This document shows, in pieces, positions 1-64,000 of a stretch of 64,000 bases of DNA. Source of the DNA: Selaginella moellendorffii (lineage: Eukaryota; Plantae; Lycopodiophyta). The stretch's first letter is position 1. The number at the start of each line of letters is the position of its first letter. Where the stretch lies: the NCBI RefSeq assembly GCF_000143415.4, contig NW_003314301.1, positions 1,356,981 to 1,420,980 of the forward strand, given 5' to 3'. The notes below the pieces were generated by a model. That model was not told the DNA's origin. It worked only from the letters and a program-made list of their open reading frames with translations, and ran no database searches. Position numbers and translations under genes: made by a program.

Positions 1-288
1 GCGCTTGTCTTGGGAGACAACACACAGCGAGTCGGGAACGTTGTCACTGCGAGGTTTCCAGTGCATCACCTTGCCACTGCTGTCCCGGATATAATTGGTT
101 TCCGTGTAGCGTAACCTAGCACTGTCCTTGTAGGAGCTCCGGAAGCTGGGCTCGTCCACGGCTGCTTTCCACGCGCGGCACACGCATCTGGAGGTGAGAA
201 CACCCGAGAATGGAAGCTTGCACAGGATTTGTCCCACAAGCTCGGGCATCAACGCCGATATTCCTGTGCCATTCTTCGTTGACGCCAT
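1..288 (-). CDS. F-box protein, 5' part (runs off window)
   Basis: Manual translation from ATG at 288: MASTKNGTGISALMPELVGQILCKLPFSGVLTSRCVCRAWKAAVDEPSF, matching the F-box consensus LPxELxxxILxxLP...RxVCRxW; open to position 1. Confidence 0.8.
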   Translation of the reverse strand, partial: MASTKNGTGISALMPELVGQILCKLPFSGVLTSRCVCRAWKAAVDEPSFRSSYKDSARLRYTETNYIRDSSGKVMHWKPRSDNVPDSLCVVSQDKR

Positions 289-691
289 AACCCTAGGCCA
301 ACTTCCCAACCCTTTTCAACTTTAAATACCTGAGGCATAAAACATTCTCGAAATATTCTCATGGCTACTTTATCTATTTAAAGTTTGAGAATAGGTTTGA
401 GGGTGTTTCACCCTAGATGCCTTTAATCATTGATAGAAGAAGAAATGCAATGAAAATCAAAAGAAAGAATAGGTTTAAACATAACAATTATTGATATACG
501 AATATTCACTTCGGGGCAGTTAACGGCTTCTAATTAAGCTGAGAATATTCGCCATTTTTATATTTTTAGGGCTCTTCCGCATTTTTGTAGCTTTGAGTGG
601 ATTAGATCACTAGGCAGCGATGGATCTGATCGATCTGGGATCCAGCATTTCTCCTCTGCTGTGCTGCTAGGGCGTACAAGAGAAGAGGTCG

Positions 692-1410
692 ATGGGATGC
701 GTCCTGGGCGCGGCGCGGGATAATCCCAAGTGCTACCTGGATATCTCGGCAGCTGGGGAATCGCTGGGGCGCCTGGTGATCGAGCTGCGCAAGGATGTGG
801 TTCCAAGAACAGCGGAGAATTTCCGGGGCCTGTGCACGGGTGAGTATGGCGCGTGCTACAGGGGGAGCAGCATTCACAGGATTGTGCCAGGCTACGTTGC
901 GCAGGCAAGAGATCTAGATCTGTGTGCGAGCTTGCGCTGAGATTTCTATTCTTCTTCCCAGGGGGGAGATTGTGGCAAATCGATCTATGGGAAGAGATTC
1001 GAGGACGAGAATTTCAAGCTCTTGCATACTTCCAAAGGGACGCTTTCCATGGCAAACAATGGCCCTCACACCAATGGTATAGTCCCAAATTCTCCTTGTT
1101 CTTTCCAAAATCTCTTGGATTCATCTCTTCTTTGATCCATTCTCTCGGTCTCAGGGACACAATTTTTCATCTCTTTGGGTAAATGCAAGCAACTAGATGG
1201 AAAGCACGTCGTGTTTGGCAAAGTCATCCAAGGTATAGTGCTCGTACTTTTGTACTTTTCTTTTTTATCTTCTACTACCACAGTGTAAAGTTCTCGCTAC
1301 GTTGATTTTCAGGCATTGAGCTTTTGGACTCGCTGGGCAACTTGGGGAGTAGCGAAGGAAGAACGATCAAAGAAGTAAAGATCCATGACTGTGGCGAGCT
1401 AGTTCAGTAA
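692..1410 (+). CDS. Cyclophilin-type peptidyl-prolyl isomerase (4 exons)
   Basis: Spliced: NPKCYLDI...[15 protein letters not shown]...[10 protein letters not shown]|[18 protein letters not shown]...[12 protein letters not shown]|TQFFI...[11 protein letters not shown]|IELLD...IHDCGELVQ*. Intron 1 (905-961) is GC-AG. Confidence 0.9.
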
Positions 1411-1449
1411 ATACTGTGAAAAAGAAAAACTATTTTCCTTTTCATACCT

Positions 1450-1680
1450 GTGAAAATAGGATATTGCGCAACAATATACAGCAAAGAGCCATGGAGTTGC
1501 TTCAAAGCTTAAATATATCTCAGATATATCTTGAGAGAAAGATCAAAATACAATATTGATGGAATAAGAAAGAACGCATAAAATTTATAACCCACTTTAC
1601 AAATATCATGAAGACCCATTCGTCTTCGTATTTGATGCATCTCACAAGGAACAGAAGGGTATATTCGATGGATAACCGTG
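1450..1680 (-). pseudogene. Deleted relic of the unknown gene at 37636-38079
   Basis: Shared blocks in the same order: ttacaaat(a/g)tcatgaagacccattc(g/a)tcttcgt, atttgatgcatctc, agaagggtatattcga at ~1597-1670 and ~37761-37906. Confidence 0.6.
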
Positions 1681-1790
1681 TCGCAAAACCCTAAATTCTC
1701 TTCTTAGGGTTCTTTACATTTCTCTTCCTCTCAAACGCTACGATCGCGACGACGCGGCAACGATGAGCCTCGATCTGGCACGCCTGGATC

Positions 1791-4484
1791 ATGGCGAGCG
1801 CTCGGATGGGCAGCTTGCTGGCTGCATTGAAGCAATGCGGCAGCTCGAGAGATCTGGCAAGAGGAAAGCTTGTCCATGCCGCGGCGATCGAGCGCGGCGA
1901 TGTCTCGAGCATCCGGGTATGGAATTCTCTGATTAGCATGTATGGAAAATGCGGCAGCCTCACGGATGCGCGCCTTGTGTTTCACAGGATGCCCGGCCAC
2001 AGCGTCGTGTCGTGGAACGCATTGCTGCTGGGATTCGCCGAGAGCGGCGAAGGCGGCATCGTTCTCGAGCTCTTCTCGGCGATGCAAGCCCAGGGCTGCG
2101 CCGCCGATCGATTGACGTACGTTGCGCTACTCAAGGCTTCTGGAAATCTCGCAGAGAAAGCGAATGACAGTTCTTTCCTCGTGAAGCTCGGGGCTTTGGA
2201 GAAAGCAATGGCGATCCATTCCATGGCTCTCAACGAGGACCCTGTCGTCCATAGCTTCGTCCAAAATGGTTTGGTAGAAACTTATGCCAAGTGTGGGAGC
2301 TTGACCGATGCTCGAATGGTTTTCGACAGGATGGAGCTCCACACGGTCGTCTCTTGGACGTCTTTGATTCTCGGGTACGCTGAGAATCGCGAGGAAAGAC
2401 TGGCCCTGGAGATTTTCTCTCGAATGGAAGCGGATGGAGGCTGTGTACCAGATTCTCGGACTTTTGTTGCTGCTGTCAAGGCATGCACGGGACTGGCTGC
2501 TCGAGACGAATGGAGAAAAGCTGACGGCAAGGTGGTGAAAGCTCTGGCATTAGAGAAAGGACTAGCAATCCATGCTCAGGCTGCACAGCGAAGGCACGAC
2601 TCGGACATTTTTCTGGCAAGCTCGCTGGTAAACATGTACTGCAAGTGTGGGGGTCTCGATCACGCGAGCAGAGTCTTCAGTGGTATGCCGGTTCATAACA
2701 TTGTGACTGTAAACGCTTTGATGCTTGGCTATGCAGAGAATGGAGAAGGAGGCAGAGCTTTCGAGATCTTTATGGACATTAAGGAACGGTGCACTGGACA
2801 GGACTATCTAACTTTCCTGGCGGCAATCAAGGCCTGTGCAAGCCTTGCGACGAGAGAAGTCGGAACTCACGTCGATGGGAAGCTCTTGAAAGTGGATTCG
2901 CTGGAAAAGGGTATGTTTGTTCACGTTGAAGCTGCAAAATGTGGCTGTGACACGAACTCTTTTGTCAGGAATTCCATGCTGGATATGTACACGAAGTGCG
3001 GGAGCCTGGTGGATGCTCGCAGGCTGTTCGAGAGGACTTTTATCCGCGATGATGTTGTGTTGTGGAACACCTTGATTCTTGGGTACGTTGAGAGTGGAGA
3101 AGCGCAAATCGCTTTGACATTGTTTGATCGGATGACTTCAGAAGGCTGCTCGCCAGATGCTAGAACGTTCATGGTTGCTTTCAAGGCATGCACTTGTCTC
3201 TCGGAGAAAGAAGAAGGCAAGCGAGTTTGCGGCAAGACCGTCAAGCTTGAGACCATGAGAAAGGCTATGGAAATTCACTCTCAAGCGGCGAAGTGTGGCT
3301 ATGACTCGGACCTTTTCGTGGCAACTACGATGATCGACATGTACGCCAAATCTGGGAGCTTGACAGATGCTGAGAAGGTTTTCCAGGAGATGAAGAACCG
3401 TGACGTTGTCGCCTGGACTACGATGGTTCTTGCCTATGCCGAACAAGATGCAAGTAAGCACTTGGCTTTAGAGTTGCTCGACCGCATGCAACGCGAAGGC
3501 TGTGCCCCGATCTCTCTTACGTACGTTGCTGCTTTGAAGGCCTGCGCGAGCCTGGCGATGGAAGAGGAGGGCGAGAAAATTAATGGAAAGGTCGTGAAGG
3601 TGCTCTCGTTGGAGCGAGGAGCTGCCATTCACTCAAAAGCCGAGGAACAAGGATTTGATTTGGACCTCCTTGTGATGAACGCGGCGGTGGACATGTACTC
3701 CAAGTGTGGTAACATGGTGGACGCTGGAAGAACTTTCGACCGCATGGTTCTTCGCACCGTGACTTCCTGGAACACCTTGATGATGGGGTATGTGGAAAAC
3801 GGTGAAGCATCGATGGCTCTAAGCTTGTTCTCTCGTATGCAGCGTGAGGGCCCGGCTCCAAATCCTGGAACTTTTGTGGCTGCTCTCAAGGCGTCTGCGA
3901 ATCTGTCAGCGCTGCAAAGTGGACGGCAAGTTCACATAGAAATCTGCCGCTACGGTCACGAGTTCCATGAGATCGTCGCAAATTCTCTGGTGGATGCTTA
4001 CGGCAAGTGTGGAAGCATGACTCGAGCTCACCAGGTATTTGATTCCATTCCTAAACCGGATTTAGTGAGCTGGAACACGCTGCTAGCAGGTTACAGCCGC
4101 GAGGGGAACACCGAGCTCGTGTTCTCCCAGTTCCACAAATTGGAAGACGAAGGCCGCCTCAAACCAAACGTGGTGACTTTCGTTTCCCTCCTCGCGGCTT
4201 GCAGCCACGCCGGGCTGGTCGATCGAGGCAAGAGGCTTTTCCAGGCAATGGTGTCCAGGTATGAGATCGATCCAGTGTTGGAGCACTACCACTGTCTGGT
4301 CGATTCTCTGGGCCGTGGGAATCAGCTGGAAGAAGCGATGAAGATCGTGGAGACGATGCCTTTCTCGCCGAATGATGTCACCTGGAGGACGGTGCTGGGT
4401 GCGTCGAGGAAGTGGAGCAACGATCGAGTGGCAAAACAAGCATTTGATTCGCTGGTGGGCTCGATAGGTTCATTGGGACAATGA
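1791..4484 (+). CDS. PLS-class pentatricopeptide repeat protein (ends in E1, no DYW), probable organellar RNA-editing factor
   Basis: 897-aa intronless ORF with repeated P-L-S motifs (NSLISMYGKCGSL..ARxVF; VVSWNALI.GY) and a C-terminal TFVSLLAACSHAGLV...EHYHCLVDSLGR...TWRTVLGA. Confidence 0.95.
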   Translation: MASARMGSLLAALKQCGSSRDLARGKLVHAAAIERGDVSSIRVWNSLISMYGKCGSLTDARLVFHRMPGHSVVSWNALLLGFAESGEGGIVLELFSAMQAQGCAADRLTYVALLKASGNLAEKANDSSFLVKLGALEKAMAIHSMALNEDPVVHSFVQNGLVETYAKCGSLTDARMVFDRMELHTVVSWTSLILGYAENREERLALEIFSRMEADGGCVPDSRTFVAAVKACTGLAARDEWRKADGKVVKALALEKGLAIHAQAAQRRHDSDIFLASSLVNMYCKCGGLDHASRVFSGMPVHNIVTVNALMLGYAENGEGGRAFEIFMDIKERCTGQDYLTFLAAIKACASLATREVGTHVDGKLLKVDSLEKGMFVHVEAAKCGCDTNSFVRNSMLDMYTKCGSLVDARRLFERTFIRDDVVLWNTLILGYVESGEAQIALTLFDRMTSEGCSPDARTFMVAFKACTCLSEKEEGKRVCGKTVKLETMRKAMEIHSQAAKCGYDSDLFVATTMIDMYAKSGSLTDAEKVFQEMKNRDVVAWTTMVLAYAEQDASKHLALELLDRMQREGCAPISLTYVAALKACASLAMEEEGEKINGKVVKVLSLERGAAIHSKAEEQGFDLDLLVMNAAVDMYSKCGNMVDAGRTFDRMVLRTVTSWNTLMMGYVENGEASMALSLFSRMQREGPAPNPGTFVAALKASANLSALQSGRQVHIEICRYGHEFHEIVANSLVDAYGKCGSMTRAHQVFDSIPKPDLVSWNTLLAGYSREGNTELVFSQFHKLEDEGRLKPNVVTFVSLLAACSHAGLVDRGKRLFQAMVSRYEIDPVLEHYHCLVDSLGRGNQLEEAMKIVETMPFSPNDVTWRTVLGASRKWSNDRVAKQAFDSLVGSIGSLGQ

Positions 4485-4718
4485 AGAACAAAACGTAATC
4501 TCCTATGCATCACTGTTCTTGGCGCCATTTAGATTCAAAATATTCTTTCGCAAAGATTCGCCTATGTAAAAGCGGCAGAGGGATATCCATTGCGTGTTTA
4601 TTCTATCGAGGTCATGGATTTCGCCTTGTTCTCCACTTGTCCTAGCTTCCACTGCTCTAGATTCATCGCAGACGATAAATTTCTTTCAAGTGATCAACAC
4701 TTCTTTGCCCCATAAGAA

Positions 4719-6034
4719 ATGTTTGCGATCAAACTCCTTTTAGCACTCTCATTGTTACTCGTTGCGATTCTCACGTTTTTTCTTGCAATTTCTCGAGTGG
4801 ATCCACTCCCTGCTGCCTGGAATCCAGCTCCAGAGCGCCAGGGGATCTACGCTGCAAATGCCGCGCTCCAGCGGGTCGAGAAGATTGGGGTTGGGTTTTT
4901 CTCCGGAGCCGAGGATCTGGCTGTGGATCAAGAGGGCCGGATTTACTCCGGTGGGAAGGACGGATGGATCAAGCGATATTTCCCCGCGACTGGCAGGATC
5001 GAGAACTGGATCTACGTGGGAGGGCATCCTCTGGGCATGGCGATTGGGAAATATGGGGAGCTCATTGCCGTGGAGCCGGTCATGGTGAGAGAATCTCTTA
5101 GAGATTTTTTCCTTCGCTCTAATCTATTCCTTCCATCGCAGGGGCTCTTGAATGTGACCGATGCTGGAGTGGAGATTCTCTCAAACGAGGCCGATGGATT
5201 GAAATACAAGTAAGAACTGTGGAGATTTTTTCTATTTGAGTGTGGGAACTTTGGATCTCTTGCTCTAGAATTGCCGATGAATTGGTCGTAGCTCGAGACA
5301 ACACGATCTACTTCACGGATGCCAGTACCAAATTCGATGTCGCTGATTGCCGGCTAGATATTTTGGAATCGCGACCCAATGGCCGGATCCTAAAATTTGA
5401 TCCATCCTCAAGAACAACATCGGTGTTGCTCAAGGATTTGTATTTCCCAAATGGAGTAGCGCTGTCACGCGACGAGAATTACCTGGTTTTCTGCGAGACC
5501 TCCAAGTAAGTTTCCTTTTGCTTTTCTCTTGTTTCTCAGCTGTGTTTAATTACAGAGCCAGGTGTAGAAAATACTGGCTCCGAGGAGAAAAGATGGGAAG
5601 CATCGAGAATTTTCTGGACAATTTGCCAGCGTTTCCAGACAACATCCATATCAACGCTGGTGGGAATTTTTGGATCGCCCTCGTATCGGTTAGAAGATTC
5701 TTTCTTCTTCCACTTTGGTTCCAAAGTTTAATTTTTTGTACAGGATCGTCTATGGCACATTGAGCTCATCTCAAACTCGCCGCTACTAAAGAAGCTCGTC
5801 TCTCATCTGGTGCCTTTTCTCCCGGATGAATCGCTACAATCAGCTAAAGTTTTGGCTGTGGATCCAGATGGAAGGCCTCTTGAATTTTACGAGGATCCGA
5901 CCGGAAAAGAAATGGCGTTTGTGACATCTGCTCTCCAAGTTGGAGATCACCTCTACCTGGGAAACTTAGCAAAGAGCTACATTGGAAGGATCAAGTTGTC
6001 CTCGAGAGAGAAAGGGACAAGATTCTCAATTTAG
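4719..6034 (+). CDS. Strictosidine synthase-like / APMAP-like beta-propeller protein (5 exons)
   Basis: N-terminal anchor; GAEDLAVD, GGHPLG, IYFTDASTKF, LYFPNGVALS, FPDNI and LYLGNL motifs joined by GT-AG introns. Confidence 0.9.
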
Positions 6035-6699
6035 CAGAATAGTTTTAAGCTGGAAAACAAGAACATGAGGCAAAGAGCTTGAACTGAAACTACATAAAAA
6101 TGATCGCAAGATTTCAAGCTTGTAAAATTACTAGATCTCAAGCTTGCAAAATTAATGTCATCTCTAAATTTTTAAATATTAGAAAACATTATTTTATAAA
6201 TGGAAAGAGAATCTATCTTGATGGTAGAGCCATTTTCGTGCTATAAAATGCTAAGTGTAATAAATTTTGAAAATTAGTATGTAGTTGATATATGTCCTCA
6301 TTGAGGTGTGATTGAAGCCCTTTATGCAAGCACATCCATGCTATGAAAGAAATTCAACTCCAAAGAAGAAAAGACAAAAAGCCCAATCTATACAGTGAGA
6401 ATACGCTTCAAAAGAATAAATGTTTCAGCATCAAGGAAGTCATATATGATTTTGATCTTCTCTTCGGTAGGATGTTCATCTATAAATAAGAAATTTTAAA
6501 ATCAAAACTACTTTACTTACTTGAGTTTGGATGTGAAAACTTGTTATTCCAATGTTCTTGAACAAGCTTGACCGGTAAATTGATATACTCCACCAAAGAC
6601 TCTTGTGCTATTCTCTCAGCTGAATTTCGTCCATATTGAATAACAAGTTTAGATTTGCATCTTGCAATCAAGTGTTTATGGTTTTCACCATTTCCTTGA

Positions 6700-6805
6700 T
6701 TCTCTTCCTCTCAAGGATATATGGCAACGATGAGCGTCAATCTGGCACGCCTGGATCATGGTGAGCGCTCGGATCGGCATCTTACTGCATTGAAGCAATG
6801 CGGCC
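6700..6805 (+). pseudogene. Short duplicate of the PPR gene 5' end
   Basis: tctcttcctctcaa...ggcaacgatgagc...tctggcacgcctggatcatgg...gcattgaagcaatgcggc matches ~1722-1841. Confidence 0.8.
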
Positions 6806-7419
6806 TTTCCCGCTCATCTTTAGACGATGGTATCGGTAGCCAAAGCACATGCCTATTGAGTTCTAAACCATGACTCCTTTTAAGAGCAAATCCAAGGCCT
6901 TACAAAAATATTGTACCTGGTTTTCATTTTTGCCCATGGAGCCTGGGCCCTGTAGTTAGGCCGTCCTCTGCCAGTGGCTCGAAAGTGCATTGATATAATT
7001 GTAATATAATTTGTTATCATGCAATTTATTTTAGGTGAGTTTTATATAATTTATCATGGAATAAAATGTTCTGTTGCTCATCGTGCGATCTCACGTGCGT
7101 GGCTTTTAGTATGAAGCGAAGAGTTTTGGGCATGCAGTGCACGGAGTTGCTCTAAACAGATCTCTTGTTAATAGGACTTCGAAAAACTAGCCACCTCCTA
7201 GATTGAAATGGCTGACACTTGGTGGGAAGCAGAATGGTGGCTTCAATTTCTACTTCTCATTCTCGTCACTGTTTTATCTCTTCATGCTGCTTCTGAATCG
7301 CCGGTATCTGCTTCCAAATGACAGCTACTCGATCCTCCGCCCCCTGCAAGAAGAAGAGAGCGAATCCTCCAAACCTTGAGTTTCCCGGCAATCTTGGAGC
7401 TCTGCATTGCCACCGCGTG

Positions 7420-7797
7420 TTATGTTTGTAAACGATGAGAGGCTCGGCTAGATGCTGCTGTGCAGGGCTCGTCGTTGCCGAGATCATCGTCGTAGTAGTC
7501 ACGATTGTGGGAAAGCGTTGAGGCTCCTGGATGAGGAGTTGTTAACGTTCAACGATCTCGCGGGCTGATCGTCCATTCGCGGTACTCCTTACGGATGGTG
7601 AGCCCATCGTCTCTTCCAATCTTTCGAAAGATTCTGTTGGTAAGTGCCCGGAGCTGGTCGCCTTGTTCTTGCTGGCAGACGATGGAACTGGTGGAGCTGG
7701 AGTCGTTTGAGATTTCCTGGATCTTAGGAAGAATAGTGCTTTGCGCTGCTGCTAGCAAAACAAAACAAAACAGAAATCGATCAACCACGCCATGCAT
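7420..7797 (-). CDS. Possible small secreted protein
   Basis: Signal-peptide-like start (MHGVVDRFLFCFVLLAAAQS); a plausible gtaagg...ccag intron extends the frame to ...STLSHNRDYYDDDLGNDEPC...; no family recognised. Confidence 0.3.
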
Positions 7798-9599
7798 GCG
7801 AAGATAGTCACGTATCTCTCATGACTGTCCATATCCAAATCCACTGTTGTTCTTGCCAAGATCTCAATTATTCCCATTGGAACTCTCCACTTCACAATGA
7901 TTGCCTTTCTCGATTACTTCCTCCTCGAGCTACTCCTCCCTGTGAATCAAAACGGTCCTGGATTTGTTGCGACCTCAGCCTCAAGTATCTGAAGTTCTTG
8001 AGCAGCGTCTTGAAAATTGTGGACTATTGTCAAAGTCAAAACCATGCTTTGTTTTAGACTAAGCATGATTAATTAGTGGGGGATTAATAATAATATTAAA
8101 GCTAGGTTATCCATTGAGAGGAAATACAAAAGAAGGTTTAATGAATAATAAAGAGTAAATGGTGGTGTGATCAATGACATTGTTAAAAAGGTCAATACTA
8201 AAGATAATGAACCTTTAGATGGCTATTGTAATAATTAGTACTAGAGCATGAAGAAGCTCAAAGTGTGAGTGCACAGAAGCTTCACGGTTTGGTTGCCTAA
8301 AGTCGAGTTGCCAAGTGTTCTGCATTGCCACCTACAAAGAGCTAACAAATGAGGAAGGAGAGAAGAAGAAGATTGGGTTTGGGTGGCGTGGCCCACTCAC
8401 ACCAACGTCCTCTAGTCTTAGCTTGCCACAGTTTGAAACGACTAGACTAAGTCGTGCTTTAGTCTTCTTTTCTTCCGTTTTTAATGGTGTCATCTAAAAA
8501 ATTAGAAAACGCGCAAACGTGTTGCATCATTTTGTATGTATGAACTAGCGAGAGAACGTTATATGCTTGTGTTGAGCAAAATACAGGGCTTGTATCCATG
8601 GCCAACCTCGATCCCACTGGTGTGCTGGGAGCGCTTGTTTCTGAAGCTGTTAAAGAAGTGATTGGGCTTGCCAAGTCTGCCATTCATTGCAAGGAGAAGT
8701 GCAGCGAGTTGGAAGTTTCATTGACCAAAGCATCAGGTCTACTAGGTGAAATGAAGAAATATTCTGCTGCCGAGGGCTCTCTGAGCTCCTCACAACTGGA
8801 TTCCTGGCTGAAAGCCCTCCAAGCCAAGGTTGAAGAGGCTAAACCTCTTGTTCTTGAGTGCCAGTCTCTACAAAATCCCATTCTAGATTGCCTAAAGAGG
8901 TTGGTTGTGCTTCTTTTGGGATATTTCTGAATTGAGTTTGTGATTTTGTTTCAGGATAAGACTTGCTACCATCTCTGCTCCAAGGCGATCCATGGGCACT
9001 TGGTTGCAGCTCCTCTACATCTTGGCGTTGAGATTCTGAAGAACATTGATACATTGAAGAAGCAAAAGGAGGTGCCATCTAATGTGGTTCCAAAGGAAGA
9101 ACAGCATGTTGTTCCTCTGGATGACCACATTTTCGGCATGGAAGAGATGCTGGAGCGGGTTGTATCAGACTTGCTGGGGTCCCCTGTAAGCAGCAAGTGG
9201 GTTGGAGTCCATGGAGCAGGAGGTGAGAGGAGTCGCGTTTCAAAATCCATCACTCCTGGCCAAACGAGTATGTGACAACGATCAAGTCAAGGGGCGTTTC
9301 GATCCAATTTTGTGGCTAACATTCGGTCAGTCGGTTCAGGTACGTTCCTTAAGCTTATAATTGAGCAGCTATGGTTGTATTTCCTCAGGTGGAGAAAAAG
9401 CAGCATGAACTTGCCAAACAACTCCGACTAGGTGGTCAGAGAAAGAAAAGCGGAGCAAGAACAATGGATTTCACTTCAACACACATTGATTCATTTATGG
9501 CTGTATATATATACAACTTCAATCAAATCGGAAATCACCAGAGATCTGATCACGATTCGGACTGCTTGTCGTGTTCATCATTATTCCTACACTCCCCCT

Positions 9600-11099
9600 T
9601 CAAGCTGAGGGTGTGCTTGACACTCCAAGTTGATTCCTCAGCTTGATGAATGTGAGCTCCGAAAGTGGCTTGGTTAGAAGGTCCGCCAACTGATACTGTG
9701 AAGGAATGTATTCCAGGTGAAGATCTCCGGCTGCTACGTGTTCGCGAATGAAGTGATGCTGCACGTCTATATGTTTCGTACGAGCATGAAACACAGGATT
9801 CTTTGACATGGCGATTGCACTTCTGCTGTCGCAATGCAGAATGGTCGCATCTGATTGCTGTTGATTGAGTTCTCCAAGTAATCGACGAAGCCAGATGATC
9901 TCCCTTGCTGCTGTACTAGCAGCTACGTATTCTGCTTCTGCACTGGAAAGAGCAACCGTCATTTGCTTCTTGCTTCCCCATGAAACCGGAGCACCAGCAA
10001 TTATGCAGCAAATTCCGGAGGTTGAATGTCGTGTATCCAAGTTGCCAGCCCAATCTGCATCGCAGTAAGCTTGAAGAACAAGTTTGGATTGACCTGAGCA
10101 TTTGTAAACCAATCCATGAGCAGCCGTTCCTTTCAAATACCTCAAAACTCTCTTCACCATCTGCCAATGATAACAACTCGGAGACTGCATGTATCGGCTG
10201 AGGAGACCAACGGCAAAGGAGATGTCAGGGTGAGTCATGTTGGCGAGGTAGAGTAGTCCTCCAACAAGCGATCGGTAGACCGAGGGCTGATCAAATAAAT
10301 CATCCATCTTGCTTGTGAACTTGATGCCAGTGACGACTGGCGTAGCCACGGATTTGCAACTTGTCATGTTGAACTGGTTGAGAAGCTTCTTCACATATTG
10401 GCACTGTGTGAGGGTGATTGTCCTGTCTGCTTCATCCCTGTCAACTTCCATCCCTAACAACTGCCGCACAGCTCCTAAGTCCTTCATCACAAACCTGTTC
10501 ATAAGCTTGATCTTCACATCCTTCAAAATAGCGTGATTGTTGCTGACAATCAAACAGTCGTCCACATAAACTGCTATCACAACAAAGTGATCACCCTGCT
10601 GAAGAAGATATAGATTTCCATCGCTGTTCAACCTCTGCATACCGAGATCTATAAGAAAAGAATCCAAACATTCATACCACTGACGGGAAGCCTGCTTAAG
10701 GCCATAAAGAGCCTTGCGAAGCTTGCAGACGAGTTCGGAGCACCGTGATCCAAAAAGCTCAAAGCCTAGGGGTTGCCGCATAAATATCTCCTCCTTCAAG
10801 TTCCCATTAAGGAAGGCTGTTTTTACGTCTATGTGATGTGCGCACAAACCAAACTCCGCTGTAAAAGCCAAAAGCATTCTGATACTTGTCTGCTTCACAA
10901 TTGGTGAGAACGTCTCATCAAAATCCACTCCAGGAACTTGTGAATATCCTTGAGCAACAAGTCTTGCTTTGTAACGCTGTACCGATCGTCCTCCTCTTCC
11001 GCGGCCTCCTCTGCCTCGATGATTTCCAACCCACAGAGCTGAATCAGTCCTTGACTGATTGCTTGATGCAGAAGCATTTGATGTAGACTGTGAGATCAA
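9600..11099 (-). CDS. Ty1/Copia RT-RNaseH (protease and integrase absent; Gag RGG tail fused directly to RT)
   Basis: YKARLVAQG, IDVKTAFLNG, LYGLKQA, YVDD, YCDADWAG, SSAEAEY, HARTKHID, QLADLLTK; stop followed by PPT agggggag and TGTAGG. Confidence 0.95.
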   Translation of the reverse strand: MISQSTSNASASSNQSRTDSALWVGNHRGRGGRGRGGRSVQRYKARLVAQGYSQVPGVDFDETFSPIVKQTSIRMLLAFTAEFGLCAHHIDVKTAFLNGNLKEEIFMRQPLGFELFGSRCSELVCKLRKALYGLKQASRQWYECLDSFLIDLGMQRLNSDGNLYLLQQGDHFVVIAVYVDDCLIVSNNHAILKDVKIKLMNRFVMKDLGAVRQLLGMEVDRDEADRTITLTQCQYVKKLLNQFNMTSCKSVATPVVTGIKFTSKMDDLFDQPSVYRSLVGGLLYLANMTHPDISFAVGLLSRYMQSPSCYHWQMVKRVLRYLKGTAAHGLVYKCSGQSKLVLQAYCDADWAGNLDTRHSTSGICCIIAGAPVSWGSKKQMTVALSSAEAEYVAASTAAREIIWLRRLLGELNQQQSDATILHCDSRSAIAMSKNPVFHARTKHIDVQHHFIREHVAAGDLHLEYIPSQYQLADLLTKPLSELTFIKLRNQLGVSSTPSA

Positions 11100-11635
11100 A
11101 ACATGGGAAGGCCTCTGTCAAAGTCCACAATCAAACCTCTCGCAGCCAGCTCCGAGCGTAAAGTTTGCTCAGCTTGTTCAAAGTTGAGCGACATCATGCG
11201 AACGGTAGGGACGAAAGAACTAAAAGAAGAATCTTGCATGGCCTCGCAAAGTGCCAGAACTTTCTTGCTTTCGTTGAACGCTGCTGGACTGCCTTCAAGC
11301 TCCATCCACAGATCTTGCATCTTGGCGAGGAACTCTTCAAAGTTCTCGCCTGGATGAAAACAGGTCTCACGAATGCAAGTCTCGACCATGCTAATCTTGG
11401 AGAGGGAAAGAACAGCATACTTGTTGTGGAGATGAGCCCAGATCTCACAAGCACACTTATGACGCATCATAAGGGCATCTGCAAGCTTAGAAAGAATCAA
11501 TCCTTTTGCTCGAGATTCCTTCTTCTCCAGCGCAGCTTGTTCCCCTGGATCAAGCTGTTGTCGAGCTGCTGCAACAGAGGCACGAATTGCCTCTTCATCC
11601 ACGACTTCTCCTTCCACTGAAGTTGAAGCTCCCAA
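11096..11635 (-). CDS. Copia Gag fragment
   Basis: KESRAKGLILSKL...ACEIWAHLHNKY...FEEFLAKMQDLWMEL resembles Copia gag (UBN2-type); lies directly upstream of the RT ORF with a frame change. Confidence 0.75.
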   Translation of the reverse strand: MGASTSVEGEVVDEEAIRASVAAARQQLDPGEQAALEKKESRAKGLILSKLADALMMRHKCACEIWAHLHNKYAVLSLSKISMVETCIRETCFHPGENFEEFLAKMQDLWMELEGSPAAFNESKKVLALCEAMQDSSFSSFVPTVRMMSLNFEQAEQTLRSELAARGLIVDFDRGLPMF

Positions 11636-11910
11636 TGCAGCAAGGGCTCGCCTAGGAATAATGAATAATTCTTATGTAGGAATAATGATGAACACGACAA
11701 GCAGTCCGAATTGTGATCAGATCTCTGGTGATTTCCGATTTGATTGAAGTTGTATATATATACAGCCATAAATGAATCAATGTGTGTTGAAGTGAAATCT
11801 GTTGTTCTTACTCCGCTTTTCTTTCTTGGTATCGGAGCTATGGTTGGATGGCCTGTGGTAGGCATGGACTGGCAGGTAGGGATGTGTGGCGTGTTCAGCT
11901 TAGGGGGGAG

Positions 11911-12030
11911 TGTTGGAACTAAGCTGAACATGCACACAACTAGGGCAGGTAGCTCAGTGGTAGAGCACCTGGCACTGGTGTAGGAGGTCCTGGGTTCAAT
12001 CCCTGGCCTGTCCAGATCCATTTTCCAACA
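11911..12030 (+). mobile_element. 120-bp LTR (LTR-B) of a TRIM containing a tRNA-like sequence
   Basis: Perfect terminal repeats TGTTGGAA...TTCCAACA; preceded by PPT aggggggag (11902-11910) and, further upstream, Met-type PBS TGGTATCGGAGCT (11827-11839). Confidence 0.85.
11943..12014 (+). ncRNA. tRNA-like sequence (Pol III A and B boxes; anticodon loop degenerate)
   Basis: Acceptor GGGCAGG/CCTGTCC-A, D arm TAGCTCAGTGGTAGAGC, T arm CTGGG-TTCAATC-CCTGG; the 17-nt anticodon arm lacks U33, so it is probably not a functional tRNA. Confidence 0.8.
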
Positions 12031-14429
12031 GTCAGATCAGCAATGAAACATTGAGGGAAGAGATGCTTGCTGGTGTTGGATGATGTCTGGAAGTTCACCC
12101 ATTTGGATCTGTTTGACGTGGTGCAAGAGAATGGAAGCAAGATCTTCATTACCACTCGACAACGTGATGTACTTGACAGTAGAGGTGCAATCAAAAACGA
12201 GATGGGGCTCTTGGGAAAGGAAGACAGCATGAAGTTGTTCGGAGTCCACGCATTCCCAAACCAAAATCATGCTCCAGTCAGCAAGGAAGTAGTGGAGCAA
12301 GTTGTGGAAAAGTGTGGGGGGCTTCCACTGGTCTTGAAGGTAATCGGCAGAAGAATGGCAGCCACACAAGATTGGGACAATGTTCTGAGCAGACTCAAGG
12401 AACAGCAACTTCTTGCTCTTGATGAGGAACAACAGGTACTGCAGCGACTCAAGCTGGGTTACGATGCATTGTTGCCTCTCAACCAGCAGCACTTTCTCTT
12501 CTTTGCAGCGTTTCCAGAAGACTGCGAGATTGTATTTTGGGAGCTGTACAGGTGTTGGAAGGGGAAGGGCTGGTTGCCAACATAGCAGAGGCCAAGAATG
12601 TTTTAGAAAGGCTCAAGAATCACGCACTTATCACTGAAGAAGAAAAAGACGGGCGAGGGGAAACACTGAAGAGGTACAGGATTCACGATGCGTTGCTGGC
12701 TCTTGCTTTGCACATCCTGGAACAAGAAGGCCCCAGGTGTTATTTCAAGGCTGGGCAGTCGCAGATGAAGGACATGGGGGACGCGTTCACGAGTGACTAC
12801 AACAGGATTTCATTGGCTTGGTGTAGCATTTCGGAAATCCCTCTGCCCAAGAAGAACAGGCTGAGAGTTTCCGACACCACTTGCCTTCTCTTGGATTATA
12901 ATCTCGATCTCACTGCATTGCCAAGCCTCTCTCATTTCAGAAGATTGAAGGTTTTGTGCCTAAGCCACACTGGGGTGGTAAGTTTGCCACATAGCATTGG
13001 ACAGCTCAAGACTCTAGAGGCTCTGGATTTTTCTTGGGATGTGTCACTCGAAAGCATCCCAGATTCACTGGGCAACTTGACGAATTTATCATATTTGAAC
13101 TTGGCCGACTGTCGGCGACTCAAGTCTTTCCCCGTGGATGCTTTGCTCAAACTCACCAAGCTGGTCTACTTAAACGGAAAGAGATGTCACGGAATGTGGA
13201 CGTGCCACAGGCCGCATCATCGGCTTTTCGAACAGAAGAAATGCTTAAACAGGAGGTTTGGAAGACTCTATCTGGATGGGATGTTTCAGGCGTTGACAGA
13301 GTTGGAGGTGTTGATTATTGATACAGCGTTGCCTGTGGATATACCAGTAAGCATAGGCAAACTGACCCATTTGAAACAGTTGGAAATACGAAGTTGGCAG
13401 GTGGGAACATGTGATAGCTTTCAAGGCTTGCCCAACCTTGACATCTTGAGACTGGAGGGATTGGAGCTTCCATTGACCTGGGACTGGAGCAAATGTGTGA
13501 GGTTGAGAACTTTGGAAGTGAGACGTTTTGGGCAAAGTGACTTTAAAGTAATATCCAGCATGGAGAACTTGCAAGAATTGCATATTGATGGCAATCTTGA
13601 AGGGCTTCCTTTCTTAACACAGAAAATGATTCCCATGCTGATAAGCCTCTCCCTCAGTAATTGTAAAAGCTTGATTGGGGTGCCCACCATCTCTCAACTG
13701 GCATCACTCAAGGTCCTCAACATCGACACCTGTCCCTCCTTGAAGGACCTCTCCATCTCGTTCCTTCCAAATCTAGAGACAGTTACTCTAGGTTTCTGCA
13801 ACGAAGTGACCACCATCAACATATCCGAGTGCCCATCACTGAGAGTTGTTCGAATCGAGTACTTTCCCATGCTTGCCTGTGTCACATTCGGTGGCAAGTT
13901 CCCACGACTTGAAGGAATAATCCTTGGTGGATTTGAACAGCTTCCAGATGTCTCTCTAGGTGCCATGGATGCGTTCCCACAGCTGACACGGCTGGAAATA
14001 GCGAGATGTGGTACTGACCAACTACCAGAATGGTTCACATCACTCACAACGTTGAGAACTCTGGAATTAAGGTATTTGGAGAACTTGAATGTGATACCTG
14101 ATGGTGTTGCAAGGCTTCCTCTGCTAAGGGTGCTTCATCTGGGAGGTTGCAAGAAGATGAACATGTTACCCTTTGCAGATTCTGAGGACAGCTCTTTCTA
14201 TCCATCCCTGGAGTACTTATGCTTGACAGACACATCCGTCTCTCAAGAGCACCTCTCGCAACGCCTCTTGCAAAGTTTTAATGGGCTGCAATAACCAAAT
14301 CGCAACAATGAAACTTTGGAACAACGTTTCGCAAATCTCCTAAGGGTAACAATCTGCAAAGAGTCATGTTCCATGATTAGTGTCAAGCGAGGCTGTTCTT
14401 TTCCCACCGCCACAAATTCAAACTTTGGT

Positions 14430-14745
14430 ACCACCCAGACACACTCTTGGCCCGGCCTGAAACACTGGAAACCGTGACGAACTCACCATCTTGGATCCAT
14501 CTCTGGCTTAAACTCGAGGCAATCCTTCCCAAACATTCCCCTTTTCCGTCTGGGAGTTCTTCATGGCTGTAGTATCATATGGAACTGGAAGATAAGAGCT
14601 GCTTGCGAGTAGAGCTGTCGTAAGAGAATTTACCTTCGCCAGTATACTTCCACTCGTCTGATAATTTATTTTTGACCTCAGGTTGAAAAGAACCAGGAGC
14701 AGCGGTGTCCTTCCCCGCCAGCACGAATGTCTCTGAGAGGTTTTA
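14430..14745 (-). pseudogene. Cytochrome P450 (CYP86 clan, CYP94-like) relic
   Basis: Collinear fragments across frameshifts: FVLAGKDT..WFF, PVPYDT, LPDG, GKDCLEFKPE-W, FPVFQAGPRVCLG (heme motif). Confidence 0.8.
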
Positions 14746-17089
14746 TTCACTGAAAGAGCAAGTCGAAAGCGTGAATTCTTACAACTGGAGTTTCTTGCGT
14801 GTCACAGCTTTACATGAGATGAAATATGAGTCAAGACGGCAAATAGCAATGACAAGCTACTGTTTTATCTGCTGGAAACCTAGTGATATCCACGCAGGTG
14901 TTCCAGATCCGGTAGCTCAGCTTCCAGATTTGCAGCCACTGAGCACGCGGGTAGAATGCACAATACAGCACCCCCCTTTATTTAGGGTGAGCGATTTGCA
15001 TGCCACCTCATTGCTTACATAGGTATGCCTATTTCTCATCACGTAGTTTATATACTATTCACTGGCTAATTATAAAATTATAGTTGTTAACATATGAGTT
15101 AAAACACCTACTAATTAAAATTTAACGTTACTAGATTAGAGTTAGTCGTTAAACATTTAGGGTGCAGAGCTGGGCGAGGAAATGAGGAGTGAGCATGGCA
15201 GAGGCAGCCATGTAAGAGAAGGATGCTGTATTGTGCATTTCTCCCGAGTATGGAGAAGCCTACTCAATGTTGCAAATGAGGCACTCGATTCGCCGTGGCG
15301 GATTCACAGTAGCCACACTGCCAATCCCTGGATCACTAAGTACCTCCAAGATGAGCATCGTGAGAGCAAGCGATTGCCAGGTCCACGCTTGTTCAGTGAA
15401 GCCTTAGAAGATTTTCCCGCCAAAACTCTTTGCTATGGCTCTTGGAAGGTATGGAATCTCCCTTAAGATATGGGAGCCAAAAACATACTGGAGAACAAAT
15501 GGCTTGGCTGTGGCATATGACAAGGATTATTTAACTTAGCAATAGCAGGTGAGTGTTTGAAAACTTCTTAAATTTTTTTTCACTTATTGGATGCCGTTCT
15601 TTTTCAGTACCTTGCTTTTGCAATTCAAACTATACCTACACAGTCAACAGTTGAATTCCTGGTGATAAGAAGTAAAAGTGCTTCTTCCATCATTTGTATA
15701 TATCGGCTGGGATCCTTGTTTTCTACACAAACATCAGTCTTATATCACCTTACAATTTAGATGTTATGCCATTATCACAATTACAAGGGCAATTGGAGTT
15801 TCCATGGTTTTATACACCATCCCCATAATTGAGTGAGAAAACAAAGAGAGTGATATTTATAGCTTTTCTCTTCTTTCAAATCCTTTTGTATTTCTCCCTC
15901 TCCAAAAGAATTCATTTTGGACAAAAACACTAGAATACTATTTGATTAAGGAAGAAGTATTCAATAGTAGTTGCAAATGCACTAACAAAAGTTCCACTTT
16001 CAACTTAGTGAGTCAAGTAGTCAAAAACAATAATGACATACTCATTGTTAGTAGTTAATCATGCTCATCAAATTAAATGCCACCAACTCAAACAGATGGG
16101 AAATTGCAATTAACTTTAACCATCCTTCCACAGCACAAGGGGAAGTCTTATGAGTTTAGCACTAATCACAATTATGTATATACTGAATAACATAGAAAGA
16201 CCACCTCCGGCCAATAAAAAGATCTGTGCAACTTCTCTACCACATGACAATATCCTATATGCTTGTCTAGAATAGAAGAATCATGGTACGGATGAAGAAA
16301 GTGTGGAATAAAGATCAAAAGTACTCAGTTATAAATGATTATTAGGATCCTTCCCCACAAAATAAATAAGATAGTTCTTAAAGCGATATTAAGAATGTAA
16401 ATGCCGAAATTGCAAATTATTAGCAAGTGATGCAAAATTTTCAAACCCATCATAAAGACTTTGGATCTACAGTTGAACCTTTTTGAGCCTCACAAACCTC
16501 AACAATAAAAGATAAATCTTACTCTGCACTTTGTGGATATTTAACATCAAGTACAACAAACACCGATAGCATGGAATTCTCATCCAAAAAATCCATAAAT
16601 GCTAACAAGTTTGTAAAAAATATTAAAAGAGAGTGATGAAGGAAGAAGAGTTTTAGAAAGGGCATCAACATTAGTTATAAAATCCCTCGAGCAATAAATA
16701 ACATCAAAATCATATATCTAAAACTTCAAAGCCCACTAAGTAATATGACTAACCAAGTTCTTCCATTTCGATAATAAAATAACAATAGCATGATCACCTT
16801 CTAGCAATGTTTGAGAACCATATAGATATGTATGAAGTTTCTCAAAACCCCAAACTACTGCTAAATTCTTATTCTCTATTATTCACCTCCGTTGGTTGTA
16901 ATGTACAGCAATAGTGAGCTTCCCTGGTATATAGTTGCTAATCAAAACTCAAGAAGAAACTTGTGAAGAGGTTGAGCTTCTTGGGTTGCCCACCTAGAGA
17001 TCTACCCTCCTTGTTAGAGAAATCAAGGTGAGATTCAACTCCAAAGCTCAACCGTACTGATACTAAAGCCAAGTAGTTACTTGTGTCAA

Positions 17090-18060
17090 GTTAGGCATAG
17101 GCCAAAACCATCATAGCCCACGCAATGATGTTGCAGTTCTTTATCTCCTGGCAAACATTCTGAGCATCTTCCAAGCTCCTAGATATGGCATACATGTTGA
17201 TCAACTTGGAAAAGGTCCAAGTCATGTGCATGGCTTAAGCAACCATGAATGTTCTAGCATCTAGCGAGCAGCCTTCTGAAGACATCTGAGCAAACAATGT
17301 CAAGACCATTTCCACTTCTCCATTCTCAACCTACCCAAGAATTAAGGTATTTCACACAACATCATCATGGATAGAAGTCCTCTTGAATAGCCTATGAGCA
17401 TCCACCAGGCTCCCTACATATCCAGCATTGAGTTCTTAATAGAATTCATATCACAGCCACACTTTGCAGCTTCAGCGTCTTCTCCAGCGATACCACTTTC
17501 ATGAGCTTCCCATTGACATGAGTTCTGACTTCTCTCATTGCAAGGCTAGCACAGCCCTTGACTGCTGCTAGGAAAGTTAAGAAGACCTGTCCAGTGCACC
17601 ATTCGTTAATGTCCATAAAGATCTTGAAAGGCTGCATAGCCTTGCATAGCTAAGCATCAAAGCATTCACAGTCACAATGTTATGAACTGGCATACTGCTG
17701 CTTGCATGATCGAGACCCCCACAATTACCAGCAAGCTTGCCAGAAAAATGTCAGTCTCATGCTGATTTCTAGTCTTTTCTTTAAAGCTAAAGCTTTCACC
17801 ACCTTGCCATCAGCTTTGTCCATTCTTCTCAAGCAGCCAGTCTCATGCATGCCTTGGCTTCTATTTGGGAGAAAATGTTGCCGCACTTGATTGCCATGGC
17901 ATAGACGAGCTTTCTTCTTGCGAGCTCTCTCGACCTATTACATTGCTTCAATGCAGTAAGATGCTAATCCGAGCGCTTGCCATGATCCAGGTGTGCCAGA
18001 TTGATGCTCATCATTGCCACATCGTTGTTGTGATCGTACCCTTGAGAGGAAGAGAATCTC
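17090..18060 (-). pseudogene. Degenerate copy of the PPR gene 5' half
   Basis: FKIFMDINEWCTGQVFLTFLAAVKGCASLAMREVRTHVNGKLMKVVSLEK matches the 1791 ORF; many stops and deletions. Confidence 0.85.
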
Positions 18061-18240
18061 AGGGAGAGATGGGCGATAGTCAGTACTCACTTACTACTTT
18101 CAGGTAAATCGAAAGCTTCGCTCTAGCTACTGTTGAGCTGTTGTATGCTCTCACAGCCGTGACTGATAGGCAGGATCAAAGGTAATTTCTCTCTTTCCTA
18201 TGATCTTACCTTGTGGCATTTGCAATGGAGTTGTCATTAG
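18061..18240 (+). pseudogene. 5' fragment of proteasome alpha-2
   Basis: gagatgggcgatagtcagtactcacttactactttcaggtaaatcga matches ~27006-27052, followed by deleted exon 2/3 pieces. Confidence 0.8.
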
Positions 18241-18391
18241 AGTTAGTCTTTGGGACTATTGTGAAAATTTATTCAATATAGATTGGTGCTAGATTGGAAA
18301 TTTGGACACAAGAATAACACTATCATGTTTAGGGCAATTTTTACATTCTGTAGATCTATTAATTAGCAAATTAAATAATTTCCATAAATAG

Positions 18392-19333
18392 NNNNNNNNN
18401 NNNNNNNNNNNNNNNNNNNNNNNNNNNNNNNNNNNNNNNNNNNNNNNNNNNNNNNNNNNNNNNNNNNNNNNNNNNNNNNNNNNNNNNNNNNNNNNNNNNN
18501 NNNNNNNNNNNNNNNNNNNNNNNNNNNNNNNNNNNNNNNNNNNNNNNNNNNNNNNNNNNNNNNNNNNNNNNNNNNNNNNNNNNNNNNNNNNNNNNNNNNN
18601 NNNNNNNNNNNNNNNNNNNNNNNNNNNNNNNNNNNNNNNNNNNNNNNNNNNNNNNNNNNNNNNNNNNNNNNNNNNNNNNNNNNNNNNNNNNNNNNNNNNN
18701 NNNNNNNNNNNNNNNNNNNNNNNNNNNNNNNNNNNNNNNNNNNNNNNNNNNNNNNNNNNNNNNNNNNNNNNNNNNNNNNNNNNNNNNNNNNNNNNNNNNN
18801 NNNNNNNNNNNNNNNNNNNNNNNNNNNNNNNNNNNNNNNNNNNNNNNNNNNNNNNNNNNNNNNNNNNNNNNNNNNNNNNNNNNNNNNNNNNNNNNNNNNN
18901 NNNNNNNNNNNNNNNNNNNNNNNNNNNNNNNNNNNNNNNNNNNNNNNNNNNNNNNNNNNNNNNNNNNNNNNNNNNNNNNNNNNNNNNNNNNNNNNNNNNN
19001 NNNNNNNNNNNNNNNNNNNNNNNNNNNNNNNNNNNNNNNNNNNNNNNNNNNNNNNNNNNNNNNNNNNNNNNNNNNNNNNNNNNNNNNNNNNNNNNNNNNN
19101 NNNNNNNNNNNNNNNNNNNNNNNNNNNNNNNNNNNNNNNNNNNNNNNNNNNNNNNNNNNNNNNNNNNNNNNNNNNNNNNNNNNNNNNNNNNNNNNNNNNN
19201 NNNNNNNNNNNNNNNNNNNNNNNNNNNNNNNNNNNNNNNNNNNNNNNNNNNNNNNNNNNNNNNNNNNNNNNNNNNNNNNNNNNNNNNNNNNNNNNNNNNN
19301 NNNNNNNNNNNNNNNNNNNNNNNNNNNNNNNNN
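18392..19333. other. Assembly gap (942 N)
   Basis: Run of n. Confidence 1.
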
Positions 19334-22300
19334 AATTTACTTGACCAGATCATTTTGACATTGAGTATGTAGTTTTTTATTTATTTATTTTCTTGTTAAT
19401 GATAGCTTATTTATAGTGCCTGTTGTATATGCAAACTAGAAAGTTATAAAAGGATATAAAACTTTTGTAGCTCTTTATTTATTTCTATTAAACCGTTTTG
19501 ATCTTTCCTTGGCCTATTACTAGAAAATCCATGGACTGCAGCTTGGTGCATAATAAACATGAGGAAGTGCACATCCTCTTGTAGAAAGATTTGAGACTTT
19601 GGATGGAAATTCCTGTAAAAGAAGCAAATAATAAAGTTCAACATTCACTATAGATGGGAAGTGATAGAGCATAATAAAATTTAGATTTCCTTCCTTCCCG
19701 TTTAATTGCACATGTGATGATCAATTTCTCAATTAGATTGGGTGAAGATTAATAAAGGGTTTAGCAAGACTGACCTCCCACTATCATAGCAATAATAAAA
19801 GAATGTTCAAAAGAATTTGCCTAAAAGTAATTTTTGATACCTATAGTCATATTTATGACACTCTCCCCTCTTTAATGAAGATCAACATCCTCCTCGATGT
19901 ATATTTTAGTCTAGAGCATTGCCAAATAAACAATTCCAAAAAAAATTCATGGTATTCACACTTTGTAAGAAATGCACAAACTAGGGGGCAATTTCTTTAT
20001 TTAACGCAAATATACTACCACTCAGACACCTTTTGATTGTTATCAACAAGGAAATAACTAACAAAGTTACCCATTTTTCTTACTCTGAATGTTATCCAAG
20101 TTATAAAAGATTATATGTCTTTACTTATAGGTGATATAAAGAGAGAAGCCAAAGCTTCAACCCTCATTCGCAAACAAATCAAATCTAATTTAAATAGATT
20201 ATTGTAAATAAGTAGTTAGAGTTATTTACACAGTTATGCCCTTTTAACAAAATAACAAACATCAAGAGACAGGTGAATAATATGACCAATTGACAATAGC
20301 TACCCCATGATTAAAATTTTTAATATACACATAAAGTGCTAAAACTAGTCTATTTATACTAGCCCAAAGTAGAAGATCAACATATGAACAATATTAAAGT
20401 TATACACAAAGATATTTTAGAGACATTGAATTATCAATAAATAAATATTACATTAAAACATAAGAGTATTGCAATTAAATTACCATCCAAGAACCCAGTA
20501 TAGTAAAGGAACTACTAAGATCATGATAATTGGAAGATATAGGATTAACCATCTAATAAAATTCAATTGCAAATGTACCATAAACTTTTAATTATCAAAG
20601 ATTGCAAATAGTAACTTATAAAAGACAACTAAAAAAATATAAAGTATAATTAATAGATAAAAAAATGCTTTCAAATGTATCACATAAAGAAAATAACATC
20701 TTAATCTATTAGAATAATAATCCATAAAACAGAGTGAATGTCGCAAGGGCCAACAATCACTTGGTCATATGAACTATCACATGAACCAATCTAAATAGAT
20801 CTTGGACAACAACACTAAGGAACTAAAGTTGTTAAAATAAGCATCAACAATATCTTATTGATATCTCAAACCTAAAAGGCCAATCTAAATTAAACCACAA
20901 AGATTATATAATAATACAAAAAGCCAAAATCCATCAAAAAGAACAATTAATTGTCATGAAAAATCATTAATCATCCTATTAATAGAAAGATGCATAATCA
21001 TTATTGAATAAATAATCTACCATCTCAAACAATAACAAATCATTCAAATCAACAATAATTAAACAAAACATTTGAAAAAGATAATCAACTATTCTAGATA
21101 ATAGTCAATCATCATTAATGATTGCCAAATGTAAACATCAACTTCAACATCGAAGCAAATGAGCCAAAATGCTTTCTTTAACAATTCCTAACAAATGGAA
21201 TAATGAGCATGAGAATTCAAAGAACCAAAAGCTTGAAAAAGTATATAACTAAATCTCACCTAATAATGATCATAATTCTCACATGAATTAACTTTAATGC
21301 TAAAAAAGAAATCATAGTATAACCCATAATATCTATATCTATAAGCTAAACTTCATAATATAAAAGCTAATAAAGAACATATTTGCATTAATTCAAAAAC
21401 CAAGTATAACAAAGCTATACTCAATAAGTGACCACTAAATAGATCCTCCATAAATCCACTTTTTATATCAAGGCATAACTCACTTTATAACAAATACAAT
21501 AAGAATTATCAATGATTGATATATCCTTAATTCAAATTCAACAAGGAACTAACAAATTTAATATCGACCACTAACTCTTTTGTTTACAGAATTAGTATAG
21601 TCCATGATTAAATCACTTTTCAAAGAAAAACCAAATCTCATATAGCTAATTTAACTTGCCATTTAGTTTGTTTAAACACCAACAATAATTGCTAACTAGG
21701 AAAATACACAAATGCTAATAACAAAAAGGTACAGTTAACTATCAACACTATCTTTATTAAGATTAGTGGAACGAAATATCAATCTTCATTAAGCATAATT
21801 ACTCACCAATCATATAAACCACAGATGGAAAATTCAATATTTTAAATATATTTGTGAAGACAATATCTCTTCTCACTTCAATCTTAATTTGAATAATACT
21901 AATGTTTCAACATCACTTTGATGCCATCAATACCAAAACAAAGGTAGAAGAAAGTGAGAATGAATCATTAATCAATATTCTATAGCAACCAAGCTAACTA
22001 AGGTCAAAGATACCTTATATAGTATTTGAGATGAATTCTTCAATAATACTAAGCTATAAGTAACACATCATCAAGGAATGAATCACCACATCCAAAATTT
22101 AATGCAATTTAACATTATAAACTAAACACAATTAAACAATATGTTAATATGAAAAAACCATAGAAGCCCAAGAACACAATCCTTCGTAAGACCATCTAGT
22201 AAGCAAGCCTATCATTCCTAAATCATTATGAAGCTAAGCAAGTGTTAATAATCCTTGACAAAGTTTATAAGTAATCACTAGTCACAAAATAACTAACAAT

Positions 22301-25300
22301 CACTTTTCCACTCACCTTCATAAAACCTAATCACAAACTCATATCATCAAGTTATATACTTGTCTAACAGAAAAATAACACTCCACTTACAACATATAAG
22401 AACATGGATAAGTATGGACAAAATGACTACTCAAATTTAATTCAATTGCAATAAGCTCACTAACATATCTAGTCAATAGTGCTAAGCATAAATGAAGACA
22501 CTAGTTAGACATGATTAACACTCAGTCAAAACTAAAGTGAAGATTATAAGATGGACTCATATCACAACCTTCTAATATACAAGACTATTGTATGGGTACT
22601 AACATCTCAACTATAAACAACTAAGTTAAACATTATTATCCTCAGTCAAGGCATAATGCCACTAAAACCAAATAAAGATCAATGAAAGTTCATTAGTTCA
22701 TAGAGTTTAACATAATGCAAGGTGCAACTTGTCACCAAGAATAACACAAAAAATAAAAGGCATAAAAGTCACTTTTCTAGAAAAGTGTAACAACCATTTT
22801 TTTACATTAACTTTAGACTTTATCCAACTCAATTGCCTTAACATTAAAAGTTAGCATCCATTTTGGGCTATATCATATAAACTACCTACTAATATTTAAA
22901 CTAACTAAAGTCAAATTCTACACTAGTTTGTAATTGCTCAGGAAAATAGAATAGTTTTTGATTAATAGTTCAACCATTAGAAATGTCTAATAAAAATTGT
23001 AGAAAATTTTCCATCTTAGAAAAAGAATATCTCAATCTAATAATGCAAACTCTTAAGACTCAATCAATTTTCTCTTACATACAACTTCACAAATGTTCAT
23101 TTCAAAATAAATTCTCATGATTTAATAATATGCTTAAATATTGAACATCATGCCTATATAATTGACATCCAACAATAATAACCACAAATGCCAATGAATT
23201 CCTAAACTTAATCATAAACACCGCATCTATAGATATCTATATTACATTTACACTTTTTTTACTGATCTTCAAAATTCAGTATAAAGCTAAAAACACTAAT
23301 AAAAAAATGACATGAAAAATACAGCTCTAAGTAAAAGTCCTCATCACTCAACATAACAATGCCACTCCCATTAACACTAATTTCTAGTAATGTCAATGCC
23401 TTGATTACACACTTTCTCCATCCAATGATCTACTCCAAGTGATAATGAATCTACCAACAAATTAAAGTAGATAAATGTTATAACCTTTTTAAAATTTAAA
23501 TGGGCAAATTTTCAAAGAACCATTTAGCATAAAATAAATCACTCTTGAGAATTCAGTCAAAGCTACTATAACGTTACTTTGTGTAAGTAAATTAGCTTCA
23601 CCATTAACCACTTTAGGGTTAATCATTTATTAATCAAACAACTTTGTAAATACATTGCTCACGATCATATAAATATGATAAAGTAATCACAATGACTTGA
23701 GTGGGCATTTGATATTTGTATAAGCATTTATAATAGTGACATAAGCGTTACTTGTGATATTGTTTGATTGGTGATCACATTTAATTTGACAAAATACAAT
23801 ATAAATGCCACACTTTGCCAATAGAGATTTATAACACTTAACACCACTAACTTTGTTCACAATATAGACAAATTTATGCCACTATTTTTCAGACCAAACT
23901 CAAAATTAATCTAATATTAAGTTACTCAAGGAGCAATAGTAAAATTCCCTACAAAAGAATTGAGCATTGCAATTCAAGCCTTCAAATAACAAGCCTAGAC
24001 AAAATGGTTTAATGGTTCTCTACTATCTATCCCATAACTCACCACTTATAATACTATCATAATTAACATGCATCAAAGTAGAGAATCTTGATTGCGTGAT
24101 GTGAATATGAGCAATGAGATCACATCTCATTGCCAAATCATTTCTCCAAAAAAGAAAAAATGATTTACATATTTAATCTATCATCCTTGATTACTCTCTT
24201 TTCAGACTCAACTTTGACTGAACCTCAAGTTTGCATTTACACTACCTTCAGTCCAATCCAAAAAAATTGTATAAGAGAGCACAACAATGAATAGTTAAAC
24301 CAATAGACTAATCCTTATAATCTTAATTGATTCACTCATCATCATGCCTAAGAAGGCTAGTGTTGTGTTAAACAACCACGGATTAACATATATGCCATTT
24401 ATAGTAAACCTAAGGAAGGTTTATTTTTACCCACGGTAACATAGAATAATTTATGGTACTTACTAATAAGCTAACATTAATCCCACCAACTCAAAATGTA
24501 ATCTTAAGTTGCTAATGTGCACTTATGAGCCCAAATGAAAACTCATGTGAATGGAATATCTCAAAACCATCTTATGAACCTAAGCAAAAGCTCATACAAT
24601 ATAGTATGAAATAGTAACAAAAATTTATACCCATGGAATGCATGTAAAGTTATAGCAACCAAATATATACCTACTTAAACCATGGTTTTCATTTTTGCAT
24701 ATACAATGAGACTAATCAACTAACCTCATTGGATAGTACTTGTTGAAATAATATCCTTTTATACTAAATGTAATGTATGTGGTTTTCACCTTTTACCCTA
24801 TAGTTATTTTCTTGTAATTTTACCCAACATTGAATATTATGCCCATATAACTGATATCCAAGACCGACTTTTGCAAATGCTAATGAATACCAAAAAAATT
24901 TGATTGCAAAGACTACATCTTCAGATATTTATATTGTATAAACACTTTTTTCAATCATCTTCAAAATCAAATATAAAGTTAAAAAAATTACTAAGCTTAA
25001 TATTGCAAGGTTCCCAATATTAGCAAGTGCAAGTTAACAACATAAATTTTTCATCATCATATCAAGTATGTTTGACTAAATGATAATTTAGGATTTCCTT
25101 CCTTAATGCCCTTGCAGTCTAAATATAGATATAATGATCAATTAGTTTGGGTGGAAATCGATAAAGGGTTTAGCAATATTAACCTTCTACCAAGGGAAAA
25201 ATATCCAAAAAGATTTATTGATAGATAGCTTTCGATATTTATAATCACATTCACAACAGAATATTAAATTGCATAACTAACTCAAATGGCCCTTGATGAA

Positions 25301-25800
25301 AATGATATAATTATTAAAGTTATCATTATAATTGTTTGGGAGAAGGCTCCAATCTACATAAATTTTTGCGGTTAAACCATTATACTTCATCCCAAAAATG
25401 ATAAGTGGCAATCACTACAAAGTGATAGAACCAAATCATATATATCATCCCCAAGATTCCCATAGAAAAAATTCAATCAAACATAAGGATTAGTAATAAA
25501 AACAAAAGGAACTACACCATATACATGAATGCCACCATTAATTAAGTTTGATTGATCAGTCACATAACATTGAGCAATTACACTAATTATTACTCTAGAG
25601 CTAGAGGATGAGGAAGTTGTTGCAAAGGAGGAATATGTTATTTTGCTATAAAGATTGAACCAAAGGAAAAATTGAAAAGCAAAAGAGAAGAAATAAAAAG
25701 TTGTTGAAACACATCATATAAAAGCTAAATATAAACAAAAAAATACACAAATCTAAACACTCTTCAGGGAACAATTAAAACTGCTCCTCATTGAAAAGCA
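19334..25800 (+). mobile_element. Highly decayed LINE-like tract (possibly two tandem copies)
   Basis: AT-rich, A/C-skewed, CpG-poor. Relic motifs: WTH...DYCM (~22550-22595, endonuclease-like) and FPTKELSIAIQ..NK.P.QNGL (~23945-24015, RT-proximal). ~19675-19850 resembles ~25085-25255. Confidence 0.4.
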
Positions 25801-25899
25801 CCATTTTTTGGAGTAGAAATATTCACACTGAGTACGTTATGATGTCTGCATGATCATGAGCAGATGATCTGTGGCAATGCGCTGGGGAAAGGTCACAAT

Positions 25900-26940
25900 C
25901 CACGGCGAGGAGGGAAACGAAAGTCACGACGTTTGGTTTCAGGCATTACAACTTGTGGAACTGGGAGAACACGAGCTCGCGGCTGTAACCTACTAGCAGT
26001 GCGTTCCAGCACACGAAATCCGGTCTAGATACCTGGTGAGCTTCGGTCTTGCCATTAAGTCCACCAGAGATTTTGCGCCGTAACTCGTGACCGTAGCGGC
26101 AGATTTCTCCCTCAAATTGCTGTCCACTTTGCAGCGCTGACAGATTCGCAGAAGCCTTGAGAGCAGCCACAAAATTTCCAGAGTTTGGAGAACATACCCC
26201 ATCATCAAAGTGTTCCAGGAAGTCATGGTGCGAAGAACCATGCGGTTGAAAGTTCTTCTAGCGCCCCACCACCGCCGCGTTCAGCACAACGAGGTCCAAG
26301 TCAACACCGAATGGCAGCTTGACCTTACCATGAATTTGACAAGTGGCGAGCAGCCTTCCCACCGCTTCCATTCGAGAGAAAAATCTCCAATGCCAGTCTT
26401 TCCTCGCGATTCTCAGCGTACCCGAGAATCAAAGACGTCCAAGAGACGACCGTGTGGAGCTCCATCCTGTCGAAAACCATTCGAGCATCAGTCAAGCTCC
26501 CACACTTGGCATAAGTTTCTACCAGACCATTTTGGACGAAGCTACGGACGACAGGCTCCTCGTTGAGAGCCATGGAATGAATCGCCATTGTCTTCTCCAA
26601 AGCCCCTAAACTCTTTTCGTTCCCTTTCTCTGCGAGATTTCCAGAAGCCTTGAGTACGATCGGCCTAGGCTTGCATCGCCGAGAAGAGCTCGAAAACGAT
26701 GCCGCCTTCGCTGCTCTCGGAGCAGCCGCTGTGACTGGGCATCCTGGCGCGCATCCGTGAGGCTGCGGCTCCATACAGCTAGAATTCCCCGGATCGCCGC
26801 GCTCGATCGCCGCGGCGTCGACAAGCTTGCTGATCTCTCGACCTGCCGCATTGCTTCAATGCAGCCAAGCAGCTGCCGATCCAAGCGCTCGCCATGATCC
26901 AGGCGTGCCAGATCGAAGCTCATCGTTGTCGCGTCAGAAA
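25900..26940 (-). pseudogene. Internally deleted copy of the PPR gene
   Basis: LKASGNLAEK...SFVQNGLVETYAKCGSLTDARMVFDRMELHTVVSW and LKASANLSALQSG are near-identical to the 1791 ORF; ~2.5 kb is collapsed to ~1 kb. Confidence 0.9.
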
Positions 26941-27008
26941 GAGGGAAATATTTCTATCTAGTAAAGAACCCTAAGAAGAGATTTTAGGGTTTTGCGAGAG
27001 GGAGAGAG

Positions 27009-28321
27009 ATGGGCGACAGTCAGTACTCGCTTACTACTTTCAGGTAAATCGATCGCCTCGCCCTAGCTGCCGCTGAGCTGATCTTGTTGCACGCTTGCCA
27101 GTCCATCGGGGAAGCTCGTCCAGATCGAGCATGCTCTCACAGCCGTGGCCGCCGGGCAGACCTCGCTCGGGATCAGAGGTAATTTCTCTCTTTCCTGGTT
27201 CTATGATCTCTTCCCTTGTTGTGGCATTCGCAGTCCGGAATGGAGTTGTCATTGCGACCGAGAAAAAACTTCCATCGATTCTTGTCGATGAAACATCTGT
27301 AAGTTTCCAATTTTTTTCTCCTCCTTTTCTTTTTCTTTTGGGGCGAATCTTACTCTTTTTTTTTGTGCTGGTTTCTTAGATCCAAAAGGTCCAGAATGTG
27401 ACTAGCAATATCGGCAGCGTATACAGGTTTCCCGTTTTGTTCTTGCTTAGCTTTGTTTTTTGTCATTCTGGTCGAAGTTCTTAGTAAATCTTATTCTTGT
27501 CAGTGGCATGGGTCCGGATTCACGGGTGCTCATGCGTAAGAGCCAGAAGCAAGCATTGCAATACTTCCGTCTTTACAAGGTAGGGAGACCGTATTACGTT
27601 TGTCGCACGGTAATCCTACCAAGTCTTGCAATACAGGAACACATTCCTGTCTCCCAACTGGTCAGAGAAATCGCGGCTGTCATGCAGGAATTCACGCAGT
27701 CGGGGTATGTTCGCATCTTCTTTTTCTGCTGGTCATTTCGGCTTGATATTTAAACTACAGTGGTGTACGTCCATTTGGAGTGTCGTTGCTTGTCGCCGGC
27801 TTCGATGACGAAGGTCCGCATTTATATCAGGTATTGTAATGTTATTGGCTCGCGCGGGCACCTGTAATAGTGTCACTATTCAGGTCGATCCGTCAGGTTC
27901 ATACTTTTCATGGAAAGCATCCGCGATAGGCAAAAATGCTTCCAACGCCAAGACCTTCCTGGAAAAGAGGTTTCCGACTTGTTTACTAGTTGTGTCCGAC
28001 ACACTCTCATGCTTTTTTTCTCTACAGGTACACGGACGACCTGGAACTGGAAGATGCAGTCCACACGGCAATCCTGACTTTGAAAGAAGGGTGCGACCTT
28101 TCTCCCGCGACTGCTTTTCTTTCCCAAGGGATAACGTTTTTCGGTTTTATCAGTTTCGAGGGGCAAATTTCCGGGAAGAATATCGAGATTGGCATCGTGG
28201 GGTCGGACCAAAAGTTCAGGTATCTTGTCCATTATCGCTGCAACTTGATGGCAAACGGAGAAAGCCTTGCAGAGCCCTCACGCCCGCTGAGATTGACGAC
28301 TATTTGGCGGAAGTAGAGTAA
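27009..28321 (+). CDS. PAB1: 20S proteasome subunit alpha type-2 (multi-exon)
   Basis: [24 protein letters not shown]...GVVIATEKK...[10 protein letters not shown]...[17 protein letters not shown]...[14 protein letters not shown]...[10 protein letters not shown]. Confidence 0.93.
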
Positions 28322-30217
28322 TTGGATCGAGAATCGGGACTGTTTTAAGCCCTCTGTTCAAGGTACTTATTGTGGAAACACTCATGCTGGCCGGTGAGAA
28401 GTTCTTGCATCTTTTTGTCTGTCAGTTGCATGCTCTTTTACCTCATCTTCTTCTTGAGAATATTTGTGGCTTCATGCCATGCTGATCCCAAGAACACAAA
28501 GTGACTAGATAACATTATCTGTTGGCATCCGTGTCATGATGCATTCATTCGCGTTTCTGCGTGGCGAAACATCCGTTCTATTCTCAATCATGAGCGCTGC
28601 TGGTTTTATTGTTTCCTTGGCGATTGCGAGATCAGGGGCTTTATGTTGTTTAGCGATTTCTATCGTTTTCAAGTCGAGAGTCCGGTCCCTCGGGGTGTGG
28701 CTGGGCTTTCGTCAGCTCTTTGGCTGACGTATGATTGAGAGATGGACACCTGTGTGTGCTTGCTTTTCCCCCTGTTTGTTCTTCTCGAACGCGAACTTAA
28801 ACTTTGACGTGATTCATCCAGTGAACGAAGAACAGCAATGATATTTTCCGAATAGTACTCAAGATGTCACTTTTTGCTTTGGAACACTGCATCTATTATC
28901 TATCTGGGTGGCATTTTGGAGCTGTTTTGCTGTTGCTTTGAGACGAGCTTGTGTGTGAATCTGTATTTTTGTGGCCTGGCTGAATCATCTCTCTCGAACA
29001 TCTCTCTCTTTCTCATTCCTCAATCATCCGCATTTCGGGTTCCAGAGATCGCGATTGCAATATCGAGCTTTTTGTGTATTTTACTCTCAGTGGACGCCCC
29101 GGGCTTGGGTTCTATCCATTTTTTTTCTCTTTTCTCGTTGCTTACTCAGCGTTGTCATTCCAGGAATTCTCCCCCTCTCCTTTTTTTTCTCATAGTTATC
29201 TCTTTCTCTACTTTTTTTTTTCTTGTTCTTGGTCCTCCTAATCAAAGTGTGAGTGGGGGACCCTTAACTTTGATTTGTGCTTTTGCATTGCAAGAACAGC
29301 AAGAAGTCCCTTTCTCGGTTAACGCTGATGGATCCAAATCTTTTCCGATCGACGCACAAATCTAAGCACGAAATCGACGTTTCTAAGTGCACGTCTTTAT
29401 ATTTCCTATAGTCTATAGTCGCTCATTGTTGACAAGTTCCACCTCCTTGTTTGATGGTCTAATTGCTTTGGTGGCGCGCGCTTTTGGCGTGCTTAAGCCT
29501 TAAGCTGGGCCAGCTCCCTGACAAGCATACAAAGGTGGCATATTTCTATTAGATTTTTGTGTCGTTGCGTGTGGCCTAATCGTTCTCAGACACATAAATT
29601 GGTCGGCGAAAATTCACATGTGCCTGAAATATAGCGGCTATAGATGTTGAAAATACGGCATAGATTCGCCAAGCGAGAAAATAACTATTTTCTAAAGGTT
29701 TCAAGGGCTCGATTTAATTTGCTCAAAGCATAACATGCCGCGGGTGGCCACCTGGCCTCCCAAAAGACCAACAAGAAGCATCCGTACGTGCAGCCTGGAC
29801 CGTCGGCTCTTAGGCGATCTTGACCGCTGGATGGGATGCGATCCGGGCCGTTGCCTGCGCGAAGGGGGAAAGAAGGTCCGAAAGAATGGGCAAAGGTGAG
29901 AAAATTTTTCGTGTAGAGTTCATCATTAATATTCCCAAGCCTTGTGAAGGGATGACCATCCATCAATCAAACTGAAAGAGAAGAAAATAAGAGCAAAGAT
30001 AAAAAGCAATAGAAGTGATAGATTATTCGATTTGATATGCAAATTCATCACCAAAAGAAAAAATCAATCACAGTAAACTTTGCGTCTTTATGTAAAATTT
30101 TAGCTATTTACACTTGCGATCAAGCTCGAGAAGAGCTTGGACGTGAAAATTTTCACCCGGTCAAAAAAAGGAGAAAAAAAGAAGTTACAAAAAAAGAAGG
30201 AAGTTTCTCTTTTCTCC

Positions 30218-30856
30218 TTATGTTGTCGCCTGCTTGAGTGATCTCTTGTTCTTGGCGTTTTTGGACATCCATCGGTACTTTAACTTCAAAACCTTGTCGA
30301 TGCATTTGTGAATCGCGACGAGCTGGTGATGATCTTTCTTCGGGGGCTGTGATTCACATCCAGTGGCAGCGACATTTTGCTCTAGAGCAGGCTGGATCGT
30401 GCGAGAATTCATCGAATTCACTGCAAGAACAGAACACCAAAAACAGAGTGAGCAAAGCCGAATGACTATATAATCCGAGAATCCAGGCACTTGGGCTGGC
30501 ATCTCACCTGGAGAAATCGATGGCGATGGCGATTTTTTCTTGCTGGATCGCGGTCCCAGGCCGAATGCGATTCCGCTTTTGCTACGGTAGCACTTGAGCT
30601 CCACTGCCTGCGCGTGCTGGAAGAGATTGTCGCGGCAAACCGACGCGTTCTTCTCCAAGTTCCCGATGATCACAGTGGCTTCTTTGCTGAGGCGCGCGAT
30701 CGCCGAATCCACTTCCATTCCAATGTGCTCCACCATGCGGTCCACTTTGTTGCTAATCTTCTCCAGTGTGGAGATCGTTCTCGCCACCAGATAGAGCACT
30801 GCGACCGTCGTGATCCCAAACCACACGAGATCCATCTGCGTCGTCTCAATCTTCAT
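30218..30856 (-). CDS. Unknown single-TM plus coiled-coil protein (3' structure uncertain)
   Basis: ATG at 30856 in gccATG context; TM segment LVWFGITTVAVLYLV followed by a heptad-like region; likely intron ~30425-30507. Confidence 0.5.
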   Translation of the reverse strand: MKIETTQMDLVWFGITTVAVLYLVARTISTLEKISNKVDRMVEHIGMEVDSAIARLSKEATVIIGNLEKNASVCRDNLFQHAQAVELKCYRSKSGIAFGLGPRSSKKKSPSPSISPGEMPAQVPGFSDYIVIRLCSLCFWCSVLAVNSMNSRTIQPALEQNVAATGCESQPPKKDHHQLVAIHKCIDKVLKLKYRWMSKNAKNKRSLKQATT

Positions 30857-31462
30857 GGCAGCTGATGTGATGATCCAATCCAAAAACTTCTCGCCCGAAG
30901 AAATTCGCTCAAAGGCTTTGCTTGATTCAAGAAGAATCTCTCTCGACTCTCTCTCGACTCTCTCTCGACTCGCGTGATTTGGGAAATCTTCTCTCTTTTT
31001 TTCTTCTTTCCTTTCTTTGGGAATCTTTCTTGAAGAGAGCTCAATAACCACTGAGTCGTTTATATACTCGACCAAATGGGGTCCCATTCAAAAGCCAAAA
31101 AAACATAGAAGAAAACGAAATAGAAATAGTTAACTTAGCTTTAAGCTTTGCTTTTCTCGATCTAATGTAGATTAAGATCCCGTTACTCCTTTGTGATTTT
31201 GCTCTCCAGCTCCATAAAGTAGCCATTGTTCCAATTCACAGCCGTGGTAATTCCTTAGAGTAATACGAGGACTAACCTGGAGCATTGACTACCGTTGAAT
31301 AACGAAATTTTATCTTTTGACCAGCCATTCACCTAGAGACTCGTGGTCAAAATCACTGTGGTAATGCCGGCCTGAATAATTTATCTTAGGAGCACGAGAA
31401 GTATATTCTAAGAGAACATTCAAGGCATATTCTAGGGCTAGGGTTTTTGGAGCTCGCGAGCA

Positions 31463-31895
31463 ATGGGGGGCGATCCATCGCATGGCGCGGCTTCTTCTTC
31501 GGGGCATCATCCACCGCAGGGGCACAAGGGATGGCCGGAGCACTGGCCCAAGGATTACTCGGGATGGAACGACGACATCTGGACGCCATTCGGCGGCCCC
31601 TACTGCAATCCCAGGAATTGGCGCCGCAACACCGCGCTCACGCTGCTAGGGATCTTCCTGATTTGCATCCCAATCGCCCGGCTCTCGGCGCGCCTCGAGG
31701 TAATCCATCCTACATTCTCTCCTCTCCAGATTTTCGCGATCGACCCTGATCGATGGGCTGGTTTTGATCGATGTGGAACAGCAACGCCCAGTGCCGCCGC
31801 ATTTCCCGATTCCCTCGCAGCTCTGGTGCAAGAATTTCGGGCCGCCGTTGGATCAAGACGAGGAGGACGAGGACAGCAAGATCAGGCTCTCGTAG
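31463..31895 (+). CDS. Small mitochondrial complex I accessory subunit-like protein (At4g00585/NUUM-like), 2 exons
   Basis: IWTPFGGPYCNPRNWRRNTA-TM-SARLE|QRPVPPHFPIPSQLWCKNF; intron 31700-31781. Confidence 0.75.
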
Positions 31896-32030
31896 AGCAG
31901 TGGTGGAAGCCAATAAGTTTTTCCATGTAGCCACGTGGACGGCTGAGATTTGGAACTTCTCAAACGAAGCGCGTAGATTAGGAGTTCCGGGATATTCTCG
32001 AAAGCTCCAGAAACCCTAAAGTTCTTGACG

Positions 32031-32887
32031 ATGAATCTCAAGCGCAAGGGGCCAGACGATGGCGATCCCAGCGCAGCTCTCTACGGGCTGCTCCCCAGCA
32101 AGAAGCTGCGACAGGTATGGATTGATCGCCTCGCGCTGATAATGCGGTGAAATTCTCTCGGTTCTTGACGCGATGGGGCGGGATTTCGCAGGAATCGGAG
32201 GATTTTTTGCCCGATTTCTCCCGGAACGGGCCCGTTGCGATCCCCGAGGTCTGTCCCGTAGAGATCCCCAGCGATACACCAGTGGACTCTACACCTATTT
32301 CTTTGATCGTTACAGAGCCCGATGCTGATGACAGAGCTTTAGTCTTGTACAGGCCCATGGATCTTCCCGATCGCTCCAAGCCTCGGCTTAGACAAGTGAA
32401 TGGATCCTTTCCACGCCACTACAGAGGTATGTTTCCTCTGAAACTTTCGTGAGCAAAAAAGAGAGAAAAAAAAACGATTTTGCTTGGTTTGTTTCACTTC
32501 TTTCATCCAGATTTCCAAGTCTCCGATGCTGTGGAGTGGTTTTCTCCATCCAAATCGTTCAAGCACGATTTCGCATTGTCGAGTGGAATGGGTATGAACA
32601 ACAGCTTGGCGGTGATTCCCTACGTCGCGCCTCCAAGTTTCCGGGACGGTGGGCGAGTGATCATCGAAGATATCACCGACCAAGTTCGCCAGGAGGAGGA
32701 AGACCAAGCGAAAGAACAAGCCATGGCTATGGAGGAAGAGGCGACGCCCATGGACGAAGAGATGGCGGATGCTACAGTGGACGAAGCTCCTCCCCAGTTC
32801 ATCGTCCAGCAGCCGTGCGAGGTTCCATCGTGGCACCTGTTTGATCCAAACTTTGCTACTCCAGTTATGTGGTCTAGCGGATCCTAA
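32031..32887 (+). CDS. Uncharacterised plant protein (3 exons)
   Basis: MNLKRKG...SKKLR NLS-like start, DRALVLYRP, LAVIPY and C-terminal TPVMWS; canonical splice sites; telobox upstream. Confidence 0.65.
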
Positions 32888-33009
32888 TTGGAAGTGTCAC
32901 GTAGTTTTCTTTCTTCTTGATAGAGCTAGCTAGCCGTAGGCGTTAAAAGTTTTAAATCGTGAGGAGCTATCGTCTTATTAGGGTCTTAAAGAGGGATGCT
33001 AAAGCTGCG

Positions 33010-34047
33010 ATGGCGGCGATAGCACATCTTGCGAGGGATTCCGATGGAGACGATCGAAATGCGTGCGTCGATCCGAGAGATGTCGAGCAGGTGTTGCTGG
33101 CAGCGGCGGAGACGATCGCATCGTGCATGCAAGCAGCGGCCGAAATATCGGAGCTTGAATCGGCTGGAGATGCTCCAGCCAGGGTTTCTCCAGCCTCCAG
33201 TCCGCCGGAATCTCGGATTATTTCTTCTTCAGAGGGAAAGATCGATTCTTTGGTTCCGATTAGCCACCGGTCGAGCAAGAATCGCGACGCTAGCACCGAT
33301 TTATCTCGATCGGCGGAGCAAGATGGGCGTTCTTCCAGAAAAGCCCAGGCAAGGATCATCCAAACAAGCCGCGAGGGGCATCCAAGCAAGCGCCTTCGAT
33401 CTTCTTCTTCTCCATCCGGTGTCAGTTGCAACGACGACGCAAAGAAATCGAAGCAGCAGCGAGTGTCAGTGTTTGAGAGGCTCGCGTTTCCACCAGTCCA
33501 GGAAGGCAATGGCGATCCTTTTCTCGAGCCCGGGGCACTGGAAGGGATGATCTTTGGATGCACAACGGAGACCAAGCGCGAGTGTGAGCGGCGAAAGCTT
33601 TTTGGGCTCCCGGCGTCAAATCAAGCCAACGTTCTACGCGTCGCTCCAGGTACTGTGCTCTTTCTTTTTAATTACGACACGAAGGAACTCTCGGGAGTGT
33701 ACGAGGCCGTTTCGCACGGGGCCATGAACATCGTCGCCGATGCTTTCGAGGAATGGGGATCGTTTCCAGCACAGGTTCACGAGATTTTCGTTTCCTTTTC
33801 GTTTCACCGATTCCAAATTTTTCTTCTTTGATCCAAGGTGGAAGTTCGCCGAGTTCTCAAATGCCAAGAGCTTCCCTTCAGTCATTTCAAGCGTGCAATC
33901 CTGGAGAACTTCTTCACGGACAAAAAGTTTCACTATGATCTCACGGGCTACCAGGTTCGCTCTACTTACGTTGCCATTGTTTTGTTGTCCTATTATTTTG
34001 AATAGGTGGATTCTCTGGTGGAAATGTTTAGAGCGGTTCTGCTATAG
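33010..34047 (+). CDS. DCD (development and cell death) domain protein
   Basis: GMIFGCTTETKREC..RKLFGLP...PGTVLFLFNY..KELSGVYEA.S.G.MNI...AF...FPAQ|V; two further short exons end at TAG 34047. Confidence 0.85.
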
Positions 34048-34088
34048 TGTAAGTAATCGCTTCTTCTTTACATAGACAATAATGAACT

Positions 34089-34919
34089 TCATATAGGTGG
34101 CGGCTTCACGTCGGCCAAGCTCGCGGCAATGGCTGCAGCCAGCTCTGATTCATCAACTTCCACATCGTCCTCTCTCGTCGGAATCGTCGTCGTCGTCGTC
34201 GTCTTCGTCCCATCCGGCTCGTCAAGATCTTTCAAGCTAGCTTTGATGGCGGCCTCCAGCATCGGATCCGACTCCTCCGCGGCGGCCTTCTGGCTCTCCT
34301 GACTGGCGGCCAGCTCGAGCGCCTGCTGGGCTTCCTGGGGAGTGAACCATCGTCCAAAACTCCCATCATCCGGGGAAGAAGCTCCGGCCGCATTGAAGTC
34401 CCGGGGGAGCTCGCCCTGCACGGCGAAGATGCTCCATCCCTCGTTCTTGAGCGAGTCGAGGAAGGCCGAGGCGTAGAAGCTGGAGAGGTGCTGGGGAGCC
34501 GGCAAGAGGCTGTTGAAGTTGTACCACTGGGCTCCAATCCGGCGGAGCGCGAACCAGTGATCGTGGAGGTTGCAGATGTAAGCGGCGATCTCGGTGGTGG
34601 CGGTGGCGAGTTCGGGGGAAGTGAGAGGGAGGCACTTGAGATCGAGCGCGGCGAGCGCGCGCTGGAGGACCTGGATGCTGAAGTTGCCGTCGAGGGCAAC
34701 GTTGGAGGAGGCCTCGGAGACGAAGCGGAGGTAGTCGGGGGAGTGGGCGTCGCCGCCGCCGCTCTCGAGCATCACGTCGCGCTCGCTCTGGTCGAGGTCG
34801 CGCGCGATGGCCGCCAGCTCCAGCTCCGAGAAGTAGGGGCCCTGGAGCACCGCATTGAGGCAGTGCACGGCGCACAGCTTGGATTCCTGCGTCTCGTGAT
34901 AGAGCAGCGGGCTCGCCAT
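34089..34919 (-). CDS. Ataxin-3 homolog (Josephin deubiquitinase with UIMs), intronless
   Basis: YHETQESKLCAVHCLN, GNFSIQVL, HWFALR, NFNS (C-H-N triad); UIMs LEAAIKASL and LAAAIAASL. Confidence 0.93.
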   Translation of the reverse strand: MASPLLYHETQESKLCAVHCLNAVLQGPYFSELELAAIARDLDQSERDVMLESGGGDAHSPDYLRFVSEASSNVALDGNFSIQVLQRALAALDLKCLPLTSPELATATTEIAAYICNLHDHWFALRRIGAQWYNFNSLLPAPQHLSSFYASAFLDSLKNEGWSIFAVQGELPRDFNAAGASSPDDGSFGRWFTPQEAQQALELAASQESQKAAAEESDPMLEAAIKASLKDLDEPDGTKTTTTTTIPTREDDVEVDESELAAAIAASLADVKPPPI

Positions 34920-35088
34920 AGCTTCACTAAGCCCTAACCCTAATCGAATATAAGGGTATCTTTAGTTTCCACGCTTTCTACGTGTCTCGCTCTGGTTGTT
35001 ACATGTGGCAAATTAAGAGCCGTTCATTGCTTTGAGTGCGTGGCGGGCTTTAGGGCATTTGTTGATTATGCGTTGTGGAGCTCGATCC

Positions 35089-36111
35089 ATGGCGCTTGTC
35101 TCGGCATCGCTCGTGCCCTCGTCGCGTGGAGCTCTCGTCTCCACATCGGCCACAGCTGTCTCTGGATCCAGGCCTCGCAAGGTTTGGCTCCCGCATTTCC
35201 CTCGAGCTGCCGCCTCGAATCCGGCGCTGGTAGCGTCGAAATCGAGCGTGTTTGGGAGGAGATTGGCCCTTGGCGCTGTTGGAGCTGGCGTTGCAGCTCA
35301 GATTGCTTGGGGCGCGGGGAAGGCGTTTGCTTCCACGGCGACCAAGGAGAAATCCATCCACGATTTCACCGTCAAGGTATGGATGGGTCGATTTGATGTT
35401 CGGGATTTTGATGATTTGGTAATACATTAGAATATCGATGGGAAAGACATTGATTTGAGCACGTACAAGGGGAAAGTTCTACTCGTTGTCAACATTGCTT
35501 CTCAATGGTGTGGGCTATAAACGTTTGAAAGCATCGGTTTGACAAGGTTTTCTTTCTTTTTCTTATGATGTTTCCAGTGGATTGACTTCCGGGAACTATA
35601 AAGAATTGGTAGAAGTTCACAAGAAATACAAAGACCAAGGTAAGCTGTAAGCTACAAAATAAAACACTGCTCTTTCTTGTCTCTTGTCTCAGGCTTTGAG
35701 GTTTTAGCATTTCCATGCAACCAGTTTGGTGGTCAGGAACCAGGATCTAATGAGGAAATCAAGCAGTTTGCGTGCACCAGATACAAGGCAGAGTTTCCAA
35801 TCTTCGACAAGGTAACTGCTTAAAGCGTTTTTTCCCTTCTCTAAGTCGTTTTTTTGCGATGAAGGTGGATGTGAATGGGCCATCGACAGCTCCAGTTTAT
35901 CAATTCCTCAAGAGCAGCAAAGGCGGATTGCTGGGCGATAGCATCAAATGGAATTTCGGTAAATTTCTAGTGAACAAAGATGGGCAAGTTGTGGAAAGAT
36001 ATGCTCCCACCACTTCTCCCTTCCAGATCGAGGTAAGAACTCTTCCTGATTTTTGGTCTTTTCTCTCTAAACTATTGTCCTCCACAGGGCGACATTAAGA
36101 AGCTGCTATAA
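35089..36111 (+). CDS. GPX: Phospholipid hydroperoxide glutathione peroxidase, organelle-targeted (6 exons)
   Basis: [38 protein letters not shown]; transit-peptide-like N-terminus (alternative ATG at 35068). Confidence 0.93.
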
Positions 36112-36377
36112 AATTCTAAACAGAGGTTTTGGTGTAAATCCGATTGTGAGCATAATTAAGGAGCATGCGACTCTACTCCTACATGCATGCAATTCAGTTC
36201 ATTCTAGAAGTACGGAAGAACTTACTTTTTGAGAAACCTTTAAACATGGAGTGTCCATAGACTGTTATTTTGGTGGCTCGCGGAGCGAGGAATTCGTTTT
36301 CCGGTCGGCTTAACATGCACCCAAGATTTTGTTACAATCAAATGGTTATCAACATATATATGATATCATGTATGGTA

Positions 36378-36977
36378 TCAAGCAACAGGAGCGGGAGCGG
36401 GAGCAAGCTCCACACGATTTCGCTCAAAGCAAGGTCCGCTCGACGCTACACTCGAACTAGACCACACAATCACATCCAACGAATTTCGAAGCGTAAGACC
36501 TGTACCATTAAAAATCGTCATGGAACTCGCGCCTTGTCCATCTGTGTCGCTCCTCCAGAAGAGCGAAGAAGGACGATTGCCCTGGCGCTCCACTTGCAGC
36601 TCGAGCTCCAAGCTCCCGTTGGTGGTGAAGCGAACTATGCAAGTAACTGGGCTCGCCGGGGGTGCAAACAAACAGGGCGACCCCCACACAAGGCTCCGCC
36701 GTAGTGGCGATGGAAGGATGGGAGCCTCTTGCTGGAGTTGGATCTGGCAGCTGCTGGAAGTGGTGTTGAAGAAGAGCACAGCCACAGTGGAGTTGTCTGG
36801 AGATCTCAGCCACTGTGGTCCTCCTGTTAACGAAGCTGTGCCATTTCCTTGAACAGTGATGGGTGTCGTGCTGAAGTTGCCATCGATCCGATCAGGCGTT
36901 AGTGATTCAACTTGAGCGCAGGTCATGGACGCAGACATCAGCAGTGCTGGAAGCAAGAGAAGGATTAGCTTCGTCAT
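36378..36977 (-). CDS. Secreted bulb-type (B-)lectin-like protein
   Basis: Signal peptide; LRSPD, LVW, FTTNGSLEL, FWRSDT.GQG and LTLRN...IVWSS repeats typical of B-lectin subdomains. Confidence 0.65.
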   Translation of the reverse strand: MTKLILLLLPALLMSASMTCAQVESLTPDRIDGNFSTTPITVQGNGTASLTGGPQWLRSPDNSTVAVLFFNTTSSSCQIQLQQEAPILPSPLRRSLVWGSPCLFAPPASPVTCIVRFTTNGSLELELQVERQGNRPSSLFWRSDTDGQGASSMTIFNGTGLTLRNSLDVIVWSSSSVASSGPCFERNRVELAPAPAPVA

Positions 36978-37070
36978 GGTGGTGGGATGGAATGGAATGA
37001 AGCTTGCATGTTTATATACTTGTAGTTTTTTGGTCAAGTAAAATAACGCGTTGAAAAGGTCGTAGACAAG

Positions 37071-37340
37071 TTACGTGTGTGGCTCTTCCAAAAAAGCTTC
37101 TTCGTTGGCGAGATCCCGCAAGAGTTTGGTCTCCACTCCGAGCTCGAGGAGTTCGACGCAGCAGCCATCTTGTGTTTCTGGATGAATTGTTCCACTCATG
37201 TTGTTGGCAGAGAGGTCTAGTCCTAGTAAATTCAGCAGGATCATCACGTCCTCCTGGACGTCATTGTTGGAGAGATCAAGCTCCGACAACCAACAAAGAT
37301 TTCCAAAGCCAGCGACAGGAGCTTGCCGGATTTGCCATCG
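37071..37340 (-). pseudogene. Extracellular LRR gene fragment
   Basis: ELDLSNN and LLGLDLSANNMSGTI match the plant eLRR consensus; no intact gene around them. Confidence 0.5.
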
Positions 37341-37635
37341 TATACACTATGGAGGAGATTAACACTCCAACTTGAGCCACCCAAGGAAGATCTGGAGAGG
37401 ATCTAGAGACGTGTGTTGGAATTGGTTGCAGCACTCTTTTCCATTTACTCTACTGCGATTTTGCACCAGAAGAGTGTCAGATGGAGCTGATTCCAAGAGT
37501 AGTGGCAAATGGAGTCTTCAAGAAACTTTTGCAACTTTTAAGAAGCAGATCTTTTTATTTAAGAATTTAGGTTAGCAATTGTACGACATACGAATGTGTT
37601 AAAGATAAAAAGGGGAAAAACATTAGAGCAACCGT

Positions 37636-38079
37636 TTAATTGTTCCTTGTCACTCGTGGAATAGGATGATAATGAACATTTGGAAATATATATCCCATAT
37701 CCCCTCTCCGTCGTATATGTCCTGGAAACCTTGGTAACTTGAGCTCGTCTGTGTCTTTCCTTACAAATGTCATGAAGACCCATTCATCTTCGTCTTCCAC
37801 CCAAACAATTTGATGCATCTCCCCATCACGTTTATTCTTGACAATTGCACAAAACATAAGCATCTTGCCATAATACACCATTTCAGGAAGAGAAGGGTAT
37901 ATTCGACCCTGGATAAGTTCATAGTTCATAAAATACACCTTGGCAGTGGCATAGGGTGGATCAAACTCAATAGAATGCATTGTCTGCCCAAAACTATCTT
38001 CTTCAAGAGTGCCCAAATGCATTCCCATGACTTCTCCAAACCCCATCTTGTTGGCAATTCTTGCTACCTTGCTCTCCAT
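37636..38079 (-). CDS. Unknown 147-aa intronless protein
   Basis: Clean ORF with TATAAAAG ~45 bp upstream (38122-38129, - strand), telobox-like sequence and a paralogous relic near 1.6 kb. Confidence 0.55.
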   Translation of the reverse strand: MESKVARIANKMGFGEVMGMHLGTLEEDSFGQTMHSIEFDPPYATAKVYFMNYELIQGRIYPSLPEMVYYGKMLMFCAIVKNKRDGEMHQIVWVEDEDEWVFMTFVRKDTDELKLPRFPGHIRRRGDMGYIFPNVHYHPIPRVTRNN

Positions 38080-38178
38080 CTGTCAAAACCCTATTCCCAA
38101 AAGACCTTCCCATAAAACCTACTTTTATAGATGGTTGAAAAGGGAGAAATATGTAATGTTATCTTTCTTGTTTTCTCC

Positions 38179-38830
38179 GGAGTTCCTGGGTAGGGCGAGC
38201 ACGTTCCCACCCAGAACGGGCAAGCCAAGTGTTAGGCGAGTGCATTCTAGAGGGAACAAGCGAGCCCGTGCCCGTTAACAGACATGTGGAAGAATATTAT
38301 TTGAGGATGAGAGGGTTCTCCAGAATTGGCAGCTGGTAACCTGGTTCTCCAGAACCTGGCAGCTGGCAGCTGGGTTCTGAAGAACCTAGCAATTGTCAGC
38401 CACATTCTCGCAAAGAACTTAACTCGATCTGACAGCTACCAATGGTTGGATTAAGTTAATGAGCGAGCCACAGCCCATTAAGAATTCTTCTTATGCTATC
38501 AAAGATCTCGATTGTGTTTGCCAGCATCAATTCCCTACCCTTAAAGGCTGTGGCTCACTTGTTAACTTGATCCAACTATTGGCAACCGTCGGATTGAGTC
38601 AGGTTCTTGCAGTGTGGCTGACAACTACCAGGTTCTTTAGAACCTAGCTGCCAATTGTGAGGTTCTTGAGAACCAGGCTACCAGCTATCAATTCTGAAGA
38701 ACCCTCTCATCCTCGAATAACATTCTTCAACATGTTTGTTAATGGTCTTGCCACACCCCGTTAAGGCCATTCCACAGGCACGGGCTTGCCCGTTCTGGGT
38801 GGGAACTTGCTTGCCCTACCCGGGAACTCC
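38179..38830. mobile_element. ~650-bp foldback/MITE-like element
   Basis: Arms ~38179-38482 and ~38540-38830 are reverse complements (GGAGTTCCTGGGTAGGGC...GCCCTACCCGGGAACTCC) with transition mismatches; no clean TSD. Confidence 0.75.
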
Positions 38831-39160
38831 TTCGTCCCTGCTAATTCTTCAAGAAGCTAAACAGCAATGGGCAGTATAGCAATAAATGGAATTTTGGGAC
38901 AGGCTTTGGGTGAATTAAAGCTTTGGTTTTCCTCAAAGGGTGTTCTAGCTCTAGAATAGAGATTTTGGTGTGGGATCACTTGAAGTAGATCGATGCTACT
39001 GAGAATGAAAAGCATCGAGCCAAGCATAGCAAATCCCCGCTCCATTTAGGTGATTCCGCAAAGCAAACCGCCCATATGCGCGGCGGCTGCTGTAAAGACC
39101 ACCACACATAAACCCTAAACCTTGCCCACAAATTAGGGTTCTTCGTTGGGAAGAGAGAGA

Positions 39161-40816
39161 ATGCAGGTCGGTTTCAGGGTTGGAGTGGAATGCTTGATAC
39201 GAAATCCGCAGCTAGGAGCTCAGATTTTTCCCCGGCAGGGCCTTAAGGTAGAGATTTTGATGGAATTTACGCGTGGATTTGGAAATTCTCATTCCTGTGA
39301 GGCAGGAACGAAGAACCAGAGTAATTTGCAGCGTTTCTTCTGGAACTGGAAGCGATTTTGCTGAATATAAGTCGAATGAGGTGTGATGGAGAGGATTTTT
39401 TTTGGATTTCTCCGTGCACTACTAGTTTACTTTCAGGAGGAAGAAGCGCCGGTGAGGCAGAGATTGGAGAATTTCCGAGACGCGTTTTGGAGGTTCTTGC
39501 GTCCTCACACTGTTCGTGGAACCATCATTGGAAGCACGTAAGCTTTATCTTCTCTAGTTTTTGCTCGTGACACTTAAAACTTTTTTAGATCTTTGGTAGC
39601 AAGAGCTCTTTTGGAGAACGCCGACTGCATCAATTGGTTCCTCGTTCCAAAGGCTCTCAGGGGTCTTCTAGCACTCATCTGTGGAAATGGCTACATTGTG
39701 GGAATCAACCAGATCTACGACGTTGGCATTGACAAGTAAGCTTTCTCCTCGACGATATGAACGAAAGGAAACTTACAGAATTCTCTGTTTCTTAGAGTGA
39801 ACAAGCCTTTCCTGCCTATAGCAGCGGGAGATCTCTCCGTGTCCACTGCGTGGGCTCTGGTACTGTCTCTCGCTGTGCTCGGCACTGGAATAGTTGCTAC
39901 AAACTTTGGCCGGCTCATCACGTCGCTCTACGTCCTTGGCTTGGTTCTGGGAGCCATGTACTCGGTGCCTCCATTGAGGCTCAAGAGATTTGCCGTTCCA
40001 GCCTTTCTGATAATTGCTACGGTAAGAACTTATTTGTTTTACACACCAGAGTTTCTAAGTTCCTCGTCCCAGGTTCGTGGATTTCTCTTGAATTTTGGTG
40101 TATACTATGCAACGAGAGCTTCTCTCGGCCTTCCTTTTGTTTGGAGGTATACAGCTTTGCATCTGGTTTTAACATAATTCGTGTTCCTTGTGGTACAGTC
40201 CCCATGTCATCTTTATCACGGCCTTTGTGACTTTGTTCGCGACTGTGATAGCAATCACCAAGGATCTTCCTGACGTTGAGGGTGATCTGAAGTAAGCTCC
40301 TAACACTCAGCCCCAGATAAGTGTTCATTTTACTCTAGTTTCTTATTGGATTCTTCGTTTGTACAGATTCAAGATCTCTACCTTTGCAACAAAGCTCGGC
40401 GTACGCAATATATCCTTGCTGGGAGCAGGACTTCTGCTAACAAATTACATTGGTGCAATTGTTGCTGCTTTTCGTTTTCCACAGGTAGTGCTGAAGAAAC
40501 TTTCCAAGGTTTCCTGATTCTTTATCGCAGGTTTTTAATACGGGTCCTATGGCTATCACTCACGGGATACTGGGGGTTTGTTTGCTCTACCAGGTTCGAA
40601 CTTTTCTTTGTAAAACTTCACAAACAAACTAAAATGTTCCTCTTCTCGCAGCTATGGCTGCTGGAGTCTGCCAAGTACTCGAAGGTAAGTCAGTTACTTC
40701 CAGACAAAACTTTCACTGGCTTTTTAAACCTTTGATCGCAGGAAGCCATCTCTACATTCTATAGATTCATCTGGAATCTATTCTACGCAGAGTATTTAGT
40801 CTTCCCAGCCATCTAG
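39161..40816 (+). CDS. HST: Homogentisate solanesyltransferase (UbiA family), multi-exon
   Basis: [79 protein letters not shown]. Confidence 0.92.
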
Positions 40817-40819
40817 AGC

Positions 40820-43800
40820 TTACTCTTCATACCACCTGCTGAGATTTTTAGCGCCTTCACCTGTGCCGACATTGCTAAAGTATTTTTTCCGATACTCACT
40901 CACCAGCCTGTCGAGTTTGTCTTCCTCTTCATTCCCTTCGTTTTTTCCCCTTCGTCTCTTCTTCTCATCCGGTGCAGCCAGATTCTCCCTTTGCGCTCCT
41001 TCACCTTGTTTAAATCCCTTCTTGCCATGTGGTTTCGCTGGAGTTTGAGCTTTGTCCATCTTCCTCTTTTTGCCCTGCGCTTTTCCTTGCTTGTCCGCCC
41101 CTCCCTGTGGCTTCTCTTGTTCGCCTCCCCCATTTTGAGCCTTGTCCCTCTTTTTTCCCAGTGGTTTTTCTTGGTTGCCTTGTCCTTGATTACTCTCACC
41201 ATTTTGAGCTTTATCGTTCTTCCCCTTTCTCTTCTTTCTTTTCGACTTCCGTCCATCAGCTTCCACTCCATCATCGTTCGGTTGCCTTTTACGTTTTCCT
41301 CCGGGGCTTCCATTACCAGTATCGTCGACTCTTTTGCTTGTTGGTCCCTTTGAGTTTGGTCGTAACTTCTGTGCAGCTAGCCGACTCTCCCTTTTCTTCA
41401 TCCTCGCTACATTCTCAATCGCAAACTCTACGATTGGTCGTTTCTCCGAACCGAAAGTTTCTGCGTATCCACAAACGGCCGAGAAGAACTTGAACCAGAT
41501 AGATAAAAAAAAAAAAGAGTACCTGGATTGTTATTCAAAACTCGCAACGCGACGATCGCGTGTTGGTGCTCAGCAAACTCTACAAAGCCTGTTCCTCGGG
41601 AGTTTTCCTTATCGTCAGTTAAAAGTTTCACCTGCCAAGAGACTCGTCGACGTTAGAAAGGAAAGTTTTTGAGAAGAAGAAACTGCACACCTGTTTGATC
41701 ACGGGACGCTGCTTTCTCGCCCGCGAAACAACTGCATTTGTAAACAGCTGCTTCACGTCCTTCTCGCTCAAAGTTCTTGGAAAGTTATGTATCGCGAGCC
41801 TGGTTTTCGAGACATGAAAATTCGGACTCCTCAGTTTTGTTGCCTTCTCTGTTTGAAGCCTGTCCAAGGATCGATCAACCAACAAAAGAAAATAAGAAAA
41901 TAAAGAGAGAACGAAAGAAAGAACATACGCTGAACGCTTGAGTAAGTCGGATTTTGAAACACCATGCGCGGCTTCTGTTCCTGGTTGTATATATCCTTCC
42001 TGGAAGTTTAATAAAGTTAATCGTGGACAACGCTACGATCATCACGTACCTTGAGCAAGTGGAGGTTTCGTTTATCATGATCTCTTTCCTCGATGGATTT
42101 CTTCGTGGAGATTTCCCGGGCAGCGTCCCGATCGACAGCAAAATGAGCGATAGGATACTTTCCAGCAATCGAGAAACTAGAGTTCCCTTCTTCGGCGTTC
42201 TTGGTGGCTCTGGCTAGCGCTTCGGCGGCTTCTCGAGTAGCAAACTCTACAAATGCTGTTCCTTTTGGTTTTCTGGAATGGCAACCATTGAGAAAACAAC
42301 GGGTAAAATAGAGTAAAAGGAAGAGAAAACACTTACTTTGTTGCGGGATGAAGCACGAGACGTAACGAGGTCACGTCTCCAAATTCCGAAAACTTCTTCT
42401 TCAAGTCGTGTACTTTCGCATCCGGTGGAAGGTTGCGAACGAAGAGTGTTCTCTCCATGGAGTTTTCTTCCGGTGGTTTCGCAGCTAGAGGCTTTTTCAC
42501 CTCTCGGGAGGCCGCCATGGGACTCTTTCGGTCCTCGTCACCGTCCTTTGCTTTGCCTGGCTCTGTCACAACTTTGCTTAACACTTTACTCACCAAGTTC
42601 TTCTCGTCTAAAGGTTTCTCCTCCTCTTCGTCATCTTCCTCGTCGTCTTCTTCATCCTCCTCGTCTTCTTCTTCGTCACTCACAATTCCATCCGATTCAC
42701 TCGCTGTTTCATTATCAAGGTCGCTGTTCTCGGCTTTCTCTTCTTCTGCGAGCAGCCAAAAAGGAGATCAGCGTTTGGACTTGCTGGGAAAGTGAAAGAG
42801 TAAATATTCACCTGACTTGTGGACAATGTTCTCATAAGTCATTTTCGCCACAGCCCAGTCAACAGCGATAGTTCTGTTTGCAATCTTCGTGCCGTTCAAA
42901 GCCTTGATGGCCTGAAAAATATGGTGAGCTAAAACTAAATATCGATTTGCTGGCGAGAACGAACCTTTTCGGCGTCATTTTTGCAAGTGTAGCCTATGAA
43001 CGCAAAGCCTTTCGATCTAAAACACTGAACACAATTACTACTTGCAAAAGGGAGGATTTTTCGTTTACTCACCGACCATCCGGATTACGGGGTACTGTGG
43101 TCTCCCAGACAAAGCCAGCAGCTGAAAATTTTTCTTTCAGCATTGCATCCGTCACCTGGTTAGAAAACTCGACGATAAGAAAATGCCGCTAAAAAACTAA
43201 CGTTCTACCTTGAAAGGCAAGTTGCGAACAATGAGCCTCCACTTTTTGAGTTTTGAGCCCTGCGCAAATGCAAAACATCGCAAGCTTACGAAAAGTTGTT
43301 TAAGACAATTGTCTACCTCTCCTCCCAATTGCCTGGCCCAAAACACTTCATTGCCGAGTTTTTGGAGATGGTAAGTTGCAACGGCCTGCCGAGCCGCCGT
43401 CACTGATGTAAAAACTATAGCTGCAGCAGGAAGCTTGCAGCCATCCCGTGAAAGTCCTGATATAAAAGAAGTTGAAACTTTGGAAGACACGAAAAGATGA
43501 TGACAGTAAAATTACCATGCTGGTTGATATACGCTTCCGAGAGACTTTTCTCGACACTTTCGACAGTTCCCAGCTTCTTGGCAAGAGTTAAAACTGCTTC
43601 CGCTGTTTCCGAGTCTCCCAAGTTACCGATCACTACTGTCCTTGCAGGTCTGCAAAGACAACAAAAGCCTCATAGAATGTTAGAACTTTTAAAGGAAGAA
43701 GGAAAACGAGAACCTTTGCTTTTCGGAGGCTGCATTCTGAGAAGAGTCAGTAGTCTCTTGGACTTGAGAAGTCCTTTTGCATTTGGCTTTCGCATGACTT

Positions 43801-44458
43801 TTTGCGGTGCCCTGCTTTGGCTTTTCTTCTTCGTTGATGACAGCAGGAGTTTCGGGTTCTTTCTCACCACCATTTTGCACTGTGTTATTTGCAGCCTCGG
43901 CCGCGTTTTCCTGGCCAGCCGCTTCCGTGGTTCCACCCTGCCTTTTCTTCCTGCGCTCGTTAAGCGATGGACGCTTCCTTGCAACCTCGACTTTGATTCT
44001 ACGACCCTCCATGGAACTATCATTCTTCGAAGCCACAGCACGCTGGGCATCCTCAGCAATCGCACTACATTTTTGCGAAACAGTCAAGGAAATCGAAGCG
44101 AAAACATAGCACTTACAATTGCACGAATCCAAATCCCCGGTGCTTGTTCGTTGCTTCATCCAGAAAACAAGAAAATCAAACAAGTCAGCAATGCGGGAGG
44201 ACGAGAGCGAGCGAGCGAGCAGCACGAAAAGAAGAAGACAAAAAAATACATACCTTTATCTTTCACTGTGAAAGCGCGACGAACGGGACCGATATCACTG
44301 AATGCCTCTTCCAGCTGCCAAAAGAGAGAATGAGACGATCATACAAAGACGAGGCGCCGAAATACCTGCGCATCGGAGAGCGTGAGCGGCAATCCTCTGA
44401 CAAACACTGTTCGCGCATCGATCTCGTTTTCTCGCTTCGCCTCTTTCTCATCTCCCAT
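40820..44458 (-). CDS. RBM28/NOP4-like nucleolar 4-RRM protein, multi-exon
   Basis: RTVFVRGLP, HRGFGFVQF, WRLIVRNLPF, acidic tract, RTLFVRNLP, KLRSPNFHVSKTRLAIHNFP, GFVEFAEHQHAIVALRVLNNNP, C-terminal LSRWYEE. Confidence 0.9.
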
Positions 44459-44523
44459 TGAGGCTCGCGAAATTAGGGTTCTTCGAAGAGGGTTTTAGCA
44501 TTTAGGGTTCTTGGCTCTAGATC
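44459..44523. promoter_or_regulatory. 65-bp divergent intergenic region with telobox-like motifs
   Basis: ttagggttc twice and agggtttt between the RBM28 and UreD start codons. Confidence 0.6.
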
Positions 44524-45832
44524 ATGGAAATGCGAGAGAAATGGACTGGAGAGCTCACTGTGGAGCAATGCTGTAACCGCGCTGCTGCTACACGCGCCTA
44601 TGCCCGCTATCCGCTCAAGCTCGTGCTTCCATCCAAGGTAAGCTGGATCCAAAATTTTGCGAATTTGCGGTAAGAGTGGAAATTTTCCACTTCCAGGTTG
44701 CTTGCTCGGGGATCGATGCTGTCTGGGTGTATTTAGTGACTTATGGCGGTGGAATCGTGTCCGTGAGTGTTGATTCTCGTCCTTTTTTCCTTCTTGATTC
44801 TTTTTTTCTCACAGGGAGACTCGATCAGCTGTAAAGTTTCTGTGGGAGATCATTGTACTCTTGTTCTTACGACTCAATCTTCGACCAAGGTACCTACATT
44901 TCTGTGCTACGAATTTTTCTTCCTTGTTGAAAGCTTTCTTTTTCTTTTCCTCTTCGCTGTGTATGTTTTTTGGTGAAGATTTACAAGGCAGTCCAAGGCA
45001 AGTTCTCCGAGCAAGTTTTCAAGGTACCAGTGTCATTTTCTTCTTCTTCCACACTTCTAGCTAAGATCTTTTTCTTCTTGGTTTTGTCAAGGCTCTCGTA
45101 GCGAAGGATGCTCTTCTCGTGATGATGCCGGATCCCGTCACATGTTTTGCAGCCGCGAAGTACAAACAGGTCCAGCACTTCTTTTTATCGCTCGATGCCA
45201 ACCTCGTTCTTGTGGACTGGTTTACAAGCGGGCGAAGAGAACGCGGTGAGGTTTGGGCGTTTGAGTCCTTCAGAAGCACCAACAATGTTTACCTGGATGG
45301 CAATCCCGTCTTCCTGGACACCGTAAGCTTTCCTCCTTGTTTCATTCTTGCCTAAGTTTCTCGTTTTCTGTTGCAGATGAACTTAGAGCAGGACGTAAGT
45401 TTGCCAATATCGTCGAGGCTGCAAGACTTTCACTCGGTTGCGATGCTCGTAATTTACGGGTGAGTTTCTTTTGTTACTTCCGTTTCTCTATATTTTCCTC
45501 ACACTCTTGGCCTAACAGTCCTCGCTTATCTTCGATCCGGAAGCGCATTGAAGAGAGAGTAGGAAGTCAATGTGAGGAGGCTGTAAGAAAGAAGAAGCAC
45601 AGATCGTCAACGCATGGAAGATTGTTGTGTTCGTTCAGCTCGTTTGGACCATCCGTAAGTAAATATCTGTTTCAGCTTGCGGGAGGAAAAATAATTGTGA
45701 CATTGTTTGCAGGACGCTGGCCTCGTAGTTCGTGTTGCAGCAGTCGAAACAGAACTGATATACGACTTTCTCAAGCAGGAACTGGCCGAGCTGTCGGACT
45801 TAATAGGTGCTCCTCCATACTATGGCAAATAG
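44524..45832 (+). CDS. URED: Urease accessory protein D, multi-exon
   Basis: YPLKL, TYGGGIVSGD, LTTQSSTKIYK, PDPVTCF..AKY.Q.Q.F, VDWFTSGR..RGE.W.F, LIGAPPY. Confidence 0.92.
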
Positions 45833-45948
45833 TCCACACAAACGCACGTTACGAAGCAGGAGAGAGCATCGCAGCCGTTAGACAGCTGCATCCTACGGTA
45901 GTCCTTTGCAGCCGTTAGAGTCATTGCTTGGGATCTCTTCTTCTCTTT

Positions 45949-46510
45949 ATGGCCAAGAAGAAATGGGAAGACGACGACTTTGATCCACATTGTCCAACAC
46001 TTCTCCAACAGGTGCGTTTTTAATCCTCGCGCGTCTTCATCTTTTTCCTCCTCTTTTGTTTTGCAGGTCCTCACGTACAAGTCAAAAACACGTCGCCTCT
46101 TTTCTCCGTGGACGACTTCGTCGGACTCCTCGGCTTCGATCGAGAGCTACGGCTCCACCGAATCGCGGGGCTCGTCCGACAGCCGCGGCTCGTGGGATCT
46201 AGACGATCTCATCAAGGCTGCCAATATCTCCTCGTCATCCTCTTCCGAAGTCTCGGCCATTCTAAAGTCACTCGCAAACTCCGACGACGAAGAAGACCTA
46301 TCCATTATTAAAGCACCACCAAAAGCACTCACGCTGACGAGATTGGCCTCTTCAAGTCCAGACGTACGTATGCACCGATGCTTCTCATTATTTTTTCTAA
46401 ACTCCACCTCTTTTTCTTCCTTTCTTGCCTCACAGAAAGAAAAGGTGGAAGACAACAAAGCACAAATCATATCCACGACTCCTCCTGTTGGTAGTCAGTC
46501 ACCGTTGTAA
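45949..46510 (+). CDS. Small Ser-rich unknown protein (3 exons)
   Basis: MAKKKWEDDDFDPHCPTLLQQ|VLTYKSK... joined by clear GT-AG introns (~46012-46066, ~46364-46435). Confidence 0.5.
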
Positions 46511-46575
46511 AGGGACCCCACTCTACATAGTAAGCCTTGGACTGCATAACTCGAGCACAGCTCCTCCACTCCAGA

Positions 46576-47208
46576 ATGGCCTCGTCTTTCCAGGTTCTTC
46601 TCATGTTCTTTGCTCTTACAGTCATTCTCTCCAATTCAGCTGATCCAGATCCACTCCAAGACTACTGCCTTCCTACTCAAGCGCAGCAGCACCAGTGCAA
46701 GAGCTCGCCTTCACCCAGTGACTTCGTCTCCAGAGTCCTGGGAAACGCCCCCAATTTCCAGCCACCGCAGACCTGGAACGCCTCTCTACTGTCCTCGGCA
46801 AACTTCCCAGCTCTCAACACCATGGGCCTCTCCATCGCCAGAGCTCACCTGGGAGTCGGAGGCACGGTCCCGCTGCACTACCACCCCCGAGCATCCGAGC
46901 TCATCTACATCGCGGAAGGAGAGGTGGAGGCTGGGTTTGTCGACTCGAACAACGTCCTGTTCGCGCAGACCCTCCAGCCGGGAGACGTGATGATCCTTCC
47001 CAAAGGCATGCTCCACTACCAATACAATCCTGGCAGCAGCAGAGCCACGGTGCTGGCCTCGTTCGATAGCCAGAGCCCCGGAATCGTCCTCCCTGGCCCC
47101 GGTGTGTTTGGCTCTGGGATTCGAGACGAAGTTATCGCGTCGTCCCTCGGGGGACTCGACCACGCCACGCTTGAAGCAGTGAAAGCTAAGTTCAAGCCTC
47201 GGTCGTGA
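46576..47208 (+). CDS. Germin-like protein (cupin), intronless
   Basis: Signal peptide, DPDPLQDYC, FPALNTMG, PLHYHPRASE, PKGMLHYQYN. Confidence 0.95.
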   Translation: MASSFQVLLMFFALTVILSNSADPDPLQDYCLPTQAQQHQCKSSPSPSDFVSRVLGNAPNFQPPQTWNASLLSSANFPALNTMGLSIARAHLGVGGTVPLHYHPRASELIYIAEGEVEAGFVDSNNVLFAQTLQPGDVMILPKGMLHYQYNPGSSRATVLASFDSQSPGIVLPGPGVFGSGIRDEVIASSLGGLDHATLEAVKAKFKPRS

Positions 47209-47504
47209 TACAGTCTGTTTGTGATTGATTCGAATAAGCAATCAGAATTGACTATAAAATTGTCGTTTTTCATATACTATGCATTTTCATTAGAACCCTA
47301 AATCACAATTTTATCTCTTACTCACTAATCATAATTTAAGCACATTTCTTTTCTGCATTCTTGGATCAAACATTCTCGGATTCCGCATGCTGCAATGTGG
47401 AACCAGCAATCCCGAGAATAATCTCGCCGCGTTCTCAAAAATGGGGACACTCAAGCTCGTAAGCTCGTCGGAACGAATATAGCGGTGGAATCCCGTGATC
47501 ATAC

Positions 47505-48170
47505 TCAATCGTCGACAAAGGTACCTACATTTCTCTGCGTACTTTTAGACCAGGATCTGGCCGAGCTCTCGGATTTAATTGGCGCTATACTATGGAGCAA
47601 ATAGTCCACACGAACGCGAGCCCAGCGCGATTCGATGGAACCGTAGCAGCAGGAGTCCGACGAAGTCGTCCATGAGGAAAAGAGCCAATGAGTTTTTGAC
47701 TATACGGAAGGATCTAGAGAGGAGGAAAAAGAAGGAACTTAAAGTCGAAAATGATCACCAGGTTACCACGGCACTCTGAGCAGCATTGTGATTTGTTAGA
47801 TTCTTGAGCCGCTGCTCTCCGATGTCCCGCGAGACGATCTGCTACTCCGCTCTCCACCCGCAAGTTTGTGCTGGCTCACAAAAAGGGCCTAGGTTCGTCA
47901 GAGTTTGTTCGTCAAGCCACTCTGGGGATTTGGATTCGTGCCGTTCTAAGTGCCAAGTGCGGGAACGAAATAACAATGCTTCTCGTCATCCTCTTCCGAG
48001 GCCTCGGTCATTCTAAAGTCGCTCATGCTGACGAGATTGACTTCTTCGTACGCACCTATTCTTCCCATTTTTCTTCTTTTTTCGTCCCTCGCAGCAAGAA
48101 AAGGTGGATGCACAAATCATATCCTCGGACTTCAAAACTCGACCACCATCACTCGAGTTCCTCTGCTCCA
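47505..48170 (+). pseudogene. Mosaic of deleted fragments from UreD, RBM28 (inverted) and the Ser-rich gene
   Basis: 47507-47540 ~ 44876-44910; 47551-47617 ~ 45776-45846; 47924-47960 ~ reverse complement of 44108-44140; 47982-48130 ~ 46231-46475. Confidence 0.75.
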
Positions 48171-48172
48171 GA

Positions 48173-48790
48173 ATGGCCTCTTCCCTCCAGGTTCTTCTCG
48201 TCTTCTTTTCTGTCCTCGCCGATTCAACTGATCCAGATTCACTCCAAGACTACTGCCTTCTTACTCAAGAGCAGCAGCACCAGTGCAAGAGCTCGCCATC
48301 ACCCAGTGACTTCGTCTCCAAAGTCCTGGGAAACACCACCAATACCCGGCCTCCACAGACCTGGAATGCCACTCTACTTTCCTCGGCAAACTTCCCAGCT
48401 CTCAACACAATGGACCTCACCATCGCCAGAGCCGAACTGGGAGTCGGAGGCACGGTCCCGCTGCACTACCACCCCCGAGCATCCGAGCTCGTCTTCATCG
48501 TGGAAGGAGTCGTGGAGGTCGGGTTTGTCGACACGAGCAACGTCCTGTTCATCCAGACCCTCCAGCCGGGGGACGTGACGATCGTTCCTAAAGGCATGCT
48601 CCACTACGAATACAATCCTGGCAGCAGCAGAGCCACCTTGCTGGCCTATAGTTAGAGTCCCGGTATCCTCGCCCCTGGCCCCGGTGTCTTTGGCTCTGGA
48701 ATTCGAGACGAAGTTATCGCAGCCTCCCTCGGTGGACTGGACCACGCCACGCTTGAAGCGGTGAAAGCTAAGTTCAAGCCTTGGTCGTGA
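48173..48790 (+). pseudogene. Germin-like tandem copy with premature stop
   Basis: Collinear with 46576-47208; a 6-nt deletion and CAG>TAG at 48653-48655; homology continues to 48790. Confidence 0.85.
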
Positions 48791-50094
48791 TAGAGTGAAT
48801 AAGCAATCCTTGACTGTTCAGTTGTTAACCATTAAAAGGTTGTAGGCTAGATCCATCAAGCGCGTGGGATCTTCTCCCGCAATCTTGTGACTTGGAACAC
48901 GCAATGGCGTCAAAAGATGGATGCTGGATTGTATCCCCCTATGGAACTCCTTGCGGGATATAGCCAAGGCTCGCCTAAGAAATCCTCGCTCTCATGCCCG
49001 CATTCTCCCACCGCGGCTCCAGGAATCCACAATATATAGGGCTTTGGCCGACTTATGGGCTAGAGGGAGCAAACAAATGATCCAGAGGAGCTGTGCGAGG
49101 AGAAGCACGACTGCACAAGAAGGAGGAGCTTCTCCGCGAGGAGAAGCTCATCTTACTGAAGTACGAGGGTATCGCACTATCCACAAGGAGTTGCCTTTTA
49201 CTTGCTGCTTAAACAACTCTCGCTCCCTTTTCTGTTGCTCTTGGTGTGTGATCGTGATCCTGACTTCGATTAAAAATTTGAGCTCCAACTTGGACCTTGG
49301 ATTAACTCTCTTGGATTAACTCTGGAACAAATATATTTTTCGTGCTCGGAAAACAAATGTATTACATTTATTTAGTGTTCTAGTGAGTTGTGCAAATTGT
49401 GAATCTTCATGAGCGTGTTTGAAGGGCGTTTGGCACTCTGTCTCTTTCCTTCTCTTTCCCCTCGGAAGTGGAAGGGACTGATCTTCTGGCACGAAAAGAA
49501 AAACAAAAGAACGTGAGAGATCATATCTGGCACGGCATTGTGACTGCTAAGCTTACATGCGTTCTGGAGTGTGAGGAGAGCTTTCGTCCTTTTTATTGCT
49601 GTGTAAAAACAAGAAAACATGTTTTCGTTCTGGACGTGATCTTCAAAGTGAAGAATCTTGCTTTCGAGTTCCTCGAGGAACTTAGTTTCGTGAAGAACAA
49701 ACTCTGACAGAAAGGAAAAAAAGTTACCATCTCCCAAGAACAAACGAGAGCACACCAAGAAATCTCAAGAACTTTACTTTGACTCGCCCGGGTTGTCCGT
49801 CGTGCAGCCCATCGTGCTTGGATTTTGGCCCGGGTCCGAGAGAAAAACTCATCTCTAGCCTTTCCTGAGCTCTTTGTTCTCGGCCTCGAGCGAGGTTTGC
49901 TTCTTCTGGAAATCCTGTTTTTGCTTGTCACAGACACCTTCCATGGATCGCAAGCACTCGGCAAGCTTGCCATTCCTCTTCTTGCCTGATCTGGGAGAAA
50001 AAACTCTCCTCCATGGCGAGGACCCTGAAACGATCAACGAAAGACTAGAACATCAGATCGCCTCCAGCCGTTAACTGGCGCCATTTTAACGCGC

Positions 50095-51208
50095 CTAATG
50101 CTGTTCCTTTTGGTTTTCTGGAATGATTGAGAAAACAACGGGGAAAATAGTGGTGGAAGGTTGCGAACGAATGGAGTTTTCTTCCGGTGGCGTCGCAGCT
50201 AAAGGCTTTTTCACCTCTCGGGAGGCGGCCACGGGACTCTTTCGGTCCTCGTCAACGTCCTTTGCTCTGCCTGGCTCTGTCACAACTTTGCTTAACACTT
50301 TACTCACCAAGTTCTCGTCTAAAGGTTTCTCCTCTTCTTCGTCATCTTCCTCGTTGTCTTCTTCATCCTCCTTGTCTTCTTCTTCGTCACTCACAATTCC
50401 ATCCGATTCACTTGTGTAGCCTATGAATTCAAAGCCTTTCGATCTAAAACACTGAACACAATTACTACTTGCAAAAGGGAAGATTTTTTCCGACCATCCG
50501 GATTACGGGGTGTGGTCTCCCAGACAAAGCCAGCAGCTGAAAATTTTTCTTTCAGCATTGCATCCGTCACCTGGTTAGAAAACTTGGCGATAAGAAAATG
50601 TCGCTAAAAACTAGCGTTCTACCTTGAAAGGCAAGTTGCGAATAATGAGCCTCCACTTTTTGAGTTTAGAGCCCTGCGCAAATGCAAAACATCGCAAGCT
50701 TACGAAAAGTTGTTTAAGACAATTGTCTATCTCTCCTCCCAATTGCCTGGCCCAAAACACTTCATTGCCGAGTTTTTGGAGATGGTAAGTTGCAACGGCC
50801 TGCCGAGTCGCCGTCACTGATGTAAAAACTATAGCTGCAGCAGGAAGCTTGCAGCCATCCCGTGAAAGTCCTGATATAAAAGAAGTTGAAACTTTGGAAG
50901 ACACGAACAGTAAAATTACCATACTGGTTGATATATGCTTCCGAGAGATTTTTCTCGACACTTTCGACAGTTCCGAGCTTCTTGCTTCAGCTGTTTCTGA
51001 GTTACCGATCACTACTGTCCTTGCAGGTCTGTAAGAACAACAAAAGCCTCATAGAATGTTAGAACTTTGAAAGGAAGAAGGAAAACGAGAACCTTTGTTT
51101 TTCGGAGGCTGCATTCTGAGAAGATTCAGCAGTCTCTTTGACTTGAGAAATCCTTTCCTTTTTGGCTTTCACATGACTTTTTGCAGTGCCCTGCTTTGGC
51201 TTTTCTGC
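50095..51208 (-). pseudogene. Partial, multiply deleted copy of RBM28
   Basis: Near-identical to 42250-43830 including introns, with internal deletions (e.g. ~42700-42985 missing). Confidence 0.9.
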
Positions 51209-51472
51209 TTGGCAAAAAGGAAGGGCTAAAGAATATTCTGTTACAATATTCATTACTGTTTAAAGAATATTTTGAAGAATATTACCAATTTTTATTTCTT
51301 TTTTTGAATATGCTAAGAATATTATTTTATAATAATTTAATATTCTGTCATTATGTAATTACTACAACTATACTTTATGTTGTAACTATAAACTATTATA
51401 TAATATCAGATATTATTATAACTACAATAAATTATAACTCAAATCCATACACAATCCATACATATAGAAGAA

Positions 51473-54400
51473 TTAAGTTGCTTTCTTCTTCTCTCTCACA
51501 TTTTTTGTTTTTCTCTCTTCTTCTCTTTGTGCATAATCATCAACAAACTTTGATATGAAAGTTGACTTTTCCTTAATGTACATGTTATAATGCTTTGAAT
51601 GCCTGTCCATAAACTCAGTTATAACCTTCATGTGGGGTGGCATATCATTAGGAGCTTTCTTCATAATAATGTGTTAAAACCATTATATGATGCTAGGATC
51701 ACAATTTATTCCAAAGGCATTGTGACGATTGTGTCGAGAAATAACTAAGAAAGCCCTTATGCCATTGAAGAAGTCAAGGATACAATCACTCTCATGGCAA
51801 ATGCATCACACAACTATGTCTACCAAAGCTTTTGACTTTTGTGAAAGAGGTTGCCTATAAAAAATATTTGAGGTATTTTCTTGTTTAAAAAGAAACGATT
51901 TACCAACTTTTACATTTAATGTCATCTATGATAATGTTGGTTGATTCATGTTGGAGGAGATTTGACGAAAGGTTCAAAAGCAAAACCACTTTTTCCTTTA
52001 TTTCCATTCTCTTATGGAACAATAACATTGAGATAGCTTTGATCAATATTGCAAAATCAATTACTAATTAGGAAACACAAGAACTTTAAATATAACTGCT
52101 TTTTGCCTCTAAAGCCCCAACCTGTTCATGACTTTAATATGTAATTTTTGATTAAGACAAAGTGAGCTTGAGAAAACACTTTTGCCATCCCAATTATTTG
52201 TGATGTCATCCTAATGGCTAAATACCAACAGAAAGTCTCATAAAATTCATTTGCAAAATTAATACTAGAATAAAACTGGGTTGGATCATTGTCATTATAT
52301 TTCTTCATTAGCCCCCCCGGCAGCTCTAATGAAGCCCAAAGAAAGTAAAGGATAACCAAGTCTAAAAAGTTATTCAATAAATGAGCACTAAAAAGATTAA
52401 AAGAAAAATTTACTTACTCAATGTGAAAGTTTATTAATAGAGGAACTCCGAGAGTAGCAATACATAAACTTCAGTTCCTTGAGAATTAATTTATGTTGCT
52501 TAAAAGTCCCAATATCTAGAGCTTTCTTATCTTCACCAGTTTTAAAATTGTCATTAAAATCCTTATCAACATATTTCTTATATGTCTTATAGCCTCTTGA
52601 AGAATGAATTTAGCCAAGTTTTCCATAGCTTTATGCTAGACAACAAAGTGGCCAAATGCTTTTGGCGTCTTGTTTAGATCATCAATATATGGTTTCCACC
52701 CAAGCTTGCGAAAAAGCTTTCTTCTGTTTTTCTTTGAAATTGGGACTTCTTCCACCTTAAGATTAGTAGAAAAACACAGTTAAATACAAATTAAATAAAG
52801 AAATTTTGTTAGCTTATTAGATGTAGTAAATACCTCTAATGTAGCATGTAGTCTCCTCTTCTTTTTTGACTATGTCTTCACTTTGGCAGGTTTGTCAACA
52901 TTATCAAATTCCATCAAAAATTCCTCCCTGATAGTCATAAGTTACTTTTCCTTAAACCACTTATGTGCATATGAATTCCACATTTCTTGCTCCACATTTG
53001 ACATCATAGCAACACCAAGATCGACAGTTTTCTTGCTCATAGTTTGTAACTCTAGTATATTTAGGTAGCTTCTCATTCCAATACATATAAGTAGGCGAGG
53101 TAGGGGATAACCACGGCTCAACAATAGTTGGAATTGCCTTCCACACAGATTTGAAGTACCTAAAAAATAAAGAAAATTAAAACTTGAAGAGTACAAAGTG
53201 ATGGAAGTGTTATCTATATGTAAGATGTTGACCAACTTTTTGCATTATTGCATCATTTGTCTCATCTCCCTAGTCTTCATCATCCTCCTCTTCAGTCTTG
53301 ACTTTACTGGACACTAGTTGAAGTTGCAGTTAAATCTATAAAATGCTAAACTCAAGCTTGCACTCGTTATAATACTCCAACACTATTTTATACTTTAATT
53401 AATCTACTCTAGAGAAGAGTTCTTCACCCACCTCCTTAACATATCCAATTGCTTTTTCCACCACCTTGATGTTCATCACTTTTTTCCTCCACCACACTCA
53501 GAACGACTTATCAATAGTTGGGATTGAAGAGTGGACAATCTTAGACGATCTGCCAGCTACTCTTAACTCCTTGAATGCTACTAGCTTATATGAATTTGGA
53601 ATTCGTGCTAAATCTATTATGTTTAGCTTCTCGAACATACACTATTTATATTGTAAATCCTCTACATTGAAGCTTGTGACAACATCAAACCATTCCTCCC
53701 TAAGATCTGAATGTGAGATGTTGATCAACTTTATCATTTTTACTGTATGTTTTTGCTTAATTTTGTCCTCTTCTTAGCAGCAATATCAATGTCAAGGCCC
53801 TTCTTCTTCAATCTCTCTAAATCCTTATTGATGTTATATTAGAGAAGCAAAAAACTTGAAATAAATACTTTAGCAAGTTTAAGTACCTCAAATAGGATGT
53901 GTGTGTAGATATATTGAGGGAACTTGGCAGAGCTATTGTGCTTTTTGGATGGCTACTGTCATGTTCAATTAGACCTTTTCCTCATTTATGAACTTGTCTA
54001 TAATCTTGCTAACATCTTCTTGAAGAATGTTTTGCGTAGCCATAATCATGTGTGGAAGAGTCATTTTGACTACAACATCTTTATATTGCATACATAAAAA
54101 AAATTATATTAATAAAGAATTTAGAAAAGAAATGAGCATACTTATTCACTGAAGTCAAAGTTGTAATGAGTGTTATATGATCTTTGTCCTGGAACTCTAT
54201 CACCACAACATCTGCCATAACATAATATCTCGAAATCTTCTCATTAGTTGGATTTAGATAATTCAAATTTATCCACAACAACTATGCCTTGAGTTAGTGA
54301 TTTCCCTCCCACATAAGTAACATTTGATTGGAAAGAACCTCTTTCCATTCGACATAAGTCTTATCCCTCAAAGTGGCTTCAAATTCTATGTCAAGCCACT

Positions 54401-54900
54401 ACTATGTCTCATTCCAAAAAGCTCTTTTATCATTCAAAAGTGGTGAATCCTTCACCACAATAAACTTGGACTCTATTTGCACAAAGCCTCACTGTTGAAT
54501 GGAAAATTTAAGTTAGTCCACAATGTCCACCATAGATTGCACTACTAGATTTGCGATCATGTAGCATAAAGGCACTCGAGGAGGTGGAACTTTCTTCTTA
54601 ATTGTCAGTCATTATAGCAAATTTAAGACAACCTCCACTTTGAACTTCAGGGGACAATTGAATGAGCTTGTATCCAAAACTTCTTTTTGTGCTTATAGCT
54701 TTACTTTCCACTTTTCCTTTCCTTTAACCCCATCCTCGGGTTCCTCTATAGTTTATTCTTTTTTGTGTGACTTGACTCTTCAAAGGGTTAAGGCCATCAT
54801 CATCCTCTTTTTCATCTTGTTGTTGCTCCTCTTCCTCTTCAAACTCATCTCCAAGCAATTGAAGATTTTTATTTGCTCGGGATTCTTAGTTTCCTCACTT
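51473..54900 (-). pseudogene. Decayed ParB-like + N4C/N6A DNA methyltransferase gene (intron-containing, probably transposon-borne)
   Basis: RVPLCYMIAN...VD*LKFSIQQ*GFV...FIV...LMWEGNH*LKA* at ~54270-54585; PLSQKSKALVDIVV*CICHESDCILDFFNGIRAF...NAFGINCDP at ~51690-51855. Confidence 0.6.
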
Positions 54901-55058
54901 TCTTGAGGATTACTTGAAACGCTTAAGAAAGGTTTTCTCACTTGTGCAACTTAGTGAAGTCTAGAAAGAGTAGGCATAAACTTGAGAAAAAAATAAAAAT
55001 AAAATAAGATCTGTAATTGCAAATCAAAGTGGTTAAGTGTAGGAATCAACTCACTTAC

Positions 55059-55287
55059 CACCACTTGAGTGCCACCACCCGAGCTGCTGTGGGGGGAGCC
55101 ATGGCACTACTCCCCCTCACATGGCAGCTAAGGTGGTGGCAAGCGCCACCACTTGAAGCTGCCATAGGGGGGGCCATGGCACCCCTCCCCCTCATGCAGC
55201 AGCTCGGGGTGGCAAGTCCCACCACTTGGACTTGCCATGGGGGAGCCATGGCATCACTCCCTCTCATGTAGTAGTGCAATTTGCAGT
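55059..55287. repeat. Three tandem ~70-88-bp hairpin-forming repeats
   Basis: Units start ccaccacttg (55059, 55146, 55220); each has GGGG(G)AGCCATGGC...CTCCCCC. Confidence 0.75.
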
Positions 55288-56487
55288 CATAGTCCATGTG
55301 GTTTTGACCCTTTATCCTATGGTGATTTACCATAGGATAACACCACGAAGTAGAACTTAAACCCTCTTTATGCCATGTGACACATGCCATGTGTCATATG
55401 CCACATGTCCAAAGGATAGTGGTGTGAAATTGAAGGTTTAGGGCCTTGGGCCACTGAATGAAGGAACGATGCCAAACTCCCAAGCATGAAGCCAAAGAGT
55501 GACAAAACTAGACCACGGAGCAACTCCCGAGCATATAGCCCAAGGAGTGAAGGGACAAGAGCCCAAAGCAACTTAGAATAATTCTAGAGCAACCAACATC
55601 CCAATGCCAAGATTAGCAGGCAAAATGGAGCCAAACAGAATCTGACACTATTTTGGCATACTAGTGGCCTAACGCAAGGATATGAGTATTCCACCAACTA
55701 ACATGGTGTGGAACTTTGTTTTAGACCCAGTTGGATGCAGAACAAAGATAAACACGCAAGCAGGAGCTAAACTATGCCTCAAGTTGGTCAGCTATGCCCA
55801 ATCTACCCACTATCCCTACTATACATTTGGAACCCCTTACAGCCCCCTCCCCTTTGAGGAACACGCTTTGGGCTTTCACCCCAAGCCTCCCTTAGTATCA
55901 GGAGTTAGTTTCTGGGACAAGTTTGAAGGAGAGTACAAAAACTCATCCCAAATAGCACAAAGAAGTTTTTAGGAGAATGAAGCTGAAACTTATTAAATAT
56001 GGAATATCCCTAGATTGCGAATTTGGACACGGGACGAACACCATTGTGTTCAGGCTGATCTCTACATTCCGTAGATATGCTAAATGAGCAAATCTAGACA
56101 CTTTCCATAAATAGCATTTGGGACCGAAATGAGATTAACACAAAGAGTGTGATAGTGAAGGTGTTTGGCAGATACGGTAAACTATCACCTAGCGATATTG
56201 AGGGACTAGTCTCAGTACGTGAGGGTTCTTGCTAAGCCAATGCAAGACAAAGCAAAAGAGAACTAAAAGCCAGGCTGAGTATGCTCAGCTAGAAACACAT
56301 AGAAGTTCTTACCTTATGTCCATTTGGCTAAGTACATGTGCTAAGCCCAATAAACTGACACTTGAACAAAAGGGGCTGATAAAGGGTTCAACAATACTGA
56401 CCTCTTGCCGTCGTGGCAGTAAGTAAAGAGTGTCCGTAAGGATTAGCCAATAGATAACTTTCGTTACCTGAAGTCACATTTGCGATA
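55288..56487. mobile_element. 1.2-kb insertion, probable solo LTR, TSD GCAGT
   Basis: GCAGT at 55283-55287 and 56488-56492; the duplicated segment at ~57117-57145 shows the empty site. Confidence 0.7.
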
Positions 56488-57715
56488 GCAGTTGATTCTT
56501 GTGGTCAGGGTTGCCCAAGTTGGGTAAGCTTGATCTGCCACGGGAGCTCAGGTGGGGCCATGGCAATATGGAGAGAGTGCTTCTTACTTGTTACTCCTTA
56601 CTATGGTCAACCCATCTCTCATTTAGAAACCCTAGCTGCCAAAACTCCTACCCAATTTTAATGCTGACATCAGCCCTAGATCCCCCTTAAAGCCCTTAAT
56701 CAATTTTGGAGAAAATGAAATAAAATTATAGCCGTAAGAATTTATTGTTATTAATAATTTAATTTTTCTTGTAAGATGTTGTGAGACACAAATCCCTAAG
56801 CCCCAAAGTGGAGTAGAAAAGGTGCCACATGGTAGTGGTTTAAATGGAAGTCCAACAAGCATAACATCTTTAGACCAAAGGCTTCGACTTGGAAAGTCGA
56901 GAGTGGGAATGAAACTTTAAACGAAGTGCTCAAAAGGAGCACAAAGCAATTGGTAAATGAGTCTCTAAAAAGAGACATAAGAAGGATTGACATATGGCAA
57001 GTGTCTTGACACATGGAAGTGTCAAGAACAAATCTGAGAAGAAGTCTTAGATGGAGTAGATAACTAGTTTCCACTTGGACTTGCTCTGAGGGGGGCCATA
57101 GCATCACTCCTCTTATGTAGTAGTGCAATTTGTAGTTGATTCTTGTGGTTAGGGCTGCCTAAGCTGGGCAAGCTCCATCTGCCACAGGAGCTTAGGTGGG
57201 GCCATGGCAATATGGAGAGAGTGCTTCTTACTGTGTGCTTGTTACTCCTTATTATGGTTAACCCATCTCTCATTTAGAAACCCTAGCTGCCAAAACTCCT
57301 ACCCAATTTTAATGCTGACATCAGCCCTAGATCTTCCTTAAAGCCCTAAATCAATTTTGGAGAAAATGAAATAAAGTTATAGCTGTAAAAATTTACTATT
57401 ATTAATGATTTAATTTTTTTTTGTAAGATGTTGTGAAACACAAATCCCTAAGCCCCAAAGTGGAGTAGAAAAGGTGCCACATAGTAGTGGTTTAAATGGA
57501 AGTCCAACAAACATAACATCTTTAGACCAAAGGCTTCGATTTGGAAAGTCAAAAGTGGGAATGAAACTCTAAACAAAGTGCTCGAAAGGAGCACAAAGAA
57601 ATTGGTAAATGAGTCTCTAAAAAGAGACACAAGAAGGACTGATATGTGGCAAGTGTTGTGACACATAGAAGTGTCAAGAACAAGTCTGAGAAGGAGTCTT
57701 AGATGGAGTCAAATA
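56488..57715 (+). repeat. ~644-bp tandem duplication including the start of an LTR
   Basis: 56491-57060 ~ 57135-57710; 57071-57135 ~ 55223-55287. Confidence 0.9.
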
Positions 57716-59924
57716 TGGACCTGAGATGGAGTCCGAGATGGACATGAGATGGAGTTTGAGATGGACTTGAGATGCAATCCGAGATGGACCCAAGATGCAA
57801 TTCAAGATGGAGTCTGACATGGACCCGAGATGGAGTCCAAGGTGGAGACTGAGATTGACTCGAGATGGAGTCCAAGGTGGAGTTCAAGATGGACTTGAGA
57901 TGGAGTTTGAGGTGGAGTATAAAATGGACCCGAGATGGAGTCTAAGGTGGAGTCTGAGATGGACTAGAGATGGAGTCCGAGGTTGAGGTCGAGACTGAGA
58001 CCAAGACCGAGACCGAGACCAAGATCGAGTTCGAGATTGAGTTCGAGTCTGAGACTAAGTCCAAGACTAAGTCCGAGACTAAGTTCGAGTCCAAGTTTGA
58101 GTCTGAGGGTGAAAGCCCAAAGTGTTCTTCTCCCAAACCCTGGGGGGTTTGGTGAGCTCCAAAAGTATACTAGCAAGAGGACTCTAGTGGAGCCAATTTG
58201 GCCAGGAAAGGAAGGAAAGCTATACCCATTTGTTAGGTGATGATATATTCACTGAGGAGTCCAAGGCTAAAGTGAATACGAACAAACAAACAGGGTAGCT
58301 TGGTGAAGTGTTCAAGAGCCAACTTTAGCTCCCTTAGGAGTTTAAAATGGTGAATGCTCTTAATCCAAGTGTGGGTGGCACTACCTATTTAAATACCTAG
58401 TGTGGCTCATTGGAACCTTGCTTTAGCCATATAGCTAGGGCACCCAAAGGCGGAAGGTGGAGAGCACGAGGCTTATGTAGGGCCAAGGTGTTTCGAAATG
58501 TTATTCCAAAGTCCCAAATTATGGAAAGGAAAAGAAGCAATCCTTTAATGTAGAGACCAAAGATACAAGCACATGGTAAGGAAGTCCCAGATGTTAGTGG
58601 GACATAATGGTTAGGCTTGTGAGCCTTGACTCAATGGCGATGTTGGCAAACACAGTCGTGGACAGAAAAGGATTTAGTCTGAAAAAGGGATATTGGGGAA
58701 GATTATTCCCCATGTATATAGGCATCTAAAGAATGTTAAGGAGTGGATCTAAAATGATCACTCATGAATGGATAACCCAATCTTTGAGAGATGGGATTGT
58801 GATATAGGTGGTGTTAGATCACCAGTGGGATAAAGATGAATGAGCATGGCTTTAGCGTAACGGGCTGATATGTTAGTGATACCTTTGGGTGTTAGTCATG
58901 AGATCAAATACGTGGAACACTTGGACTAAGTGCAAAAGTTGAGTGGAATGGATGCTATTCTTGGGGCTAGTAAGTCTCTAAATCCAGAATAAGACTTATG
59001 AAGGTTGTGAGTAAGACTCTTTCAAGTGGTCAGAGGTGTAGTTAAGTAACTAAAGTAAAATGGAAAATTTAGTTGCTTATAATTTAGTATAATTTAGTAA
59101 TTTAGCTGTTCCTTAGTCTAACTTTTATTGATAGTCAAGTATATCACCACTTGTCCTGGCATCCAAATGTCCTAAAATTGGGCCTATCCTCGAGGAGTAG
59201 CATATTGAAAGGGCATGACTCTCCACTTTAGTTCATAAGTGAACATGTTGACAATGTGGTGGATAAAAAGGGGCCAATAAGGGTATGATTTTGGGATTTT
59301 GGGAATAATATAAGGTTTTCCTTAGAGAGTTGAGGATGTGATCTAGATGAGTGATTAACTTAGTAAATTGGCTAATGTAGTTATGGTAAACAACTATAGT
59401 TGTGATCACGGAAAAGATAGAGACTCCAAAACAATAAAGGAGTCACAAGATTATCTTTATATAATTGAGGAGCTCATGAATTTGAGACCAGAGTTAATGA
59501 TTATGGGAGGTCAAATATGGATGAAGATACGAGTCATTAAAATGGTAGCCGAGGCTACCTTCAATAAATGCTGGAACAAACCCAAGGAGTTAAGAGTGTA
59601 TTTAGAGGATAAGCTAGTATTCTCATCATATGTCCTAAGGGGCAAAGGTAGTCCACAGGGAACAAAAAATAATCAAGTGTCGAAGTAACATTTGCAAAGA
59701 TGGTCTTTGTGAGTAGGATATAAATATAAGAAGTTGTATTCTAGTGAATTGGCATCTCAAAAATAACTGCGAGGCTAGGACCTTACAGGTCAAGTAATGG
59801 GAAAAGTGTTTCTGGAAGAAAGCAATTTTGGCACAAAGTTACATATGAACACCATAGTGTAATGTTAACTAATAGTTGGCATGAGAAATGATTGTTTTGG
59901 TCTTGGCAAAGACCTAAACACGAG

Positions 59925-61669
59925 TGTAAGCAACTAATTTTTCTATTCTACTTTAGTCACTTAACCACACCTTCGACCATTTGAAGGAGTCTCACTCACA
60001 ACCTTCGTAAGTTTTATTTTGGACTTAAGGACTTGCTAGCCCTAAGAATGGCATCCATGCCACTCAACTTTTGCACTCAAGTGTTCCACATATCCGATCC
60101 CATAACTGACACCCCAAAGTACCACCGACATATCAGCCCGTTACGTTAAGGCTATGCCCATTCACCTTTGTCACACTAGTGGTCTAACACCACCAGCATC
60201 ACAATTCCGTCTCTCAAAGATTGGGCCATCCATCCATGAGTGATCATCCTAGATCCATTTCTTAGCATCCTAGGATGCCCACAGACAAAGGGAATAGCCT
60301 TCCCCAATGTCCATTTTACATTCCCCACCAAGTCCCTTTCTGTCCATAGCCATGATTACCAACACTGCATCTAGATCAAAGCCCATAGGCTCGACCACCA
60401 AGTCCCACTATCCTCTGGGACTTCTTCACTATGTGACCATATCCTTGGTCACCACACTAGAGGATTCCTCCTCTTCCTTTCTACGGTCTGGGACTTTGGG
60501 ACAACATTTCGGAACACTGTGGCCCTATGCGGGCTTCGTGGGTACTCTCTTTGCTTTCCACCTTTAGATGCTTTAGCCATGGGCTTAGAGTGAGGTTCTA
60601 TTGAGCCATGCTTGGTATCCAAGTAGGTAGTGCCACCCACATTTGGACTGGGAGCATCGATCATTCGATTTCTCAGGGGAACTAGAGTTGGCTCTTGAAC
60701 ACTTCACTAAGCTACCCCGCTTGTCGGTCCGTATTCACTTTAGTTTTGGACTTCCCAGTGGTCAGCTCATCACCCAACACCTGGGTACAGCCTTCCTGGG
60801 CCAAGTTGGCCTTTCTTGGCCAAATTAGCTCCATTGGGCTCCAACCCCCACACTTTCTCTACTATACTTCCCCTACAGCCCCTTGCCCCCCGCCCCCCTC
60901 CTGAGGATGATCGGCCTATATTAGTATTCGGACTTGGACTCGGATTTGGACTCGGACTCGGACTTGGTCCCGGTCCCGGACTTGAACTTGGTCTTGGTCC
61001 CAGACTTGAACTCGGTCTCGGTCCCGGTTCCATCTCGGGTCCATCTCAGACTCCATCTTGGGTCCATCTGGAACTCCATCTCGGACTCCATCTTAGACTC
61101 CATCTCAGATTCCATCTCAGGTCCATCTCAGACTCCATTTTAGGTCCATTTCAGGTCCATCTCGGACTCCATCTCGGGTCCATCTCGAACTCTATCTTAG
61201 ACTTCATCTCAAACTCCATCTTGGGTCCATCTCGGACTCTATCTTGGGTCTATCTCGGGTCCATCTCGGACTCCATCTCAGACTCCATCTCGAACTCCAT
61301 CTCGGGTCCATCTCAGACTCCATCTCAGACTCCATCTCGAACTCCATCTCGGGTCCATCTCGGACTCCATCTCAGGCTCCATCTCAGGCTCCATCTCGGA
61401 CTCCATCTCAGGCTCCATCTTGGACTCTATCTCAGACACTTCCATGTGTCATGTTTTGGTCCTCTTGTGTCCCTTTTCTAGAGACTCACTTGTTACTCGC
61501 TTCATGCTTGTTCCTTGAGCACTTCATTGGGAGTTCCACTCCTGCTCTCGACCTTTCAAGTCGAAGCTTTGAGTCCAAACGTTTTACGCTCGTTTGGCTT
61601 TCACTTCGGCCACTACCATGTGACACCCTTTCGGCTCTACTTTGGGGCCTAGGGATTTTGTGTCTCACA
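59925..61669 (-). mobile_element. Solo LTR of the same family, inverted, TSD ACGAG/ATGAG
   Basis: TGTAAG...CTCACA; reverse complement of 57432-59081; 5-bp flanks differ by one CpG transition; (CTCCATCTCGGA)n at ~61030-61440. Confidence 0.85.
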
Positions 61670-61725
61670 ATGAGTGGAAAGTGTCGTAAAAGTAAGCTCG
61701 TAGAGCTAAAAAGGTGGAAACTCCT

Positions 61726-62398
61726 TGTAGCACATCTTATTTCTCTCCCCTTAAACCAACTGAAAAAGGGGCAATTGTTTGATGAGATAGCCCTTAGTGG
61801 CTATTTTATCCCCATTTATCCCCCAAAGTTCCAAGGATCCACGATGACAGTATATCCAAATTTGATCCCATGATCACATGCATTACACTCACCCCCCTTT
61901 AAAGATGTCAATGTCCTCATTGACTATTGACTAACAACCCCTATTGAGCTAAAGGGGAACTAGCACTTCCATTTCCGCACTGAATCTACTAATCCTTCCA
62001 TTGTGTAGATCAACTATTCTATGTGAGGCAGTTAGTCATCCACCCGTACCACAGTCCCACGGTAGATACCTTCGTCCATGGATACTTCACACAAGAGGAA
62101 AGACATACATATAGATGCCCAATACATACGATTTCAAATTTAGGGGTAAGAATATACCTTGCTCAAGGGTATATTATATTTTAAGTAGCCATTAATGAAT
62201 GGGAATTGAACTTGTACCATTTTCTTTGATACCAACTGTAGCGCACTTTATCTCTCTCCCCTTAAGCTAACTGAAAAAGGGGCAATTGCTTGATGAGAGA
62301 GCCTTTAGTGGCAATTTTATCCCCATTTATTCCCCAAGGTTCCAAGGATCCACAATGATAGTATATTTAGATCTTATCCCATGATCACATGTGCTACA
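61726..62398 (-). mobile_element. Complete 673-bp TRIM
   Basis: 162-bp LTRs at 61726-61887 and 62237-62398 (TGTAG...TACA); PBS TGGTATCAAAG (62224-62234); G-rich PPT (61888-61900); perfect TSD CTCCT. Confidence 0.9.
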
Positions 62399-64000
62399 CT
62401 CCTAATATCTTAAGGGATGAGTCCTTGAAGTTAAGTTGGTTGGTTCGTAAAAACCTTTTGCTAAAAGAATCTTAATAAAAACAAGATTAATATAGCATAA
62501 AATGGAAAGCATGCAATTCAAGTGTGTGGACCCAAATAATGAAGGAGGTGTGGAAGAACCAACAATGAGTTGTAGAATTTGATAATTATGAAGCAATTAA
62601 GCAAAATGTATAGCATAATTAATTGGATTGGTAGAAGTTAACTTCCCAAGACTTTTTATTGGGATAAAAAGGTTAGATATATCCTGTGTGGGATAAATTG
62701 TTTATGTTTATGATGTAGTGAGTCAATGTCATAAAGGGAAATATTCATTGTTAAAGAAAGCCATCATTGGGACACTCAAACATTCTAAAACACTAGGAAA
62801 TGGTGTTTAATAGCCTTTGCTATGGAATCGACAAAATACCTTAAGAATGGAGGTAGTGATCTTATATTACTTGGTGCAATAATCAAAGGATATGAACAAA
62901 AAACTAATGGCCAAGAATGAGTCATGGAAATCATTGGAAGGAAATATATTTCCAATGATGGATTCCTAAATGCTCCAATTTGGTGAAAGTGAAAACTCCA
63001 AGGGAGGGAGTGGCAAGGTAGCCAAAGATAAAGCTATGAATAACCCTAATACAAATTATGAATATATGGAATTTAGTGCCAAGTGCAACATGAAATAGAA
63101 GAGAAGATGATGGTGCCTTCAAATAAAGAACTTCCTAAGATGAAGATGTGGAGTTTGCACGATATGTGTAATACAAGGTGTTAGAGACACCCAAGAAATT
63201 GACTTGAGAAGTTATAATAAAAGTTTTAAAGTGCAATATTTATGTTGATAAAAGCCAAAACTATTCGGGAAAGAGTAGTGTGATTAAGAGAAGGTGTCTC
63301 TAATAGGTTTAACAAGGACTAAACCAATAAAGAGAGAGAACCACTATAAGTGGTCAACCAAGTCTTTAAATTGGAGAGACTATACTCCTTAGAGGATAAG
63401 AAAGGCATGATGAGCCTTCGGTGTTGAACCATCGACAAATATTCACTTGGTGTTAAGGATGGAAAAGTTAATACATGTTGGTGTTGCTTTATAAAATGGT
63501 TTATTGTTTGATGAGGACATTGAACTTCATCTATAGGTGATGGAGTTGTGAGACACAAATCCCTAAGCCCCAAAGTGGAACAGAAAAAGTGCTATATAGT
63601 AGTGGTTGAAGTGGAAGTCTAACAAGTGTAATACTTAGAAAGTCAAGAGTGGGAGTGGAACTCTAAACAAAGTGCTTGAGAGGAGTACGAAGCAATTGGT
63701 AAATGAGTCTTTAAAATGTGACACAAAAGGACAGATATATGGCAAGTGTCATGACACATGGAAGTGTTAAAAACAAGTCCAAGAAGGAGTCTGAGAAAGA
63801 GTCCGAGATGAAGTTCGATATGGACCTAAGATGGACCCGAGATGAAGCCTGAGATGGAGTTCGAGATGGACCCAAGATGGAGACTGAGATGGACCTGAGA
63901 TGGAGTCTAAGATGGACCCAAGATGGGTTCGAGGTGGAGCCTGAGATGGACATGAGATGAAGTCCAATGTTGTGGCTAAGGCCAATACCGAGACCAAGAC

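What the first reader, a model, noticed from the sequence alone, without database searches (positions are those of the whole stretch)
9440..12030. One insertion joining an inverted Copia gag/RT module to a tRNA-LTR TRIM
Seen: TSD-[LTR-A rc]-[PPT rc]-[RT-RNaseH, gag rc]-[LTR-A]-PBS-~60 bp-PPT-[LTR-B with tRNA]-TSD. The two LTR-A copies are inverted (about 4 mismatches in 152 bp), the outer ends are the 3' ends of two different LTRs, yet one GTCAG TSD bounds the whole. Both PPTs share context (tcagctt..agggg(g)gagTGT). Inference: template switching or auto-integration between co-packaged Copia and TRIM RNAs, which would identify this Copia as the TRIM's mobiliser; alternatively a self-propagating element with inverted LTRs.
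Basis: partly seen in the sequence, partly recalled or inferred. Interest (0 to 1): 0.8.

Follow-up and report, generated by a model that had tools for sequence, protein, structure and literature searches.

The report
Copia–Helenus head-to-head chimeric insertion
One retrotransposon insertion in a spikemoss disease-resistance pseudogene fuses a gutted Copia element, back to front, to the tiny tRNA-carrying element Helenus exactly at their shared primer site; this suggests, without proving, that the two were copied in one particle and that this Copia family mobilises Helenus.

Summary
Window 9440-12030 (Selaginella moellendorffii, GL377605.1) is one insertion bounded by a real 5-bp duplication, GTCAG. 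Two paralogous NLR genes carry a single GTCGG at that site.

The left part is the 3' portion of a Ty1/copia element on the minus strand. It has an in-frame protease/integrase deletion and lacks its first 220 internal bases. The right part is a forward Copia LTR, then 84 bp and 120 bp that match the published Helenus-1_SMo internal region and LTR (Kojima 2024).

The two Copia LTRs are inverted sister copies. They differ only by four C>T/G>A transitions, three of them at CpG. The Copia-to-Helenus switch lies inside the shared 12-nt primer-binding site. The inner joint is a 22-nt stuttered filler with no internal duplication. This excludes auto-integration and nested insertions.

Best reading (0.62): aberrant reverse transcription in a particle that held both RNAs, a head-to-head joint, then integration through two U5 ends. 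The product is dead on arrival.

Helenus and this Copia also share the polypurine-tract/LTR-start sequence (32 of 38). The Copia family is therefore a candidate helper, which the 2024 paper does not name. This rests on one locus; no genome-wide count was possible. Earlier notes of this scan report analogous inverted-LTR and PBS-joined chimeras elsewhere in this genome.

The parts
9435..9439 (.). Left copy of the 5-bp target-site duplication, GTCAG
   Evidence: Paralogs L002 and L003 have one GTCGG here.
9440..9591 (-). Copia LTR-A, the 3' LTR of the minus-strand Copia part. Its U5 end abuts the host.
   Evidence: Inverted repeat I1. 98% identical to the L001 3' LTR. Four-way alignment.
9592..9608 (-). 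Copia polypurine tract and its upstream context (reverse complement of TCAGCTTGAAGGGGGAG)
9600..11099 (-). 499-aa open frame. It runs from the gag Arg/Gly-rich tail, fused in frame across the deletion, into RT lacking about 30 profile positions at its N-terminus, then through the C-terminal region to the end of pol.
   Evidence: Pfam RVT_2 at 1.3e-70, profile positions 31-243. 97.6% identical to the L001 protein. Frame analysis.
10986..10987 (-). Internal deletion joint. 2,047 bp (L001 7607-9653: zinc knuckle, protease, integrase, start of RT) are missing, with 2-nt GA microhomology.
   Evidence: Domain map of L001.
11096..11635 (-). Copia gag fragment (179-aa frame). It is separated from the downstream frame by a 1-nt deletion near 11117.
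11651..11652 (-). Break of the Copia interior at L001 position 6933. The PBS, the 5' UTR and the first 54 gag codons (220 nt) plus the 5' LTR of this orientation are absent.
11653..11674 (+). 22-nt filler: a 12-nt copy of LTR-A positions 3-14, then a stutter (GAATAAT occurs three times across the joint), then TCTTA
11675..11826 (+). Copia LTR-A, forward copy, complete from its U3 start TGTAGG to its U5 end TTTCT
11827..11910 (+). Helenus-1_SMo internal region, 84 of 85 bp. The first 12 nt, TGGTATCGGAGC, are the PBS shared with the Copia; the last nt are the polypurine tract.
   Evidence: Published consensus, read. Copia PBS region.
11911..12030 (+). Helenus-1_SMo LTR (120 bp; four differences from the consensus, three of them C>T). 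Its U5 end CCAACA abuts the host.
11943..12014 (+). tRNA-like unit inside the Helenus LTR, with A box 11950-11960, B box 11993-12003 and T4 12021-12024
12031..12035 (.). Right copy of the target-site duplication, GTCAG
8598..14294 (+). Host: an NB-ARC/LRR resistance-gene homologue, already or since a pseudogene. It has a P-loop indel near 9225 and a 14-nt frameshifting deletion at about 12054. The annotated model P0121 starts only at 12202.

Best explanation
The composite is the product of one integrase-mediated insertion of an aberrant reverse-transcription product. That product was made in a Copia virus-like particle that contained two RNAs: a protease/integrase-deleted Copia derivative and a Helenus-1_SMo RNA.

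Step 1 (inferred from where the crossover lies). Plus-strand strong-stop DNA of the Copia (LTR-A plus a copy of the tRNA primer end) annealed to the PBS complement at the 3' end of the Helenus minus-strand DNA, not to its own. This gave LTR-A-PBS-Helenus interior-PPT-Helenus LTR. A copy-choice switch at the PBS during minus-strand synthesis would give the same joint.

Step 2 (inferred). The Copia DNA ended 220 nt short of its PBS. It was joined head to head to the intact U3 end of that chimera, with microhomology-primed stuttering. The agent was either a template jump of reverse transcriptase or host end joining.

Step 3 (shown by the ends and the duplication). Integrase inserted the molecule through its two outer ends. 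Both are U5 ends, one of LTR-A and one of the Helenus LTR. The insertion made a 5-bp duplication in an NLR gene.

The product cannot replicate. No LTR lies upstream of gag, and no transcript would carry matching R regions. It has since decayed by CpG transitions.
For: Shown:
- One duplication at independently defined natural ends, with an exact single-copy site in two paralogs.
- The two LTR-A copies share two derived characters against L001 and differ only by four C>T/G>A transitions, three at CpG. They were identical at birth.
- LTR-A is complete to its last base. The next 12 nt are common to both elements. From nt 13 on, the sequence is Helenus and not Copia.
- The inner joint has a 22-nt templated, stuttered filler. 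None of the internal junction 5-mers match.
- The canonical family copy in L001 has direct LTR-A copies, the same PBS and polypurine tract, and a 5-bp duplication.
- Helenus and this Copia share 32 of 38 nt across the polypurine tract and U3 start, and 17 of 19 at the PBS.

From established knowledge:
- Plus-strand transfer relies on PBS complementarity, and reverse transcriptase switches templates often (PMC3187697).
- A template-switch origin of complex plant LTR insertions was argued from flanking duplications (PMC1950507).
Against: - It is a single locus. I could not search the genome for further copies, read support or an allelic empty site.
- Two or three rare events are needed in one molecule.
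- Plus-strand transfer is described as being between the ends of one complex, so a heterologous transfer is exceptional.
- The two inverted 152-bp LTRs could have flipped the segment between them after insertion. The original isomer cannot be known.
- The U5 ends of the two elements are not alike (TTTCT versus CCAACA). This weakens the idea that one integrase serves both.
- Whether the PR/INT deletion predates the event is unknown.
Confidence: 0.62

Rival explanations
1. Two separate cDNA molecules from one pre-integration complex were used by integrase, one U5 end each: a Copia-derivative cDNA and the LTR-A/Helenus chimera. The two free inner ends were then joined by host microhomology-mediated end joining, after about 370 nt of the Copia end had been resected. 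The PBS chimera still arises by reverse transcription. Only the order of joining and integration differs.
For: The filler with a templated 12-nt copy and a GAATAAT stutter looks like polymerase-theta-type end joining (knowledge of such junctions is my own). The U3 end of LTR-A is intact, as expected of a free blunt cDNA end. Both outer ends are U5 ends.
Against: It needs a chromosome break held together until repair. Reverse transcriptase template jumps produce similar fillers. Nothing in the sequence separates this reading from the best explanation.
Confidence: 0.2
2. Independent nested or adjacent insertions were later trimmed by deletions and an inversion. For example, a complete Helenus arrived first and a Copia later, or the reverse.
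For: Nested insertions and illegitimate deletions are the commonest source of complex LTR structures in plants (background in PMC1950507). The host gene shows other small deletions.
Against: - Both outer ends are exact natural LTR ends that abut one perfect duplication.
- Paralogs show no host base lost or gained.
- No trace of a 5' Helenus LTR exists.
- No internal junction 5-mers match.
- The Copia/Helenus crossover falls exactly in 12 shared bases.
- The two LTR-A copies are sisters.
Confidence: 0.05
3. Auto-integration: the ends of a Copia cDNA attacked its own interior. This inverted a segment and left inverted LTRs.
For: Inversion-type auto-integration does produce inverted LTRs around a flipped segment (own knowledge of retroviral auto-integration).
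Against: Such products are circles whose LTR ends are joined directly to the internal target with a 5-bp duplication. Here both U5 ends are joined to host DNA. The U3 end is joined through a 22-nt filler to a break with no duplication.
Confidence: 0.03
4. A self-propagating element family with inverted LTRs, or an assembly artefact.
For: Family: the coding frame is nearly intact, with one 1-nt deletion in about 2 kb. Artefact: the assembly is a two-haplotype Sanger draft with gaps; the nearest gap is 18392-19333.
Against: Family:
- No second copy in the 64-kb window or in L001-L004.
- No promoter upstream of gag.
- Unmatched R regions.
- No tyrosine recombinase or other alternative integration gene.

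Artefact:
- A misjoin would not create an exact duplication at natural LTR ends.
- The 152-bp repeats differ at four sites and are shorter than a Sanger read.
Confidence: 0.05

Closest known systems
Helenus-1_SMo, the tRNA-carrying TRIM ('TRIMp3') of Selaginella moellendorffii (Kojima 2024, PMC10886601)
   Same: Window 11827-12030 matches the published 85-bp internal consensus (84 bp, one G missing) and the 120-bp LTR consensus (four differences). It has the tRNA-like A and B boxes, TG..CA ends and a 5-bp duplication.
   Different: Only the interior and the 3' LTR are present. The 5' LTR position is occupied by a complete Copia LTR. The paper gives three sentences on the plant family and names no autonomous partner.
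Canonical Ty1/copia element of the same family at GL377657.1 (locus L001 6560-11202)
   Same: The LTR is 96-98% identical and the interior 98-98.5% identical. The PBS and polypurine tract are the same, and the duplication is 5 bp.
   Different: L001 has direct LTRs and the full gag-PR-INT-RT order, broken by two frame interruptions. The window copy lacks 2,047 bp (PR/INT) and its first 220 internal bases, and its LTRs are inverted.
Template-switch complex insertions of Triticeae (Sabot and Schulman 2007, PMC1950507)
   Same: A composite of two parental templates inserted as one unit. It is recognised by a flanking 5-bp duplication and attributed to aberrant strand transfer in one particle.
   Different: Those are tandem, same-family, three-LTR structures in direct orientation with matching outer LTRs. 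Here the parents are an autonomous-type Copia derivative and a TRIM. The crossover is at the PBS, the parts are head to head, and the outer LTRs belong to different families.
Copia-9_PGr / LTR-1_PTrit pair in rust fungi (Kojima 2024)
   Same: A Helenus whose internal termini correspond to the internal termini of a Copia. This was taken as evidence for mobilisation by Copia.
   Different: There the similarity covers 198 + 12 bp of the interior. Here it covers about 19 nt at the PBS end and about 17 nt at the polypurine-tract end, plus 20 nt of the LTR start. In addition there is a physical chimera.

Membership tests
Helenus-1_SMo (TRIMp3) | LTR of about 120 bp containing a tRNA-derived sequence with conserved A and B boxes | tested here: met
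   11911-12030 has 116 of 120 identical to the published consensus. Rfam tRNA at 49.4 bits. Boxes located.
Helenus-1_SMo (TRIMp3) | 85-bp internal region bounded by PBS and polypurine tract | tested here: met
   11827-11910 is 84 bp, identical to the consensus except for one missing G.
Helenus-1_SMo (TRIMp3) | Two Helenus LTRs in direct orientation | tested here: not met
   There is a single Helenus LTR. No second copy exists in the window. The 5' position holds Copia LTR-A.
Helenus-1_SMo (TRIMp3) | 5-bp target-site duplication | tested here: met
   GTCAG, but it bounds the whole 2,591-bp composite.
Ty1/copia LTR retrotransposon (family of L001) | Copia-type gag and RVT_2 reverse transcriptase | tested here: met
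   PF14223 and PF07727. 97.6% protein identity to the L001 copy.
Ty1/copia LTR retrotransposon (family of L001) | Protease and integrase between gag and RT | tested here: not met
   A 2,047-bp deletion corresponds to L001 7607-9653.
Ty1/copia LTR retrotransposon (family of L001) | Direct LTRs with the PBS after the 5' LTR and the polypurine tract before the 3' LTR of one continuous interior | tested here: not met
   The LTRs are inverted. The PBS after the forward LTR leads into Helenus, not into gag.
Template-switch complex insertion (Sabot-Schulman type) | Flanking duplication of the length typical for the superfamily | tested here: met
   5 bp.
Template-switch complex insertion (Sabot-Schulman type) | Three direct LTRs, with the outer two nearly identical | tested here: not met
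   The outer LTRs are LTR-A and the Helenus LTR. The two LTR-A copies are inverted.
Auto-integration product | LTR termini joined directly to an internal target, with a short duplication | tested here: not met
   The inner joint has a 22-nt filler and no matching 5-mers.
Autonomous partner of Helenus (functional claim) | Helenus RNA is packaged, reverse-transcribed and integrated by proteins of this Copia family | not testable with these tools
   The support is circumstantial only: a PBS-confined chimera and shared cis sequences.

The most novel reading that the evidence does not exclude
The locus is a physical fossil of Helenus RNA and RNA of this Copia family being reverse-transcribed in one particle. 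That would make this Copia lineage the first named autonomous helper of a polymerase-III-promoter TRIM in plants. No helper is known for Cassandra, and none is named for plant Helenus. Together with other inverted-LTR and PBS-joined chimeras noted in this genome, it would also show that plant integrases insert molecules through two like ends often enough to leave fossils.
Probability: 0.4. Interest if true: 0.65.

Novelty: new variant of a known kind. Interest (0 to 1): 0.5.

Why it matters
Which autonomous elements move the gene-less miniature LTR retrotransposons is an old open question. It is sharpest for those transcribed from captured polymerase III promoters, namely Cassandra and Helenus. 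The 2024 description of Helenus states that no helper is known for Cassandra, and it names none for the plant Helenus.

This insertion gives a concrete, testable candidate: the Copia family with the 152-bp TGTAGG...TTTCT LTR, whose canonical copy lies at GL377657.1. Two kinds of evidence point to it:
- a chimera whose crossover is confined to the shared primer-binding site;
- shared polypurine-tract and LTR-start sequences.

It is also a clean example of an insertion made through two U5 ends. That bears on how strictly LTR-retrotransposon integrases pair unlike ends in vivo.

For the host it is ordinary: a dead insertion in a decayed NLR gene.

Tried and rejected
Searches that gave nothing:
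- Other copies of LTR-A, the Helenus LTR or the interior in the window and in four fetched loci. The only hit was the canonical Copia in L001.
- More family copies through proteins. The RT frame gave one Selaginella hit, P0001.
- An allelic empty site. No protein at 90% identity or more to the host NLR exists in the database. Look-up of P0123 failed. L003 (GL377654.1) is only 87-89% identical, so it is a paralog or a very divergent allele. I used it and L002 only as paralogous uninterrupted sites.
- The origin of the 22-nt filler elsewhere in the Copia or the window. Only the LTR-A start matches.
- A tRNA-iMet gene in the fetched loci, to check the PBS. None was found. The iMet assignment of the PBS rests on my own knowledge of plant Copia PBS sequences.
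- Scan notes linking Helenus with Copia. None exist.

Readings considered and rejected:
- Auto-integration, nested insertions, a DIRS-like or other inverted-repeat family, and misassembly. The reasons are given under the rival explanations.

Left undecided:
- Post-insertion flipping between the inverted LTRs cannot be excluded. It does not change the conclusion that the Copia/Helenus switch is at the PBS.
Full report
**Source and setting**

The window is Selaginella moellendorffii scaffold GL377605.1. The annotated protein P0121 (SELMODRAFT_419040) is encoded at 12202-14291, and its locus L004 is the window itself. The finding lies inside an NB-ARC/LRR gene (Pfam NB-ARC in the frame 12067-12585; LRR frame 12537-14294). 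The nearest assembly gap is at 18392-19333, far from the element.

**Check of the observation**

- The two 152-nt arms at 9440-9591 and 11675-11826 are 97% complementary.
- Between them the minus strand carries a 499-aa frame with RVT_2 (E 1.3e-70) and a 179-aa frame with copia-type gag.
- After the forward arm come the primer-binding site TGGTATCGGAGC, a short interior and a polypurine tract.
- Then comes a 120-bp TGTTGG...CCAACA repeat at 11911-12030. It holds a tRNA-like unit (ARAGORN; Rfam tRNA at 49.4 bits against a threshold of 29) with A box, B box and a T4 run.
- GTCAG flanks the whole.

**Identity of the parts**

The best protein hit of the RT frame is a Selaginella protein, P0001, at 99% identity. 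Its locus L001 (GL377657.1) contains a canonical element of the same family:
- direct 153-bp LTRs at 6560-6712 and 11050-11202;
- the same PBS and polypurine tract;
- its own duplication, CATGC;
- the domain order gag, zinc knuckle, protease, integrase, RT, broken in two places.

L001 fixes the LTR-A ends (TGTAGG...TTTCT) independently of the window.

Against L001, the window copy lacks 2,047 bp (L001 7607-9653), with a 2-nt microhomology at the joint. It also stops at L001 6933. It therefore has no PBS, no 5' UTR and no first 54 gag codons in that orientation. The deletion is in frame. The only frame-breaking lesion in about 2 kb is a 1-nt deletion near 11117.

The right-hand part is the published Helenus-1_SMo. 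Kojima 2024 gives a 120-bp LTR, an 85-bp interior and 5-bp duplications. The consensus in that paper's Data S1 matches 11827-11910 except for one missing G. It matches 11911-12030 except at four positions, three of them C>T and two of those at CpG.

**Is it one insertion?**

Two paralogous NLR loci, L002 (GL377690.1) and L003 (GL377654.1), align to both flanks at 81-89% identity. At the site they carry a single GTCGG where the window has GTCAG twice, with no host base missing or added. At the protein level, the flanks joined with one copy read RLGGQISNETLR, against RLESRISNETLR in P0124.

The duplication is therefore real and bounds exactly 9440-12030. None of the internal junction 5-mers match each other or the outer ones. 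No remnant of a second Helenus LTR exists. This rules out simple nesting.

**The two Copia LTRs**

In a four-way alignment, the two window copies share two derived states against both L001 LTRs: a 1-nt deletion and a C for T. They differ from each other at four positions. All four are C>T or G>A relative to the outgroup, and three lie in CpG. They were identical at birth and decayed in place, as expected if both came from one reverse-transcription event.

**The Copia/Helenus joint**

LTR-A is complete to its last base. The following 12 nt are identical in the Copia (L001) and in Helenus. From nt 13 on, the window follows Helenus (TATGGTTGG...) and not the Copia (GCTGGTTTC...). A crossover confined to the PBS is what a heterologous plus-strand strong-stop transfer predicts, because that transfer depends only on PBS complementarity. 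A copy-choice switch at the PBS during minus-strand synthesis would give the same joint. Either way both templates had to be in one particle. This step is inferred.

**The inner joint**

The broken Copia interior is followed by 22 nt. These are a 12-nt copy of LTR-A positions 3-14, a repeat of GAATAAT, and TCTTA. Then comes the intact U3 start of the forward LTR-A. This is a templated, stuttering junction, compatible with a template jump of reverse transcriptase or with microhomology-mediated end joining. It is not an integrase joint, so auto-integration is rejected.

**Integration**

Both outer ends are U5 ends: LTR-A on the left, reversed, and the Helenus LTR on the right. The 5-bp duplication shows an integrase-type staggered cut. 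Whether the head-to-head joint preceded integration, or two cDNAs were inserted by one U5 end each and then joined, cannot be told from the sequence.

One caveat applies. The inverted 152-bp repeats could have flipped the 2-kb segment after insertion. In the flipped isomer the Copia 3' half, LTR-A, the PBS and Helenus would be collinear, and the PBS switch would remain.

**Consequences**

The composite has no LTR upstream of gag. No transcript from it would carry matching R regions, so it cannot replicate. The host NLR is a pseudogene, with a P-loop indel and a 14-nt frameshifting deletion at about 12054.

**Helper question**

Helenus-1_SMo and this Copia family share:
- 32 of 38 nt across the end of the interior, the polypurine tract and the LTR start (0 of 2000 shuffles reach the score);
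- 17 of 19 nt at the PBS;
- the 5-bp duplication length.

Their U5 ends differ. Kojima 2024 names no partner for the plant family and states that none is known for Cassandra. The chimera plus the cis similarity make this Copia family, or a close relative, a candidate helper. Specificity against other Selaginella families could not be tested here.

**Comparison with known cases**

The nearest precedent for a composite inserted as one unit is the template-switch model of Sabot and Schulman. That model describes tandem same-family structures. Notes of this scan, which are unchecked, report other inverted-LTR single-duplication insertions and PBS-joined Cassandra chimeras in this genome. None links Helenus with a Copia.

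**Limits**

No DNA collection available here holds this plant genome. Copy counts, read support and the allelic site remain undone.

**Verdict**

This is a new variant of known aberrant LTR-retrotransposon products, and the helper lead is worth following up.

Noticed in passing
L001 6555-11207 (GL377657.1): Canonical copy of the same Copia family. It has direct 153-bp LTRs differing at one site, duplication CATGC, and a full gag-PR-INT-RT order broken into three frames. It is useful as a family reference.
   Followed up: partly
window 9215-9260 and 12054: The host NLR is decayed independently of the insertion. The P-loop region carries an indel relative to paralog L002. A 14-nt deletion (GGAGGGGGCTTGC-type segment in the paralogs) shifts the frame just before the LLVLDDVW motif.
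   Followed up: partly
window 10986/10987: The protease/integrase deletion of the Copia part is in frame. It fuses the Arg/Gly-rich gag tail to RT at ...GGRS|VQRYKARL. I could not determine whether a gag-RT deletion subfamily exists elsewhere.
   Followed up: no
L003 8392-11595 (GL377654.1) and L004/window: Both loci have PPR-PPR genes upstream of an NLR, but the NLRs are only 87-89% identical. They are either a segmental duplicate or a very divergent haplotype of the same cluster.
   Followed up: partly
window 11675-12200: The forward LTR-A, which has a TATA-like run at about 11760-11770, points through Helenus into the 3' part of the NLR. The annotated model P0121 begins at 12202. A chimeric LTR-driven transcript is conceivable but untested.
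   Followed up: no
window 51473-54900: Another note on this window flags a ParB-like plus DNA methyltransferase gene with introns. I did not examine it.
   Followed up: no
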